DNA of 64,000 nucleotides, taken from the IMG/VR virus record IMGVR_UViG_3300031623_001144, positions 3,971 through 67,970 of that record. One strand, written 5' to 3'. A program made the translations under genes and the position numbers. The notes under the pieces were generated by a model. It had not been told where the DNA came from and did no database searches. It was given only the letters and a program-made list of their open reading frames with translations. Source of the DNA: a virus. Position 1 is the first letter of the stretch; each line of letters begins with the position of its first letter. Shown piece by piece: positions 1 through 64,000 of the stretch.

Positions 1-496
1 GTGGTTTGCAGTATATGCTCTTGCTGCGTCTCTTGTTGCATATGCTGAAAAGATATGATTCGATTTTAATCCATCGAGCCATTAAAGACCCCACTTGAGA
101 ATTAGTGAGATCGCTTGCATCTGCATGAATGTGCAAGCCGCAATTTCGATTGGTCTTCAAGCCAGCGTTGGCGAGCCAATCAGCAATACCAGAAATTGCT
201 TTAACATCCTTGTCCCCACAACCAATATAGGATGCAATTTCCCATCCATTGTCGATGTGCTTTCCAAGCGGTCCACAAGTGGAATCATATTTCACATGCC
301 AGAAATCATTGCGACGAGTTTCTGCCCATCCGCCTCTGCCCTTGCCTTTAGTGACAACAACATCTTTTTGACTTCCATATAGAGCCTCATATCCAGAAAC
401 AGACATTCCAATTACGTCTTTAGAACACGTATTTGTCACCTCTAGCTCTACACCAAACCTTCTCTCGGAAGGTAATTCTCTATATCCAACGTGCAT
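1..496 (-). CDS. Putative amidoligase (Amidoligase_2 / COOH-NH2 ligase-like), runs off window edge
   Basis: Not in ORF track. Hand translation from ATG at 496: MHVGYRELPSERRFGVELEV...WHVKYDSTCG...WEIAS...NCGLHIHAD; FGVELE, WxxxxDS, ExxS and CGxHIH motifs match this family. Confidence 0.8.
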   Translation of the reverse strand, partial: MHVGYRELPSERRFGVELEVTNTCSKDVIGMSVSGYEALYGSQKDVVVTKGKGRGGWAETRRNDFWHVKYDSTCGPLGKHIDNGWEIASYIGCGDKDVKAISGIADWLANAGLKTNRNCGLHIHADASDLTNSQVGSLMARWIKIESYLFSICNKRRSKSIYCKP

Positions 497-510
497 CCTT
501 GCAGCCTTTT

Positions 511-810
511 TTATTTGGGGATACCATCCCAATTCTGTGTAGAGGGCCTTGTAGTCACTCCATCGGCATAAGGTTCAGAAGCACCCCTAAGAACTTCTTG
601 ATCGTAAGTAGGCGTTCCCACCTGAACCAATTCACCATTTTCCATCTTGTATAATGGACCTTCTGGAAGATTTGATGTGTCCGACACATCTTCGTCTGCC
701 ACAACAGGAGAATCTCCACCCAGATATCTTATCACTTTTGCCACAGAACCAGCAATAGCAATAGATATCAGTAAATTTAAGACGCATATAACAATAATCC
801 AAATTTCCAT
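511..810 (-). CDS. Small single-pass membrane protein
   Basis: Likely start MEIWIIVICVLNLLISIAIAG after GAGGGTG; hydrophobic N-terminus, acidic tail. Confidence 0.6.
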   Translation of the reverse strand: MEIWIIVICVLNLLISIAIAGSVAKVIRYLGGDSPVVADEDVSDTSNLPEGPLYKMENGELVQVGTPTYDQEVLRGASEPYADGVTTRPSTQNWDGIPK

Positions 811-823
811 TTCACCCTCTTTC

Positions 824-3800
824 TTAAACAAATACCGCATCTGTAAGATCGACTCTTTCTTGATCTTCTTTAACTCCAGATTGGGAGACTGTCAAAATCA
901 ATTCTGGATCAAATGTCCAAGATGGATTCTTAAACAATCCGATGTTATCGTAAATTGTATTTTGATAAATTGTAGCCAAAGGATTTACATCCGCAGCATT
1001 CAATAAAGTATTGTAATTAACTTCAAAATCCAATTCATTTGCGTTAACATCACACAAATCTTCTGGCAAAATACCAACAATTATCCTTGTGTCGAAATCT
1101 TCAAAAGTAGTTAAGTTTCTTCTGAATATTTCAACGGCAACTTTCCAAATGTTCATACCAATGTTTATTCCGCCCATATTGTTTGTACATTGCAATTCAA
1201 AAATGAGATCCCATTTTTCTTTAGTATCAGCATCAGGCGACCAACCATCAAAATGAAGATTGGTTTGCCAAGAGTCATTAGTTGTATTGTATCTTAAAAG
1301 CAACGTATCAGAAATAGGAAATCCATTTCTTGCAAGGAATTTTGCAAAAATGTTATCTCTCACCAAATTGTGACCAAATTCAACCACCAACGGCAAAGCT
1401 GTACAACCACATTGAGTTACTGTATCAGACAATCCTTCTACATCTTGCAAGTCTTCGTCTTCCGCAAAAGAAGCATTTGTCTGCAACACAACCATATCAA
1501 AAAAGAACTTTTCAACAGGAGTAGAAAGACTTCCCGGAGTAGCATCAGCAGACCCGCTAATGAATACAATGTTTCCATCTGACACATATTCCCAAGCATT
1601 TTTTGCCTGCCTTGCAGTTCCGCCTGTAAAAACACCACCAGATGAAGTGAAAGAAAATACTCCCTCTGGAACTTCAGCTAGACCACCAACACCGATTCCG
1701 CCTAAAACATCATGTGTATAAATGGCAGTTACTATTGGACCATCTAACAACGCCTGCAAAGGATCGGGAGGATCAACATTGAATACAAGTCCACCTTGCA
1801 TTGTCTCCCAGAATGGCTTGACTTCGGCACCGCCAATTGCCACCAGTCCACCACCGCCAATAAAGTCAACAAATTGCGGAACGGCATCTGCTGACCCTCC
1901 TACTTTCGGCTCTGTTATAGCAACAAGAGTTCTTCCAAAAGCCTCAATGGTCAACTCAATAGCTATTCCATCTATCTTGGCAAAAGCGTTTCCTGTCCCA
2001 TCAAAGTTAGAAACAGCAATGGCCACTCCAAAATTTGGATTATTGATTTCATCTGGAGTCAATGGATCAGCATCTAAATCTCTAAACGGAGTCAACTCAT
2101 CAAGACCATTTGACCCGTAAAACAATGAGATCGGCACATTAGGCCACTTCAAAGAAGTATCAGCAAGATTGTCAGACCGAATGGTGTCGCCATTAACCAA
2201 ATAAAGGTGCGAGTCTTTTATGTCTGTTTCCAGATAAGAATACTCATATTCCACAACAACATGATTAGGCCCCGGATTTCCATCCCAAACCAAAATCAAT
2301 GTTCCAGTATTTGGGTCAAGCACTCCAGTAGTAACTCTTACAACAGGAGACCCAATCGGACTTAAAGTAAACGCACCAACTGAATCAATTGAAAAAGTTT
2401 GAACAGCAACAGCACCATCAAAAATTGTTCCAGACAATGTTCCGGCAACAATTGGTATGTGATCTAAAACATCATAATTGGAAACTGTATCAACACCATC
2501 ATCAACGCTAGAAGTTTCATCTGTTGAAAAGAATCCAGAAATTGGACTATTTTGTGCAAATCGATTTGCCACCACCACTCTCAAGCCAACCACTTTCATG
2601 TGATCGTCTAAGTCGAATGGCCAGCCTCTTACAACCAAAAACTCACTAACTAGGTCTACTGTCTTCAAATCCACTATAGCATAAGAAGGAGATGATATAG
2701 AAGAAGCATCTGCTAGTATGGCCCTTTCAGGATTTGTCCATGAACTGGCAGCAACCGCAGGACCACCTAGAAGTGTTGATAAAGATTCATTCTCTCCATT
2801 TTCTGGCCAATCTGAATCGTAAAATATGTTGGCTGGATTTACAGTGCCATTGTCTTCCCATTCATAATGAAAACTATCAGATGTGTAACTAAGACCTATT
2901 GAATATCCGCCTCCCATAACCAACCCTGTTGGTTGCCCCACTCCAAGTCCTCTTGCTGTCCAGATCAAAGTTGTTTTTACTGGACTTACATCACCGTCAA
3001 CAACAACGCCTCCAGAAGATTCATAATGCCATGCACTTGATGTGATTCCAGAAATTCCACCTGTTTTCAAATTGTCTTTGTTCTTAAATTCCCATGTGGC
3101 CTCAACTTTTATTGAATCCACAAAAGCAATTGAAGTTCCAATATTGCTGACATCTTTCACTCTAAAAGCAACTCCAAAATCGCTTCCATTAAGGTCATCA
3201 ACGTCCCATACATTTTCAGAAGAAAACGGAACTTGTAAATCGGCTATTCCACTTGATCCATAAATTCTTGTAGTAGAAATCAATGGCCAGTCAAAATTCA
3301 AAGGAATGTTATCTGAAATTATTGTATCACCTTTAACCAACACAATACTAACGTCTCTAACACCAACTTGAGTTGACAATAGATTTATCCACACGTTGAA
3401 CCCAAAGATGTTAGCATCACTCGGAAGATTCAAATCAAACCCACGAACAATCAAATATTCGCTTTCTTTTAAGAAACTTACATCAACTTGTGCAAAAACG
3501 CCATCTTCAGTAAGTGCATTTTCTGTAACTTGCCATGCTACGGCTGATGGATTATTCTGACCTTCGAGATTGTTCTGACTTAATGATGTTGTCCCTGTGG
3601 GCAAACCAGAGTGTCTAGGCCACTCTCCTCCTGTGAACTGCCAATTTGTGAATTCTGTTTCTGCCACAATGGAGAAAATGGCACCGCCATCTCCAATGTA
3701 ATGATTAGAATAAGCTATAGCAGCATTATCTGCTTTCCAATCAGCCGGAACAGCTTCATAAAATCCAGCAAACAAATTCTTAGTATTAGAAACTTCTGCT

Positions 3801-6331
3801 TCTCCGCTTACAAACACAGACCTATTTGCCGAAAGACCTTCCCCAGATTCAAATTCCAAATTCCCATTGATCTGTATTCTGGAAATATCCAGATAAAAGT
3901 CCACAGTTAAATCAAAATCAACACAAAAATCAGCACACTGGGGGATGTCGCAAACATTCACTTCTTCAAGTGCATTGCAATTTCCATTTTCTTCATCAAA
4001 GTCATCAACTAATTTTTGTTGAGCTTCAAAGTCATCAATGATATTTCCCAAAGAAGCCGGTCTAGTAAATCTTTGCACCGACTCAATTGGAAGGATAAAC
4101 TTCCTTGCACTTAGCTTCTCGCAAAGTTCAGGCAATGATCTTGCTTGAACATTCAGGATATATTTTTGACAACAAGGATCGGCTTTAAGATTACACTCAC
4201 TTCCATCTCTTGCTTTTCCAATGACACGATAGAAAAATATTCCCAACTCGCCTGTGCTCCACAAGAAAGTGAGATCATTGAATGCAATGCTTCTTATTCT
4301 CCAAAGGAACTTCGTGGCGATATCGAATCGAGAATTAACAAGCGTCAAGTCAAGCCTGTTGTCAAGAATCACACCACCAATTGCGTTGTATTTCGCATCA
4401 GTGATGCCTTCGTTGCTTGCTCCTCCTCCAGTATCTACAGAAGGAGCACCAGTGCTAACCCATGATCTAGGCCCTTGGAATTTATTGACATTAGCCAACC
4501 CACCAAGTATCGCTCCACCAACTGGAATTTGCTCAGTTGCAATTACGGCAACTGCTGCCCCTGATGCTAATACACCACCTTGCATGGTGAATGATTGGAA
4601 AACATCTGAAGCTCCAGAAATTAAAGCTCCACCTTGCGGCCAGTAAAAGCTTAGAACATCAGCCACTCCCCCGGCCAACAAACCGCCGCCAACAAGTGCA
4701 TTTATAACAGAATCGTTTGCCGCCGCTCCAGCAGCGATAGCTCCACCTGATCCTACTTCATTAAAGAAATCAGGAACATGCGCAGCACCACCAAGAAGAC
4801 CACCACCACTTCCAAATATTTCAAGACTACCTGAAATAAAACCAACACCACCAGCTAATATTCCACCACCAACTTCAATGACATCAGAAGATGTGACTAT
4901 TGCTGCTCCAGCAACAATAGCCCCTCCCGAACCTACCTCATCAAACTCTTGAGGAATATCCGCAATGCCTCCAAGGATACCACCGCCACTTACAGACATT
5001 GCAAAATTAGACGAAACGGCAGCAGAGCCTCCAGCTAACGATCCTCCTATTGGTGTTTCAGTCCAAGTTTGAGATACAAGAGATGTTCCGCCAGCTAATG
5101 AACCGCCATTGATAGAAGCATTAAAAGCATGGACCGTTACAACAAGCTGGAAATTATCCATGTATAGAGATTGAGAGTTGCCACCACCACCGATATCAAA
5201 GATGTCACACCATACTCCAGCACCAGTTTCATCAAGACTAATTTTTGATAAAGCACCTGAAAACTGAGTAAACACTCCAGCACCACCCCCATTCGGAGCA
5301 ACGGACTGATTTGCTCCTAGTGCTGTAAAATCGCCAAAAATATGAGTTGTAAGCATCGCCGACAACCGACTGCCACTGGAAATTGCATCTTGACTATAAA
5401 ATGAAATCGTAAACTTTGTGCCAACATCATAACCAGAAATGTCTATCTCGTCATGATAAAAGTATTCAGCACCCGTTGTGCCAGAATCGGGAGTAACAGA
5501 CACATTTTCATGCTGAACTGTATCATAATCTGTTCTCCAATTTCCAAAATCAATGTTCCAATGATCTAATCCACATTCAAAACTAGGATTAGATAACAAA
5601 TTTATTGAAGAAACAAAATCAACACAATTGAAAGCGAAGCCGCCGCCTAAAGCTCCTCCGTCGCCACTTAAAGATGCGGAAGAAGTAACAGCAGCCGATC
5701 CTCCTGCTATGGAGCCGCCGCCCACCTCAACAACATCATAAAATGTTTGTGTAGCTGATCCGCCACCTGAAGCACCGCCGCTGATTGTTGTAACGTAAGC
5801 AAAGTGATAATTGATTCGCATAGAACCATGATCAACAAAAGCCGTTCCATCACCAGTACCATCAACCGTCGCAAACAACACAAATCCAAAATCTGAACCT
5901 AACACTTCATCGGTTGTAGGAGCTTCAGACCATGTGTCAGAAACTCCTCCATAATCTTCTGTCCCATCTGAAGCAGGCCACGAAGTGGCAGAAGCTTTAT
6001 CTGCCCCTCGTGTAATGGCACTGTTCGTTCCATCAGACCAAACCAAATGCAGGTATTCATCTACAATTCCATCAATCCCGCTATCCTTTCTATCGATGCG
6101 GACTTCAATTCCTTCAATTATAGCTTCTGATGTCAATCCACTAAAAGCAAAATTAGAAAAATACAGACCGTCAGACGTGCCATCCATCGTGCCGTCCAAT
6201 GCAACTGTTGCATAAGATCCGTCATTGCTAGTGGCATTGCTGGGACTTGTCCAAGCGACCAACCCTACTGGAATATCCAGAGAGTCATCAGTTATTGTTC
6301 CTGCATTTGTAAAGGCCGTCTGTCTTGACAT
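824..6331 (-). CDS. Very large (1835 aa) putative virion structural/tail-associated protein with internal repeats
   Basis: Gly/Ser/Ala/Thr/Asp-rich; many GG-x-x-x-GG-x-A repeats; three copies of a ~150-aa beta-rich domain (F..I.G..V...D..L.LV...WP...YG...D...FG); Cys-containing linker segments. Confidence 0.6.
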   Translation of the reverse strand: MSRQTAFTNAGTITDDSLDIPVGLVAWTSPSNATSNDGSYATVALDGTMDGTSDGLYFSNFAFSGLTSEAIIEGIEVRIDRKDSGIDGIVDEYLHLVWSDGTNSAITRGADKASATSWPASDGTEDYGGVSDTWSEAPTTDEVLGSDFGFVLFATVDGTGDGTAFVDHGSMRINYHFAYVTTISGGASGGGSATQTFYDVVEVGGGSIAGGSAAVTSSASLSGDGGALGGGFAFNCVDFVSSINLLSNPSFECGLDHWNIDFGNWRTDYDTVQHENVSVTPDSGTTGAEYFYHDEIDISGYDVGTKFTISFYSQDAISSGSRLSAMLTTHIFGDFTALGANQSVAPNGGGAGVFTQFSGALSKISLDETGAGVWCDIFDIGGGGNSQSLYMDNFQLVVTVHAFNASINGGSLAGGTSLVSQTWTETPIGGSLAGGSAAVSSNFAMSVSGGGILGGIADIPQEFDEVGSGGAIVAGAAIVTSSDVIEVGGGILAGGVGFISGSLEIFGSGGGLLGGAAHVPDFFNEVGSGGAIAAGAAANDSVINALVGGGLLAGGVADVLSFYWPQGGALISGASDVFQSFTMQGGVLASGAAVAVIATEQIPVGGAILGGLANVNKFQGPRSWVSTGAPSVDTGGGASNEGITDAKYNAIGGVILDNRLDLTLVNSRFDIATKFLWRIRSIAFNDLTFLWSTGELGIFFYRVIGKARDGSECNLKADPCCQKYILNVQARSLPELCEKLSARKFILPIESVQRFTRPASLGNIIDDFEAQQKLVDDFDEENGNCNALEEVNVCDIPQCADFCVDFDLTVDFYLDISRIQINGNLEFESGEGLSANRSVFVSGEAEVSNTKNLFAGFYEAVPADWKADNAAIAYSNHYIGDGGAIFSIVAETEFTNWQFTGGEWPRHSGLPTGTTSLSQNNLEGQNNPSAVAWQVTENALTEDGVFAQVDVSFLKESEYLIVRGFDLNLPSDANIFGFNVWINLLSTQVGVRDVSIVLVKGDTIISDNIPLNFDWPLISTTRIYGSSGIADLQVPFSSENVWDVDDLNGSDFGVAFRVKDVSNIGTSIAFVDSIKVEATWEFKNKDNLKTGGISGITSSAWHYESSGGVVVDGDVSPVKTTLIWTARGLGVGQPTGLVMGGGYSIGLSYTSDSFHYEWEDNGTVNPANIFYDSDWPENGENESLSTLLGGPAVAASSWTNPERAILADASSISSPSYAIVDLKTVDLVSEFLVVRGWPFDLDDHMKVVGLRVVVANRFAQNSPISGFFSTDETSSVDDGVDTVSNYDVLDHIPIVAGTLSGTIFDGAVAVQTFSIDSVGAFTLSPIGSPVVRVTTGVLDPNTGTLILVWDGNPGPNHVVVEYEYSYLETDIKDSHLYLVNGDTIRSDNLADTSLKWPNVPISLFYGSNGLDELTPFRDLDADPLTPDEINNPNFGVAIAVSNFDGTGNAFAKIDGIAIELTIEAFGRTLVAITEPKVGGSADAVPQFVDFIGGGGLVAIGGAEVKPFWETMQGGLVFNVDPPDPLQALLDGPIVTAIYTHDVLGGIGVGGLAEVPEGVFSFTSSGGVFTGGTARQAKNAWEYVSDGNIVFISGSADATPGSLSTPVEKFFFDMVVLQTNASFAEDEDLQDVEGLSDTVTQCGCTALPLVVEFGHNLVRDNIFAKFLARNGFPISDTLLLRYNTTNDSWQTNLHFDGWSPDADTKEKWDLIFELQCTNNMGGINIGMNIWKVAVEIFRRNLTTFEDFDTRIIVGILPEDLCDVNANELDFEVNYNTLLNAADVNPLATIYQNTIYDNIGLFKNPSWTFDPELILTVSQSGVKEDQERVDLTDAVFV

Positions 6332-7020
6332 TATTCCTCAAGTTTTTCAATGATATTTGCTACGAGTGGATGTCTGACAATAGAATTTGCCTTAAATTGA
6401 ACAACACCTACACCCGGCACGTCTTTGAGACGATTCATCACATTAGTCAAAGCAACATCACCGCCGCCTAAATCGCTTTGAGTTGGATCTCCAGTGATAA
6501 TGACTTTGCTGTTTTCTCCGAATCTTGTAAGAAACAATTTAAGCTGCATCATTGATGCGTTTTGTGCTTCATCAAAAATACAAACAGCGTCATCAAATGT
6601 TCGACCTCTCATATAAGCAATTGGAGCAACTTCAACAGCTTTATCAACCTTGTCTCTCCAAACATTATTGTCATCAGGATGACCCACAAGTTTATCTATG
6701 CAGTCATACATTGGTAACATGTATGGATAAACCTTGTTTTCAAACTCTCCGGGAAGAAAACCAAGAGACTCTCCAGATTCTACAATAGGTCTGGTTATCA
6801 CAATCTTCTTTGACTCTTTTTGTAGAATTCTCTCTATAGCAAAAGCACATGCAAGAAAACTTTTTCCTGTACCTGCTGGTCCTATTAGAAATAATACGCT
6901 GTGCTGCTGAAAAGCGGCCCACGCCATACTTTGGGCATCATTCTTAAATTCAATGTGGAAATTCCCACCAGTCTTTGTATTTCTCTTCTTGCCACCTATG
7001 TTCTTAGCCGTTCGTGCCAT
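6331..7020 (-). CDS. phoH: PhoH family ATPase
   Basis: GPAGTGKS, LGFLPG, YMRGRTF, DEAQN, GDPTQSD, VRHPLV. Confidence 0.95.
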   Translation of the reverse strand: MARTAKNIGGKKRNTKTGGNFHIEFKNDAQSMAWAAFQQHSVLFLIGPAGTGKSFLACAFAIERILQKESKKIVITRPIVESGESLGFLPGEFENKVYPYMLPMYDCIDKLVGHPDDNNVWRDKVDKAVEVAPIAYMRGRTFDDAVCIFDEAQNASMMQLKLFLTRFGENSKVIITGDPTQSDLGGGDVALTNVMNRLKDVPGVGVVQFKANSIVRHPLVANIIEKLEE

Positions 7021-7032
7021 AAATTCTCTCCT

Positions 7033-7305
7033 TCAAAACAAGTTATCTTTATTTATGAGAGGAAACATAGAATAAAAAATACCTGTTGCAACTTTTGCAA
7101 CAGGTATTTCAGACTTCCACAAATTGTTTTTCAAACCCGACACAACACTCGTCAAGCGACCTCCCAAAAGATAAATGTTGTGCTTAATAATCAAGTTAGC
7201 CACGTTATCCGATACGATTCCAGACTGGTTTAGTAATTTTATGTTGTGACTTACATAAAACTCTACGTTTCGGTAACTTTTCCTCCTCCAAACTTGATTT
7301 GTCAA
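7033..7305 (-). CDS. Hypothetical protein
   Basis: ORF only, TTG start, no recognisable motif. Confidence 0.35.
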   Translation of the reverse strand: MTNQVWRRKSYRNVEFYVSHNIKLLNQSGIVSDNVANLIIKHNIYLLGGRLTSVVSGLKNNLWKSEIPVAKVATGIFYSMFPLINKDNLF

Positions 7306-7579
7306 TGGTTATCTTAAATACAAGCAAATTGTACAAGGTATCTCCTTGCAAGAGGACGTTTTAACGGGCAGACGTTCAACCGGCCATTTTTTATGCGAAC
7401 AAGGGATAAGTTGCTAAACCCAGTGATATTTTTTGTAATGTGTAGTCACCATGCACCCACTCTTTAACGATGAGTTTATTCGCTATTTTTGAGTCTTTAG
7501 ATGACCGATTCCAAAGGAATCTTTACTTGTAGATGTTTCATTATACAGAATAATTTACTTCCTGCAAGATAGATAAGGT

Positions 7580-8029
7580 ATGATGGGTTCATTCAAACAA
7601 TTTATGGAAGATGAGATGGACGGCGAAAAAGCTGACATCGCCAATACACTTGAAAAACTTCCAGACAGCCACGCAGCACTTGTGCAAGGATACAACTGGA
7701 AATTTCATGCCGGAAACACTCTTAATGGGGACGAGGAGCATGTTGGCTACATGGATGATCATGAAAAAGAGATTGCCATAGCTGCTCCATACAATTATGG
7801 ACGAGAGTTTACAGTTCTACATGAAATTGCCCATCGTGTGTTGGAAAAGTTCGTTACACCAGAACACAAACAGATGTGGATGCAAATCGTACAGAACACA
7901 CCAGAGAAACAAGATCAAAATGCCGAAGAACTGTTCTGTATGGCCTACGCCAATCACTACGCCAAGAATAAAATCGTCATTCACGATCATCCTCAATGGC
8001 ATCAATTCATAGAGAACTTGCCGAAATGA
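7580..8029 (+). CDS. HExxH zinc-metallopeptidase-like protein with capsid-targeting-like N-terminus
   Basis: TVLHEIAH plus downstream EELFC; N-terminus MGSFKQFMEDE; TAGATA at 7570-7575. Confidence 0.65.
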   Translation: MMGSFKQFMEDEMDGEKADIANTLEKLPDSHAALVQGYNWKFHAGNTLNGDEEHVGYMDDHEKEIAIAAPYNYGREFTVLHEIAHRVLEKFVTPEHKQMWMQIVQNTPEKQDQNAEELFCMAYANHYAKNKIVIHDHPQWHQFIENLPK

Positions 8030-8114
8030 GCCAACTCAATCATAAACAATTTTTGGATCAGGACAATAATTCAGAATCGGGCACATGAAACAGTTGTTTA
8101 ATAAAGGTCTGAGA

Positions 8115-8861
8115 TCATTTAGACTGCTGAGTCTCTTGCATCAACCTTGCAACAATTCCCATAGCTTTCTCGCTCATCTTTTCAAAATCGCTAGGGTCCA
8201 TGCTGAACTGTCTGTAATGATGAACAATATTGTTTCTTGTAGCTTGAGGCTTGTGTCCTTTTAACTGCGCTCTCAATGTCATAATAAATGACATGCCAAC
8301 AATTGGAAGCTCTTCCGGCCACGGTCCAATATCATTCCAGCACTCTCTTGTCACCAACATGCACCATTCTTGAATAAAATCAACCTTCTGCTTTTGAATG
8401 TAATAGTGCTGCATGGAAGTTCCAACAACGCCACTTCCTTGAGATTCAGAGATGTTTACAAGAACGTCAATCCAAGCTGGATCAATTACAACTGTATCGG
8501 CATGTAAGAATATGAAATACCTTGAATTTGGGTCAGATACGCCAACACCTTGATTGCACGCTTCAGACCAAAATTTGTTTTCTTTATTTCTTACAACTTT
8601 GATTCCTTCTTCTTGAAGTACATCAAGAAACTCTTGTGTCTCTTGCCCAGAGTTATTGTCTACTACAATCACCTCATAGTTGTTTAAGTGACTGCAAACA
8701 TGAATCGATTGCAAGCAAATATTCAAATACTCTGGTCTGTCATGATGAATCACCACAATAGAAACCTGTTCTGTGCTTCCATCATGAAGATCAATTGTCA
8801 TCTCTGGTGGCCCATCTGGGCTCTCTAGCGGGTTGTGCGGTTGCTGGTTCATAAACATCAC
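8115..8861 (-). CDS. Glycosyltransferase family 2
   Basis: VSIVVIHHDRPEYL..CLQSI, EVIVVDNNS, FIFLHADT. Confidence 0.85.
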   Translation of the reverse strand: MMFMNQQPHNPLESPDGPPEMTIDLHDGSTEQVSIVVIHHDRPEYLNICLQSIHVCSHLNNYEVIVVDNNSGQETQEFLDVLQEEGIKVVRNKENKFWSEACNQGVGVSDPNSRYFIFLHADTVVIDPAWIDVLVNISESQGSGVVGTSMQHYYIQKQKVDFIQEWCMLVTRECWNDIGPWPEELPIVGMSFIMTLRAQLKGHKPQATRNNIVHHYRQFSMDPSDFEKMSEKAMGIVARLMQETQQSK

Positions 8862-8900
8862 TCCTTTTAGGATATTACAGTAATTAAGGATACATATTTC

Positions 8901-9065
8901 ATGCTCTTGATATTTAACAACAATTTAGACTTGCCAGAAACCAAATACATTGAAGCTGGCAGTGACATAAAGAAACGAGACTACAGTTTGTCTTTAGTGG
9001 TTACTTCCATTGGCGGATCAGCAACGAATGTCGTAGGATCAATCGGATGGAATGAGGTTTACTAA
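8901..9065 (+). CDS. Small hypothetical protein (54 aa)
   Basis: Below ORF-track cutoff; fills a gap; AAGGA/TACATA upstream; TAATG coupling to next ORF. Confidence 0.4.
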   Translation: MLLIFNNNLDLPETKYIEAGSDIKKRDYSLSLVVTSIGGSATNVVGSIGWNEVY

Positions 9066-9223
9066 TGACAGAAGAAATTCAAGCGCAAGGATTCATGGAC
9101 ATCTTTAAGTTGGCCGACAAGGATCTCATTGATAAAATCCTAGCCCTCTCAAAGTGCGTTAAGATTGAGCATCCTTCAGAGGGTGTCACACGAATCATTA
9201 TTGACTTTGTGGATCAGAAGTAG
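9065..9223 (+). CDS. Small hypothetical protein (52 aa)
   Basis: MTEEIQAQGFMDIFKLADKDLIDKILALSK...; GAGGT upstream; translationally coupled. Confidence 0.5.
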   Translation: MTEEIQAQGFMDIFKLADKDLIDKILALSKCVKIEHPSEGVTRIIIDFVDQK

Positions 9224-9437
9224 GCTCTTTAGGCTCTTCAGTCTCTACTTCTACATCTTCAAGTATTCCATATTCGATAACGCAATCAACCTCTCCAACT
9301 TTTTCTGTTCGTGGAAGATCATTATCAAACAAATACTTGCGCAAGCTATTTGGGCTGGTAGTTGCCTTTATGACGTTGATAAAGACAAACTCGCCCTCTA
9401 CTTGTCGAGCCACTTTTGTTAGAAGTGATATTTTCAT
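9198..9437 (-). CDS. Hypothetical protein
   Basis: ORF with ATGA overlap to upstream gene. Confidence 0.6.
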   Translation of the reverse strand: MKISLLTKVARQVEGEFVFINVIKATTSPNSLRKYLFDNDLPRTEKVGEVDCVIEYGILEDVEVETEEPKEPTSDPQSQ

Positions 9438-9778
9438 TCAATCTCCATGGACTCGATTTTTTCGATCCATACATTTGCCACTGCAACATTTGCACCGACA
9501 GTAACAATTTCTCTTCCACCATTTAGAATTGTGAAAGTGAGTGGCCCACCGGTAATTCTTCCCGGTCCATTTGTTATCACAATTCCCTTGTCGGCCAATT
9601 CTTGAACAGCAGAGAAGCACAAGCAATATCCTTCTTCTACCTCAACCTCAACTCCAGAGTGAACTGTTGCCACATATCGACTTGGCATCCCCACACTGTC
9701 TTGTTGACTGTCTTGAATTGATTGAACGCTAACTACCCCATTAACGATCTCGCCCTGTGTTACCTTAACTTTCGCCAT
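9434..9778 (-). CDS. Degenerate trimeric dUTPase-fold protein
   Basis: VHSGVEVEVEEGY, LADKGIVITNGPGRI, ILNGG, VAVANV align with dUTPase motifs 2-4, but catalytic residues are missing. Confidence 0.55.
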   Translation of the reverse strand: MAKVKVTQGEIVNGVVSVQSIQDSQQDSVGMPSRYVATVHSGVEVEVEEGYCLCFSAVQELADKGIVITNGPGRITGGPLTFTILNGGREIVTVGANVAVANVWIEKIESMEIE

Positions 9779-10127
9779 CTTCTCTCTCCTCTTCTGCGAT
9801 TATCAAATCTTCTACTGGAATCTCTGTGGCCCAGTCTTCGTTTGCTGCCTCGCTAATTGGTTGGTTTTGTTCTTTTTGACGCTTATCTCTGACTCTTGCA
9901 ATCATCAAATTGAAATTGCGTCTAAAATGCGGCAATGCTTGAGTTGGATAGCCTCCAGCTAATTCAATCAATCCATTGGTTGTATATTCATCAAGTCCCT
10001 GTAACCTAATCCACTCTGTAATAACCCCAAGCGTCATCTGTCTCCCAGCAGGATATTGAGCTACACCACGAGCTTGCTTCCCACGACCGGGAATAAAGAC
10101 TTCTGTTTTAATTTCGTTTCCAGCCAT
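9765..10127 (-). CDS. Hypothetical protein
   Basis: ORF with GGAG SD, coupled to neighbours. Confidence 0.65.
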   Translation of the reverse strand: MAGNEIKTEVFIPGRGKQARGVAQYPAGRQMTLGVITEWIRLQGLDEYTTNGLIELAGGYPTQALPHFRRNFNLMIARVRDKRQKEQNQPISEAANEDWATEIPVEDLIIAEEEREDGES

Positions 10128-10507
10128 TATTCGTCTCCTTTTTGTAAAGCACTTTTTCTTATGTCTTCCATTTCATCTACGGCCTTATTAGCCTTGTTGT
10201 AGATATCCTCTCCTGCCTCGAAAAAGTCCTCTGGTAGTGTGTTGATACGGTCAAGATGCTCAAATATAGCATCTGAATACTCCCAAATCCCTTCTTCTAC
10301 ATAAGCCTTTTTGTTAATCAAATCAATTCCCATCATGACAGATTGTTCTACACCACCTTTAGTGTATTCAATACGAGTTGGGGTTAAAAACACAACATCA
10401 TTGATTTCAACTTCTTCTGTTTCTTCTGTGGATTCTTCTATATTTTCCTCATTAGATACAACAACTGGCTTTTGAGCCTCATACTTAAAGTCTTTTTTCT
10501 CGTTCAT
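10127..10507 (-). CDS. Acidic hypothetical protein
   Basis: ORF in operon-like arrangement. Confidence 0.65.
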   Translation of the reverse strand: MNEKKDFKYEAQKPVVVSNEENIEESTEETEEVEINDVVFLTPTRIEYTKGGVEQSVMMGIDLINKKAYVEEGIWEYSDAIFEHLDRINTLPEDFFEAGEDIYNKANKAVDEMEDIRKSALQKGDE

Positions 10508-10546
10508 GTCATATAATAGCTATTCGACAATCATAAATATGTTATC

Positions 10547-11008
10547 ATGGGTAAATTCAGAGAATTCTTATTGAACGAAGAAATCGGTCTTGGAGAGCTA
10601 GGACCGAAAATAGATGATCTATTCAACAGCCAATTGTTGGGCGGTCAAATTGGCGGTGCCATGACATCCATGGATACCGATCCTGTAGGGCAAGAGGGCA
10701 TAGGTGGTTCTGGCGGAAGCTTTGGAAACCAGTCCATGGCCAGAAGCAACCAGCTAAGTCTTCCATCAACAGATATGGATCTGCCTTCTGTAGAAAAAAC
10801 AGGAAGAATAACAACCCTGCTTCTTAAAAAGAACCCAATTTATGTCAGGTTGTCTGATGGGACGGAAGCCAGCTTTACTTATGATGAATACAAAAAGATT
10901 CAAGGAGAGCCTGCCTTGGGAAAGAACATGACTCTTGTTTTCCAGAGACGCCCCGAAGACGCCTCTGGTCAGCACTCAAAAGTTGATCAAGCAATCGTTA
11001 GGGATTAG
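10547..11008 (+). CDS. Putative internal head protein (capsid-targeting-like N-terminus)
   Basis: MGKFREFLLNEE; TAAATA at 10534-10539. Confidence 0.55.
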   Translation: MGKFREFLLNEEIGLGELGPKIDDLFNSQLLGGQIGGAMTSMDTDPVGQEGIGGSGGSFGNQSMARSNQLSLPSTDMDLPSVEKTGRITTLLLKKNPIYVRLSDGTEASFTYDEYKKIQGEPALGKNMTLVFQRRPEDASGQHSKVDQAIVRD

Positions 11009-11330
11009 CTCCTCTGTCTTTCTCCCAATCAACTCTCCACTTGTCGGCGTCTTCTATCATATCCGACAACTCTCTTGATGTACTTCTTTCTTGGACTTGT
11101 CCATTTTCGTTGTACTTCTTCAATTCATAAACCAGTTGTCTTACAACTTCAACTTTGTCTGGATCAAATCCGGGACCATAAGGAGATGGAGAATAATCTT
11201 TCTCCAGCCTTTCAATGACCCTATCGGCAGCTTTGTCTATTACAACTGTTCCAACAACGAATATTCCGATATTCATTAACGACACAAATGCAACAACCCA
11301 AAAAAACTTGTTCTTTAGTAAGTCTTCCAT
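10998..11330 (-). CDS. Single-pass membrane protein
   Basis: FFWVVAFVSLMNIGIFVVGTVVI transmembrane segment. Confidence 0.65.
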   Translation of the reverse strand: MEDLLKNKFFWVVAFVSLMNIGIFVVGTVVIDKAADRVIERLEKDYSPSPYGPGFDPDKVEVVRQLVYELKKYNENGQVQERSTSRELSDMIEDADKWRVDWEKDRGANP

Positions 11331-11331
11331 T

Positions 11332-12357
11332 TCACTCTCCTGCTTTTTCTATGGCGGCTAATTTTTCCAAAATCTCTTTTTGCTCTTCGTTTATTTCTTT
11401 AGGGACAAACAAGTCTACTTGAATAAACTCATCTCCGTTTTTATATATGCCCCTATTATTAAAGACAGGCAATCCTTGCTCCTTCAATCTCAATTTAGTG
11501 CCCGATTGTGTGCCTGCTGGTATCTTTAATTTTACCATCCCCGTTAGGGTGGGAGCATCCACCTCATCCCCTAAAACCAACTGAGTATAAGAAACGGGCA
11601 TCTTGCAAAGAATGTTGCCATTTTGCAGTCTTTCAAACAATTCGTTCTGCTTTACTTTTACCACAACATATAAGTCTCCTGCAATGCCATCTGCACAAGA
11701 CTCTCCCTGTCCTCTAAAAGCAAATCGCATTCCGTTTTCAACTCCCTTTGGCACTTTGAATGATGAAGTATGTTCTTCTGGATCTGTGAATCCTCCACTA
11801 CAACCCCCACAATGTGTCTTAATTGATTTGCCAGTGCCTTCACAAGCGGGGCAAGTGGTTTGGACGGTCATGGCCTGTCCGTGAATCACCTTCCTTCCCG
11901 ATCCCTCACAGTGCTCACATTTAACCTGATCTCCTCCTGTGCCGTTACAAGTTTTGCATAAAGATCGTTTTTGATATTTGATCTCAACAGTTCCACCATT
12001 GAGAACTCCAATCAAATCAATTTCATGCTCTACCAATATATGGTTGCCACGAGATTGTCTTGGTTGGTCTCTTCCAAACATCGAAGAGAAAAAATCATCC
12101 ACCGTAGAAGTGTAAGGCTTCCTTGCGCCACCACTTCTAACAGCCCCGAATCTGTCATACTCCGCTCTCTTTCGAGTATCTTCTAGTATCTCATAAGCAG
12201 AGTTGACTTTCTTGAATATCTCAGTCGCTTCTTTCTGCTCATCAGAACCCTGTTTGTGCATATCAGGATGATGCTTTTTAGCAAGTTCCTTATATGATTT
12301 TTTGATATCTTCTGAGGAAGCGTTTCTACTCACTCCCAATATTTCATATGGATTCAA
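11332..12357 (-). CDS. dnaJ: Chaperone DnaJ (class A)
   Basis: J domain with HPD, CxxCxGxG repeats, C-terminal GDLYV / IPAGTQSG; TTG start after GGAGGAG. Confidence 0.95.
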   Translation of the reverse strand: MNPYEILGVSRNASSEDIKKSYKELAKKHHPDMHKQGSDEQKEATEIFKKVNSAYEILEDTRKRAEYDRFGAVRSGGARKPYTSTVDDFFSSMFGRDQPRQSRGNHILVEHEIDLIGVLNGGTVEIKYQKRSLCKTCNGTGGDQVKCEHCEGSGRKVIHGQAMTVQTTCPACEGTGKSIKTHCGGCSGGFTDPEEHTSSFKVPKGVENGMRFAFRGQGESCADGIAGDLYVVVKVKQNELFERLQNGNILCKMPVSYTQLVLGDEVDAPTLTGMVKLKIPAGTQSGTKLRLKEQGLPVFNNRGIYKNGDEFIQVDLFVPKEINEEQKEILEKLAAIEKAGE

Positions 12358-13136
12358 AACTGAACTCCTCCCAACTCTTTACACATTTTATCGTAAGCCC
12401 ACAGTTGGGCTGGCGGCACATTCTTGTGCCATAACAACTGGTAATCATGAACCCCTTTATATTGAGCCACTAATCCAGATGGATAACACTCTCCACACTT
12501 TGCATAAAGGTTTTCAAAAAATGATCCATCTGTATCTTTTGTCCAAGGCTTGCCCGGAACAAGTTTTGTATCGTCCTTAAACCACGCACCATGTTTCTTA
12601 CAGCAATCTAGTCTCCAAGCCACCTGAGTTGCATCAACTTTTCCAAAAGGTACTATTTTCCCTTTCCACTTGTTGAACTTGCCTCTCAAATTATTCACAT
12701 TTTCGCTTTTCTGAAAAAATGGATTAAATATGTGAATTTTGGAGTAACAGTACATAATTCTTGGATGATTGATGAAATAGTCTGACAACTCTTTTAGATG
12801 CTCAGCAACCAGTTCATCATCGTCGCACAGTATAAGAGCAACATCTGCATCAGATTCTTTCATGGCTTCATTTGCCAGCTTTCCCAGAATCAACCCTTGA
12901 AGTATCTTATCTTCAAATTTCATATTGCTGTGAACAAACTTAACTTTATCCAAATGATCTTTAAGAATTTCCTCAACAATAGGCTTTCCGGGGATATCAC
13001 TTCCATCATCTCCAAAAGCAAGTTCCCAGTTTGTGTGGTGCTCATTCGCTTTTAGAATGCTGTTTAGTGTATTCCTGACCAAAATAGGTCTATTGTAATA
13101 TGAGCAAAGTATCAATATTTTTAATGAATCTTCCAT
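12354..13136 (-). CDS. Glycosyltransferase family 2
   Basis: SYYNRP, GDDGS, LCDDD. Confidence 0.8.
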   Translation of the reverse strand: MEDSLKILILCSYYNRPILVRNTLNSILKANEHHTNWELAFGDDGSDIPGKPIVEEILKDHLDKVKFVHSNMKFEDKILQGLILGKLANEAMKESDADVALILCDDDELVAEHLKELSDYFINHPRIMYCYSKIHIFNPFFQKSENVNNLRGKFNKWKGKIVPFGKVDATQVAWRLDCCKKHGAWFKDDTKLVPGKPWTKDTDGSFFENLYAKCGECYPSGLVAQYKGVHDYQLLWHKNVPPAQLWAYDKMCKELGGVQF

Positions 13137-13146
13137 AACTATATTT

Positions 13147-13743
13147 ATGTTCGTTTCTCACAAACACAGATTTGTTTATATGGCACCCGGCAAAACTGGG
13201 ACAACATCCATGCAGGCAGCACTAAGCAAGGCGGGAGCTAAGCCCTTCATATGGAAATTCACGACCCCGATCCCTGACACTTGGGAAGAAATAGTCGCTA
13301 AGCACATCTGCCATCTTCCTGAAGAAGTTAAAGATTACTATGTGTTCGCTACTGTTAGAGACCCTTTCAAACGACAAATCTCTCGATACCTTCATGGCCA
13401 AAGAAACAGAAATCCTTCTCAAGAAGAATTTGAAAAATTCCATTTTTCGACAACCAATCGTAGAAGTTGTTATCATCTTTTGCATCTACAAAAGGAATAC
13501 GTTCCACCTAAAGGGTTTGTCAATTACAAGATAAACAAATTTCTTAAATTGGAAACACTTGAAAAAGATTTTAACTCACTTCCTTTTATTGACAAGAAAA
13601 TAAAATTCCCTCATAAGAACAAAAATCAAATATCTCTCGATTTGAATTTCACTCCAGAAATGGTTGATCATCTAACAACAACTTGGCAGGAAGATTTTGA
13701 ATTTTTTGGTTACAGCAAATATTATGGAATACCACTCATTTAA
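13147..13743 (+). CDS. Sulfotransferase family 2 protein
   Basis: PGKTGTTS (5'-PSB loop), VRDPFKRQISRY (3'-PB), DFEFFGY C-terminus. Confidence 0.85.
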   Translation: MFVSHKHRFVYMAPGKTGTTSMQAALSKAGAKPFIWKFTTPIPDTWEEIVAKHICHLPEEVKDYYVFATVRDPFKRQISRYLHGQRNRNPSQEEFEKFHFSTTNRRSCYHLLHLQKEYVPPKGFVNYKINKFLKLETLEKDFNSLPFIDKKIKFPHKNKNQISLDLNFTPEMVDHLTTTWQEDFEFFGYSKYYGIPLI

Positions 13744-13746
13744 TGT

Positions 13747-14598
13747 GTGATAATTACAAAGCCAAAAATTCAAATCATTGCAACAATACTTGCCAAGAAT
13801 GAAGAAGACATCATCGGTCAAATGATCGAACACACCATAAGCCAAGGTGTGTCTCAAATAATCTTCACAGATAATGCGTCCACCGACCGTACAAAGGAAA
13901 TAGCAGCAAGCTACCCTGAAGTTGTGGAGATCATCGACGAATCAGAAGATGACCACAACCAGACCAAGTGGGTCACACATATGGCTCGACTTGCCTGCAA
14001 GTTAAATCCAGATTGGATAGTTCATCTGGACGCCGACGAACTGTGGTGTGGATTACAAAACCTCAGACATTTTAACACATCAGTTGTGAGATGTGAGAGA
14101 ATGTATTTGCACCCTCCCATTAGCTGGGAATTCGATTTTCTTAAATCGAAGCATTACGTTGACTTCGATCATCTCCCTATACCACAAGAATGTAAGATAG
14201 CTCACCGCCCAATGGAAGATGTAGTAATCACACATGGCAACCATGGCATATCAGAACCAGATGTTTCTTATTCCACCACTACAGAGGTTTACCGACATCA
14301 TTATCCTATAAGATCGTTTAAGCAGTGGGAAAGAAAGTGTTTAGGGCATGAATGTCTTCAAAGAAGAGGTTCATCTTGTGTTAGATGGGAAAATTGGTAC
14401 AATGACATGACTAATGACAGGTTGGGGAAACGATTTACTAGACTTGTAAGAGTCTGGAAACAAATGTTAGAAGACCCCCAACCTGAACTCTTACATGATC
14501 TCATGGAGTTTTGGGTGACGGAAGAGATGTTAGAGTTCTTTAAGAACAACGCAAACATGATGCCACGCATCGGGGAATGGCCCAAAAATGAGAAGTAA
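13747..14598 (+). CDS. Glycosyltransferase family 2
   Basis: KNEEDII, DNASTDRT, WIVHLDADE, HGNH, HYPIRS. Confidence 0.85.
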   Translation: MIITKPKIQIIATILAKNEEDIIGQMIEHTISQGVSQIIFTDNASTDRTKEIAASYPEVVEIIDESEDDHNQTKWVTHMARLACKLNPDWIVHLDADELWCGLQNLRHFNTSVVRCERMYLHPPISWEFDFLKSKHYVDFDHLPIPQECKIAHRPMEDVVITHGNHGISEPDVSYSTTTEVYRHHYPIRSFKQWERKCLGHECLQRRGSSCVRWENWYNDMTNDRLGKRFTRLVRVWKQMLEDPQPELLHDLMEFWVTEEMLEFFKNNANMMPRIGEWPKNEK

Positions 14599-15064
14599 AA
14601 TAGTCTTAATCAAAGGTTGGGGACCAATATCCCCTGAGATCACTTTAGGAGAATACGACCGTATCAACGCTGATTACGTTGTTCTTATAACGGCTCTTAA
14701 ATATCCTGCAACACTTCCAGAAGAGTTCTCTGGATTTGAATCTGACCCCACAGAAATGTATACCAACGTAGAAAAGATACTTGGTTACTGGGCAGAATAT
14801 GAGCAGGAGTATTTGATCGCAGCAGAATACGCTGGGATCATTACTGGCAGAAGTCGTCACGAAATAAAAGCTGTCGAGGGAGAATCTCTACAAACAGAAT
14901 GGTTCTATGACACGGTGAGAAACTATCACCGCCACTTCAACCAAAACGTGATTGACACAGAAATCATCTGGACCGAAGGTCACAAAAGAGTGATCATTGA
15001 TGGGAAGTCTCATCTACTGGAAGAGGCCATCCAGATGCTAAAGCCCCCTGCATATCTCGGTTAA
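14588..15064 (+). CDS. Hypothetical protein
   Basis: ORF overlapping the upstream GT2 stop. Confidence 0.6.
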   Translation: MRSKIVLIKGWGPISPEITLGEYDRINADYVVLITALKYPATLPEEFSGFESDPTEMYTNVEKILGYWAEYEQEYLIAAEYAGIITGRSRHEIKAVEGESLQTEWFYDTVRNYHRHFNQNVIDTEIIWTEGHKRVIIDGKSHLLEEAIQMLKPPAYLG

Positions 15065-15716
15065 ACCGCTTGATAAATTTGTCGGCCATCACATGGTCAA
15101 AATTTTCATTACAACAACCTTCATATGCCGCAACCCGTGGACTTGTTACCCACTCTTCTCTCAGGATTCCCAATTGTACTGAATCGTAATATCTACCGGC
15201 CTTGTATACGGCCCTACGACGCCTTCCCTCAATCTTGAAGCCCAGATGTCCTATCTCAAGTATCTGAGCCGCAGCGTGCGTCTCCAACACCTCTGCGCCC
15301 ACTCTTTGCATGTTGAGCACTTCAAATGCGAAATCAAGTCCACCAGAGAACGCTGGCTTGACAATCCCATTCATGTCTTTGCGTTTATCCTTATAGATCG
15401 ATCCACTGATATTACAAGAATGTCCTATCCAATCAATTTGAGTCAAGCAACAAATTCCAACCGGAACAACTCCCTGCCGTTTAACTTCAGACCCCATGAA
15501 GCCCTTCTTGCTCTTGGCCGCAGCTTCAGCGTCTATTTCTGCAATCATGTAAATTTCATCAGCCGGAATGTTTTCATACCATTTCTGTTGATCTTCAATA
15601 TTGATGATCATAGTAGCGTGAGTTCCCCACCAACTTTCTTGCTTTAGAGCAAGCAAAGAGTGAAGATCGCCTTTATGAAGCTTCCTAAAAGTTATGCCAT
15701 CTTTGTGCGTGTACAT
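14994..15716 (-). CDS. GNAT N-acetyltransferase (RimJ/RimL/PseH-like)
   Basis: FAFEVLNMQRVGAEVL, LGFKIEGRRR, YYDSVQLGILREEW. Confidence 0.85.
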   Translation of the reverse strand: MYTHKDGITFRKLHKGDLHSLLALKQESWWGTHATMIINIEDQQKWYENIPADEIYMIAEIDAEAAAKSKKGFMGSEVKRQGVVPVGICCLTQIDWIGHSCNISGSIYKDKRKDMNGIVKPAFSGGLDFAFEVLNMQRVGAEVLETHAAAQILEIGHLGFKIEGRRRRAVYKAGRYYDSVQLGILREEWVTSPRVAAYEGCCNENFDHVMADKFIKRFNRDMQGALASGWPLPVDETSHQ

Positions 15717-15985
15717 TCTAATACTCCTTTATTTACATGTTTGATACGACACGGCTCTTGAACCTTGCCATCTTTAACTGTCAATCCCTTGTTCACAATT
15801 TGTTTGATGAGTTGTTTAAGCTCATCACCTTCGGCTGTTACAATTTTTGTTGTAAGAGCATCATTCTCCGACTTGTTCTTTTGTTCTACTCTCTTCTCAC
15901 GAAAATCTTTGAATCCAGTAGACATCCCATGCTTAACAGCATCAAACATCTCACCTTCTTCTAGCATGTAATTTTTGAATCTCAT
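15692..15985 (-). CDS. Small protein with capsid-targeting-like N-terminus
   Basis: Likely start MRFKNYMLEEGE at 15985. Confidence 0.55.
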   Translation of the reverse strand: MRFKNYMLEEGEMFDAVKHGMSTGFKDFREKRVEQKNKSENDALTTKIVTAEGDELKQLIKQIVNKGLTVKDGKVQEPCRIKHVNKGVLECTRTKMA

Positions 15986-16242
15986 CAAAAACCTTCTTTT
16001 TTCCACTCAACAGTTTGTTGAGTGCCATCATAATATTCCCAGTTATGTCCAATATCCATATGCCAAACCTCTACATCATCTGATCGAGTCAAGATTGGCA
16101 TAAGATTGTCTGGCCCAATGTACTCAAGATATTCTCCCGGATTAAGCCACTGGTCTCCCATGTTTTGGGTTCTCACCATGATCGAATAATCATTATTGTT
16201 TTTGACAATATAGGTGTGGTTCAAAAACCCTCCTGCAACCAA
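15985..16242 (-). CDS. Hypothetical protein
   Basis: ORF in tightly packed run. Confidence 0.5.
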   Translation of the reverse strand: MVAGGFLNHTYIVKNNNDYSIMVRTQNMGDQWLNPGEYLEYIGPDNLMPILTRSDDVEVWHMDIGHNWEYYDGTQQTVEWKKEGF

Positions 16243-16490
16243 TTATGCAATGGAGATGTGCCGCCGATCCGACGACGCTCCAGCAAATCAGAATAAAAAT
16301 TAGCATGAGCAAACTCATCATCCCTATCTTCAAGAAGTCCATGCTCAACAAGAATCCAAGTTTCCTCTGTCGGATAGGCAACGCAGTCTTCATAAAGGAA
16401 TGAATCTCCCGGATGCAATAACTTCTCTGTGCCATCTGTAAGATCGACAAGTAAAATTACCGAGCACTTATTTGTCAGAGAGCAAATCAT
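16221..16490 (-). CDS. Hypothetical protein
   Basis: ORF in tightly packed run. Confidence 0.5.
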   Translation of the reverse strand: MICSLTNKCSVILLVDLTDGTEKLLHPGDSFLYEDCVAYPTEETWILVEHGLLEDRDDEFAHANFYSDLLERRRIGGTSPLHNWLQEGF

Positions 16491-17340
16491 TCACATACTC
16501 CTTCAAACAATGTTTTGGCTCCCAGTCCAACTTGGATTTGGACTCTTGTATGTCGGCCAAAGTTGTTTGAGCTTCTCCGGGTCTATCTGCTATGTGCTCG
16601 ATTGGATGATTGAACATTTCTGCCACTTCATTTATGGAATGATTCGTTCCTGTTCCGAGATTGAAAATATCTGCATTCCAATCTTCTTGGGACATGGCGA
16701 TCAAGCCGCTGACTATATCATTGACATGAGTGAAGTCTCTCCTCTTTTCTCCTGTGCCTGTAACCGTCAAAGGCAAGTCTTCTCTGAACTGTTTCTCAAA
16801 GATTCCGAGCACAGTTGCATATGCCCCTTCTTCCAATTGGCGGTAGCCATACACATTAAAGAATCGAGCAATGGCCACCGGAACTCCATACACTCTGTTA
16901 TACAACGTGGCGTAATCTTCAGCGAGTTGTTTTGTGAATGTATAAGGATTGGCGAATTTGTCATGATACACAGAACTAGAACCAGCATACACAAAACGAG
17001 CCTTATGCTTCCTGCACAATTCTAAAATCTCCACTGTGCCAGTGACATTAGATTTGTGAGTTAACACAGGCTTCTCAAAGCTGGGTTGAATTCGAGCTTC
17101 GGCAGCAAGATGAAACACTACATCAAACTTTGTTGGCGTTTCCTCCCATGACTTGGCGATCTGACTGTGTGTGTTTGACACATCATCTTGATCAATCTTT
17201 AAGTTCTTATGTGATGGCAAATTCTCCCACTTGCCTGTCGATACATTATCAAGCACCGTGACCTCATGACCTTCTTCCAACAATCTATCAACTAATGTTG
17301 ATCCAATAAAACCCGCTCCACCAGTAACCAAGTATTTCAA
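16468..17340 (-). CDS. NAD-dependent nucleotide-sugar epimerase/dehydratase (extended SDR)
   Basis: VTGGAGFIGS, HLAA, YxxxK (YTFTK), RFFNVYG, RDFTHV. Confidence 0.93.
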   Translation of the reverse strand: MKYLVTGGAGFIGSTLVDRLLEEGHEVTVLDNVSTGKWENLPSHKNLKIDQDDVSNTHSQIAKSWEETPTKFDVVFHLAAEARIQPSFEKPVLTHKSNVTGTVEILELCRKHKARFVYAGSSSVYHDKFANPYTFTKQLAEDYATLYNRVYGVPVAIARFFNVYGYRQLEEGAYATVLGIFEKQFREDLPLTVTGTGEKRRDFTHVNDIVSGLIAMSQEDWNADIFNLGTGTNHSINEVAEMFNHPIEHIADRPGEAQTTLADIQESKSKLDWEPKHCLKEYVNDLLSDK

Positions 17341-17371
17341 ATTTCCTCCGAAGGCGCATCACCATGAGCCT

Positions 17372-17698
17372 CTACACTACATTGTTCCAATTAGCTCTAT
17401 TAGCAACCCACTCTGATGTTATTTCAACTCCATCAGTAGGCGTTACTTGAATTGTGTTTTCTTGAATAACCCATTCATGTTGAGGAGCAGCAGCACCATC
17501 CTGTATGGTAATCGGCTGATAAGAATTCGACCCGTCAAAAGAAAATGTTGCTTGCTGATAAAAATCTTTTGCTTGCAACTCTGTCCCACAAATATCATCT
17601 AATGTTTTTTCAGCGTACTCTTCTTTTAGCTCCAATGACCCACGCCATCCAGCTTCATAGGCTTTTAACAAAGCTTCTTTAATTTTTGATCTTTCCAT
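17372..17698 (-). CDS. Hypothetical protein
   Basis: Likely start MERSKIKE directly after upstream stop. Confidence 0.55.
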   Translation of the reverse strand: MERSKIKEALLKAYEAGWRGSLELKEEYAEKTLDDICGTELQAKDFYQQATFSFDGSNSYQPITIQDGAAAPQHEWVIQENTIQVTPTDGVEITSEWVANRANWNNVV

Positions 17699-17699
17699 T

Positions 17700-18806
17700 T
17701 TACGTCCAGTAACTAACAAAATAATGCTCTCCATCTCTTTCACCGAGCAATATTGCAGTCATTCCTTTCTGTATAAGAGTCTCATCTATTCTCTTTTGCC
17801 CAATCAACACATCAGGAAATGATAATCCTGATCCCGACTTTGAAGAATGAGCCAATGAGCCAATGGATTCTTGCCATTCCCCTCCCGGCACCAACACTCT
17901 GAAGTGATCAAACAAAGTGCGTCTGCCCAAAGGTGGGTACTCGTCTAAATAATCCATCAAAGACTTCATTTCATCTGAAGCAATGTCTTCAAGATCATGA
18001 TAGGGATAAACTCTCGGCAAATATCTACACTCGGCCTGACCTTCAAATGTACCTTCTGGAATGATATATTTGTCTAAAGAGCAAACACATCCGATCATGT
18101 TCCCCAGAATCACAGCAGCTTCCACCAAGTTTATTTGATTGAATCCCATATATTGAGACAACTTGGATTTTTCGATAATGGTATTCAAGCCAATTTCTAT
18201 CTCTTCTGCCATGGACACAAGACCTGAATCAGCCAGTCTTGCTATTCTTTTCTTTGCCTCTTTAATGTCATTTTCATATTTAAGAACTCCATAAAAATAA
18301 TCATCAAAATCACTAGGCACGTCTCTTGGAGGAATCAACTGCATACCTTGAGCACGCTTTTCTTCACGATATGATTTCAAAAAAGTCTTTGTTTTGACAA
18401 ATCGAAGATAGCGAAGATTCAAAGAAGGAGAGTCTATGTTTCCATTAAGCTCTTTGTAAGTAGAATTAGATGTAACAGATCGCTTGAGGCTTTTTAGAAC
18501 ACTGTCAGAAAGACCCCACGTTTTTCCATAAGTGCAAAGTTTAAGATGATCAGTGGCTATTCTACTGAACTCACCACCATTAACCAGTTCGCCTAAAAAG
18601 ATAGACTTGAGATCAGGATGTCTCAAGTCTATATCTCTCGCAAAGTTTCTAAAACTTCTACCAAAGTCTCCCATGGCGTAAATGACTTCTTCTTCGCTAT
18701 GCACAGAAATCTCATTCAAGACACCTGTGAACAACTCTCCTTCAGCAAATTCTTCTTTACGAATATTTTTAAGAATCTTTCTTTGCTTTTTCTTTAGGGT
18801 TTCCAT
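17700..18806 (-). CDS. Hypothetical protein (368 aa)
   Basis: Long ORF, no motif recognised. Confidence 0.7.
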   Translation of the reverse strand: METLKKKQRKILKNIRKEEFAEGELFTGVLNEISVHSEEEVIYAMGDFGRSFRNFARDIDLRHPDLKSIFLGELVNGGEFSRIATDHLKLCTYGKTWGLSDSVLKSLKRSVTSNSTYKELNGNIDSPSLNLRYLRFVKTKTFLKSYREEKRAQGMQLIPPRDVPSDFDDYFYGVLKYENDIKEAKKRIARLADSGLVSMAEEIEIGLNTIIEKSKLSQYMGFNQINLVEAAVILGNMIGCVCSLDKYIIPEGTFEGQAECRYLPRVYPYHDLEDIASDEMKSLMDYLDEYPPLGRRTLFDHFRVLVPGGEWQESIGSLAHSSKSGSGLSFPDVLIGQKRIDETLIQKGMTAILLGERDGEHYFVSYWT

Positions 18807-19332
18807 CCTTGGACTCTTTCTTATTCAATCTTGCTGTAACGGTGTGCCCTTCAAATCCGGGCGGCTTCTCAACAGACACAATATCCTCAAGCATTATAAT
18901 GAGTTTTTCAAGAGCGGCAAAGCCTTTGTCTTTATGGGCTTTTTCTCTAGCCTTGAATTTAACGACCACCTTAACCTTGTGGCCTTTCTCTATGAACTTG
19001 CGAATTTGATTTGCCTTGGTAGTCAAATCGTTATCGTCAATAACATACCTGAAAGAAACTTCCTTGTCTTTAGCAAAATGTTGTTTCTTCTTTTTATTCT
19101 TTTCAAATATGAACTTGCCATAATCCATGATTTGACAAACAGGAGGATGAGCATTTGGAGACACCTCAACAAGATCAAGATCCAACGACACAGCCTTGGC
19201 TAAAGCATCTCGTGTCTTCATTACTCCTAGATTCTCTCCTTCATGAATCAGCAATACTTCGAAAATTCTGATTCTATCATTACACCGTACAAAATCTTGT
19301 TTTTTCTCAAACTTCTTTTTGGCCTTGGCCAT
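18769..19332 (-). CDS. infC: Translation initiation factor IF-3
   Basis: NDRIR, LDLVEVSPNAHPPVCQIMDYGKF, KEVSFR..ID.ND, GHKVKV. Confidence 0.95.
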   Translation of the reverse strand: MAKAKKKFEKKQDFVRCNDRIRIFEVLLIHEGENLGVMKTRDALAKAVSLDLDLVEVSPNAHPPVCQIMDYGKFIFEKNKKKKQHFAKDKEVSFRYVIDDNDLTTKANQIRKFIEKGHKVKVVVKFKAREKAHKDKGFAALEKLIIMLEDIVSVEKPPGFEGHTVTARLNKKESKDGNPKEKAKKDS

Positions 19333-19350
19333 TTATGTAAACTTCCTTTC

Positions 19351-20985
19351 TTAAATTTTCTTACTTAAGGCTTCAGTCATTCTGGTTAGCCCTTGTGAAA
19401 CATCGTCTCTTGCAACTTCAACATTTAACACGAATAACTCTTTTGAACCAAGAGCTTCCTGCACACTTTCAAACAACTGGCTTTCAGTAGTACATCGCCT
19501 AGCTTCCCCGCCGTTGATCAAAGTTGTTACGTCGTGATAATTCCATCTTCTTAAATTGTTGAAATCGCCATCCAACAGAAATCTTTCTGTTGTGTACCCA
19601 TCATTGTTTAACACAAACACGATAGGATTTAATCCTCTATCTACAATAGTGCTAAGTTCCAAACATGACATCTGAAATGCACCATCACCAACAATTACTA
19701 TTGGTCTGACATTTGGCTTTGCTGTCTGAACGCCCAACGCTCCGGGAATAGCCGATCCCATGCTTGTGTAAAACGCAGGACTCAAAAAATGATTCCTGTG
19801 ATGAACAGTCAAGTCTGCTGCCCCAAACAAGCTGTCTCCAATGTCAGCGACTATGGCCATGTCTTTATCTAAAATAGAGTCAATGTACTCAAATAATCTT
19901 TTGGTAGTTAAAGGATCATCTCCTTCCACTGGTACAAATTTTGTTTTCTCTTCTTTTTCAGGCAAGCACACCAACAAATCTTTCTTTCCAAAATCTAATT
20001 TGAAAAGAGCTTCACAAAAATCATCAAACTGTACTTCGGTGTAACTGTGATTTTTCACTTGCAACCCAGATACACTCGCCGCTACCACCTGTCTCTTCTT
20101 AAACTTGTCTGGTTTGAAACACAAAGTCATATCAGTAAGCATGACTCCAAACATAAGAAGACAATCGGATTCCTCTATCAAGTTCTTTGTCAACTCGTCA
20201 CTGCTAGCTCCAGAATAAATTCCAGCAAACAATGGATGACGTTCGTTAATGACAGATTTGCTCAACAAGGTTGTTGCCACAGGTATGTTGGTTTTTTCTG
20301 CAAACCTAACAATCTTTTCTCCCAAGTTATAACGAGAGATTTCAACACCGGCCAAAATCATCGGATTCTTAGCCACCTCAACCCATGACATGATTTCTTC
20401 CAAAGCCTCTTGTAAGTTCTCTGGGTCTGTGTCTGGGGCAGTTGGTGTTCCTTGCTTGTATACATCGTAGCTGATCGACTTCTTAGCAACATCCCGAGGC
20501 AACTCAATATAGATCGGCCTCTTGTAATGATGTAAAGCTTCCATTGCCTTGTCGATCTCATATCCTGCCGTTGCTGGATTGTCCAAAACAACTGAAGCAC
20601 ATGTTATTTTTTCAAACATTTCCTTTTGGGAGTTGAAAGAACCTACCATGTGGTGCAGCAACATGCCTTCTTGCCGTTCATCCATTCCGGGAGCACCCGA
20701 AATGATAATCAAGGGGGATCGCTCAGCGTAAGCACACTGAACAGCATTGATGACCTTTGAGGCACCAACATTATAAGTCACAGCAACACACCCAATTCCA
20801 TGAACTCTGGAATATGCGTCAGCAGCAAAACCAGAATGGTTTTCATCTGTATTGTTTATGACTTCAATATTTTTATTGTCCCAGAGTTCTTTGTAGAAAT
20901 CTAAGACATAATCTCCGGGTAAACCAAACACATGTTTGACCCCGGCATTTTCCAACCGCTCAATAAGAAAACTAGAAACGTACAT
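19351..20985 (-). CDS. ThDP-dependent 2-oxo-acid decarboxylase (pyruvate/indolepyruvate decarboxylase family)
   Basis: FGLPGDY, AADAYSR, LLHH, ADIGDS, GDGAFQM...NNDGYTTER. Confidence 0.92.
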   Translation of the reverse strand: MYVSSFLIERLENAGVKHVFGLPGDYVLDFYKELWDNKNIEVINNTDENHSGFAADAYSRVHGIGCVAVTYNVGASKVINAVQCAYAERSPLIIISGAPGMDERQEGMLLHHMVGSFNSQKEMFEKITCASVVLDNPATAGYEIDKAMEALHHYKRPIYIELPRDVAKKSISYDVYKQGTPTAPDTDPENLQEALEEIMSWVEVAKNPMILAGVEISRYNLGEKIVRFAEKTNIPVATTLLSKSVINERHPLFAGIYSGASSDELTKNLIEESDCLLMFGVMLTDMTLCFKPDKFKKRQVVAASVSGLQVKNHSYTEVQFDDFCEALFKLDFGKKDLLVCLPEKEEKTKFVPVEGDDPLTTKRLFEYIDSILDKDMAIVADIGDSLFGAADLTVHHRNHFLSPAFYTSMGSAIPGALGVQTAKPNVRPIVIVGDGAFQMSCLELSTIVDRGLNPIVFVLNNDGYTTERFLLDGDFNNLRRWNYHDVTTLINGGEARRCTTESQLFESVQEALGSKELFVLNVEVARDDVSQGLTRMTEALSKKI

Positions 20986-21002
20986 GAACCTCTCCTTATG
21001 AA

Positions 21003-22067
21003 TTATAATTCAACTGTGGGAGAATCTTCGATTTTAATGAGGAATCCTTCGCCGCTAATCGGCATTCTTCTAACCCACTCAACACCTTCTCCTAAGATAC
21101 ACCCAAAATAATATGGTGTCAAAGCTTCATCTGTAAAGCTTGGTATAAGAGAAATATCGAGTAAAGCTTTGCCATCCTCATTATATGCTGTTTCTGCTCC
21201 TGATGGAATACCAGTTTGATTTAAGATAACAGATCCGTCATTTTGAATCAAACCTGTGTAAGTATTGGTATCTGAATGAAGATGCGTTTGCCCAGTCCAT
21301 GGAACGTCTGGGAGAAAGAATTTTTTCGCCACTTGATCATAAGATAGTCTCACAGAACTTTCTGTAAATGTTGTACCAGTATAAAAAAATCCGTCTGGAT
21401 GAGTGTTAGTCTTCCCAGTCCAATGACCGCCCGGAAGATAAAACACTACATCAATCATCTTTAGAATCTTAAATTCAAGCCAATAGCATCCGGGAAGACA
21501 TGTATCTTCTGGTTGCCATTCGTAAATTAAAGAAGCCTCTTGAAGTACATTTTTTGTAATAGTTCCGTCTACATCTGTAATATCATCAAAAGTCAACTCT
21601 GATTCAGCCGGTGCATTTAGAACACGAAAAATTCTTAACGTATCTCCCTTCTTCCAAGCAGAAGGAGTTGTTCCATGATATCCTCTTTGCACACGAACTA
21701 AACTATTGGTTTCGTCAAAACCTGTAACGAGCATTCTTTCTGGCAGTCTCACCCGATCCATTACAATGATGTCGCCCATCATAATTTGATTAAAACCAAT
21801 GTTATCAGCGAGGTTAAAATATGTTTCTGAATCTGTGATCGCACACTTAAGCTTTCCTAAAGCCCACATGTTTACTTCAATGGTCAAGCCTTGAAGATCC
21901 ATCGCTCCTTCACAGTCTTCTACTGCTACTTTCAAAGGAGGTCTTGTATCATGACGCCTAATAACAAAGTCGGGACACACGTTAGGAGGACATCCATCTT
22001 TGGAAACACAAGAATCCTGCGACCTACAAGAACCAGATTTTAGATTAAAATTAACTGCCATTTCCAC
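21003..22067 (-). CDS. Putative virion/baseplate protein (BppU N-terminal-like Ig fold with insertions)
   Basis: FVIRRHDTRPPL...MDLQG...YEWQPEDT..PG.Y.LEFKI...P..G...I.I pattern. Confidence 0.55.
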   Translation of the reverse strand: MEMAVNFNLKSGSCRSQDSCVSKDGCPPNVCPDFVIRRHDTRPPLKVAVEDCEGAMDLQGLTIEVNMWALGKLKCAITDSETYFNLADNIGFNQIMMGDIIVMDRVRLPERMLVTGFDETNSLVRVQRGYHGTTPSAWKKGDTLRIFRVLNAPAESELTFDDITDVDGTITKNVLQEASLIYEWQPEDTCLPGCYWLEFKILKMIDVVFYLPGGHWTGKTNTHPDGFFYTGTTFTESSVRLSYDQVAKKFFLPDVPWTGQTHLHSDTNTYTGLIQNDGSVILNQTGIPSGAETAYNEDGKALLDISLIPSFTDEALTPYYFGCILGEGVEWVRRMPISGEGFLIKIEDSPTVEL

Positions 22068-22797
22068 CTTCTGTTGTATGTTCGTAAACGATTTTAATGA
22101 GTCCTTTGAATTCTTGGTCTGTCATATTCCACTTCAAAGTATTTACGTTTACGAACTCAGAACAGAAAACCCACTGTAGATTATCCACCTCGTTGATGCC
22201 GCCTCGACTCTTGGGGACAATGTGATCAAGAGTGCAATTTTCTCCTAGAATCAACTTTTTTCCAGTATAAGGGCAAGTGTGATTTTGGTTTTCTAACAAC
22301 TCTAAAAGTTCTGATGTTTTTGCATAAGTCTTAAAATGAAACTTAGATACTCTCCTGCAAAAACAGTCTCCACACGTTTTAGAATTTTCTGTATGATTAC
22401 GATTTCCGCACAAAACACAGAGACCCTTTTCCAACCTAGAAAACTCTCTTTTTTCTCGTTGCTTCCTTTGTTTAGACAAACAAGTTTCGCACTTGCTTTT
22501 TCCGTTGGTTTTATTTTTGCAAGAGATACATTCGCCACGCTTTTTCTTTTCAGCAAAAAGCTCTTTTCTTCGCTTTGTCCTCTTTTCCCAACACTCTTTG
22601 CAATACCCGGAAATTTCTTTAGGTCCACCACATGACTCACAAACTTGAGCACGTCTTTTTCTAAGATACTCTTTTCTTTTTTCTGAATTATCCATGAATC
22701 TATATAGATCAGGACACATCTTTTCTTTAAGAAAACTTATCCTTACATTTCGAAAACTCCGAGCGATCTTAATCGTTCGTTCCAATCTTGCAACCAT
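22051..22797 (-). CDS. HNH endonuclease with N-terminal CxxC zinc-finger repeats
   Basis: CPYTG, TLDHIVPKSRGG, NLQWV, N.LK; true start probably MDNSEK. Confidence 0.85.
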   Translation of the reverse strand: MVARLERTIKIARSFRNVRISFLKEKMCPDLYRFMDNSEKRKEYLRKRRAQVCESCGGPKEISGYCKECWEKRTKRRKELFAEKKKRGECISCKNKTNGKSKCETCLSKQRKQREKREFSRLEKGLCVLCGNRNHTENSKTCGDCFCRRVSKFHFKTYAKTSELLELLENQNHTCPYTGKKLILGENCTLDHIVPKSRGGINEVDNLQWVFCSEFVNVNTLKWNMTDQEFKGLIKIVYEHTTEGGNGS

Positions 22798-23315
22798 GAA
22801 ACACTTCCAGTGAATTTTTCAATCTTAACTCCACCCAAATCTGCTATCTTTTTCGATACATCTTGTTGTGTTTGTCTTAACATAGACCCCGAATCCGATT
22901 TGTGATCAAAATATACAACTTTTCCTATTTCTTCCTTAACAATTTGCTTCATGCAATCCTTGCAAGGAAATCCTGTCACATACAAAATGGCGTTAGCAAG
23001 CTCTTTTCCGCAACTGTGATTTATCGCATTTATTTCGGCATGTATCACAACGTCATATTTAGAAAAAGCATTTGGATCATCTTTTGGAGGTCGGCACCAA
23101 CTGAAAGAATCGTCTTCTATCAAACGAGGTGGACCGTTATATCCAGAACCCAAGGGAATATTGTATTGATCAACCAGTTGCGCTCCTATTTGAGTGCTGG
23201 GGTCTTTTGAGAAACCGGCCCACATCCAAGCCATCCCCATGTACTTCGAATCTCGATCTGGGACTTCTCTGGGCGGTATCATTTTATCTTTCATCAGAAT
23301 CCTTCTTCTTTCCAA
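22743..23315 (-). CDS. dCMP deaminase
   Basis: SKDPSTQIGA, GYNG, HAEINAI, PCKDC. Confidence 0.92.
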   Translation of the reverse strand: MERRRILMKDKMIPPREVPDRDSKYMGMAWMWAGFSKDPSTQIGAQLVDQYNIPLGSGYNGPPRLIEDDSFSWCRPPKDDPNAFSKYDVVIHAEINAINHSCGKELANAILYVTGFPCKDCMKQIVKEEIGKVVYFDHKSDSGSMLRQTQQDVSKKIADLGGVKIEKFTGSVSWLQDWNERLRSLGVFEM

Positions 23316-23494
23316 TTTACTTTTTCATGTCTTTCATTTTCTCTGTCCATAATCATCCTATGTAACAGACTAATCCCCTCATCCATATAGGATAACATTC
23401 TTCTATGATTCTTAATTCTACCTCTTTCTCTAAAGAAAGAAAATAGAACATATCCCATGGACAGGATTATTACAGCAATTTGAATAATCATCAA
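23294..23494 (-). CDS. Small membrane protein
   Basis: Hydrophobic N-terminus. Confidence 0.5.
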   Translation of the reverse strand: MMIIQIAVIILSMGYVLFSFFRERGRIKNHRRMLSYMDEGISLLHRMIMDRENERHEKVNWKEEGF

Positions 23495-23898
23495 TACACA
23501 TTCAAAATTTGTAGAAATTGAATTTGGTAATTTGAAGATGGATATTGCAACTTCCAGTCAGATAATTTTGCTTTTTGCTCTGCCGACATATGACGCCTTA
23601 GAACAGGCTTGGGCAAGGGTATGTCAGATGACCAACAACTGGTGGCGTCAACTAATTTGTAATTGACAGGAATGCTTCCAATAGACATGTAGTCTACTCC
23701 TTCAACGTAGTAGACATCTCTAATCATGTCGTAACATTCATTTCCTATAGGCTCTCCAAACTTAGCTGGAATTTTAAGAATGCCATCACCCTCATCTATG
23801 CTAGAAGCAATGGCATAAACAAAAACGCCTATATCGTATTTGACGACTTTAAGGTTTCTTTTAACATCACGTCTATCCTTGACGATTTCTTCTGTCAC
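23491..23898 (-). CDS. Hypothetical protein
   Basis: GTG start overlapping upstream stop. Confidence 0.6.
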   Translation of the reverse strand: MTEEIVKDRRDVKRNLKVVKYDIGVFVYAIASSIDEGDGILKIPAKFGEPIGNECYDMIRDVYYVEGVDYMSIGSIPVNYKLVDATSCWSSDIPLPKPVLRRHMSAEQKAKLSDWKLQYPSSNYQIQFLQILNVY

Positions 23899-24590
23899 AG
23901 ATCGTTCCTTCCCAGAAATATAGCAATAACGACTCTCTTCTCAAACAGGTAAGCGTCGTTCTCGACGAGAATTGTTCTTGGCTCTCTGCAAATCATACAC
24001 GCAACAACTGATCGATAAAACTTTGTAAACTTCTGCCGAGAGTGTCGAAACTCATGTGCTAAAATTGAAGCTTTAATTCCATCATTTTCCATAAAGGAAA
24101 TTCGATTGAATGTTAGCTCCTTGTTGATGTAATCATATTTGGCGTAAGTGCCTGAGTTCTCCTTTTCCCAAACAATTTTTCCATTTGCGTATCTGTCTCT
24201 AACCCACTCAGAAACCTCTGGACAAACTTTGTCTAAAATCAGTAACGTCGTCTGCAACTCATCCCAGCACTCTTCTTCTTCTTTGAAATTTGAATAAACC
24301 CCTTTGGTTGTATTCATATGAGCCATTATAAATTCACGATCACGAACATTAAGACTTCGAATGCGAGGAACTTCTTCTTCTATTATAAACTCACAGACTG
24401 AAAGTGAACCCAATATGACCAATAATGCCAGTGCAGTTATTGTCGTGTATCGCAGGGTTGCGACTGTCAAATGACAAAAGAACCAAATGATTGATGATAT
24501 TATTTTTCTGAAGATTCCAAATCTTTTGGGGCGTCGTCTTCCTTCTTCTTCTTTAAGCGTTCTTTGGATATCTCTTTCAACTTTTTCCAT
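23895..24590 (-). CDS. Membrane-anchored HExxH metallopeptidase-like protein
   Basis: Transmembrane segments then LAHEFRHSRQ ... ENDAY. Confidence 0.65.
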   Translation of the reverse strand: MEKVERDIQRTLKEEEGRRRPKRFGIFRKIISSIIWFFCHLTVATLRYTTITALALLVILGSLSVCEFIIEEEVPRIRSLNVRDREFIMAHMNTTKGVYSNFKEEEECWDELQTTLLILDKVCPEVSEWVRDRYANGKIVWEKENSGTYAKYDYINKELTFNRISFMENDGIKASILAHEFRHSRQKFTKFYRSVVACMICREPRTILVENDAYLFEKRVVIAIFLGRNDL

Positions 24591-24811
24591 GCCCCTTCTT
24601 TCTCGATATCAATATCGTCGTCTTTTTGTGGGTGTGTTTTTTTATCTTTCTTGGATTGAGATGCTTTGTGATCAAGCTCAGAATCGTTCTTCTTTGCTTG
24701 GCCAACCATTGAATCTACATCGGTGCCTAATTTCTCTGCTGATTTCGCCCAGCTATCAAACGCATAGTTTGGACTCTGTGCTTTTTCAAGAAATACCCGG
24801 AATGACATCAT
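24500..24811 (-). CDS. Charged protein with capsid-targeting-like N-terminus
   Basis: MSFRVFLEKAQ; Lys/Asp/Glu-rich. Confidence 0.5.
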   Translation of the reverse strand: MMSFRVFLEKAQSPNYAFDSWAKSAEKLGTDVDSMVGQAKKNDSELDHKASQSKKDKKTHPQKDDDIDIEKEGAWKKLKEISKERLKKKKEDDAPKDLESSEK

Positions 24812-25016
24812 AGCTTCTCAACTCCTCGTAGATTTCATCTATCCTACGAGAGTATGTAGCCAGATCATTTTTCATTTGACTGACAGAAACCTCTATATCT
24901 TCGGTTGCTAACCTCGATATGTATAATTTAGTTTTTGCCTGAATTTCTGCAATCATTCCAAATAAGCCTTTTGCTTCACAAACAAGGTCTTCTCTATTCT
25001 TTAAGTGATTTTCCAT
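24786..25016 (-). CDS. Hypothetical coiled-coil protein
   Basis: ORF with GAGGAGG SD. Confidence 0.6.
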   Translation of the reverse strand: MENHLKNREDLVCEAKGLFGMIAEIQAKTKLYISRLATEDIEVSVSQMKNDLATYSRRIDEIYEELRSYDVIPGIS

Positions 25017-25065
25017 TTACGCCCTCCTCGGCGCATAACTTGAGATAAACTATTCTCCGAGAAAA

Positions 25066-25377
25066 TCACTTATTTGTCAATGGAAACTTGCCTGTTTCTA
25101 TAAGTTGAACAGTGCGCATACCATCCTCTGTTAAAGATACTTTTGCCTCATTGTAGGCAATTTCCAGTATCTTTAGCTTTTTTCTTAGCTTAAAAAGCAT
25201 ACGAGGGTTGCAATGATGACCAGTGTGGCTCTTGAAATTACGATACTGACCAAAAATCAAAAAATACCTTAAGAAAGCTTCTTGAAGCTCTGTCTTAAAG
25301 TATTTTTTGAAGTATCGTTTTTCTTTTGGTATTTCATAGTCGAAAAATCGACCAGAGATGAATTCCATGTCCTGCAT
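25066..25377 (-). CDS. Hypothetical basic protein
   Basis: ORF. Confidence 0.6.
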   Translation of the reverse strand: MQDMEFISGRFFDYEIPKEKRYFKKYFKTELQEAFLRYFLIFGQYRNFKSHTGHHCNPRMLFKLRKKLKILEIAYNEAKVSLTEDGMRTVQLIETGKFPLTNK

Positions 25378-25383
25378 TACCTA

Positions 25384-25803
25384 TTAAAGCAACGGAGGTG
25401 GAGGAATTTCAATTCCTTTGCAAAATTTGAAATACAAAAGTAGCAAGCCGGGCTGAAAATCCTTAGAAACACCATACCCTCTGATCTCTTCCAAGAGACA
25501 AAGAAGAGTGTGAACCGTCCAAGGAACACTAGGGTCGTTGTACCCAGCGGCTTCTGGAATTTCGGTCAAACACCTATCATGAATGTAATCAAAGACAGCA
25601 TCGTCAAATTGGGTTCTTAAAACTGTTTTAACAGCCCAATCTGACTCAAGTTCTGATTTTGGTATCGGTCCTCCGCAATACCAATTTTTGTTCCCAAAGA
25701 AATTACTTATAGCTTCTTTGGAAAGCTTATTTAAGTCTACGGCGAAATCACCCTTCTCTAAAGGATTGTCTTCACAGTTTCTTTGTCTTCGTCTTGGCAT
25801 CAA
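25384..25803 (-). CDS. Hypothetical protein
   Basis: ORF with AGGAG SD. Confidence 0.6.
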   Translation of the reverse strand: MMPRRRQRNCEDNPLEKGDFAVDLNKLSKEAISNFFGNKNWYCGGPIPKSELESDWAVKTVLRTQFDDAVFDYIHDRCLTEIPEAAGYNDPSVPWTVHTLLCLLEEIRGYGVSKDFQPGLLLLYFKFCKGIEIPPPPLL

Positions 25804-25936
25804 TGTCTCCTATACCTGTGGTACGGACTACTTTTCATTATTCACTTTACCGTCGTCAAAATCAAGCCCATTTCGTTGATATTAAGGATAAATAAAGAAG
25901 AAGATTAGATTCATGAACTATTTCAAGGAGGTAAAA

Positions 25937-26425
25937 ATGAAAGGGTTGTTCATAACACTCGTCGCCGCAGCGACACTTTTCATATCTGGTTGTGGAAATC
26001 TTTCTCCAAGACAACAACAAGATATTGATAACCAGAATGGGAAAATTGGGGAAATTGAAAACTTGGCCAACAGTATGAAGGCTGAAGTTGGAAACCTTAA
26101 GACACAAAACGATATCCAAGACAGCGAGATTGGCCAAATGCAACAAGGCTTGGCTAACTGGCAAAGTAACTACGAAAACAGTGGTGTCCAGATTTTTTCT
26201 GGCCCCGGTGGAATAATGGTTGCACTGATTGGACTACTCGTCGTGTCAACAATCGCAGTTCATTATAGAGGCGCATCAAAGAAACATGAAAAGACATCTG
26301 AAATTCTAGCTGAAAGAATCATCAACAGAGATGATCCTCAACTAGAAGATGAAGTCTTTCAAGCTGCAATGTTTACTGACGTAGAAGAAAATGTGCTCAA
26401 AGTAATGAAAAAGCACAAGCTTTAA
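25937..26425 (+). CDS. Lipoprotein with coiled coil and second transmembrane helix (u-spanin-like architecture)
   Basis: AGGAGG SD; MKGLFITLVAAATLFISG-C lipobox; heptad region; GIMVALIGLLVVSTIAVHY TM; TAAATA at 25889. Confidence 0.6.
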   Translation: MKGLFITLVAAATLFISGCGNLSPRQQQDIDNQNGKIGEIENLANSMKAEVGNLKTQNDIQDSEIGQMQQGLANWQSNYENSGVQIFSGPGGIMVALIGLLVVSTIAVHYRGASKKHEKTSEILAERIINRDDPQLEDEVFQAAMFTDVEENVLKVMKKHKL

Positions 26426-26682
26426 TCAGCTTGCTTATCATCGTTGTGCGGAATAGCGTCTGCTCTAATTGTGCTAACACCATCCACGGTGAGCATTGAG
26501 CTAAGCGTGACCGCTTCAGCGGTGGTGGCTACATGCCTCGCCATCTCAGTCATACCTTCGTAGAAATTAGCTTTCTCTGATTCATCTGTAAGATCGAAGG
26601 TTCTCTCGTATTTAGCTCTCCATGCCTCTACGAACTCGGCAATGTCTGGACGCTTTTCTTTTAGAATTGTTGTGTCACTCAT
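26422..26682 (-). CDS. Hypothetical protein
   Basis: ORF with AAGGAG SD. Confidence 0.6.
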   Translation of the reverse strand: MSDTTILKEKRPDIAEFVEAWRAKYERTFDLTDESEKANFYEGMTEMARHVATTAEAVTLSSMLTVDGVSTIRADAIPHNDDKQAD

Positions 26683-26721
26683 TTCACTCTCCTTAGTTCT
26701 TTATGATACAAATTTTGTTGT

Positions 26722-26985
26722 TCAATATCGATCCGACTTCTTTGGTTCTTTGCCTGCCTTCTTTCGCAGTTTATTTGTGTGCTTAAGAAGCTTCTTGTAT
26801 TCGACCTTCTCTTCTTTAGCCTTGTCATGCCAACGATTATAATCAGCTTTGTCTCCAATCGAAGCTTCCATTCGATTGACAAGTGTTTGCACTTCCTCAA
26901 CAAGCCCAAGCAATGAACCGTAATTGCGAGCTTTGTCAATTTTTCTCATTTCCTCAAGCACATCACAGACATATCTATTAGGCAT
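26722..26985 (-). CDS. Hypothetical coiled-coil protein
   Basis: ORF with AAGGA SD. Confidence 0.6.
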   Translation of the reverse strand: MPNRYVCDVLEEMRKIDKARNYGSLLGLVEEVQTLVNRMEASIGDKADYNRWHDKAKEEKVEYKKLLKHTNKLRKKAGKEPKKSDRY

Positions 26986-27070
26986 TTCCTTTTCCTTTTC
27001 CTTTATCTATCCATTGTTGATGCACCCACCATAGCAAGCACAAACACACTTAAGCATATCAAAAGTTCCA

Positions 27071-27349
27071 TTAAGTGTCATATCCTTGCGGCTTTGATTT
27101 TAAGACCACAAATCCTCCGCAGTTGTCCCCAAGAGGAACTCCTTGCTTGTATGGGTCTTGTCCACTCTTCTTGCAATCTCCTAAGAACTCGACAAGTTCT
27201 TCTTCAACTATTTTTTTGTAAGGAGATTTCTTTTTACAGATATGGATGATATCTCCTTCGTCATCAACGTCTTCGTCCAAATAACGACATTGATTAGATC
27301 CACCCCAGATGAAACAAACATCTTTCAATTGTTTTGTTGTCAGAGCCAT
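27071..27349 (-). CDS. Cys-containing hypothetical protein
   Basis: C..G...CRYL...C.K...GDNC.G. Confidence 0.6.
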   Translation of the reverse strand: MALTTKQLKDVCFIWGGSNQCRYLDEDVDDEGDIIHICKKKSPYKKIVEEELVEFLGDCKKSGQDPYKQGVPLGDNCGGFVVLKSKPQGYDT

Positions 27350-27368
27350 GTTGATTCCTTTATGAATG

Positions 27369-27415
27369 AAAAAGTGACGGCCTCTTGTTTATCATTTCTC
27401 GGAGGCCGTCACTTT
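27369..27415 (-). terminator. Rho-independent terminator
   Basis: AAAGTGACGGCCTC...GAGGCCGTCACTTT inverted repeat, U-tract on minus strand, downstream of def. Confidence 0.75.
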
Positions 27416-27475
27416 ATAATTTAAGTCACATTATGTGGTGTGGGGAGTTGACCCCATTTCAATAAAGTCTCTTTA

Positions 27476-27976
27476 TCACCACATAAAGACTTCTTTCCCA
27501 ATTTCAGAAATCAGCGTACCTCGTTGATGGTCAATTTCATGAGCAAAGACCACCCCCTCTTCAGTTACGTCCAATTCCTGCTCAAAATCTACAAATATAT
27601 TATTTTCTAAGTATAAACCTTTTATATTTATCTTCTCGTGGCGATTCACCTGAAAGGACCGCAACTGACCATCATCTGACCGAATTGACAGACATCCTTC
27701 CAACGATACGACCTGTTGTTCCGACGTAGCTTCGTATTCAGTATTTGCAAAGTAACCGTATTGCCCCTCTGGCACCAATGGACATGTTCCATCGCCTTTC
27801 ACTAGAAATAACCTCCATGGTATTCCCACTTGAACTGCGGACAAACCAATGCCATTCTCTTTTTCACAAACTTCCCTCATCTCCTGACAGACCTTGTACA
27901 CGGCGACAAGATCGTCCAAAGGAACGTCTATGATTTCCTCTACCTTTGGGATCTGACTCACTTCAACGATGAGCAT
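27476..27976 (-). CDS. def: Peptide deformylase
   Basis: GIGLSAVQVG, EGCLS, HEIDH. Confidence 0.95.
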   Translation of the reverse strand: MLIVEVSQIPKVEEIIDVPLDDLVAVYKVCQEMREVCEKENGIGLSAVQVGIPWRLFLVKGDGTCPLVPEGQYGYFANTEYEATSEQQVVSLEGCLSIRSDDGQLRSFQVNRHEKINIKGLYLENNIFVDFEQELDVTEEGVVFAHEIDHQRGTLISEIGKEVFMW

Positions 27977-28002
27977 AACTTAATCTCCAAGTTTAAGCAA
28001 CT

Positions 28003-28302
28003 TCAATTGTTCTTCGTAACTGCTTTAAGTATCCCATTCATTTGAATGGTCAACCATTTTTGCAATTCCTCTGGATCAGACTTATATGCGTTTGGCACTT
28101 TAAGCACAACCGGAGTTACTTCTTCATCTATCGGTTTTCCGATCACCATTGGATCGTCATCTATATTTAACTTCACCGCCTGCTCTATCAATCCTCCCAC
28201 GTATGCAGAAGCCGATAGACCTTTTCTCTTTGAGTACCTTTTAAGCTCCTCATGGAGATCAGGCATAATGGCGATGCTCATAACTTTCTTATTCTTTGAC
28301 AT
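28003..28302 (-). CDS. Ribbon-helix-helix-like DNA-binding protein
   Basis: VMSIAIMPDLHEELKRYSKRKGLSASAYVGGLI. Confidence 0.6.
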   Translation of the reverse strand: MSKNKKVMSIAIMPDLHEELKRYSKRKGLSASAYVGGLIEQAVKLNIDDDPMVIGKPIDEEVTPVVLKVPNAYKSDPEELQKWLTIQMNGILKAVTKNN

Positions 28303-28313
28303 ATTACCTCGAT

Positions 28314-28637
28314 TTAGTTTCTCCGATTATTTTTATCTTTATCTTTCTTGCCACCGGCCATGATTTTCTTAATCACACCAGATGGAGCTTTCACTCTTTC
28401 CCCTCGCCGAATAGCCTCTTCAAGCCTACTTTGTTTTTGCTTCTTTTTTGCTTCGGCCTTGGATTTTCTTGCTTTCTCTGATTTGCTCTCAAAATATTGA
28501 TGAGCCTTCAGATCATGTAAGATTCCCGCATTGCTGACCCTTCTTTTGAACTCTTGGTGCATTTCCCGAAAGTTCTTTGCAGGATCATTATACTTCTTCT
28601 TTAACTCGACTCTTACTCTCGCTACATTTCTAGCCAT
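28314..28637 (-). CDS. rpsU: Ribosomal protein bS21 homolog with basic C-terminal extension
   Basis: FKRRVSNAGILHDLKAHQYFESKSEKARK matches the bS21 FKR....G...E......YEKPS core. Confidence 0.8.
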   Translation of the reverse strand: MARNVARVRVELKKKYNDPAKNFREMHQEFKRRVSNAGILHDLKAHQYFESKSEKARKSKAEAKKKQKQSRLEEAIRRGERVKAPSGVIKKIMAGGKKDKDKNNRRN

Positions 28638-28662
28638 GGAAGTTTCCTTACTTGTTTGTGGC

Positions 28663-29790
28663 TCATCTGTTTTTAGATGAGTTGATAAAAGATGTGCCCA
28701 TTCGACGCACCTTCCTGTCTCTCACCATGTCATATGAAATCTCTTCATACGACTCCGTAGTAGAACCCCAATCGCCCTCTGGATTAAAGTCCTCAAGTCT
28801 TTTAACGATATTGTCAATAACGCTCGCTTTCCAATCTTGCGGTCCACCAGCCATCAACATTGTAGAGAACGAAAAGATATATTGCCTTGGCATGTCTCCG
28901 CAACAGAGATCGTCAATCGCATAATCTTGATGTTCCATAAATCTTTGTCTTTCATCAACAGCAAGGAATGGAGTGCGTGCTGCAATAGCTATTCGAGATA
29001 TTCCCGAAAACACATCAACAACAAGTCCCACACATTTCATAGCTGTCAATAAATCTGAAGAAGTAGATGGCACAACGTAAACACATCGTTCTACAAAGTC
29101 TGGAGACATGTCATAAGTAAAAGGACTTTGATAAACCACTGGAAGATACCCCTCTTCCAACAACCTCTCTAAAAGAGAATTCCAAAATTCTTTTGACACA
29201 GGCAAATTAACACTCTTGCCTTTTTGCCACGAACGCATCTTTGTAACAGGATGCACCATGATCTTCCGACCATCTCGCTCAAGTATCTGGTTTCTAAATA
29301 TATCTGTAATTTTGCTTATAGAAGGAATGTTTGGTAGGTATCTATTAACGTGAGAAAATGTGTTCCAATATTTATCTGTAAATCCACAGTTGTAATATTC
29401 TTGCCAATCTTTGTGAGTAATGATATTCACACACTCCAACAAATTTTGTGCCAGATCAGCCGCTACATCTCCATCATTATAGAAGTTATTAGCTCCCAAT
29501 GCAAGAGTTTTCATTAAAGATTCATCTTCTAAGGACCAGAATTCATCTACATAAGGAAATAAATCCTGAAATCCGGGCCAAGAACAAAGTATAAGATACT
29601 TGTCTTTATTCTTTTCCTTATAAGTCTTTAACAATAAAGATGACAAAATGAAAGTAGAACTGATATCTCCATAAAATGGAATAGCATATACATTGTCAGT
29701 CGCAGTAGGCATATTTTTCTCGATGTAAGAAAGCCTTTTGTGCTTCGTGCGATCTGCCGCTCTTTGGATATAATCAGCTATTTGTGTCAC
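28663..29790 (-). CDS. GT-B glycosyltransferase (GT9/heptosyltransferase-like)
   Basis: YGDI, PYVDE, IMVHP, W..L...L, VVDVFSGISRIAIAARTP. Confidence 0.65.
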   Translation of the reverse strand: MTQIADYIQRAADRTKHKRLSYIEKNMPTATDNVYAIPFYGDISSTFILSSLLLKTYKEKNKDKYLILCSWPGFQDLFPYVDEFWSLEDESLMKTLALGANNFYNDGDVAADLAQNLLECVNIITHKDWQEYYNCGFTDKYWNTFSHVNRYLPNIPSISKITDIFRNQILERDGRKIMVHPVTKMRSWQKGKSVNLPVSKEFWNSLLERLLEEGYLPVVYQSPFTYDMSPDFVERCVYVVPSTSSDLLTAMKCVGLVVDVFSGISRIAIAARTPFLAVDERQRFMEHQDYAIDDLCCGDMPRQYIFSFSTMLMAGGPQDWKASVIDNIVKRLEDFNPEGDWGSTTESYEEISYDMVRDRKVRRMGTSFINSSKNR

Positions 29791-30011
29791 TTGTAATACC
29801 CCTCTGTGTCATAAATGTTCTCAGAATACACTTCCACTGAAAGTATTGCTCTGCTAACAGCATCTATGAATTTTTTGTCCTCTTCTTCGATCATCTCTCT
29901 AATGATCCTTTCATCAAAGGATTTCTTCCATTCCTTGAATTCTCTATCTTTTTTTCTCTTAATCCAATGATTTTTCATGGAGAACTCCATCAACATAAAA
30001 CTTAGAATCAT
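29787..30011 (-). CDS. Small hypothetical protein (MKNHW motif)
   Basis: Likely start MKNHWIKRKK. Confidence 0.5.
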   Translation of the reverse strand: MILSFMLMEFSMKNHWIKRKKDREFKEWKKSFDERIIREMIEEEDKKFIDAVSRAILSVEVYSENIYDTEGYYK

Positions 30012-30192
30012 CTCCGTTCACCACTTCCAAGAGATGATGCCAAGCATTGTCATTCATCTCTTTGATCCACACATCATTGGAATAGATTCTTCCGTTTTTG
30101 TTAGGACCGGCTTCTTGGAAAATTCCCTTAAACACCACCACTTTTTCTTTATCTTCTCTTTTTTTCAGCCAATGATTTTTCATGTTAACCAC
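29959..30192 (-). CDS. Small protein resembling the N-terminal part of T4 gp21-like prohead protease
   Basis: FKGIFQEAGPNKNGRIYS resembles GIFxQAxxxNxNGRxY; too short for a full protease. Confidence 0.45.
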   Translation of the reverse strand: MVNMKNHWLKKREDKEKVVVFKGIFQEAGPNKNGRIYSNDVWIKEMNDNAWHHLLEVVNGDDSKFYVDGVLHEKSLD

Positions 30193-31376
30193 TCCTCATG
30201 TTCAGCTTTAAGAACTCCTGTAAACCACTCATCTTCTACCATCCCCAATATATCTTCCTCATTGCCCTCTTTAAGCTCCTCTGCGGCCCGTTTAACTAAC
30301 TCTAACGCTTTATCAGGGTCTTCGTACACATTCTTGTAATGGGCCATTACGAGCTTCTTAGGACCGAATGACGCCAACTCCAACCGTTTGCCTTCCTGAG
30401 CACCACAAAGGCCAGAGGATGACACATAAATCTGCTCTGGACTCTCAAACAAAATGAATGGCGTACCCATCATGCTTGACAGTCTGCTAGATGCTGTCCA
30501 GAACTGAATAGTGAAGTCCAAATTGCAAACAATAGCCAGAGTTCTCTCAAGCTCCTGTGACTCTTTCATTCTGGAATAATCCAAGACATGATCGACCGGA
30601 CAAGCTTGTGTACTTTGTTTTTCACCCAACCAAATGACATTGTGCCCCATTTCTTCTAAAATTTGTATTAGCTTAACATAGAATTCCGGCTGCAAATTTC
30701 TTCCGTAAGTTTCCCTACCTCTGGCAAAAACTCCCACAGTATTTGGTTTAAGCAAATCTTTAGCCCAATCCAAATACTCCTGTCTAGGCTTAGGAATCTT
30801 ACGAGCCGTTGGCTTGTTCTCTTTAATGTCAGTAAATATCGACTTCACCAAAACCGTGCTTTTACAATGAGGACACTCATCCGATCTAACTCTCCACTCG
30901 TTCCAATATGCCCCACACGTTCTACAGTAATTTGATACAGCATACTTCCCAAGGGCCGCAGCAGGCACCACATCTCCATGAACAACAGCAGCCTCTTCAA
31001 GCCTTTTGAGATTATCAGAGATGCTATGAAAAGCTCTGGTATATTCCCTTAACCACATGTTCTCTTCTTTAAGCTCCCAGTATTCATCCACCAAATGACG
31101 ATACAAATACTCTCGGCCATACCAACCCATTGCAATGACATAAGAGCCGGGATATCTTCTCAATAATCGAGGAATACAATACAAGCATCCAATCGTCTCA
31201 CATCCAAACTCAGAGAAACACGATACTATTTTGATCCTATTTCTCTTTTTAGGCTTTGGCCTATGATTCAGCTTATACACATTGAACATCATCTTAGAGA
31301 GCTTCACCTCGTCTTTAATGATCTTCTTGGTGTGATCAGGCTTAGGCTTAAATATTGCTAAAGGCATTAACAACAA
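30180..31376 (-). CDS. GT-B glycosyltransferase (GT9-like) with zinc ribbon insert
   Basis: SEFG, HLVDEYW, CxxC...CxxC insert, RN...FY.KL...L, LDF......SSRLS.MMGTP. Confidence 0.6.
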   Translation of the reverse strand: MLLMPLAIFKPKPDHTKKIIKDEVKLSKMMFNVYKLNHRPKPKKRNRIKIVSCFSEFGCETIGCLYCIPRLLRRYPGSYVIAMGWYGREYLYRHLVDEYWELKEENMWLREYTRAFHSISDNLKRLEEAAVVHGDVVPAAALGKYAVSNYCRTCGAYWNEWRVRSDECPHCKSTVLVKSIFTDIKENKPTARKIPKPRQEYLDWAKDLLKPNTVGVFARGRETYGRNLQPEFYVKLIQILEEMGHNVIWLGEKQSTQACPVDHVLDYSRMKESQELERTLAIVCNLDFTIQFWTASSRLSSMMGTPFILFESPEQIYVSSSGLCGAQEGKRLELASFGPKKLVMAHYKNVYEDPDKALELVKRAAEELKEGNEEDILGMVEDEWFTGVLKAEHEEWLT

Positions 31377-31828
31377 CCATCCTCACTACAACACCCGCTC
31401 TTCTCAAAGCTCGGGACTCCACATTTGTCTGGAGCTAAACAAGTTGTAACTTTGTTCATGAGAACTAACACTAATCCATTTTCGTCCTTTTCCAAAATTG
31501 CCAAATTGTAATTTGACGCAACATCTTCGCCATACTCAAATGACACAGGCAAATCATCTAATCCGATACTTTCATCTGCCATTTTCATAATGTTGAGAAG
31601 TTTTTTTGATTCAAGTCGATGATCAACATCGCAGGCAACCCAAACTTGTATAAGACAAGACTCCCATTCACGAACCGTGCCACCGCAATCAATAAAATTT
31701 CTGCAAACTTTTCCAACTTCTGTAACGTGGAAATTCTTCGGAACATCTCCTGAAGGAAGCTTTATCCTCAAAGGATTGTCTTCACCTTCCTCAAGAAACT
31801 CCATTAACTGTTTAACTGTTACTATCAT
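31367..31828 (-). CDS. DUF6428-like protein
   Basis: FHVTEVG, FIDCGG, QVWVA.D.DHRL, TCLAPDKCG, terminal GCC. Confidence 0.75.
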   Translation of the reverse strand: MIVTVKQLMEFLEEGEDNPLRIKLPSGDVPKNFHVTEVGKVCRNFIDCGGTVREWESCLIQVWVACDVDHRLESKKLLNIMKMADESIGLDDLPVSFEYGEDVASNYNLAILEKDENGLVLVLMNKVTTCLAPDKCGVPSFEKSGCCSEDGCC

Positions 31829-32106
31829 TGTCTACCTACAATCCTCTTCATTTGTGATGGCATCGCACATTTGGGACACTTGAATCTACGCCACTTACCA
31901 CAATTAACACATCCGGGCTCGATCTCATTAAGATCGACGATATCCGTCTTGATTCCAGATGTTATTCTGGCCCAACGACATCTAGGACAGCGAATTACGA
32001 AATTCTTGGGAACGCCAGAGGTATCTGGCTCAGGCACGTATTCTTCTTTAGGATCGGCTGCTGGCCTTTCCTCTTCATTTTCAGGTATTGGTTTTGTTTC
32101 TGACAT
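31825..32106 (-). CDS. Zinc-ribbon protein
   Basis: Three CxxC pairs. Confidence 0.65.
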   Translation of the reverse strand: MSETKPIPENEEERPAADPKEEYVPEPDTSGVPKNFVIRCPRCRWARITSGIKTDIVDLNEIEPGCVNCGKWRRFKCPKCAMPSQMKRIVGRQ

Positions 32107-32151
32107 ATTTTACCTCCAACTAATATAGTGCAAAGTTATTAAGAATTTGAA

Positions 32152-32730
32152 TCACTTTTTCATAAAATCCCAATCGCCTCCTGATTTAACCATAGAAGTA
32201 TCAAAAATTGGTAAAAACTTATCCCCCACTTTTCTATAATTAAGAAGACCTAAGTAATCAACAACTTCGGACATCACCACATCAGGTTGAGATACAAATT
32301 TTGTGTAATCAATGATTTTGAGCTTCAGAGGAAACTCTTCTAAAAGAGACTTGTGTTTATCATATTTGTTTCGCCTCACTTCATCATCGTCGCCCCAAAG
32401 CCCTTTCGTCCATGTGCTTTTTTGCCAACTTTTATTGATCATTTCAAAAGGCTTTGACATTGCCAGATAATGAGCATCTGGCATGTTCTCTACGAAGAAG
32501 TCAGTCATCGACTCAGACCACGGCCTCTTAAACATCACTCGACGTGATGGAAATTGTGACACAACAGACTCCATGTCTTCAATCTTCTTATTGAAAATCA
32601 TGTCATTTTCATAGTTATAGACATTGTGAAATAGATGAATGTGCGGATGCTGGCTTAAAACGTGTGTGAAAACAGTTGTACCTGAACGTGCCATTCCAAA
32701 CACGATAATGACTCTATGGTTATCCTTCAT
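32152..32730 (-). CDS. Sulfotransferase-like P-loop protein
   Basis: GMARSGTT, LSQHP, Y..FV.QP..V...V.DYLGL. Confidence 0.8.
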   Translation of the reverse strand: MKDNHRVIIVFGMARSGTTVFTHVLSQHPHIHLFHNVYNYENDMIFNKKIEDMESVVSQFPSRRVMFKRPWSESMTDFFVENMPDAHYLAMSKPFEMINKSWQKSTWTKGLWGDDDEVRRNKYDKHKSLLEEFPLKLKIIDYTKFVSQPDVVMSEVVDYLGLLNYRKVGDKFLPIFDTSMVKSGGDWDFMKK

Positions 32731-33394
32731 TCAAATCACGCAAAGCAATCACTTGCCACCCTTCATCTTTCAGGTGCTCAACACACTTCTCGAAATACCT
32801 TTCTCTCCCCAAGCCTCTTAACCCATGGAAAGCAAATACAGGATGTGAATTTTCTGGAGCATTTGCCAAGTCTTCCCTGAACTGATCAAAGTTGTAGTCG
32901 GCCTCTTTACCAAATAGCCCTGTGCAATAAATCATAAATGGGTCATCGTCTTCAGTATGATAATCAATCTTCTTCCTGTTTAATGAGTCCATGGCATCAC
33001 CTGCGCTGTAGCCCATACGAGCACATTGATATCCTCTGTCTCTTAGATCAGAAGCCAATTTAGAATTGTATTGATAAGAAGGATAACAAAAAGATCGTGT
33101 ATGAATTTCATACTCTGAAACCAAGAAGTCATCCAGCTTCACAACATTATCAATCCCCGCACCCGATGAATGCGACCAAGTATGGTTGCCAATCTCAAAT
33201 CCCATGTGATGCAAATCAGCAACACGATCCCACTCAAGTTCATCTTCTTTTACCTCTGGCTCAAATCTGTGCCAAAGCTTCCTTGCTGCTGTAACAAAAA
33301 ACGTGGCACAAAAATTGTACTCCTTCAAAACAGGAGCGGCCAAAGCCAAATGAGTTTCAAGACCATCATCAAATGTGAATATACACTTTTTCAT
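32720..33394 (-). CDS. Polysaccharide deacetylase (CE4/NodB)
   Basis: TFDDG, ATFF, EIGNHTWSH, FCYP, FH. Confidence 0.9.
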   Translation of the reverse strand: MKKCIFTFDDGLETHLALAAPVLKEYNFCATFFVTAARKLWHRFEPEVKEDELEWDRVADLHHMGFEIGNHTWSHSSGAGIDNVVKLDDFLVSEYEIHTRSFCYPSYQYNSKLASDLRDRGYQCARMGYSAGDAMDSLNRKKIDYHTEDDDPFMIYCTGLFGKEADYNFDQFREDLANAPENSHPVFAFHGLRGLGRERYFEKCVEHLKDEGWQVIALRDLNEG

Positions 33395-33957
33395 TTATTA
33401 AACTCCAATACAACTGCCCACCAACAGTAATTGAATTTCCATGGGGCATGTCTTTCTTTATCATCACCACCCGGCTCATCATAAGCCCACTCAATTACTG
33501 TGGCATCATACTTCTTAGCCAAATCTTCCATGTAAGACTCACACCTATATCCGCCAGCAAGCAACGTGCAATCTCTGTCTTGCAAAATCTCAATAGCATC
33601 ATAAATCACAAATGGGTTAATCCACATGTGATAAACTTCCGCTTCGGGCATGAATTGTGTCCAATCTCCCAAAGTGACATCCAAACCTTCGGCCAGATTT
33701 GCTCTACTGGTTTTCTCAATGCCGATAACACGCTTGGCGTATCTCTGTATTTCCCGCATTTGGTCGCCTTCTCCACACCCAAGATCACACACCACCTTGT
33801 CTCTGATGATGTCCTGTGTGGCTTCTGCGAGTCCCAGAGGGGATCTCCAAGGAAAGTCCCGTTTAGCGGCTAGAATGTCTTCTGAGGAGACGTGGACTTC
33901 TTTACGGACTACTGGAATAGTCGGTGATTTTAATGATAAGTCATGTGGATCGTTCAT
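33391..33957 (-). CDS. Class I SAM-dependent methyltransferase
   Basis: VCDLGCGEG, VIGIE. Confidence 0.8.
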   Translation of the reverse strand: MNDPHDLSLKSPTIPVVRKEVHVSSEDILAAKRDFPWRSPLGLAEATQDIIRDKVVCDLGCGEGDQMREIQRYAKRVIGIEKTSRANLAEGLDVTLGDWTQFMPEAEVYHMWINPFVIYDAIEILQDRDCTLLAGGYRCESYMEDLAKKYDATVIEWAYDEPGGDDKERHAPWKFNYCWWAVVLEFNK

Positions 33958-33978
33958 GTTCTATATTAGTGTGCGCAT

Positions 33979-34013
33979 AAAAAAAGCCCGGCAGGTTTAC
34001 TGCCGGGCTTTTT
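33979..34013. terminator. Bidirectional rho-independent terminator
   Basis: AAAAAGCCCGGCAG-GTTTA-CTGCCGGGCTTTTT. Confidence 0.9.
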
Positions 34014-34023
34014 AATTGATATC

Positions 34024-36033
34024 TTACTTCTCTTTCCACTTGGCTGTCACTTTTTGCAAAGCAACAGACATTTCTTCAGTAAGACTACTTATCTTTTTGG
34101 CCAACTCTGGCAAAGTTTTCTTGTTGATCTTGCGAATTTCATTTTCGCTTTCATCAAGATCATCAATCCACTTATCTAGCTTTCCGCCACTGGCTACACT
34201 CTGAGCCGACTCAAGGTTTGCTCTAACACGTTCAACTTGCTGATTCAAATCCTGTATACAAGTTCGTGCAGCGTTATTCTCACGTTCAGATTCATCAATC
34301 TTTGCTTGAATCTGAATACATTTTTGGATTTGTGGGTCTTCAGTCAAGGGACTCTCTACATCAATGATGTTCCGAGAAATCCAATCAAAGCGATTTCTGA
34401 AAATCGTGGTCTGCTTATCCAAGTTGGATTCTGTGACCGTCAAAGTGAATTTTTGATTAGCGGCAACTTCGAAGTAAGCTCTCCATCCGTTGTCGATCTT
34501 CTCTTTCTCTTTAACTTCAACTCCAGAAAAATCTATATGAGCATTGTCGCCAACTACACGAGCAACATGCTCCAAAGCCACCTTAAATGGTTCTGCTTTT
34601 TTGTTCTCAATCGCATATTCAGTGACACCTGTTTGAACTTGCTCTACAACAGCCGCACCTTCTGAAATCTTGATTGAACTACGTCGAACTTCTACACCGC
34701 CTTTTCCTCTGACGATCTTGACGCCATTCTCAAGACAATGAGGCAGCATTCTGTTTTCGCCGGGCTTTGTAGAATCAAGCACACACTCGCCGCTGAAAAG
34801 ACCCTGATTGTAAATCACAGTCTTTCCTCTTCCCAAGCTGTACTCAGTTTCGTTCTTAAACTTGATGGCTCTAAATGGCCTCCGAGAATTGTTGCTCTCT
34901 TTGTACAGAAGCACTACTCCTGCATGATTAAGAGGAACTGAGAACATTGGCACAACAGCACTTTTTCGAGACAAGATTGTAATTGGCTCTTTGCATGAAA
35001 ATACACAGAAGTCACCAACATCTTCGCTCTCCACGCCGGGAGCTTCCGCTGCGTGCTCGGCATAACCCAATCCTTCTGCATCACAGCTTTCCAAACCAAA
35101 ACCGGCATAGTTGGCCGTTGACATCTTGGCACCAAGCCTTCTTGCTGATGCACTAGAATCCATTCCTCTCATTGGCCCACCAGCGGCACAGGCTTCCGCC
35201 ATCATCACGCCTTCTTCTGCTTCCACATTCCCCAAAGCCAAACGATCCACAAGATGAACCATTTTTCTCTCTGGAACAATAACATCAGCGATGTCAGTGT
35301 TGAACGAAATCGGATTTCCAGTGACAACTGAAACCTTAAAGTTATTCCAATCCTCATCAGTGTTGTTGTCAATGATTGCAGCACCTTCGATAGAGAAATT
35401 TCCATCCTCTTCACGAATTGCGTATCTCATCTTCCATGCAGCAACAGGAATTGTGTATTGCACACTAGCTTCTGTTTCGTCATCTCCAGTTGGAGACAAG
35501 CAAATATCCAGCAGCGTTGAATCCGGTTTGATTTTTTGAAAATTCGCTTTCAAAGCCTTGTCAATCTCGGTTCTTACTGACTCGTCTTCAAAACGAATAT
35601 CATTAACATCTGAAAGAGGAAATCTGCGAACAGCACCGTCTTTCATAGCTACCAAAAAATCCTTCTGGACTTCTTCGCCGTTGACAAAAGAAGATTCCGT
35701 GTCGAGTCCCAGCAGTGTATATTCTACTGGACTGACATTTCTAAGCTCGATGGCAACAGTAGCTCCTGAAAGTTGTCTCACCAAGCTTTTCATCGCCGAT
35801 GATTGACAAATATCAAGAGATGTAGCATTCGAGTTTGCTGGGGTGAACGATGGCGGCGAATTGAGCCGCACCTTTCCAAAGACCTGAAGAGAGGCTGCAA
35901 CGTCTCCGATGCAATCAGTCTTGAAGGGGATGGCGATCTTGGCTTCTTCTCCAGCGGGAACGCTATAAACCCGCCTAAAGTGCCCAATCCCATTTGAAAA
36001 TAAAGTAACGTCGTTAGTTTTTCCTGAAATCAT
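34024..36033 (-). CDS. DUF4139/DUF4140-like protein
   Basis: TLFSNGIGHFRR, W...Y, A.IDN.TDEDW, S.VTG.P, C-terminal coiled coil. Confidence 0.75.
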   Translation of the reverse strand: MISGKTNDVTLFSNGIGHFRRVYSVPAGEEAKIAIPFKTDCIGDVAASLQVFGKVRLNSPPSFTPANSNATSLDICQSSAMKSLVRQLSGATVAIELRNVSPVEYTLLGLDTESSFVNGEEVQKDFLVAMKDGAVRRFPLSDVNDIRFEDESVRTEIDKALKANFQKIKPDSTLLDICLSPTGDDETEASVQYTIPVAAWKMRYAIREEDGNFSIEGAAIIDNNTDEDWNNFKVSVVTGNPISFNTDIADVIVPERKMVHLVDRLALGNVEAEEGVMMAEACAAGGPMRGMDSSASARRLGAKMSTANYAGFGLESCDAEGLGYAEHAAEAPGVESEDVGDFCVFSCKEPITILSRKSAVVPMFSVPLNHAGVVLLYKESNNSRRPFRAIKFKNETEYSLGRGKTVIYNQGLFSGECVLDSTKPGENRMLPHCLENGVKIVRGKGGVEVRRSSIKISEGAAVVEQVQTGVTEYAIENKKAEPFKVALEHVARVVGDNAHIDFSGVEVKEKEKIDNGWRAYFEVAANQKFTLTVTESNLDKQTTIFRNRFDWISRNIIDVESPLTEDPQIQKCIQIQAKIDESERENNAARTCIQDLNQQVERVRANLESAQSVASGGKLDKWIDDLDESENEIRKINKKTLPELAKKISSLTEEMSVALQKVTAKWKEK

Positions 36034-36058
36034 TTCATCCTTCTTGATGATGCTTTGA

Positions 36059-37198
36059 TTATTTTTTGATTATTCTTTGAATTCGCTTGGTCTCTTTCTT
36101 CTTGATAGCAGCCCAAGCTTCTTCTGCGTCTGCCTCATCTTCATCATCGTCAATGGAAAATCCAGCCAGAGGCAGTTGATAGGCACCTTTGCCATGTTTA
36201 CCGCCACCAGAACCGTATTTGCCACCGAGCTTCTTACAGAAATTAGAGACAGACAACGAGGCGTTAGAGCTTCTTACAGAAGCTTCTATTCTGTCTCCAC
36301 CGATAACTCCAAAGGCGATAGCAGTTTCTACTGTTGCCCAAGAGCCCATCTCATCGGCCATATCAGCTATTAGATCACGTTCAGCCGTTGGAATCAACCC
36401 CAGTCCTACTATAGCGTACCCCTCTCCATCAACTTCCGCTTCTGAACAAGCAGCCGCTTTTTTGTCGATCCAGAACTTCCGTCTCTTAAAGAACACAATT
36501 TGGTGCAAAAACTGGGAATTTCTGTATTCAAACAAATCGTTGAAAGCGTGACGCTCGTATTCAGTACAATCATCAGCCATCATAAAATTTGTATCAGTCA
36601 TGACCCCAGCGATCAACCCGGTGGCCACTTTCATGTCAGCATCCACCTCGTCATCAAACCAAACATCATCTAATGTAAGCTCTTCTGCATCACACTTACA
36701 GAGGTGGTTGATCATGTCATAAATAATACCAGCACAACTGCCCACTTTCTTATGGATCAAAACTCCCTTGAAATCACTGGTAGGCATGTCTTTATGATGA
36801 TCAATCACCACGTCAAAGATGACTTGTTTGTCTCCGGTGCCAGCATAAGAAGGAATGGTATCTACAAGAATTCGCAATTCGTAATTCTCGGACACATAAT
36901 CTTCAGAGACTCTCTGAAGACCCGGATCAAGAAGATTGACTAAAATCCCGTTCTGCGGATGAGACACTTCGCCATCATAAAACAGATCGGATTCTATGCC
37001 GTACCTTTTTTCCAACAACCACTTCATTCCCATCATCGATCCAATCGCATCTGGATCGGGACATTTATGGGAAAATATAGCAACCTTGGGACTGCTACCT
37101 GTGTGTTTAGAAATTAGATCGTGAAAATCTTGATATCCATTCAAAGCCTTTGGTTCGCCCTGTTTAGGCTTAGGCTTTTCTAATGGTTCATCGGCCAT
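36059..37198 (-). CDS. DHH/DHHA1 phosphoesterase (NrnA-like)
   Basis: H..PDPDAIGS, LVD, IDHH, DT, SVRS, GGGK. Confidence 0.9.
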   Translation of the reverse strand: MADEPLEKPKPKQGEPKALNGYQDFHDLISKHTGSSPKVAIFSHKCPDPDAIGSMMGMKWLLEKRYGIESDLFYDGEVSHPQNGILVNLLDPGLQRVSEDYVSENYELRILVDTIPSYAGTGDKQVIFDVVIDHHKDMPTSDFKGVLIHKKVGSCAGIIYDMINHLCKCDAEELTLDDVWFDDEVDADMKVATGLIAGVMTDTNFMMADDCTEYERHAFNDLFEYRNSQFLHQIVFFKRRKFWIDKKAAACSEAEVDGEGYAIVGLGLIPTAERDLIADMADEMGSWATVETAIAFGVIGGDRIEASVRSSNASLSVSNFCKKLGGKYGSGGGKHGKGAYQLPLAGFSIDDDEDEADAEEAWAAIKKKETKRIQRIIKK

Positions 37199-37206
37199 GA
37201 CTCACC

Positions 37207-37680
37207 TTAATGTAAAAGCAGTTCCTTGTCACGAAGAACACTTATCAAGTTGACACGCTGACCGTTATGAGTCAACGTCAAATCAACAATCCAATAACCT
37301 TCAATTTTGCGTAACAAAGTTACGGTAGGAGGTGGTGGCGTTGTTCCATTTAACAACTCTATAACCACCGGGATTGCTTCTTCTTTAGTAGCAACTGGAA
37401 GGTGTGCCTCGATCCATTTATCGCCATCAAGATACAAACCAAACTTGTAGCCATCTACAACCTTGACTGATCTTACTCCGAAAACGGCCCCCGGCTCAAG
37501 GACAAAATTTCTTTGCTGTTCCTCAAACTGAATAGTCGCAATCGTCGGAGAAGAACCCTCCCCCGAACGTGGATTCATATTATAAGCAAAATACCCCGCA
37601 GGGGCAATGGCAATGACTGCTAGAGCCACTGCTAATATCCAATTTTTCACATTGCTCCTTAATCTCGCTTGACTTCCCAA
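37207..37680 (-). CDS. Membrane-anchored hypothetical protein
   Basis: N-terminal TM/signal segment. Confidence 0.55.
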   Translation of the reverse strand: MGSQARLRSNVKNWILAVALAVIAIAPAGYFAYNMNPRSGEGSSPTIATIQFEEQQRNFVLEPGAVFGVRSVKVVDGYKFGLYLDGDKWIEAHLPVATKEEAIPVVIELLNGTTPPPPTVTLLRKIEGYWIVDLTLTHNGQRVNLISVLRDKELLLH

Positions 37681-38222
37681 GGAGAAGGTTCATCTTTAAC
37701 ACCCAGATTACTACTGACTTTCTCAATTCTTTTCTTCAAAGACTCGATGTCACTCATTGCTTTTCCATGATCTGGGTTATGAGCTTTTTCTACCCACTTT
37801 TCACCGCCACCCATTTGTTTTGCCATTTCATTTTCGAGCTTAAACATTTTGTTCTTAAGCTCTTCAATTTCTTTGACAATTTCTTCTGTAACCCAAACAG
37901 CATCCGTGGTTGTATGATCCGGTCCTTGGCTATCAGGATAAACAGGGTTTGATGTCTTGTCTTCTTGAATCAAACCGGGGTCTTCCCCGTGTTCTGCATC
38001 AAGAAAATCAAAGTATGTATCTTGAGCAGTATGTGAATCTCCCGGATCAACTTGTGGATGAACAGCAGGAGCTTGTGGCTCTCCACTGTCTATCTCATCC
38101 CACATTGCTTGATACATGTCCAAGTCGGCTCTGAAGTCATCCATAGGAGACTCAGGTGTCATAGCTCTAATTTCTTCTGGTGTTGGTGAATTCATAGTAC
38201 AAGTATATAAGCCCCACAGCAA
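37659..38222 (-). CDS. Acidic coiled-coil hypothetical protein
   Basis: Likely start MNSPTPEE near 38195. Confidence 0.6.
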   Translation of the reverse strand: MLWGLYTCTMNSPTPEEIRAMTPESPMDDFRADLDMYQAMWDEIDSGEPQAPAVHPQVDPGDSHTAQDTYFDFLDAEHGEDPGLIQEDKTSNPVYPDSQGPDHTTTDAVWVTEEIVKEIEELKNKMFKLENEMAKQMGGGEKWVEKAHNPDHGKAMSDIESLKKRIEKVSSNLGVKDEPSPWEVKRD

Positions 38223-38281
38223 AAAATCGCAATATAGAGTTGGCCTTTCGGCAATTTACTATTGGCTGCTGTGAGGCAATT

Positions 38282-38890
38282 TCAGGACATCTTAGGCATA
38301 TAAAACACAGCTTGACTAGGAAGAGTGATATGGTCCATGGCCGCATGATTGCTTAAAGACAGGCACATGTTGAGTATTTCTGCTGGTTTGTAGTAAAAAA
38401 GCTGTGCCCATTGTCTTTCAGGAATAGTCATATTTTCTGAAAGAACAGTGAATACCAAGCCACTTTCAGCCAAAGAATAAGCCTTTTCAATCAATGTCTG
38501 TAAATAAGCCATTTGTTTTTTGTCGGAATCCCTGACTCTTAAATTAAACGGCCCACCAACAACAATCCAGTCATGTTTCTTTTCATAGTCCAAAAGATTT
38601 GTCAACTGAAAGTCAACATCTGGTTTATCGATCTTGGCTCTTTCGATCATTTCTTTGCTTATGTCTATACCAGTATAATCTTTTGTTCCCACAAAATCAT
38701 AAAAATCTCCTTGTCCACAACCAACATCCAGAATACTTCCCTCTGACATGTCGCCAACTAAAGACAAACAACGAAACATGGCATGTTGATTTTCTTGAGA
38801 AGCCCACGCAGATGCCGCCCAACTTTTGCTTCCATAAAGCTTACAACATTCATCAAAGAATGTTTTTATGATTGTATCTTCTTTTCTCAT
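38282..38890 (-). CDS. Class I SAM-dependent methyltransferase
   Basis: ILDVGCGQG, YTGIDIS, G.FN. Confidence 0.88.
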   Translation of the reverse strand: MRKEDTIIKTFFDECCKLYGSKSWAASAWASQENQHAMFRCLSLVGDMSEGSILDVGCGQGDFYDFVGTKDYTGIDISKEMIERAKIDKPDVDFQLTNLLDYEKKHDWIVVGGPFNLRVRDSDKKQMAYLQTLIEKAYSLAESGLVFTVLSENMTIPERQWAQLFYYKPAEILNMCLSLSNHAAMDHITLPSQAVFYMPKMS

Positions 38891-39330
38891 AATTCGATCT
38901 TACTTTTGTAATCACCAGACTCTTGATCGTACTCCAAAACATCCAATGTTTCCCAATGAACATCGTCTTCAGGCACGTATTCTCTTTGTGTGTAGTAAAC
39001 CGCCTCCAACACAAATTCATATTCCTTTTCACGAACCTCATCAACAGTCATTCCGTGAATAAAAATATCCTCACAAATCTCGGCACAGACTCTATAGCAA
39101 TCAGGATGTTTGGCTAAATGAATCCTGTTCATTACAGATGCCGCTTGTCTGGCTTTATCCGTCAACAACAACTTAACGATGTCATTCTTTTCTTCCCCGC
39201 TTCCAAACAATGCCACAGCCGTAAACTTTGCCATAATTTGGCCTGATTTCGGAGCGTGATTTCTGACATCAAAAAAGTAGTTAGCAAAATTCTCTTTATC
39301 AATTACAATTTCTTCAAGTTGTTCTTCCAT
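38887..39330 (-). CDS. Hypothetical protein
   Basis: ORF with GAGGAG SD. Confidence 0.65.
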   Translation of the reverse strand: MEEQLEEIVIDKENFANYFFDVRNHAPKSGQIMAKFTAVALFGSGEEKNDIVKLLLTDKARQAASVMNRIHLAKHPDCYRVCAEICEDIFIHGMTVDEVREKEYEFVLEAVYYTQREYVPEDDVHWETLDVLEYDQESGDYKSKIEL

Positions 39331-39385
39331 ATCTCCTCTTCTCGATAAATGACATCTCCCCTATTAAAGAAAGAAACTACAAATT

Positions 39386-42300
39386 TTACACCAATTCAAA
39401 CTGCATATCGTCTAAATCAATGGTTTTGTCCTCTGATCTCTCAGGTAATTTCATCGGCCTGATTCGATGATCTTCTTCTTTAGGAGGCAAATGTCTTCTT
39501 TTATGCTTTGGAACAGAATCAAATGTAAGAGTGTTAAATCCACCAGAAGGTGGTCTCACACGTATCTTAATCATGTTTCCTTGAGCGATTTCATCATGCC
39601 AACGAATATAATCATCCATCCAAAAGTTCATTTTCATTACACGTGCATTAGCATCTTCAAGTTCAATTGTTTTGAACTCCACATCATTCTTGCTAACACG
39701 ATGCTTTATGGATTTAACCTTAACCTCAACCATACCGGCAGTGTTTCCAGCGACCTCACACTCTGCAAAGAAAACATCAAATGTTCTTCCAGAGAAATCT
39801 GGACTGGTTTCTAACTCATGAGTCCATTGAAAACCATAATACGATCCTTCTGCCATGGGATAAGTGATATTACCATCAAGCTCCATGTCATTCTTCAAAA
39901 TCTTCTCTTCTTCTTCGTCCAATTTGATTGACGCTGGATTAAATTGATCCAAAGTAATTGGGTTATCTGTGTCTTCAGTTTCTTTCTCATGGAAATTCCG
40001 AAGACTGATGCCCCGTCTTTTAGACAAACCTTGAAGTATGCTTAATACAGTAACATCTTTGGTTTTCGTTTCTCCCTTGGTCTTGTATTCAACTTCTGTG
40101 ATCGTGTCATAAAATCGTTCTTCCCATTTCTTCTCAGCATCTTCTGTATAATCGCTCATTAACTCAAGGTCTGGATCACTCTCTGGAACGTGATCTAACA
40201 AAACCGCTTTTAGCTCTTCGAGCTTTTTATCCATGGCTTGTTCAAATCTCTTTTTTCGTTCACGCCTCTTCTTGTCTGAGTCCTTAAAGAACTCAGAGAA
40301 CTTCCGCAAAGTCACTCGATCATATCCCTCATCAAAAACACCCAAGGCAGTCAAGGCTTTTATTGCGGTGGCATCTGTGCCAAACTTGTTCAAGAAGTCA
40401 GTGAAGTTGTCGTAAGGCTGTTCCTCAACAATTCGCTGAGCCACAGCTTCTCCCAGACCTTTGATGTTTTGAAACCCGAAGTAAATTTCATTATCATCTA
40501 TATGAAAATTTTCACGAGATCGGTTAATGTGAACAGGACATATATTCACGTCATGCTTCTCTGCATCGAGCTTGTACTCTCGAAACTTCTCATCATCTTT
40601 CTCACACATCAAAATTGCTGTGTAAAACTCAATGGGATAATGAGACTTCAACCACAGCAAACGAGATGAGATGTAAGTGTAAGCATAACTGTGACTATTG
40701 CTTGTTACAATGCCATTTGGTAAGAGAAAATTGTGGGTAGGATTGGTGACTTCAAGATCACACATTTGTCTTTTGCCCACGTAACGGACTCCCACAACCC
40801 TCCGAGACACCAAACCCCCGGTGTTGGTGATCGGAGCATGTCCTGAAACAACTCGTACCACTCCTCCTGCATCGCTCCTGAACTGCTCTTGAAACATGTC
40901 ATGTCGATCCGAAGCAACATCACATCTCCTCGACGTATCGCCTCGTCCCTCAACATTTCGTCCCGTTGTTGGACAATATGCAGCTTCCCTTCTCTGTTCT
41001 TGCAAGCTGGATTGAAGAAATGATAAAATCCGTCCACCTCGATCCAAATTTTGTCTTTCACAAAATCGACCTGTTTTCTCTCTTCTCCACATCGAATTTG
41101 TTTCATGTCCCATCCTATCTCTTGACGAAGCCATGCCTCCATTCGAGATCGTTTCGGACTTCTCCAAGCTGCTTCTGTGCATTTCGCAAACTTCTCGGGA
41201 TTCTCTTCCCGCCACTTCTTCAATTGTGCAGCACGTTGAGCTTGAATCTCTGGACGAGCCGAAGTCTTCTTGGCTGTCTCGGAAAATATCTTCCTGCGAT
41301 CTGGATGTTCGTTGTCTTTGTTCAACTTCTCCATCTTGAGACGTATATTTTCTTTCTTGATCGCCTCGCACTTCGTACATTCCTTGAAGTGACTCTCCCG
41401 CAACCTCCAAGTCTTGAACTCCATTCCGCAACGTGCTTTGTGAACTACATTGCCCCAACCCAACTTCTGACACTCCGAACATTCTTTGTGATGTTTGGTC
41501 ATCAACTTCTTGGTTCTCTCCACTTTCCCACATCTGGTCTTCCAACCACTCTTCTTCGCATTTGACATAATTCTCTCCTATATGTTTATCAACACATACA
41601 GAAGAGTGTGTTCTGCAAATTTCTCGAAGTGGCATTTGTCCTTTTTCTGTAAGAAACTTATGATCAGCAGAACAAGTCACTTGATAGCCATCATCAAATT
41701 CCACTTCAAAAGCATCTAAAACCCCATGGTCGTGTACTGCAACCACTTCTGTCTCAACAGTATTTCCGTCTTCATTAACGCAAAATACTGTTTCTCCGGG
41801 TTCGAATTCGCATATTGGCTTCTCACCACCGGGATAAATAACCAGTGTGCTCTTGTCAACCGATTTGTTGAAACCGTACTCGGCGAAGCTTTCTATTTGC
41901 GCCCACAAGTTAGTGACAAAATCCTCATTGACTCTAAGATTTTGTTTCCCGTTCTCAACAAACATTTCTTTGTATTTGATGAACCCTTTGACATTCTTCT
42001 TTGAGATAGCTTTTCTAACTTTCTCTGTGTGCATGTCAGGAATACTGCCTACAACTCTAAGAATGTCCATGACCTGTTCTTGATATGCCATGACACCATA
42101 TGTCTTACCCAGAATGCTCTGCATCAAAGGATGAATGTTGTAAGACTCTTCTCCTTGCTTTCTTTTACAATACCGAGCATCCATGCCCATTCCCAATGGA
42201 CCGGGACGGTAGAGAGCAGAGTAAGCCGCCATATCATCGAAGCAATCTACCCCGCCACGTTTGACCAACTTGCGAATGCCTTCGCTATCAAACTGAAAGA

Positions 42301-43255
42301 TGCACTTAAGGTCTGCTTTATTTGCCATATTGAGAGAAGCAGGGTCATTCAAGTATTCAATATCTGACCAATCCCAGCTTCCGGGTAAAGCACAAATCTT
42401 CTCTACGCCATGACGTTCTTTAATCAGATGACACGCAATGGCAATCTGCATCAAGTTGTTAATGACAAGAAGGTCAAACTTAATGAGGCCCACAGGTTGA
42501 AGGTCTTGTGCAGCCAACCCTTCTGTCCAAGCAGAGCAGATGACTCCGTGGGGATTTGCTTTGTTAACCGACCGTACTTCCATTGGAACAAAGTCTCCAA
42601 TGGGCTGATCTGAAATAATCAATCCACCAGCATGAACACCACCCGATTTATTTCTCCCCTGCATTAAATTGGCAGCACTAGAAACATCTTCATGCGCCTC
42701 ACAGTACGCCCTAAATTCAGGATACATTTCAAGAGCTTTGTCCCACTCTAAAACTTTTCCCTCATCATCTTTATCTTCCATCTTAACAGTGATGCCCTGA
42801 ATTTCTGTTTTGGAAAGTCCATGCACTCCTGTCATATCCAGCATGGCTGATTTGATGCCTGCTGTTCCATAAGTTCCAATCTCGCAGATGTTCTCTTGCC
42901 CGAACTTCTCTGCGGCCCACTCACGTTTAAGATAATCTCGCACCGGCTTAAGATAATCGATATCGATATCTGGGAACTCGCCTTGTACGGATGCGCTCTC
43001 CTTATTTACATCAAACTCATCTGACAAGCCCAGCAAAAAATCGATCAGATTATTGTGTTCGTTACAAGAGAACTTTACTTTTCTGTCATAAAGATCAAGA
43101 AAATATTCATGTTCAGCCTGCGCATCAACTTCTTTGATCTCTTTCTTCAAACGACTCATATACTGGTCTTCTTTGCCAAGACCTTTATCATTCAGAGAAT
43201 GTAGACATAGCCTCAAAAGCCTTTCACGTTCCTTCATGCGACTCTCCTTAGTCAA
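39386..43255 (-). CDS. dnaE: DNA polymerase III alpha (DnaE family), C-terminal catalytic subunit; contains an intein
   Basis: FPDIDID, HAGG, KFDLL, IFQF, ALYRPGP, YQEQVM, EYGFNK/SH, PIEFY, HhH IKGLG, OB fold; lacks PHP domain. Confidence 0.93.
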   Translation of the reverse strand: MTKESRMKERERLLRLCLHSLNDKGLGKEDQYMSRLKKEIKEVDAQAEHEYFLDLYDRKVKFSCNEHNNLIDFLLGLSDEFDVNKESASVQGEFPDIDIDYLKPVRDYLKREWAAEKFGQENICEIGTYGTAGIKSAMLDMTGVHGLSKTEIQGITVKMEDKDDEGKVLEWDKALEMYPEFRAYCEAHEDVSSAANLMQGRNKSGGVHAGGLIISDQPIGDFVPMEVRSVNKANPHGVICSAWTEGLAAQDLQPVGLIKFDLLVINNLMQIAIACHLIKERHGVEKICALPGSWDWSDIEYLNDPASLNMANKADLKCIFQFDSEGIRKLVKRGGVDCFDDMAAYSALYRPGPLGMGMDARYCKRKQGEESYNIHPLMQSILGKTYGVMAYQEQVMDILRVVGSIPDMHTEKVRKAISKKNVKGFIKYKEMFVENGKQNLRVNEDFVTNLWAQIESFAEYGFNKSVDKSTLVIYPGGEKPICEFEPGETVFCVNEDGNTVETEVVAVHDHGVLDAFEVEFDDGYQVTCSADHKFLTEKGQMPLREICRTHSSVCVDKHIGENYVKCEEEWLEDQMWESGENQEVDDQTSQRMFGVSEVGLGQCSSQSTLRNGVQDLEVAGESLQGMYEVRGDQERKYTSQDGEVEQRQRTSRSQEDIFRDSQEDFGSSRDSSSTCCTIEEVAGRESREVCEMHRSSLEKSETISNGGMASSRDRMGHETNSMWRREKTGRFCERQNLDRGGRILSFLQSSLQEQRREAAYCPTTGRNVEGRGDTSRRCDVASDRHDMFQEQFRSDAGGVVRVVSGHAPITNTGGLVSRRVVGVRYVGKRQMCDLEVTNPTHNFLLPNGIVTSNSHSYAYTYISSRLLWLKSHYPIEFYTAILMCEKDDEKFREYKLDAEKHDVNICPVHINRSRENFHIDDNEIYFGFQNIKGLGEAVAQRIVEEQPYDNFTDFLNKFGTDATAIKALTALGVFDEGYDRVTLRKFSEFFKDSDKKRRERKKRFEQAMDKKLEELKAVLLDHVPESDPDLELMSDYTEDAEKKWEERFYDTITEVEYKTKGETKTKDVTVLSILQGLSKRRGISLRNFHEKETEDTDNPITLDQFNPASIKLDEEEEKILKNDMELDGNITYPMAEGSYYGFQWTHELETSPDFSGRTFDVFFAECEVAGNTAGMVEVKVKSIKHRVSKNDVEFKTIELEDANARVMKMNFWMDDYIRWHDEIAQGNMIKIRVRPPSGGFNTLTFDSVPKHKRRHLPPKEEDHRIRPMKLPERSEDKTIDLDDMQFELV
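40697..41863 (-). mobile_element. Intein (389 aa) in DnaE between GFNK and SHS
   Basis: Block A SVDKSTLV, block B CSADHKFLT, block F/G MCDLEVTNPTHNFLLPNGIVTSN, +1 Ser; removal restores FAEYGFNKSHSYAY. Confidence 0.9.
40705..41568 (-). CDS. Vsr/DUF559-like (EDxHD-type) homing endonuclease nested in the +1 frame inside the intein
   Basis: QVDFVKDKIWIEVDGFYHF...RD...R.G..LLRI; basic Cys/His N-terminal DNA-binding region; own SD AGGAG at 41575-41579. Confidence 0.85.
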   Translation of the reverse strand: MSNAKKSGWKTRCGKVERTKKLMTKHHKECSECQKLGWGNVVHKARCGMEFKTWRLRESHFKECTKCEAIKKENIRLKMEKLNKDNEHPDRRKIFSETAKKTSARPEIQAQRAAQLKKWREENPEKFAKCTEAAWRSPKRSRMEAWLRQEIGWDMKQIRCGEERKQVDFVKDKIWIEVDGFYHFFNPACKNREGKLHIVQQRDEMLRDEAIRRGDVMLLRIDMTCFKSSSGAMQEEWYELFQDMLRSPTPGVWCLGGLWESVTWAKDKCVILKSPILPTIFSYQMAL

Positions 43256-44301
43256 TCATAATCTTCAGGGCTGGATTCATCTTTACCAAACCCCAGAGGT
43301 TCTTCGAAATCTTTGTCTTTTACTTCTTCTTTCATCTTGCTGAGAGTCTTGATGGCGTCTTCGTATTTGTCTTCCAAAATCACCACTGCAACGAACAACT
43401 CTTTAAGATGAGCGATACTGAATTTATCAGTATCCTTAACCCACTTATCTAAGTCAATGTCAAGTTCTTTAACATCTTCCTTGCCAATGAGATGATCGAA
43501 GTAAACCCTGCGAGATGCTTTACTTGGAAATCCGATCTTAAATCTTTTGTCAAATCGACTAGGACGATTGATGATCCGGTGCCCAAGTTTGTCTGGATAG
43601 TTTGTGGTTGCCAAAAATACCACTTTATCCACTTCGTTGACGCCATCAAGAATGTTTAAGATTTCTGATTCGTTATTCATTTCCAGAAGTGCGTCAATGT
43701 CTTCCATGACAGCCACAACTGGGCAATCAGGCTGAATCTTTCTTAACTTTCTTAAACCATCAATAAACAAATCTGGTCTGTGGAATTCAATGACAATTCC
43801 GCCACGCTCCACAACATCTGCCATGATGAGTTGAACAGTACAACTTTTTCCGCTTCCCGGAGGTCCATAAAGCATGATACCACGCTTGTAAGTCAGATCG
43901 TACTTGCGGAAAATTTCTTCTCTTTCCCAGAAGTTTTGAACTTCTTTAACAACCTTTTCCGATTTGGTGTCAGGAAACTTAATTAAACCTTCAGTCCTTA
44001 CAGGAATTTTCTCAAAGTAAAGACCTTGCTGACATGTATTGATCTCATACACGCCCGGCTTTAACTTCCTTACTGTTTTCCCAATGGGAAAGAATATTGT
44101 CCCATCTGAACTACTCCACTGCTTGTAGGCAATGTCGAATTCATAATCCTCGTCCTCATCATAAGGATCGTAATTTCTTTTGGCAGGCATACGTCTTCCT
44201 TTCTTTGGTTTTCCAAAAATTCTTTCGAGAAGCTTCTTAGCTGATTCACTTTCCCTTAAGGGTGGTGTTTTGCGGGTCATTTTTACATCTTCGACTTTCA
44301 A
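43252..44301 (-). CDS. AAA+ ATPase
   Basis: GIMLYGPPGSGKS, MEDID, LNILDG, TTNYP, RPSRFD. Confidence 0.9.
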   Translation of the reverse strand: MKVEDVKMTRKTPPLRESESAKKLLERIFGKPKKGRRMPAKRNYDPYDEDEDYEFDIAYKQWSSSDGTIFFPIGKTVRKLKPGVYEINTCQQGLYFEKIPVRTEGLIKFPDTKSEKVVKEVQNFWEREEIFRKYDLTYKRGIMLYGPPGSGKSCTVQLIMADVVERGGIVIEFHRPDLFIDGLRKLRKIQPDCPVVAVMEDIDALLEMNNESEILNILDGVNEVDKVVFLATTNYPDKLGHRIINRPSRFDKRFKIGFPSKASRRVYFDHLIGKEDVKELDIDLDKWVKDTDKFSIAHLKELFVAVVILEDKYEDAIKTLSKMKEEVKDKDFEEPLGFGKDESSPEDYD

Positions 44302-44369
44302 TCATAAATATCAAAGTCATTATAGCAAAATTACAGAAGCTTTCAAGATACATAAAGAAAGGAGGAAAC

Positions 44370-44756
44370 ATGGCCCTAAAATACAAACTAGAGTTTAGCT
44401 GGGATGAAGGAGACCCTTCTGATCCCGGAGTGTACATCCAATTCAAAGGCTTTAATCCGCCTATTTACAGACCACATACAGACAAGGAAGATTATGATGT
44501 TCTCCCAGCAGAAGAGAAGCATGACTTTCTTACAGGGATCTTTAACATTCAAGGAGTGGTTGAAGTTTCAAGCAAAGCATACCGAGTTTGGCTTATGAAG
44601 TCCCCAATATATGATTGGGAAGAAGTGTTAAATCCAGTATTGATTTTTATTCAAGATGAAGCTGGAGAAACTGAATTAGACGAATTACCGGGATCAGGAA
44701 AAATTGATGGTTCTGGATTCACTCTGGATAATCCTGTGAATCGTAGAGATCGTTAA
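44370..44756 (+). CDS. Nfu/NifU N-terminal-like domain protein
   Basis: AAGGAGG SD; IFNIQGVVEV......V..MK....DWEEV; TAAATA/TACATA upstream. Confidence 0.55.
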   Translation: MALKYKLEFSWDEGDPSDPGVYIQFKGFNPPIYRPHTDKEDYDVLPAEEKHDFLTGIFNIQGVVEVSSKAYRVWLMKSPIYDWEEVLNPVLIFIQDEAGETELDELPGSGKIDGSGFTLDNPVNRRDR

Positions 44757-45523
44757 ATATCTCTGAAAGCGACTGGCTCCCAGTCGTTCTTAGAACAATA
44801 CTCTAACATTTCAATGAATGCCTTTTGACGAATCTCTAAAGGCATTCCATGTCCAGCAAATACAGGAATTGCACCATCAGGCGTTCCTTCAAGGTCTTTA
44901 ATGAACAACTCAGATGTGTAGCAAGGATTCCTGATATTGCCATTAAGAACCCCTGTGACAAATATCATCTGAGGATCGGTCTCTCCGGGGATGTAATAAG
45001 ACACTTCTTTTCTGTCCCACGGAGCACAAGCAAGATGCCTGTCAAAATTTTCAAAATTTGGCTCACGTGGTTTATATCCTGCACGACAATATTTGTAATC
45101 AAGATTTTTAAGAATTTCAGCCGCTTCAACAGTAGCACGATAAGAAGGATAACCGAAAGTAACAGGTTTGGGCAACCCATTAGATTTCATTGCCTGTTCC
45201 ATGTCTTTAATGGAATATGTTAATTTTTCTTTACTTAAAGATTCTACAGAATCATGAGAATAGCTGTGATTGGCAATCTCAAATCCATCATCTGACATTT
45301 CTTTAAGTTGTTGCCAAGAAATTTGAGGCTCTTCAAGTTCTGTGCCATCCCACAGACGAGCTATGGCTGTAATAAAGAACGTAGCACTAAAGCCATAATC
45401 CTTTAATGCTTTTGCAGTAAACGTATAGTTTGACAACATTCCGTCATCAAACGTGAACGTCAGTTTTCTTTTCAATAACACCAACCCACCACTTCCCTTC
45501 TTCTTCACGTTCCAAATCTTCAT
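44753..45523 (-). CDS. Polysaccharide deacetylase (CE4/NodB), second copy
   Basis: TFDDG, ATFF, EIANHSYSH, FGYP; true start probably near 45480. Confidence 0.88.
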   Translation of the reverse strand: MKIWNVKKKGSGGLVLLKRKLTFTFDDGMLSNYTFTAKALKDYGFSATFFITAIARLWDGTELEEPQISWQQLKEMSDDGFEIANHSYSHDSVESLSKEKLTYSIKDMEQAMKSNGLPKPVTFGYPSYRATVEAAEILKNLDYKYCRAGYKPREPNFENFDRHLACAPWDRKEVSYYIPGETDPQMIFVTGVLNGNIRNPCYTSELFIKDLEGTPDGAIPVFAGHGMPLEIRQKAFIEMLEYCSKNDWEPVAFRDI

Positions 45524-46016
45524 TAAATTCTTTGTACGGAATGGTTAAGACTTTTCCATCCCATTTAGTGACAGATTTTGTTACATGTGGAGCACCGTTT
45601 CTGCCAGCAGTAAGAATGATCGCTTCTTGAACTTTAGGATGGGCCATCAAATGGTCCACCATCAGTTGAGATGTCTCAGGACTAGGTCCCCAAAGATAAT
45701 ACACGTCACAAACTGGAAACTCCGCATTCCTGATCCTAAAGAAATTGCCAACCTTAACCGTGAGGCCACGTTTTATAGCAACAGGAAAACGATCTGGGTT
45801 CATCTCGATGCCCACAACGCTCTCGGCATACTTAGCGAATTGATACAGCATATCCCCTTCTGCACATCCAACATCACATAAAGATTTGCCAGAGACTATT
45901 TCTTTTAGACCCTCTGGTGCGCTAGACGGGCTTCTCCAAGGGAATACTCTAAGCCACTCGTCTTTGGTTGCTTCTCTGATCGGCACTGGATCAAGTTCAA
46001 TTTCAATGATTTCCAT
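45447..46016 (-). CDS. Class I SAM-dependent methyltransferase, paralog of 33391..33957
   Basis: FPWRSP, CDVGCAEG, VVGIE. Confidence 0.8.
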   Translation of the reverse strand: MEIIEIELDPVPIREATKDEWLRVFPWRSPSSAPEGLKEIVSGKSLCDVGCAEGDMLYQFAKYAESVVGIEMNPDRFPVAIKRGLTVKVGNFFRIRNAEFPVCDVYYLWGPSPETSQLMVDHLMAHPKVQEAIILTAGRNGAPHVTKSVTKWDGKVLTIPYKEFNEDLEREEEGKWWVGVIEKKTDVHV

Positions 46017-46068
46017 GCTTTATAGTAGTTAGGGAGTTTTCAATTACAAAATTTACATAGGCGCATAA

Positions 46069-46614
46069 TCACTTTGTCACAACTGCTTCGCAAAAACTTC
46101 TAAGTTCTCCATCACTAAATTCATTCTTAGCTATCTGAGCCATATAAGACACAAACTGAATATTCCCATTCACGTATCCCTTGGATGAATCAATCCTATC
46201 TAAGCTGGCCCGGTCTGGAGTTTTAGGAAGCTGATTTTTAGTGCTCATGTTTTCCATGTTCTTCAACTCCCAACCAGTGTATGGACATCTTCCTTTTTGT
46301 TTATCCCAAACACCTTTAAGGTCTTCAAGAGTAACATCAAATTCATGCTTTCTCCTTTTAGCATTTCTATAATGCCAACGAAAAGGAGAGAATTCATCAG
46401 CTTTATTTCCGGGGTCAAGATGATCCCATCTTTTGGACTCGGACGGGATATTATCAGCAGTGCCCTTTCCACAACACTTTCTGCTACAAAAATTGCGTTT
46501 ATGTTCTCGCTTGAGACAGCGATCATGCTCAGCTTTCCTTCGATGGAACTGTGTGCCACAAACATCACAAGTTAATTCGATTGTTTTTTCCATGCAATAT
46601 ATATCAGTGCGCAT
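46069..46614 (-). CDS. Free-standing HNH-type endonuclease
   Basis: CDVCG...FCSRKC zinc finger; Q.GRCPYTG; ASLDRIDSSKGYV.GNIQFV...N. Confidence 0.85.
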   Translation of the reverse strand: MRTDIYCMEKTIELTCDVCGTQFHRRKAEHDRCLKREHKRNFCSRKCCGKGTADNIPSESKRWDHLDPGNKADEFSPFRWHYRNAKRRKHEFDVTLEDLKGVWDKQKGRCPYTGWELKNMENMSTKNQLPKTPDRASLDRIDSSKGYVNGNIQFVSYMAQIAKNEFSDGELRSFCEAVVTK

Positions 46615-46615
46615 G

Positions 46616-46652
46616 AAAAAATCCCATCCGCTCCATGTGAGCGGATGGGATT
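46616..46652 (-). terminator. Terminator downstream of tmRNA
   Basis: AATCCCATCCGCTC/GAGCGGATGGGATT hairpin followed by U-tract on minus strand. Confidence 0.9.
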
Positions 46653-46660
46653 AACTTGAG

Positions 46661-47263
46661 TGGACCGGACGGGGTTCGACGTTTTTACCTACAGGTTTCC
46701 CTGAGAACGGACTATATCATCACCCCAAAGGGTGTCGGACGCTCGTGGCGGTAATTAAGAGGACTTTACCTCTCCGCTAGTCTCTGCACCTTCCTGTGAT
46801 GTATCACAGGCTTGGCTCAGGATTGCCCTCGGCGATACCGTTAGGGTTTCCCTGAATTCATCCGATTTGCTCAGAATGTTTCCAAACTGAGGGGCTCTGC
46901 TACAAACCCGTGTCTTGCTCTATAATCAGAGCGGCTTCTACGATCATATCCCTTGATTTGATCTCGCCGTATCGACGCCCACAAGGAAGCGGCTTCTCAA
47001 CAGCCAGTTGAATTTGAGTCTCGTTTTATCGACCTATCAACATTCGGTCTCAAAAACCAGCCTGAAGTTATACTCTTTGAACGTATCAGACATCCATTCT
47101 CAGAGCTTCGGACGGCCTTAAGCCGTCACAGCTTACGCTGCCATGCGAAGAGGTGTTGTGTTTTCGACAACTAAAAGTTTGATCAGATTTTTACGTGGCC
47201 TTCTGATCAACCACGGATCGCAACCATCTCATCAAGATAGCCAATCGATTCCAATTCCAGCCC
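46661..47263 (-). ncRNA. ssrA: tmRNA (377 nt after splicing), intron-containing
   Basis: 5' GGGCUGGAAUUGGAAUCGA; 3' CCGGUCC-A giving an acceptor stem with G3-U wobble; T-arm ACGGG-UUCGAAC-CCCGU after splicing; tag ORF 47133..47168 VENTTPLRMAA*; CCA not encoded. Confidence 0.93.
46680..46905 (-). mobile_element. Group I intron (IC3-like, 226 nt, no ORF) in the tmRNA T-loop
   Basis: 5' exon ends in U pairing with G in P1 (GGGU/GCCC); core P AAUUCAGGGAAA, Q AAUCCUGAGC, R GUGCAGAGACUA, S GAUAUAGUCC; terminal omega-G. Confidence 0.92.
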
Positions 47264-47290
47264 AAGTTTTCAAAGAACAAATCCAGTTTT

Positions 47291-47402
47291 TACCTTCGTG
47301 ACACTGCCGAAGCGAGGAGACTGGAAACCTCAACTCCGATCACGGCCATTAGCCGAAGGGGTCTGTACGCTAGGCTCGCCAAGTGGCAGCTTCGGTCAGG
47401 TA
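47291..47402 (-). ncRNA. Candidate structured RNA of unknown family
   Basis: GC-rich nested stems UACCU/AGGUA, UGAC/GUCA, GCUGCC/GGCAGU, GGCGA/UCGCU enclosing hairpins CGGC/GCCG and GGAG/CUCC; G-U pairs favour the minus strand. Confidence 0.55.
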
Positions 47403-47529
47403 TTTTATTTATACGTTACATCAGAGAAATTGTCAAGTGAATCACTCCTATTTCTCTCAATCGCCGCCAAAACCTCTGGTTTGTCTTCATCAAACAACAA
47501 ATGGTACACCAGCCAACAGGCCGGAATGA

Positions 47530-48189
47530 TCAACGGCAATAACGCAATGTTTCCCAGCAACTCCATCCACATAACGTGCCTCTCCCCTTCCACCAATCGC
47601 TCCATCTTCGACACATGGAGCGTGTTTCATCTTTTTTGGTGACTACGACAAGTTTTTTACCTTGCCGCACATGATCTACAGAAACAAGACTGGCCAACTC
47701 TCCGGGAGAAATTGAATAATTTTTGGACACAAAATTTCTCCTGCCTGTGACTTCAATCGCCGCAGCGACCATTTCCGAACAGTGTATACCAGTTCCGGGA
47801 ATACTCCGCAAGTAACCCCGAATGGAATACTGACGATCTATCTGACCTTCCAAATATTCTCTCATTTTCGCTTTCTCAGACCTCGTGCAACGTCGTCTGG
47901 GGCGAACTATAGATGTCACAACCTTGCTCTTGGTGCCTTCGTTCATGCGACCAATCTCTGCAAAGTAATCAACAACTTTGTATTTCCTGATTCGAGGTGG
48001 CTCTGCATTATAAAGCCACTGCACGCCGTCCTTGTCGGACATGATGATCGCAACGTGGCTGTAAGTGGAGTCTGTGTAGCACTCCACAACATTACTGGAA
48101 TTCTCCAGAAATATGAGAGTGCCGTCCTCAAATGCTGCTTCTGCAAAAGTAGGAAAAACAAAAACCATCGAGAATAGAAATGATCGCAT
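47530..48189 (-). CDS. Secreted permuted NlpC/P60 (YiiX/YebB-like) cysteine hydrolase
   Basis: Signal peptide MRSFLFSMVFVFPTFAEA; SHVAII (His) precedes HCSEMV (Cys). Confidence 0.8.
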   Translation of the reverse strand: MRSFLFSMVFVFPTFAEAAFEDGTLIFLENSSNVVECYTDSTYSHVAIIMSDKDGVQWLYNAEPPRIRKYKVVDYFAEIGRMNEGTKSKVVTSIVRPRRRCTRSEKAKMREYLEGQIDRQYSIRGYLRSIPGTGIHCSEMVAAAIEVTGRRNFVSKNYSISPGELASLVSVDHVRQGKKLVVVTKKDETRSMCRRWSDWWKGRGTLCGWSCWETLRYCR

Positions 48190-48190
48190 G

Positions 48191-48358
48191 TCAGCATCCT
48201 TGTGTTTTGATTCGCTCCTGCTCATAAGCCAACATCTCATCAGGGAGAGCCGGAACGATCTCAACTTTACCATCTTTATTGATATGGATTCTCTTGTCGC
48301 TTCCGAATTTAGCATGGAACGCTTCGACAAGTTTCTCAGCTTCTTCAATGGCGTTCAT
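48191..48358 (-). CDS. Small hypothetical protein (55 aa)
   Basis: Below cutoff; GAGGA SD; MNAIEEAEKLVEAFHAKFG... Confidence 0.55.
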   Translation of the reverse strand: MNAIEEAEKLVEAFHAKFGSDKRIHINKDGKVEIVPALPDEMLAYEQERIKTQGC

Positions 48359-48421
48359 ATTCGTCCTCAATTTGAATGTGAGAATCCACCCATTTTACAA
48401 ATTTTGGACTAAAAATCAAGA

Positions 48422-49048
48422 TCAACTTGGTTTCTTGATCACAGCTTCAATGCTGTATTCGCCAGCAGAATGCCAATCCTTGCCTTTGTCCAAAAATCCC
48501 TCATCCAAAACTCTAAATTCAGCAAAGTCTGCATCTGGAAGAACAGACAGGATGACTTTCTTAAAACTCAAGGTGCAAGGCTGCTCCTCATCTTCTGGAA
48601 GAAAGAAGTGCTTGTGATCATTGTTCCAATTGCTGGGCAGCACACGCTTCTTCTCATACAAGTCTCTATGAGGGACACACATAATTAAGTGTCCTCCCGG
48701 CTCAACAATGTCATACCACTTTTTTACAGCCTTAGATGGGAATCTGATGTGTTCTAAGATGTGACTGGCATAAACAGTGTGAAAGGTGTTATCTGGAACT
48801 CCTTCCATCTCTTGAGCGTCCCCATCCTTAAACTTTTTATCCCATCTTCTGAATGTGTTATTCAAAGCATCTTCACCACATCCAATATCTAATCCAGAAA
48901 GGTTTGCTGGAGCATATTTCTCATGCCACCCCTCTTTTACACGTCTTTCATGTGATTTACTGGTCTCTCCCACAATTCCCCTCCTGTTATATTCGTCAAT
49001 GACATACTGCCAAGAATCCGGTGCTAATTCTTTTGAAAAGTGACCCAT
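48422..49048 (-). CDS. Class I SAM-dependent methyltransferase (type 11-like)
   Basis: GLDIGCG, SHILEH, PGG.L...VP. Confidence 0.85.
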   Translation of the reverse strand: MGHFSKELAPDSWQYVIDEYNRRGIVGETSKSHERRVKEGWHEKYAPANLSGLDIGCGEDALNNTFRRWDKKFKDGDAQEMEGVPDNTFHTVYASHILEHIRFPSKAVKKWYDIVEPGGHLIMCVPHRDLYEKKRVLPSNWNNDHKHFFLPEDEEQPCTLSFKKVILSVLPDADFAEFRVLDEGFLDKGKDWHSAGEYSIEAVIKKPS

Positions 49049-49126
49049 TCTATCTCCTTATATTTATTAAGATAGTTAACAGAACCAAAAATGTACGAAG
49101 GAACGTAAATAATAAGGAGGCTTAAA

Positions 49127-49300
49127 ATGAAAAAAGATAAAGACAATGCAATGCTTGCCGGTGTGTGTGCTGGTATAGCAAAAGAATACAAAGTAGATGC
49201 CACAATGGTCCGACTTGGTTTTGCGGTAGCGACTCTTATGGGATTTGGGCTTCCAATTGTAATCTATATCGTTATGGCCCTCGTCATGCCAAGTGAATAA
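49127..49300 (+). CDS. pspC: PspC domain membrane protein (57 aa)
   Basis: Not in ORF track; AAGGAGG SD; MKKDKDNAMLAGVCAGIAKEYKVDATMVRLGFAVATLMGFGLPIVIYIVMALVMPSE. Confidence 0.88.
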   Translation: MKKDKDNAMLAGVCAGIAKEYKVDATMVRLGFAVATLMGFGLPIVIYIVMALVMPSE

Positions 49301-49311
49301 GGAGAAAAACC

Positions 49312-50043
49312 ATGGGACTATTTCAAGAATACATGGATGCAAAAGGCAATGTTAAAAAAGCCGTTGTAGACATTTCAGGAGGAGATCCTGATCCAAAAAC
49401 ACCACCAGTGAAACCGCCTAAAGAACATGGCGGCAAACCTTACGCTGCAAGCGATGGTAAATGTTGCAAAAAAAACAGTAAAAAGGGACTCGGAGATCAA
49501 GGAGATAGTGACTTAAAATACACTCCTTCTGACGATGCAACCAGCAGTGGGCATCCGCCAGCTAAAATCCCAACAGTAGAACAAGTAGAATTGTCTACCC
49601 TCGTGGCCGAAGCCGCTACTCGTGACCAAACTCTAATCGAAAATCTTGTTCGCCAACTCAAGGCCAACGGACTTCTTGGTCCATTGGTGGCAGAAATGCT
49701 TCAACACAGAGATACTTATGCTCACATTTCAGAACTTATGGCACATGAATCTTATGGAAACAAAACTTGTAAGAATCTAGTCCGAGCCATGAAAGAAGAA
49801 GTCGCTCCACCATTTTCCGACCAACTAGAAGTTGGGGAAGAAGAGGAAGAAGAGGAAGAAGTTAACGGCGACACATTTGATGACATGGGAATCGAAGACG
49901 AAACTATGCCAATGGATGATAACTTCGATGATATGCAAGTTGACTTCGAAGACGAACAAGCTCCAGTAGACGGGCCTCTTATGCAGATGGATAAAACCCC
50001 TGCAATGAAAAACTTCCAACGAGCACTAATGAGCAGGGTGTAA
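49312..50043 (+). CDS. Acidic putative internal head protein
   Basis: MGLFQEYMD N-terminus; low-complexity acidic tail. Confidence 0.55.
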   Translation: MGLFQEYMDAKGNVKKAVVDISGGDPDPKTPPVKPPKEHGGKPYAASDGKCCKKNSKKGLGDQGDSDLKYTPSDDATSSGHPPAKIPTVEQVELSTLVAEAATRDQTLIENLVRQLKANGLLGPLVAEMLQHRDTYAHISELMAHESYGNKTCKNLVRAMKEEVAPPFSDQLEVGEEEEEEEEVNGDTFDDMGIEDETMPMDDNFDDMQVDFEDEQAPVDGPLMQMDKTPAMKNFQRALMSRV

Positions 50044-50046
50044 TCA

Positions 50047-50268
50047 ATGTCTAGTAGTGATCCCAGAGATGCCTTAAAGGATATGATAAATAGTCTCAAA
50101 GGCATCTTTGGGAGATACGACCGGCGTGCAAGAAAAGACGCTTGGTCTTCCCTCACGTCTTCAGAAGGGCAACGTGTGGTTAAAAAGATTCTTGATTCTC
50201 CGACTCGCCCAGTCACAGGAATACCCAGACTTCTCCGATTCAAAGAATGGTTTGACAAAAACAACTAA
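50047..50268 (+). CDS. Small hypothetical protein
   Basis: C-terminal LLRFKEWFD motif. Confidence 0.5.
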   Translation: MSSSDPRDALKDMINSLKGIFGRYDRRARKDAWSSLTSSEGQRVVKKILDSPTRPVTGIPRLLRFKEWFDKNN

Positions 50269-50723
50269 GGTGTATTCGGATGAGTCACCGGAGGATAAAA
50301 ACCTCTTGGGACAACAGTTTCTTCATCCACCACTTTAAGTAATTCCATCCCAGAAACCGGTGGGCCATTAGCTGTGGTAAACATCTTTAAGGCATACTGA
50401 GCCTGACTGCCTTGTACCGCCACTCTTTCTCCATGTTTTAGATTTCTACCATGGACGGAACTCAATCCCGGTATCCACATTGATCTGTTGTACTGTCTTT
50501 GTTCTGTCAGCACCACCTCATGAGGAACAGTTCGGACGTTGTAAACGGCCACATTTTTCTGATTAGTTATCGGACCAAAAACTTCATTCATTGAAGGATT
50601 AAGATCAACTTCAAAAGTGATTGTATGTTTTTGTGCAACTAACCTTGGACGTGCAATAATGCTTTGGTTCGCCACCCCGGTAGATATACTACCACCTGAA
50701 GTGATTTCATTATAAGTTGTCAA
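50265..50723 (-). CDS. Hypothetical, possibly virion protein
   Basis: GGAGGAG SD; N-terminal EITSGGSISTG resembles the GG repeat of 824..6331; TAAATA upstream. Confidence 0.55.
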   Translation of the reverse strand: MTTYNEITSGGSISTGVANQSIIARPRLVAQKHTITFEVDLNPSMNEVFGPITNQKNVAVYNVRTVPHEVVLTEQRQYNRSMWIPGLSSVHGRNLKHGERVAVQGSQAQYALKMFTTANGPPVSGMELLKVVDEETVVPRGFYPPVTHPNTP

Positions 50724-50772
50724 CTCTCCTCCTGCTTAAATTGGCTAAACTATTTACGTCTACCATGGCAAT

Positions 50773-51198
50773 TTAATGAACCTGAGAAAAACTCCGTTCC
50801 CACCTTTTTGCCCAAGCAATAATAGTTGACCTGAAGCCCGGCACCACTTTTTCAACATCTTTGTATGAGTAAAATGGCCTAGCCTCAACTAATCTCTTGG
50901 CTTTCATTGGCCCAATTCCATAAATGTCTTCAATTGTGCCTTGGCCTGCGACATTTAGAATTTTGATAGCTATGATCTCATCTTTTTCTTGAAAAGAATT
51001 GGTAGATTCCATTTCTTTCTTTTCACGAGTCAATCTTTCGACCAAAGCGTTAAGCCTGATGATCTCAAGGCCCTTTTTGCCACATGGATAACAAGAACCC
51101 ACATCTCCCTTGAGCCTGTGATAAATGCCATCAAAAACTTTCCATGCCATCCAAAAAGCGAATGTGTATCCCATGAACTGAAAAATCATATCGAGCAT
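50773..51198 (-). CDS. Membrane-anchored helix-hairpin-helix (ComEA-like) protein
   Basis: TM N-terminus; LN.A.....IYGIGPMKAKRLVEARPF. Confidence 0.7.
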   Translation of the reverse strand: MLDMIFQFMGYTFAFWMAWKVFDGIYHRLKGDVGSCYPCGKKGLEIIRLNALVERLTREKKEMESTNSFQEKDEIIAIKILNVAGQGTIEDIYGIGPMKAKRLVEARPFYSYKDVEKVVPGFRSTIIAWAKRWERSFSQVH

Positions 51199-51201
51199 GG
51201 G

Positions 51202-51564
51202 TCACTCGCTTTCTTCTCCTTGCGCATGAGATCGACTTTGATCAAATACCCCATCTGGGTAACGATCAGAAAGCTTTTTAACATTACCATCAATAACCTC
51301 TTGCAAGCTGCTCCCAATGGTTCTAGCGGCAAACGCCAGATACCACATTACATCACCCAGTTCTTTGACAGCTTCTTCTTTGTTAATTTCCTGACCATGG
51401 AAAACAACCTTCTTCACATGATCAGCGAATTCACCAGCTTCACCACACAATCCCAGTCCACCTAGCACCAATTGCATCTCTGGCGTTTCCGTAGATTGAG
51501 GAGAAGCTAATCTTAACACAAACTCTTCGTAATCGTCTAGTGTACTTGGCATCCTTGCCTCCAA
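51202..51564 (-). CDS. mazG: MazG-like nucleotide pyrophosphohydrolase
   Basis: GLCGEAGEFAD.VKK, ELGDVMWY, N..KL..RYP. Confidence 0.9.
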   Translation of the reverse strand: MEARMPSTLDDYEEFVLRLASPQSTETPEMQLVLGGLGLCGEAGEFADHVKKVVFHGQEINKEEAVKELGDVMWYLAFAARTIGSSLQEVIDGNVKKLSDRYPDGVFDQSRSHAQGEESE

Positions 51565-51579
51565 TCCAAATTTTATGTT

Positions 51580-51921
51580 TCAAAGTCTCATAACTGATCC
51601 AGCAGCAGTGACACTGCCAGCCACATCTTTACATGTGACAGAACCACCGGCCTTTACATGACCTGTGATATTTTCACATTTGACAGAGCCGCCGACTGAT
51701 ACAGCCCCTTTAATGTCGCCATGAACATGCAAAGAGGAATCTGTCTTCACTTCTTTGATGTCTCCAGACAGTTCCACTCTGACAACGCCATTAAGACGCC
51801 CATCGCCTCCGTCGTCGCCTTCCCACTCCAAGCCATTCACATACAGCTTGTTCCCCATAATGTTGATGCTAGAGCCATCTGGGACTTCTATGACTCTTCC
51901 GTTTACATGTACTGTACTCAT
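51580..51921 (-). CDS. Beta-solenoid (GxVxAGGSV repeat) protein
   Basis: GAVSVGGSVKC, GHVKAGGSVTC, GSVTAAGSV. Confidence 0.65.
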   Translation of the reverse strand: MSTVHVNGRVIEVPDGSSINIMGNKLYVNGLEWEGDDGGDGRLNGVVRVELSGDIKEVKTDSSLHVHGDIKGAVSVGGSVKCENITGHVKAGGSVTCKDVAGSVTAAGSVMRL

Positions 51922-52037
51922 TCGTCGTCTCCTCCTGACTCAAATAAGAGCCATAATATAAGAAATAAAAACCCGGTTTCTGAATCTCCATTCAGAAAAA
52001 ATATTAAAGCTAAGAAAGCAAACATCTCAAGTAACTT

Positions 52038-52258
52038 TCAAGAGTTAAAATCTTCCCAGCCAGCCTTTCCATCTTTAGATTCAGGTGGCATTTCAGTATC
52101 AATGACTCGCTTGACTTGCTTGGTCAAGCGATCAATAGCTTGTGCGATGGCCAAATTGCCTAATTGCCTAAAGCTACAATCCTAGCGGCCTCTGTCTCTG
52201 AGCCATTATATGATCTCAGCTTTTCAATATCTCTTTTAGTTACTCTTTCGTCTGTCAT
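52038..52258 (-). pseudogene. 70-aa gene frameshifted by an 8-bp tandem duplication
   Basis: ATGA overlap with dnaE-N stop; removing one ATTGCCTA copy restores MTDERV...IVALGNLAIAQAIDRLTKQVKRV...EDFNS*. Confidence 0.65.
52155..52170. repeat. 8-bp direct tandem duplication ATTGCCTA x2
   Basis: Visible directly in sequence. Confidence 0.9.
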
Positions 52259-53643
52259 AATGGCACCTCCTCATGTGCAATAGGTTCAATTGAATGTCTG
52301 ATCTTCTGCTGCTTACCACCACGAGCCGGTGACAAAAATCGAGAAAATCTTAAGTCATGAATGATCGGTTCGACATCATGAAGCCGAAGACAATAAGCAA
52401 TCAGCGATCCACACTGGCTACCTCGACCCGGCCCGACAGCTTCAGAACCATCTCCAAAACCAATGATCTTAGGCCCTTCTGATCGTGCTTCGTCTGTCAT
52501 CATCTTCTGAACAATGAAGTAAGAAGCGAAACCCTTCTCACAAATCAACTCATACTCTTCTTGAATTCTCTTAGAGTACACTGGAGTTCGTGGACAATGG
52601 CGAGCAACGAAACCTTTTTTAATCTCTTCCATAAGCACCACATCGGCATCTGGAACTTTAGGAAGCTTGATGGTTCGATCAATTTCAACACCTTTGGCTC
52701 TTTCACACAAAGCCACAGTATTTGATTTAGATTGTTTGAAAAGTTCGTAATCAATAACATCCTTGTAATCAAGCTCCCATTTAGCATTAAGTTCATCTTC
52801 TGACTTAAGCCAAAGATTTTCATCTTGAAGTTCAAACAAATCGTCAGCCTCACCAGACTCGATCAAGGCATTGATCTCTTGAATGGTACGCCGATTCTGC
52901 TGCATGAGTTGCAGCCGTTGATTGTGGCTGTGCTCTTTCTTGCAGTAGTGACAATCCTGTGTCATGATGATTGGCAGGCCATACTTTTCGTGAGCTTTAA
53001 TGAGAAATATATCGTATGGTTTCTGCATCTTCCAATCGAGCATCATCAACTCAAGATAGAAGTTCGGCGAAAACATAGCGATGTACTTTTCCAACATTTG
53101 GAACGCTGCATCTTCTCCTTCATTAAAGAGAGCGTTGGCAATCTCGCTGTTGCCACATGTGCTGGTAAAGATAATGCCCTCTTTGTATTGCATGAGGACA
53201 TCATGGTTGACTCTGGGCTTACGGTAGTATCCGTGAATCCAAGACCAAGAGGTTAAGCGAACAAGGTTTTTATATCCTTCGTTCGTATAAGCAACTGCAA
53301 GAAGATGAGATGATTTATCAAACTTGGCTTGCTCGGGGGACTTTTTATCAACCCCGTTGCCAAGACTTTTTCTGAATTCTGCTGATTGGTATCGATTCTC
53401 AACTTTTGGTTGCATCGAGTTAACATAAAGCTCACAGCCAAACATCGGGAAAAGGTTATGCTTCTCGCACTCCTTCACTTGCTGTGGCACCGCACCCATC
53501 ACACCATGATCTGTAATGCACAGAAACTTCTGATTGATTTCCTTCTGTCTCTCGGCATACTCATGGACCTTGGCAAAGCCATCCATGAGCGAGAAGTCAG
53601 AGTGTCTGTGAATATGCTCAAATCCGGTAATGGGGTGGTGCAT
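52255..53643 (-). CDS. dnaE: DNA polymerase III alpha (DnaE family), N-terminal PHP subunit
   Basis: HIHRHSDFSLMDG, ITDHG, GCELY, GY.NL, YLEL, DCHY, GPGRGS, DLRFSRFLSPAR; ends before PDID. Confidence 0.92.
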   Translation of the reverse strand: MHHPITGFEHIHRHSDFSLMDGFAKVHEYAERQKEINQKFLCITDHGVMGAVPQQVKECEKHNLFPMFGCELYVNSMQPKVENRYQSAEFRKSLGNGVDKKSPEQAKFDKSSHLLAVAYTNEGYKNLVRLTSWSWIHGYYRKPRVNHDVLMQYKEGIIFTSTCGNSEIANALFNEGEDAAFQMLEKYIAMFSPNFYLELMMLDWKMQKPYDIFLIKAHEKYGLPIIMTQDCHYCKKEHSHNQRLQLMQQNRRTIQEINALIESGEADDLFELQDENLWLKSEDELNAKWELDYKDVIDYELFKQSKSNTVALCERAKGVEIDRTIKLPKVPDADVVLMEEIKKGFVARHCPRTPVYSKRIQEEYELICEKGFASYFIVQKMMTDEARSEGPKIIGFGDGSEAVGPGRGSQCGSLIAYCLRLHDVEPIIHDLRFSRFLSPARGGKQQKIRHSIEPIAHEEVPL

Positions 53644-53658
53644 GTGACATCCTTGTCG

Positions 53659-53931
53659 TTAATCAGAACTACTTGAAACGCTGCTTCCTTGACCACCAAG
53701 ATCAAACAGCACAGCGACTATCATTAACACCAGCCATCCACCGCTAACTTGATGATCATTGTTCAACATAGCTGCCATATAAGCTATTGTGGTATATGGC
53801 ATAAACATCCATCCAAGTATCGGCCAAACCATTTCGTCATAAGCTTGACCGATCCAGTCAGTTGCTATCGCAATGACGATCAGCACAAACCTTGGCATCA
53901 TCAATGAAATTATAGCAAGTAAACATCCCAT
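53659..53931 (-). CDS. Small multi-pass membrane protein
   Basis: Three hydrophobic segments; PR..., LGW.FMPYTT.AY. Confidence 0.7.
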   Translation of the reverse strand: MGCLLAIISLMMPRFVLIVIAIATDWIGQAYDEMVWPILGWMFMPYTTIAYMAAMLNNDHQVSGGWLVLMIVAVLFDLGGQGSSVSSSSD

Positions 53932-54153
53932 TTACTTCTCCTCTTCTGAGTCCGGTTTTGCAAAGTCATTTTGCAGCGCAACGGCTTCTGCGTCAATAGC
54001 AGCTACGGCAGATTTATGACTTTCATAAATCTTCTTAAACTCTGCATTGAGTTCTTTCTTCCTCTCATGCAAAGCAGTTACTTTGCCAGAGAATTCTGCG
54101 AACTCGTCACTCAGTAAAATGTTAGCTGGAAGGTTCATCGTTCTTTCCTCCAT
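53932..54153 (-). CDS. Small coiled-coil protein
   Basis: Likely start MNLPAN after GGAGG. Confidence 0.6.
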   Translation of the reverse strand: MEERTMNLPANILLSDEFAEFSGKVTALHERKKELNAEFKKIYESHKSAVAAIDAEAVALQNDFAKPDSEEEK

Positions 54154-54887
54154 GAAAGAAATTCTCGGTTAAGTATTTCTGCATCTCTTTGATCAATCTT
54201 AAAAGATTTTTCTTTCAAAGATTCTTTAACATAACAATTGATTTTATGGAATCTCTCGTTCCCAACCTTTTGCAGCCAAACTTGTCCCTCATCATTGGAA
54301 TATGCAACAGCGTTTATGTTGCCAGTTTGATTCAATCTCTCTCTGGTCAATTTTCCTTCAGAATATGTGTAGAAGGGATTGCGAACTTCGAGTCCTTCAC
54401 AAGTATCAAATTGTGTCTGATTGATCCACTCTGATTCCAACCGAGTGATGATCTTCTTCAAGATCACAGTTCTGATGATGTAAATTTCATCATAAAGACC
54501 AGTATTGGCATTCTTCACAGCAACGTAATAAAGCTTGTTTTTTCCATTAACAATGGCAACATAATCACGTCCCAGTTTGTTAAGTCCGACATTGGATTTA
54601 TTGCTGTAGCCAACATCGCACCCAAAAAAAGGCTGTCGAAAAACTACTGGACAATCTCTTTGTCCATCTTTACCTGCCACACGCAACTTGAACTGATTAG
54701 GAATCCATAACCCACCTGATTCAAACTGGCACCAGTAATCCAGTCCTTGCTTGTCTTGTTCTGTAGTGGCTGGTTTAACATCATGAAAATGATTTCGAGC
54801 CGCAAGAATCCCAATCAAGTGATTCGTAACCCATCTCGATTCCTCATAACGTGTACGGTAACTGGAGTTCTTGTTCGCCTCTGGCAT
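54135..54887 (-). CDS. Possible PD-(D/E)XK nuclease-like protein
   Basis: ATTEQDKQGLDYW...NQFKLR pattern. Confidence 0.45.
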   Translation of the reverse strand: MPEANKNSSYRTRYEESRWVTNHLIGILAARNHFHDVKPATTEQDKQGLDYWCQFESGGLWIPNQFKLRVAGKDGQRDCPVVFRQPFFGCDVGYSNKSNVGLNKLGRDYVAIVNGKNKLYYVAVKNANTGLYDEIYIIRTVILKKIITRLESEWINQTQFDTCEGLEVRNPFYTYSEGKLTRERLNQTGNINAVAYSNDEGQVWLQKVGNERFHKINCYVKESLKEKSFKIDQRDAEILNREFLSWRKER

Positions 54888-54891
54888 CTCA

Positions 54892-55563
54892 TCATTCCTC
54901 TCTTAACGATTGAACATCTGGATAATCTTTCGATCCTAAAACTGCATCTGCAAGTCCATAAAAGACTGCTTCTTCAGCATCCAGAAACCAATCTATCTTG
55001 TCCTTAATCTTCTTATCGAAGAATCTGTACACAGACTCAACCGTTGTTGACTTTCTTTTAGCAAAGTACGGACCTTTTATAGCCCGTTCTGCAAAAATAG
55101 TCAACATCCGTTTGCAGGCCATGATGTCAAAATCTGCCGCCGTCTTTACAGCAAATGGATGTCCTTCATATCCTCCTGATCCATGGTGCATCATAAAATG
55201 ACAATCTGGCATCATGATTCTTAACTGAGGGGACTGAAGGATTATTCCGCTCATTGAAGACGCTTGTGAGTAACACAACATCGTAATGTAGGATCGGGAA
55301 AATTGTACAGAATTGAAAATAGCCATTCCGTTGTTCCAGCAACCACCATCAGAATGAAGGTGTACCAAAATAGGCTTTGGATCAACCCCTTGATCCATTA
55401 TATGCAAATTCTTTATGAACGTGGTAGCTTGTCTATACTCCACGCCCGGCTCGGATTCATCGTCTTTAACATAATAGCTGTGAAGATATATGTCACGTAA
55501 ATTAAGATTTACAGCATGAGTGTGAGCATCATAAAGAACTTGATCTTTGCTCTGTCTTGCCAT
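54892..55563 (-). CDS. clpP: ClpP family protease
   Basis: HSDGG, ASSM (catalytic Ser), FMMH (His), DWFLDAEEAVFYGLAD. Confidence 0.88.
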   Translation of the reverse strand: MARQSKDQVLYDAHTHAVNLNLRDIYLHSYYVKDDESEPGVEYRQATTFIKNLHIMDQGVDPKPILVHLHSDGGCWNNGMAIFNSVQFSRSYITMLCYSQASSMSGIILQSPQLRIMMPDCHFMMHHGSGGYEGHPFAVKTAADFDIMACKRMLTIFAERAIKGPYFAKRKSTTVESVYRFFDKKIKDKIDWFLDAEEAVFYGLADAVLGSKDYPDVQSLREE

Positions 55564-55632
55564 GTGTCCTCCAAAAATTAGAATTGTCTCTACAGTATAA
55601 TAGAAAAATCAAGTTAGAGAAATACATAAAGT

Positions 55633-56106
55633 ATGGCAAACTTCAAACAATGGATGGAAGACGAGGCAAGTTTAGGTGCTGCTAGCCCTGAAATGGCTCC
55701 TCCTATGGTTAATAAGAACACTGGTACCACTGCTTCTGACGAAGTAAAGCGTACAAACCTACAACCACAGGTCGATTCTCAAGAAATCGAAACAAAATCA
55801 AAAAAAGAACAAGATCGCATCCTTGCCATAGATTCTGACATCGAGCACATGGATATGGGTCTTCCTGATGGAGATGACGCCGATACCCCCAAGATTAACA
55901 AGTTCAAGCAGATGTGGGATGATCTTAAACAAAACTGGGATCAAATTAAAATGGCAGACGAAATCCCAGACGACGGCGAAGACGAAGGACTTGGCAACGA
56001 CGGGGGCGACGAAGAGTATCTTAAAATGATGCAACAACATCCAAACATGGTGCCTCAGACTGGACAAAACCAGCAACAACAAGGTCCGGGCACCTTCGGG
56101 AATTAA
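55633..56106 (+). CDS. Acidic putative internal head protein
   Basis: MANFKQWMEDE; TACATA at 55623-55628. Confidence 0.55.
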   Translation: MANFKQWMEDEASLGAASPEMAPPMVNKNTGTTASDEVKRTNLQPQVDSQEIETKSKKEQDRILAIDSDIEHMDMGLPDGDDADTPKINKFKQMWDDLKQNWDQIKMADEIPDDGEDEGLGNDGGDEEYLKMMQQHPNMVPQTGQNQQQQGPGTFGN

Positions 56107-56468
56107 AGGTTGTCCATCAAGTCATCATCCATACCCTGTGGTCTCTCATAACCTTCGCTATCAAGCTTCAGTTGAATTCTATAAGCTTTACACAAACTGG
56201 TCTTGCAGTCCTCAAAACCGTCTTTCCAAGCTCCAAGAGTCCAGACATCGTTCTTTAATCCACTGCGAGTCCAGCCATTTTTGACAAGATGCTCAAGCAT
56301 TTGGACTTCACGCTTTTCGGCGGCAATCTTTTTCTTTGCTTTCAAATTCTCTTTCCGACGCAATTTTTGTGTTGCAGAAACCCTTCTGGGTCTCTTTTTA
56401 GTGACACCAGATGCTTCTTTTTGAGCACGATTCTTAGCCTTGCGGCTTAACTTTTTAGTTTCTGTCAT
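56103..56468 (-). CDS. Basic hypothetical protein
   Basis: Lys/Arg-rich N-half; ATGA overlap. Confidence 0.6.
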   Translation of the reverse strand: MTETKKLSRKAKNRAQKEASGVTKKRPRRVSATQKLRRKENLKAKKKIAAEKREVQMLEHLVKNGWTRSGLKNDVWTLGAWKDGFEDCKTSLCKAYRIQLKLDSEGYERPQGMDDDLMDNL

Positions 56469-58066
56469 TTGATAAATTCCTTTTCGTAATCATCTCGCTC
56501 CATTACGTGAATGTCTTTCTCTGGATTTGGTCCATCACAAATATAGACAAACTCCACGTCATCCATGTTCTTCGTGGCTATAACTACTACGTTTCTCCAT
56601 AGCCTGTAAATAGATGGAAGAACTTCCCTGACGTACTTGTCATACAACGGTCTACCATCTGCATAATGTTGCAAGAAGAACCAACCTTTTCCCAGATGAT
56701 TAGGATCAGCTAATCTGATATCAGGCAATCCACCGTTAAGATACTTCTTAAGCAAGTTAGCTTTGATTGAGTCAAAATCTCTGTTGATTATCTTCCATTC
56801 CCCATTAGGGAATTTTCTGTATTCAAAGAACTCTTTCTTCTCACAAAGTTCTCTTGTGAAAAACTCACTAATCAACGTGTAATCATTGTAGTGCTTACGA
56901 ACGTCAAATACTTTGTCCATACCAAGACCGAGTTTCTTATCCCAGTTTTCTTTTTCTTGCATGTCCTTGCACTCTTCCCATTCTCTTCCAAACTTTCCTT
57001 TGTTCCATCGATCTTCGATGTCCAAAAGAATTTCGTATCCAAGCTTGTATGGGTTCATGCTGTACTTGCCGCCAAGAACTCGCATCTTGTGTTCAGCGTA
57101 ATGCCAAATACCGTCTGCTTCATTCTCTTGGCCAAGAGATGCTAATCCCTCTCTGCAAAGGAGATGATAGTCTACAAAACTAGCCCAGCCTTCATTGATC
57201 ATCTTAGTTTGTCTTTGTGGTGCAAAATACATACTCTCTTCATAGAGCATGGTAATGATATCTTGTTGCCACGGTTTCATTGGAGCTTTATCTTTTAAGT
57301 ACCCCATGATATTACGAGTAGGCTTTCCATAAATATCTAAGAAATCAGCAGCTTCCTTTTTCTCAATTTCTTCATGTTGTTCGTCAATGAAATCTTTTTG
57401 GTTAACCCACTCATCCATGTATCCATGAGTTGACGTAAGACGATTAGGAAAACGATATTCTCTATCGTCTTTCAAATTCACATTCACAATCTCCTTTTTT
57501 CTCCATGCAATACGAGAATCAATAAGAGTTTCAACCCTCAAGCATTGATCAATAAATTCAGTCACCACTTCACTGCCCCATCGAGCAATGTAGTTTCTAA
57601 TACGAGTGCTATGATTAGCCAACTTATTCATCATGTTATTGTCAGTTGGCTCAAAGAACACATTGTTCTTAAAGAAATCATTGTGCCCGATAGCATGGCA
57701 AATTACATCCACGTTATCGACAAGCGTATTGGAGTCCATACAGTAGATGTAACATGGATTGGTATTGATGACCATTTCACTAATACGATACTGATTGTGC
57801 TCGTATCCCTGAGCCATTTGTTCGTATTCCATACCCCACTTCCAATGAGGATATCTCACTGGGAATCCACCATAACTAGCGATCTCAGACATCTCATCAT
57901 ATCTGACAAACTCGACAATAGTTGGATAGTAATCCAACCCCATCTTCTTACACTCTTCATGAATGCGAGGAATGAGATCATTTACTTCTTTGTGGATCTT
58001 CAGACCCGGAATTGTATTGTCACCCTCCAACAAGGGAGAGCCGCTCATCATTCTTGATTTAGTCAT
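56465..58066 (-). CDS. spoVR: SpoVR/YcgB family protein
   Basis: YGGFPVRYPHW, EMVIN, HNDFFKNN, TKMINEGWAS, NPYKLG. Confidence 0.93.
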   Translation of the reverse strand: MTKSRMMSGSPLLEGDNTIPGLKIHKEVNDLIPRIHEECKKMGLDYYPTIVEFVRYDEMSEIASYGGFPVRYPHWKWGMEYEQMAQGYEHNQYRISEMVINTNPCYIYCMDSNTLVDNVDVICHAIGHNDFFKNNVFFEPTDNNMMNKLANHSTRIRNYIARWGSEVVTEFIDQCLRVETLIDSRIAWRKKEIVNVNLKDDREYRFPNRLTSTHGYMDEWVNQKDFIDEQHEEIEKKEAADFLDIYGKPTRNIMGYLKDKAPMKPWQQDIITMLYEESMYFAPQRQTKMINEGWASFVDYHLLCREGLASLGQENEADGIWHYAEHKMRVLGGKYSMNPYKLGYEILLDIEDRWNKGKFGREWEECKDMQEKENWDKKLGLGMDKVFDVRKHYNDYTLISEFFTRELCEKKEFFEYRKFPNGEWKIINRDFDSIKANLLKKYLNGGLPDIRLADPNHLGKGWFFLQHYADGRPLYDKYVREVLPSIYRLWRNVVVIATKNMDDVEFVYICDGPNPEKDIHVMERDDYEKEFIK

Positions 58067-58106
58067 CCTAAAATTCCTTAAATATACTCACTCTTGAATC
58101 TTTATG

Positions 58107-59156
58107 TTACTTCATCTCACATAAAGATGCAAGCTCTTCTTTGATCCTATTGAGTGGATGACTCCAATCTCCTTCTTTTTCTTGTCTAAACATTCTTACA
58201 GAAGGATACCAGAGAGAAGTTTCATATTTCTTGGTTTCTCCAAAATCATATATCACTTCACTGTTGCCACACTTGCTCCATCTAGGATCAGCTTCAAATG
58301 GCAACAATCCAAAAGTTGGTTTGCCCATTGCTCCAGCCAAGTGAAGAACCACAGTGTCTACAGACACTATCACATCCATTTCAGCTATCGCACTCGCTGT
58401 ATCTGATAAGTTTTTAAGCGGATGCCACATAGCATCAGGATGGATTCCATATAAATAAACCCCAGAGTCGTCACACCAATCTAAAAAATCTTCATGTTGA
58501 TCATCTGGAACAGATTTCTTCTGTGATAAAACATTCTCTGAATTGCTCTTCCACGATATTCCCACGCTCGGTTTCCCCAAAGTGTGGTTCACCTCCTTCA
58601 TGGGTACTAACTCCGACTGTGTTGGAATATCCGACTGGTCGAGCAAGTTCAGAAAATGTACGGGATAGTAAACAGCATGTTTAAGTCCATTCAGCAACGC
58701 CGGAATACTTAATATATTTGTGTTGTAATCACACTTGATGTGTTCGTTCGTAAATTTATGGATAGCTGGGATTTGTTCCAGAAGCTCTTTGAAGTCGTTA
58801 TAGTAGGCATAATTGTTTAAGACAATTTTGCAATCCCACGCCTCTTTCATCACATCCAAATAGCGAAGCATATTGATTGTGTCGCCCATCCCTTGATCGC
58901 AAAAAATCTCTATGGATTTTCCATCAAGGGACTGACCTTCCCAATACTGCCCAAAAAAGTCTATAACTTGAGTCGGCTCTTCTTCGCTACGACAAGGCGC
59001 ATGAATCAAATCAAGCAATCTCAAAATCATGGGATTGTTTGAATCGATTTTTCTAATTACAGATAACATCTGTATTGCCTTGTTACATCTTCCTGTGTGA
59101 ATGTAATTGTAACAAGTAGCTAAAGATTGATCGACAAACCCTTGGGTTTGATCCAT
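58107..59156 (-). CDS. TPR + GT9-like glycosyltransferase
   Basis: WEGQSL.GK.I....DQGMGDTI...RY, VGISW, VSVDT...HLAGAMGKP, D.RW, WYPS.R.FRQ. Confidence 0.85.
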   Translation of the reverse strand: MDQTQGFVDQSLATCYNYIHTGRCNKAIQMLSVIRKIDSNNPMILRLLDLIHAPCRSEEEPTQVIDFFGQYWEGQSLDGKSIEIFCDQGMGDTINMLRYLDVMKEAWDCKIVLNNYAYYNDFKELLEQIPAIHKFTNEHIKCDYNTNILSIPALLNGLKHAVYYPVHFLNLLDQSDIPTQSELVPMKEVNHTLGKPSVGISWKSNSENVLSQKKSVPDDQHEDFLDWCDDSGVYLYGIHPDAMWHPLKNLSDTASAIAEMDVIVSVDTVVLHLAGAMGKPTFGLLPFEADPRWSKCGNSEVIYDFGETKKYETSLWYPSVRMFRQEKEGDWSHPLNRIKEELASLCEMK

Positions 59157-60418
59157 CAGTCTCCTCCCACATAATCAAGGGATGCTCCAACTGATTGATC
59201 TGCCGCTAACAATCTTTTAATGGCACCAATGATTTGAGAGTTTCTATCCTCTTCTGACAAATCTGGAGAATATCCCCAATTGCCTCCGAAAGAGTTAGTG
59301 TCACTATCGTTGTCTTCTTCGTCTTGTCCAATCCCCGCAGTTCTCAAATAGTCTTTATTGAGTTTTCCGTTCTTAAGAGATTCATCAATATACGCCTTAA
59401 CGCTATCTTGATATCTCCAAGAGCAAATCTGAGAAATGCCAATCATGTTGATCCTGTCTGGACCAAGCTCTTCTTTGATGATTTCAACCATCTTCTGATT
59501 ATCTCCACCCCAGTTGTCTCCATCAGAGAAGTAAAAGATGTAGACATTAAAGTTAGATGGCGGGAATCTGTTCTCAAGCTGATCAGCAATTGATCGAAAC
59601 GCAGAAGAACACATTGTTCCGCCGCCATATCGATAGCTGTAGAATTCTTCTTCGTTGACCTCTTGAGCACGAGTATCATGAACGAAGTAGCATCTCTCAA
59701 CTCTCTTGTAGAACCTTCTGATCCAGCAATCAATCCACCACGACATATCGCTAACGATGTCGCATCTGTAATCATCCATAGAGCCAGAACAGTCTCTTGC
59801 GAAGAAGATGACAGCATTCGAAGAAGGTATCTTTATTTCCTTAAACTGACGATACCTAAAATCACTATTGATTGGAGTAATGATCTTCATTGGAATTTTT
59901 GAATTATTCGCATAATGAAGATCATCCAGTTGCCCAGTCATAGCCAGACGCTTCATTGCTTCCATCATCGTGCGTCGAGGATGACGCAAAGAGTTTAAGC
60001 CAACTTTAGAAATGTCATTATATCTGATTCTGACACTTTCAAAAGTTTCATTAGGTTTGGGCCTCATTCGAGGAAGCTCTAAATCTTCCTCCATCAAACG
60101 ATAAACATCATCCATGTCTATCGTAATGTTGATGCCTTCACCGGGGTCTTCACCGGCACCGCCTTCGCCTTGACCCGGTTGTGGATCACGACCAACAACG
60201 TCACCTTCTTTGCCCGGCCCTCTTCCAACTCCCTCTCCATTGTCTCCAAAGACAAAGTGAGGAATATCGATTTGAGGAATGCTAATCGTCATCTTGCCGC
60301 CCTTTGGACGACGACGAACAAGCCCACCATTGCTGATGAGACGTTTTAGCTCACGTCTTGTTCTACCGGAAATTACATCCCGGAATTTTTTGTGGTCTTC
60401 TTGAATTCGCTTCGGCAT
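59156..60418 (-). CDS. yeaH: YeaH/YhbH (DUF444) vWA-domain protein
   Basis: Gly-rich linker, LELP, DCSGSM (MIDAS), GGT..SSA, FSDGDNW. Confidence 0.92.
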   Translation of the reverse strand: MPKRIQEDHKKFRDVISGRTRRELKRLISNGGLVRRRPKGGKMTISIPQIDIPHFVFGDNGEGVGRGPGKEGDVVGRDPQPGQGEGGAGEDPGEGINITIDMDDVYRLMEEDLELPRMRPKPNETFESVRIRYNDISKVGLNSLRHPRRTMMEAMKRLAMTGQLDDLHYANNSKIPMKIITPINSDFRYRQFKEIKIPSSNAVIFFARDCSGSMDDYRCDIVSDMSWWIDCWIRRFYKRVERCYFVHDTRAQEVNEEEFYSYRYGGGTMCSSAFRSIADQLENRFPPSNFNVYIFYFSDGDNWGGDNQKMVEIIKEELGPDRINMIGISQICSWRYQDSVKAYIDESLKNGKLNKDYLRTAGIGQDEEDNDSDTNSFGGNWGYSPDLSEEDRNSQIIGAIKRLLAADQSVGASLDYVGGD

Positions 60419-60443
60419 GATCTTTTCCTTGTAAGCCTTTTAA

Positions 60444-60490
60444 GAAAAAAGCGGTAACGGCAGAGCTATGGAGCTTCCACCGTCACCGCC
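60444..60490 (-). terminator. Terminator/attenuator between prkA and yeaH
   Basis: GCGGTGACGG...CCGTTACCGC followed by T7 on minus strand. Confidence 0.75.
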
Positions 60491-60500
60491 ACTCAGTCAC

Positions 60501-62600
60501 CTACTCGGAGGTATCGCCACGAGCGAAGATGGAAGAAACATAATCGAGCACATCTGTAGCAGACTGTTGGTTATAACCGTACTGCTTAATCAGACGAGTT
60601 TTGATTGCGTCGATCTTCTCTTGAAGCTCAGGATCAAGATCGGCTGCTTCTTTGGTAAGAGAAGCCAGCTTGACTGTATCCTTGACATCTTCAAAGACCT
60701 TGGCCTCTAAAGCTCGTTTAAGCTCTTCGTTAGAGTCCCATGCAAACTTCTTGCCTCTGTGAACGAGAGTTCCAATAAAGGCCGCAAGAGATCGTCGGAA
60801 GTCATCGCAACCCTGTTCTGGGATGCCATTCTTCTCTTCGATGCTTCTCATCAATCGCTCGTCAGGGTCCATCAACTCTTCTGTGATTGGATGGATCATC
60901 TTTTCTGCATTGACATAAGCAATCACATTGTCAATGTATTTGTTGCAAAGTCTCTCGATTGCTTTTTCGTCTGCAACCAATGCTCTTTGGACTTCGTTCT
61001 TCAAGATTTCATCCAGTTCCTTAATGGCGAGTTCAGCACAATATTCGTATCGCTTACGATCCTCTACATTAGTAATTAGAGAGGAAATGCTCAAACCCTT
61101 CTTGATTTCGCTCATCACATGGAAAACATTGATGTAATCCTTGTGTCGTGCAAGACAGTTTGAAATCTTATCTTGCGTGTAACGAGCCGAAACTCCAGAT
61201 GACATCCCTTCTTCGGTGAACTTATCACGAAGCTCTTTAACGGTATCTTCAGTCCAACCGGGGATGGCTCGACCATCATAAAGCTTAGCTTTGTCACGCA
61301 AATCAAGCTTTCCATCACCGTCATCTTCAAGACGTGTCAAGATGTCGAAGAATGCCGCAATCTCAAGAGTATGAGGCATGATGTGCTGCTTAACTTTATC
61401 TGTACCATAATCCTGTTCCAGAACTTTAAGCTCATCCGACCAGCGAAGCAGATAAGGAACATCTACTTTAACAGTACGGTCTCGTAGAGCTTCCATGAAC
61501 TGATTGGCCTTCAGCTTTTCGTACTCAGGGTTGTTGGTGTGAGCAATGATAAGCTCATCCACAACAATCTGAGCGAACTTCTTAGGCTTGATCTGGTGTT
61601 CTTGAGAAACACCAAGAAGATCATAAAGGAAAGCATTGTCGAGCTTCAACATTTCGATGAACTCAACCACTCCACGATTTCCAACTTCAAACTCTCCATC
61701 GAAGTTGAAAGCTCTTGGATCGGAGTCAGAACCAAAGTGGCCAATCTTAGCGAAGTTCATATCTCCGGTAAGCTCGGTGCTATCTTGGTTCTTCTCGTCC
61801 TTCGGCTGGAATGTTCCAATTCCAATACGATCCGATTCAGAGTGACACTGACGCACAACACGAATATGATTCTCAACAACCTTAAGCCAATCACCATCGT
61901 ACTTTTCAAGAAGCTCTTTCATGAACAACTTGCAACGAGGGTTGGGCTCACCTTCGCAAATCAATTCGTAGACGGAATGCTTTTCTCCATCAGGGGCTTG
62001 ATCCACATGGATAGTGTTGATGTCTTTAAGCACTTCGTCTCGCATCTCTCTTGGGAGCAAACGAAGAGGACTGTCGTGCATAGCGGCATCACACTTATCA
62101 GTGTTATAAATACCGTCTGGTCCTTCAAAGGGAAGATCAACCCACTTGTAAGTGTACCAAGCACCTTCGTCAGTTCGACTGTATGCTTCAAGACCCTTTT
62201 TCAATACACGACAAATTGTGGATTTAGACGAACCAACAGGTCCGTGTAAAAGAAGAACTCTCTTCTCTGTTCCATAATGCCCAGCAGCACCATGAATAAA
62301 ATCAACAAGGTCCATCAAAGTTTCTTCAAGTCCAAAAATTGGATAATCGGAATCACTGAAGAAATTGTATCTCGTGTGCTTACGACGATGCCTTGTGAAA
62401 GTTTCTGTCCCTTTGGACATGATTGTGTCGTACACGTATTGAAAAGCATTACGTGCCAACTTTGGCTTCTTCTTCAAAAGTTCAATGTACTCACCAAAAC
62501 TCATCTCCTCATTCAACGTGAGGAACTCGTCACGATTGTACATCGAAGCATATTGTTTAAGAGCGTTACTGCTCGGCGTTGTTTCTTTAATGTTTTCCAT
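60501..62600 (-). CDS. prkA: PrkA/YeaG AAA+ protein
   Basis: LLLHGPVGSSKST, FQPKDEKNQD, SDPRAF, NRG..EFIEMLK, HTN, EALRDR. Confidence 0.95.
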   Translation of the reverse strand: MENIKETTPSSNALKQYASMYNRDEFLTLNEEMSFGEYIELLKKKPKLARNAFQYVYDTIMSKGTETFTRHRRKHTRYNFFSDSDYPIFGLEETLMDLVDFIHGAAGHYGTEKRVLLLHGPVGSSKSTICRVLKKGLEAYSRTDEGAWYTYKWVDLPFEGPDGIYNTDKCDAAMHDSPLRLLPREMRDEVLKDINTIHVDQAPDGEKHSVYELICEGEPNPRCKLFMKELLEKYDGDWLKVVENHIRVVRQCHSESDRIGIGTFQPKDEKNQDSTELTGDMNFAKIGHFGSDSDPRAFNFDGEFEVGNRGVVEFIEMLKLDNAFLYDLLGVSQEHQIKPKKFAQIVVDELIIAHTNNPEYEKLKANQFMEALRDRTVKVDVPYLLRWSDELKVLEQDYGTDKVKQHIMPHTLEIAAFFDILTRLEDDGDGKLDLRDKAKLYDGRAIPGWTEDTVKELRDKFTEEGMSSGVSARYTQDKISNCLARHKDYINVFHVMSEIKKGLSISSLITNVEDRKRYEYCAELAIKELDEILKNEVQRALVADEKAIERLCNKYIDNVIAYVNAEKMIHPITEELMDPDERLMRSIEEKNGIPEQGCDDFRRSLAAFIGTLVHRGKKFAWDSNEELKRALEAKVFEDVKDTVKLASLTKEAADLDPELQEKIDAIKTRLIKQYGYNQQSATDVLDYVSSIFARGDTSE

Positions 62601-62688
62601 TTACAAATCCCCTTGTAAGTTGACTGAATATGCACGGAGTATACAGCCAAGGGAAAAACATTACAAGAGGTATATTAAAGAAAATGCT

Positions 62689-63015
62689 TTAAGTTGAAGA
62701 AAGTCCCATTGGAGATTTTACTTTCTTAGTCGAACCATTTTTTGGTGCCTTAAAGAATTCTCCAGCTTTATTGGGCTTTATAGTTACAGAAGTTAGTAAA
62801 TCACCGGAAGGCATGACGGCTTTGGACATTGTTTTTTGTCCTCCCAACATTCTCTTGATATCGCTTCCGCCTCTTTTTTTTGTGGAAGGAGTCATTGCTG
62901 CTTGTTGAAAAAACTTTTTATCAAGAGCGTGATCCACTCTGGCCGGATTGGACTTAACGGGATTCCCGAAGAGACCTTGAAGATCCTCTTTCTGTAAGAA
63001 TTCCTTGAACGTCAT
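62689..63015 (-). CDS. Basic protein with capsid-targeting-like N-terminus
   Basis: MTFKEFLQKED. Confidence 0.55.
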   Translation of the reverse strand: MTFKEFLQKEDLQGLFGNPVKSNPARVDHALDKKFFQQAAMTPSTKKRGGSDIKRMLGGQKTMSKAVMPSGDLLTSVTIKPNKAGEFFKAPKNGSTKKVKSPMGLSST

Positions 63016-63365
63016 TTCTTCCCCATCTTTTTAGCCATCATTCGTCTCATCATTCCTCTCATTGGTTGCCCAAGAAATTGAAGAGAAAGTTGACGCATGA
63101 CATCACCTTGATCAAATTTAAGATTGTTGGGGTTGTTTTGAGTGTCCAAAACATTTGAAGAAATCTTTGTGAGCAAACTGTTTTGCTGTGGTCCGTTTCC
63201 CGCCCCCATCAACTTAGTGATCATAGGATTCGAGGCATTTGTTGAAGTGAAATCAGTAACGGCTTGGCCTGTGTCTTGAGCAGTATTCGTAGGATTCATA
63301 TCCGCTCCCATGGAGTTCAGGTTTTTCCCACCTACATCTTCTAGCCAGTTCTTAAATGATTTCAT
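63012..63365 (-). CDS. Putative internal head protein
   Basis: Likely start MKSFKNWLED at 63365; TAAATA 8 nt upstream. Confidence 0.55.
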   Translation of the reverse strand: MKSFKNWLEDVGGKNLNSMGADMNPTNTAQDTGQAVTDFTSTNASNPMITKLMGAGNGPQQNSLLTKISSNVLDTQNNPNNLKFDQGDVMRQLSLQFLGQPMRGMMRRMMAKKMGKK

Positions 63366-63530
63366 AACGAAGGTATTTAGCCTTCTAAACCCACTTCTCT
63401 TCGTACAACTCTTCTTTGCCATACGTTTTTTTATGACAACATTCACACAAAGTGACGCCGTTATCCAAATTTGTTCCTAATTCTGGGTAATCTGAAAGCT
63501 TTTTTACATGATCACACTCTCCTTTTCCTT

Positions 63531-63812
63531 CTAAACCCATTGCTCTTCACCATCTTCGTCCCAAAAATGCAAAACAGTTGTTCCTGAAGTTGTGTTATAT
63601 TTCCGGTCGATCACAATCTGATCATCATGTATTTTTCTATGACAGTTAGCGCATGTCACTAGGACATTTGATTCAACATATCTTCCTCCATCTTCTCCGG
63701 GAATTATTCTATGACAATCCAAAACTGCATAATCTTCTTCCCCGCACAGATAACATTTTCCTTCTGATTTCTTCTTGTGAACTTTGTTTACAAGTTTTTG
63801 TCCATGTCTCAA
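63531..63812 (-). CDS. Small HNH endonuclease
   Basis: CYLCG, HRIIPG..GG.Y...N....CANCHRKIH. Confidence 0.85.
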   Translation of the reverse strand: MRHGQKLVNKVHKKKSEGKCYLCGEEDYAVLDCHRIIPGEDGGRYVESNVLVTCANCHRKIHDDQIVIDRKYNTTSGTTVLHFWDEDGEEQWV

Positions 63813-63865
63813 ATTTCCCCCTACCCTCCATAGATAATTACAACCTTAACATATCAGGAGGATTT

Positions 63866-64000
63866 ATGCGATATCTATCCGCATTTCTAATGGCTTTTGC
63901 CTTGTGTCTATTTGCTGGTTGTGCGTCTGACAGTTGTTGCGACAACTGTGTTGATGAATGCACATGTAACGTCGAAGATGGTCATTGCTGCTGCGATGGC
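63866..64000 (+). CDS. Cys-rich lipoprotein, truncated by window edge
   Basis: AGGAGG SD; MRYLSAFLMAFALCLFAG-CASDSCCDNCVDECTCNVEDGHCCCDG. Confidence 0.7.
   Translation, partial: MRYLSAFLMAFALCLFAGCASDSCCDNCVDECTCNVEDGHCCCDG

Follow-up and report, generated by a model that had tools for sequence, protein, structure and literature searches.

A predicted cis-splicing intein in a phage DnaE gene overlaps a Vsr-like endonuclease gene in the +1 frame

Intein endonucleases encoded outside the intein frame

Inteins from actinobacteriophages whose endonuclease is encoded in a separate frame or on the other strand have been described by Gosselin, Arsenault & Gogarten (bioRxiv 10.1101/2025.01.02.630785), and in the available text of that report they are proposed to have originated when a free-standing endonuclease gene invaded an intein. 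As far as that text goes, these inteins resemble the one analysed here, which lies in a window (the whole analysed stretch of 64,000 nucleotides of virus record IMGVR_UViG_3300031623_001144): they are contiguous, their middle has no recognisable fold and they contain a complete overlapping endonuclease ORF. Their set also includes a Vsr-like endonuclease (EDxHD by HHpred), but it is antisense, whereas that of the window is sense-strand and in the +1 frame; the same-strand example in their set resembles endonuclease VII and uses frame 3. The hosts differ too, being terminase, capsid, polymerase and thymidylate synthase genes of actinophages there and DnaE of aquatic phages here, and, unlike in the cases presented in the accessible text, the endonuclease gene of the window extends over part of the structured C-terminal lobe of the intein. 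A second system, from Phillips, DeSimone & Gogarten (bioRxiv 10.64898/2026.09.14.751524), is an intein in cyanobacterial dnaX whose LAGLIDADG endonuclease is out of frame. According to the part of the report available, it shares with the window a same-strand overlapping ORF with a Shine-Dalgarno (SD) sequence, a disordered in-frame stretch that separates the splicing domains, an endonuclease frame under purifying selection and the coexistence of mini-intein alleles; it differs in its LAGLIDADG family, its +2 ORF and its bacterial host gene, and that part reports no fractured relatives. Both reports cite Gorbalenya 1998.

The third system is the fractured gene, in which split inteins flank a free-standing Vsr-like endonuclease gene, with three DnaE loci among the cases in the available text of Dassa et al. 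2009 (PMC2677866). The endonuclease of the window is homologous to those of fractured DnaE loci identified in the present analysis (L003, L004, L025, L062 and L066), which places it in the family of Dassa 2009 as far as that text describes it, and both have a phage DnaE host and an endonuclease 3' end that overlaps the C-terminal intein part. In contrast to those loci, the host ORF of the window is unbroken, with no stop after the N-terminal lobe and no restart before the C-terminal lobe. The model in the accessible text of Dassa 2009 includes in-frame integration only (steps IIa and IIIa) and no out-of-frame contiguous state. Fractured genes are defined by two host ORFs with split intein halves, whereas the window has a single ORF with 0 stops; it combines an unbroken intein ORF with a complete ORF in another frame, and so do 40 further loci. 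The preliminary description had proposed this arrangement as a new, third architecture, a claim that falls because intein endonucleases in another frame or strand already appear in Gosselin et al. 2025 and Phillips et al. 2026. The general out-of-frame layout is already described; no contiguous intein with a Vsr-like endonuclease in the +1 frame of its sense strand was found in the literature covered, a scope that stopped short of subscription journals and of the supplementary material to Dassa 2009 and Gosselin 2025.

The intein and the gene that overlaps it

The host ORF (table 1), from a marine phage, corresponds to the C-terminal part of DnaE, the PHP domain being absent here, and it matches DNA_pol3_alpha (E 5e-23), DNA_pol3_finger (7e-39) and HHH_6 (3e-16) in Pfam and the DNA polymerase PHROG 405 (E 3.5e-131). 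The intein occupies residues 465-853 of this ORF, with the junctions GFNK/SVDKS...IVTSN/SHS. With its start at offset 1687 of the DnaE ORF, the endonuclease ORF lies in frame +1. The coordinates given in the preliminary description for the intein (40697..41863) and for the +1 ORF (40705..41568) all hold; the complete 287-aa ORF and its AGGAG-N6-ATG are both present where they had been placed, and the intein boundaries, an alignment of 35 inteins and a HINT-fold model agree with the contiguous 389-aa intein with both splicing blocks that had been claimed.

Table 1. Coordinates of the features of the intein locus (a slash marks the insertion point)
Feature	Coordinates	Strand	Details
DnaE-type polymerase gene	39386..43255	-	1289 aa, intein included; ORF list, Pfam, PHROG
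Contiguous class-1-type intein, 389 aa	40697..41863	-	inserted at GFNK/SHS; Ser1, Ser388-Asn389, Ser+1
Intein N-terminal splicing lobe, residues 1-98, single-coding	41569..41863	-	pLDDT 93-97 (residues 1-90); conserved in 35/35 inteins
Intein-frame linker, residues 105-345	40829..41551	-	S/R/E/G/Q-rich; kept free of stops by selection; disorder predicted
Intein C-terminal splicing lobe, residues 346-389	40697..40828	-	pLDDT 93-98 from about residue 350; endonuclease C-terminus overlaps
Predicted homing endonuclease gene, 287 aa	40705..41568	-	+1 frame of intein; ORF list, homologs, AF2 model
Shine-Dalgarno AGGAG	41575..41579	-	six bases before endonuclease ATG; overlaps upstream TAG stop of endonuclease frame
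Endonuclease N-terminal region, two CG-x-H-x3-C-x2-C Cys/His modules	41359..41568	-	sequence; homolog consensus W..CG..H...C..C
Predicted Vsr-like (EDxHD-type) nuclease domain, residues 125-272	40753..41196	-	D168, E177, D179, H183, D203 invariant; fold comparison
Doubly structured overlap, about 25 codons	40744..40818	-	endonuclease residues 251-275 and intein residues 350-374

The residues expected of class 1 splicing are present, namely the nucleophile Ser1, His68 of block B, the C-terminal Asn389 and Ser at +1. Twelve positions are invariant in the 35 aligned inteins (H46, G47, H68, K69, R354, G363, D369, E371, H377, G384, S388 and N389), and the C-lobe block DLEV..HNF.L.NG.VTSN is conserved. 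The first residue, Ser in the window, is Ser or Thr in the aligned inteins and Cys in two other relatives (L010 and L019). The penultimate residue is Ser388 instead of the usual His, and it is the same in 35/35. A penultimate His is common in inteins, not obligatory. The Pfam Intein_splicing score of the window (25.5 bits) is under the gathering cut-off of 35.8, which is passed by two of the six relatives tested (L013, 40.4; L019, 36.9).

In the structure model two lobes exceed pLDDT 90 and the middle falls below 50, specifically at residues 126-319 and 330-343, where it has no secondary structure. There were 42 PDB matches to this model at E <= 1e-3, and those listed are all inteins or hedgehog/BIL autoprocessing domains; the confident parts match the Ssp DnaB mini-intein (6frg, E 3.6e-7), and the Npu DnaE intein (4kl5_A) superposes with an rmsd of 1.4 Å over 95 columns. 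In the model, the HINT fold is formed by the N- and C-terminal lobes. Protein splicing would be expected from the maintenance of an essential host gene as a single open frame in 41 loci. The Pfam scan of the intein frame found no LAGLIDADG or HNH family, in keeping with the earlier claim, and the nonsense-like appearance noted for the intein middle is likewise confirmed by its composition, its predicted disorder and its poor conservation among the 35 homologous inteins.

The protein encoded in the +1 frame has 162 representative homologs at E <= 1e-3. Its Pfam scan gave nothing at E <= 1 except a weak zinc ribbon, the PHROG scan gave no match, and a 45-sequence profile searched against PDB sequences gave chance-level matches to ribosomal and SMC proteins; the assignment therefore rests on predicted structure. 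The AF2 model has a mean pLDDT of 92.1. Foldseek returned no match at E <= 0.001 (its signal was weak, E 2.3e-2, probability 0.97), so a second look with VIA-align was needed, which gave Z 10.4 for 1cw0_A (132 aligned), 8.9 for 1vsr and 8.4 for 3r3p_A; the best of the unrelated matches came next, at Z 5.2. The structure 3r3p_A (rmsd 2.8 Å, 89/97 residues) is that of I-Bth0305I, the prototype EDxHD homing endonuclease in the available text of Taylor et al. 2011 (PMC3239194), and a Vsr-like catalytic fold is seen in both. As described in that text, I-Bth0305I also has conserved acidic and His residues and is bipartite, with an N-terminal DNA-binding part; unlike the endonuclease of the window, which has Cys/His modules and is overprinted on an intein, it is group I intron-encoded and carries NUMOD/HTH motifs. 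The Cys/His modules presumably bind DNA. Glu144 and the five residues given in table 1 for the nuclease domain are invariant in 45 homologs, and by spacing only the conserved residues may map to Asp51, His69 and Asp97 of Vsr. The models support the +1 ORF as a Vsr-like homing endonuclease with predicted cleavage activity. Structure searches of both frames, which had been recommended, point to this fold in the +1 ORF and to HINT lobes in the intein frame; from the proposed Vsr/DUF559-like core, the Vsr fold is upheld by structure comparison and family-level matches are lacking in Pfam and PHROG. Within the doubly structured overlap pLDDT exceeds 90 in both models, and conserved columns occur in both alignments.

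How is this protein produced? An AGGAG/GAGG/GGAG element is kept 5-6 nt before the ATG within the clade of the window, and, by a crude rule, an SD-like element precedes the likely start in only 15 of 38 contiguous loci. Ribosomal +1 frameshifting, which would fuse the endonuclease to the N-terminal lobe of the intein in place of internal initiation, is a highly unlikely source: six loci (L007, L013, L016, L018, L019 and L050) do have no ATG ahead of the conserved GW..CG motif, and two database ORFs (P0153 and P0115) read DnaE-N, the intein N-part and the endonuclease in a single frame, but in the window the endonuclease frame is closed by a stop 12 nt ahead of the ATG, which also has a strong, correctly spaced SD. 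Moreover, P0153 is otherwise identical to L043 (204/204 and 315/315 residues), so that a 1-nt indel in a run of G is the best reading of its frame switch. Such a switch illustrates the general possibility that assembly or sequencing errors displaced a normally in-frame endonuclease, which for the window is effectively refuted. Contigs from two runs not flagged as its source (X8 and X9) match the locus with 0 differences and 0 gaps, which checks the assembly, as had been called for, through independent assemblies free of indels; relative to the endonuclease frame, the intein frame is in every case the -1 neighbour, and it spans the match in 57 of 66 independently assembled loci. A shifted frame would hold about 18 stops.

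Stop avoidance and substitution in the two frames

A stop arises in the intein frame wherever an endonuclease codon of the form NNT precedes an AAN, AGN or GAN codon. The endonuclease ORF holds 97 such stop-prone sites, made up of 84 Lys, Asn, Glu and Asp residues (exactly the number counted earlier by hand) and 13 AGN codons. A T-ending codon precedes 0/97 of them, compared with 57/190 other positions (Fisher p = 2.6e-12), and a C-ending codon precedes 31/97 and 17/190, respectively. In synonymous shuffles of the endonuclease ORF the mean number of intein-frame stops was 17.7 and a stop-free frame appeared in 0/20,000, against 0 stops observed.

The same counts were made for 48 endonuclease ORFs, the window and 47 other loci. 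In 41 of them there are 0 intein-frame stops where 7.2-24.1 are expected, with stop-free shuffles in 0/1000 each; summed over these contiguous loci, none of 3851 stop-prone sites is used and 594.6 stops are expected. The 40 contiguous loci besides the window keep zero stops at endonuclease identities down to about 33%. The fractured relatives, which make up the other seven and serve as a control, hold 8-36 stops (13.8-46.7 expected). Depletion of NNT codons, for which a test in homologous loci had been suggested, is thus seen in 41/41 contiguous cases, and a stop in the linker is not a constant feature of the homologs.

Could the two halves of DnaE nevertheless be made separately and trans-spliced, as in fractured genes, with the open linker being incidental? 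Homologous fractured loci at the same site (L003, L004, L008 and L045) would make this conceivable, but an incidental open frame is statistically excluded in 41/41 loci, and with no stop in the linker ribosomes must read through. A promoter and terminator scan of 40500..42100 gave nothing above shuffle expectation, which also speaks against separate production, and no internal promoter is claimed for that reason; trans-splicing is judged extremely unlikely. A metatranscriptome run (X24) yielded a single 151-nt contig (41279..41429), which could be DNA carry-over and is not taken as a sign of transcription. On the opposite strand, a 199-aa antisense ORF (40966..41565, plus strand) was set aside as a chance ORF; it has no counterpart of at least 100 aa in L001 or L002.

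The pattern of substitutions is that of the endonuclease frame: in 23/23 comparisons with the window the third position of endonuclease codons shows the most changes, and in the same 23 the endonuclease identity is higher than that of the linker frame (e.g. 0.66 vs 0.46); in the closest pair, L006 and L041, the values are 0.956 and 0.889. This pattern suggests purifying selection in the endonuclease frame and relaxed selection in the intein frame. It is very unlikely that the endonuclease ORF is a decaying relic that has stayed open by inertia under selection on the DnaE/intein frame alone. Mini-inteins that have lost the endonuclease do exist at the same site (L028, L029 and L063/L064), but in the reverse shuffle the endonuclease frame stayed open in just 29/20,000, all 23 pairs show the endonuclease-frame pattern, and catalytic-type residues are invariant among the homologs in a confidently modelled protein (pLDDT 92). 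Selection on both frames, as had been proposed, is borne out by the absence of stops and by the substitution pattern, and stop avoidance is the sole detectable constraint on the translated linker frame.

Taken together, stop avoidance, codon periodicity and both models support dual coding with a nuclease that has its own ribosome-binding site and an off-frame linker, and it is very probable that the insert at the conserved DnaE motif GFNK/SHS is a cis-splicing intein whose endonuclease is a separate overlapping +1 gene. Ribosomes translating DnaE would stay in the intein frame across the endonuclease-coding DNA, producing a hydrophilic, unstructured tether of 241 aa between the splicing lobes; the lobes would then form the HINT domain, excise the whole insert and ligate DnaE. 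A second set of ribosomes would initiate at AGGAG-N6-ATG and produce the 287-aa protein with its Cys/His and Vsr-like (EDxHD-type) parts, which would presumably cut intein-less DnaE alleles of co-infecting phages and so drive homing. The cost of this layout is directly visible in the ban on NNT before AAN, AGN or GAN codons. Changing T to C, which is synonymous, can always comply with this ban, and the excess of C-ending codons at the stop-prone sites of the window corresponds to it.

Contiguous, fractured and mini forms at one site

Contiguous, fractured and mini states are all found at one DnaE site. Seven relatives (L003, L004, L008, L045, L025, L062 and L066) are fractured, with the host gene in two ORFs that each carry a split-intein half, and one mini-intein at the DnaE site is a clean endonuclease deletion. 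In the endonuclease tree, which has a midpoint root only, the fractured pair L008 and L045 sits inside a clade whose other members are contiguous, and the AU test rejects a monophyletic grouping of the fractured forms (p = 0.00025, for a test group chosen after inspection of the tree). Judged from these sequences, fractured forms appear to have arisen at least twice. The idea that the contiguous state is an intermediate on the way to split inteins gains support from both the nesting and the rejected monophyly. For six non-DnaE hosts (L010, L013, L016, L018, L019 and L050), Pfam shows the intein domain only, plus one kinase match below the cut-off, and PHROGs gave two weak, unconvincing matches.

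What might such an arrangement mean for the evolution of these elements? Tentatively, and with somewhat less than even confidence, the stop-free shadow frame can be viewed as a heritable adaptation of the mobile intein-endonuclease unit, and contiguous overprinted inteins as a reservoir for split inteins and mini-inteins. The contiguous unit would sit in essential genes without breaking them; fractured genes would arise from it repeatedly, each through a nonsense mutation and a restart codon, and mini-inteins would come from the same reservoir through clean deletion. With contiguous, fractured and mini forms and homologous parts at one site, these loci provide a natural series for studying the origins of split inteins, which are valuable tools for protein ligation. 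If the reservoir reading is true, it would offer a concrete, testable one-step path for the origin of natural split inteins.

Two practical aspects are highlighted. First, gene callers miss overprinted endonucleases, and inteins of this kind are readily classed as 'decaying'; second, the long disordered tether indicates the extent of insertion that a HINT domain seems able to accommodate. Our results suggest that the out-of-frame endonuclease layout is more than an oddity of some inteins in actinophages and cyanobacteria; it appears to be a deep, strongly selected design in the replication genes of aquatic phages.

Reading frames in the DnaE intein

The intein and the endonuclease gene share most of their DNA in the window, on the minus strand. 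The match of the polymerase ORF to DNA_pol3_alpha starts at profile position 100, and the domain scan found no PHP domain in it. The endonuclease frame has an in-frame stop 12 nt upstream of its ATG, and its 3' end lies 8 nt short of the intein end. All coordinates and counts of the preliminary description were correct, and its hand count of 84 K/N/E/D residues was exact on recount. The antisense ORF lying inside the doubly coding region is probably due to chance, because two related loci, L001 and L002, contain no counterpart of at least 100 aa.

Features of the dnaE locus in the window
Feature	Position	Strand	Remarks
DnaE-type polymerase ORF, 1289 aa	39386..43255	minus	palm, finger and HhH part encoded
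Intein, 389 residues, SVDKS...IVTSN	40697..41863	minus	splits the conserved GFNK-SHS motif of DnaE
Endonuclease ORF, 287 aa, within intein	40705..41568	minus	+1 frame (phase one base downstream)
AGGAG (SD)			six bases ahead of the endonuclease ATG
Segment of about 25 codons	40744..40818		confident conserved structure encoded by both frames
Antisense ORF, 199 aa	40966..41565	plus	

A stop in the intein frame (the DnaE reading frame) results when a +1 codon ending in T (NNT) is followed by AAN, AGN or GAN. The depletion of such NNT codons is complete: T precedes none of the 97 stop-prone positions and 57 of the 190 remaining ones (Fisher p = 2.6e-12). C is enriched before stop-prone sites (31/97 versus 17/190 elsewhere), the signature of synonymous T-to-C replacement. 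Synonymous-codon shuffles of the +1 ORF created on average 17.7 intein-frame stops and were never stop-free (0/20,000), and in the reverse shuffle, of intein-frame codons, the +1 frame stayed open in only 29 of 20,000. Therefore, both frames are kept open by selection.

All or part of the stretch is present in 24 marine/seawater sequencing runs. Contigs of four runs were compared (X1, a possible source; X8; X9; and X24, an RNA library), and those of X1, X8 and X9, the latter two not flagged as source, match the stretch with 0 differences and 0 gaps. The virus record is a contig of 67,970 bases with an estimated completeness of 17%, which suggests a very large phage.

Overlapping open frames among related loci

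For the +1 protein, 162 representative homologous sequences were found at E <= 1e-3, and scans of viral and metagenome contigs found 66 loci, 57 of which have a stop-free frame across the endonuclease match, always the frame one base upstream. Nineteen loci were excluded before the stop count, namely ten apparent duplicates (L011, L014, L023, L026, L027, L032, L035, L042, L047, L057), seven short remnant matches (L028-L031, L063-L065) and two truncated loci (L055, L061); 48 ORFs remained, the window included. Zero intein-frame stops were counted in 41 of these 48, against 7.2-24.1 expected and with 0/1000 stop-free shuffles for each. Summed, these contiguous ORFs hold 3851 stop-prone sites, none of which is hit, with 594.6 stops expected. 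Both frames are open at these loci, and the contrary pattern considered in the preliminary description, a linker stop in every homolog, was not observed. Because endonuclease identity to the window drops to about 33-40% among the counted loci, the zero-stop pattern is not due to recent shared ancestry.

The remaining seven ORFs carry 8-36 stops (13.8-46.7 expected). They belong to classical fractured genes, in which DnaE-N and the N-intein end in a stop and are followed by the endonuclease gene, a restart, and the C-intein with DnaE-C.

The host gene of most loci is DnaE, with an insertion site identical to that of the window. Six loci occupy two other sites in non-DnaE proteins, for which no Pfam or PHROG assignment was obtained. 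At L010, L013 and L050 the intein reads S/C-x-D...TSN and is followed by SET; at L016, L018 and L019 it reads S/C...TSN, between MY/MF and S.L.D (SHLVDS in L019), and both junctions place Ser at +1. One phage contig of 39,854 bases holds two overprinted inteins, L012 in DnaE and L016 in a 1682-aa ORF.

Predicted folds, constraint and proposed mechanism

The model of the +1 protein (mean pLDDT 92.1, 45-sequence alignment) has a Vsr-like predicted fold. Residues 125-272 match the DNA-bound form of E. coli Vsr (1cw0_A; Z 10.4, 132 residues), the free enzyme (1vsr; Z 8.9) and the I-Bth0305I catalytic domain (3r3p_A; Z 8.4, rmsd 2.8 A, 89/97 residues), and the next structural match scores 5.2. E144, D168, E177, D179, H183 and D203 are invariant among 45 endonuclease homologs, which, together with the fold, agrees with the EDxHD description given for I-Bth0305I (PMC3239194). 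The intein model (35 homologs) has pLDDT above 90 at residues 1 to about 95 and 350-389; residues 126-319 and 330-343 are below 50 and have no secondary structure. At E <= 1e-3 the confident part has 42 matches, including the Ssp DnaB and Npu DnaE mini-inteins. The intein is predicted to adopt a HINT fold, its tether being disordered. S, R, E, G and Q are abundant in this linker, the penultimate intein residue is Ser instead of His, and the Pfam intein profile scores below its cut-off in the window.

In codon-aligned comparisons with the window, endonuclease codon position 3 is the most variable in 23/23 (L033: 0.25/0.19/0.45 change per position), and in all 23 the endonuclease sequences are about 20 points more identical than the linker-frame sequences. 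In the closest pair, L006/L041, the values are 0.956 and 0.889. These patterns show protein-level constraint on the endonuclease frame, and the sole detectable constraint on the linker frame is the absence of stops.

In the proposed mechanism, ribosomes would read through the endonuclease DNA in the intein frame, and the intein would be cis-spliced via Ser1, Asn389 and Ser+1. The endonuclease would be made by internal initiation at the SD and could cleave intein-less alleles, leading to homing. At the endonuclease 5' ends of six contiguous loci (L007, L013, L016, L018, L019, L050) no ATG lies ahead of the conserved GW..CG motif, and translation there may begin at a non-ATG codon or further downstream, or may involve frameshifting. 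The database protein P0153 (859 aa) consists of DnaE-N and the N-intein and then, at a GGG run, crosses over to the frame of the endonuclease (compared with L043:1451-1502); being otherwise identical to L043 (204/204 and 315/315 residues), it could reflect a sequencing error of 1 nt or else a natural variant whose frameshift disrupts DnaE.

Known systems and changes of architecture

Fractured genes with Vsr-like endonucleases, DnaE among the hosts, have been described by Dassa et al. 2009 (PMC2677866), whose model, as presented there, involves in-frame integration only. The fractured relatives found here match that order, whereas the window intein is unbroken and its endonuclease out of frame. 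The preliminary description regarded this layout as a new third architecture. However, inteins with an out-of-frame endonuclease are a kind already known. Gosselin et al. 2025 (10.1101/2025.01.02.630785) report such inteins from actinobacteriophages, with the endonuclease on another frame or strand, and consider invasion by free-standing endonucleases. The example of Phillips et al. 2026 (10.64898/2026.09.14.751524) is a dnaX intein in which a LAGLIDADG ORF with an SD occupies the +2 frame, the in-frame region is disordered and selection is frame-specific. The DnaE intein of the window differs in its sense-strand +1 Vsr-like gene; the literature searched contained no such gene within a contiguous DnaE intein.

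The DnaE insertion site is common to three states: mini-intein (L028, L029, L031, L063/L064), contiguous and fractured. The 172-aa mini-intein of L064 (L064:3715-4230) corresponds to the overprinted intein of L001 (L001:3580-4869) with a few point differences and with 774 nt cleanly deleted in frame, from just ahead of the endonuclease SD. Because a 3' piece of the endonuclease gene is left behind, L064 is a deletion derivative, an endonuclease loss caught in the act. The database protein P0115 (779 aa) comprises the DnaE N-part, which contains an entire mini-intein further upstream; at the site between GFNR and T it has an N-intein that continues in frame into a Vsr-like endonuclease whose type is that of the deep fractured loci. 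This In-endonuclease fusion represents another architecture.

In the endonuclease tree (48 rows, rooted at the midpoint) five fractured loci group as a deep clade, and the fractured pair L008 and L045 (support 97/95) lies inside a 28-row clade (99/97) whose other members are all contiguous. Forcing the seven fractured rows together is 27.4 log-likelihood units worse (AU p = 0.00025; 42 rows, L019, L041, L051, L058, L059 and L060 left out, the group named after the tree was seen). The intein-frame stops of L045 (8 versus 13.8 expected) and L008 (30 versus 28.3) fit a younger and an older break, respectively. The earlier suggestion that the contiguous form is a step towards split inteins is favoured for this pair, where contiguous to fractured is the parsimonious direction. 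The nested pair and the rejected joint grouping show that the architecture has changed at least twice in this endonuclease family.
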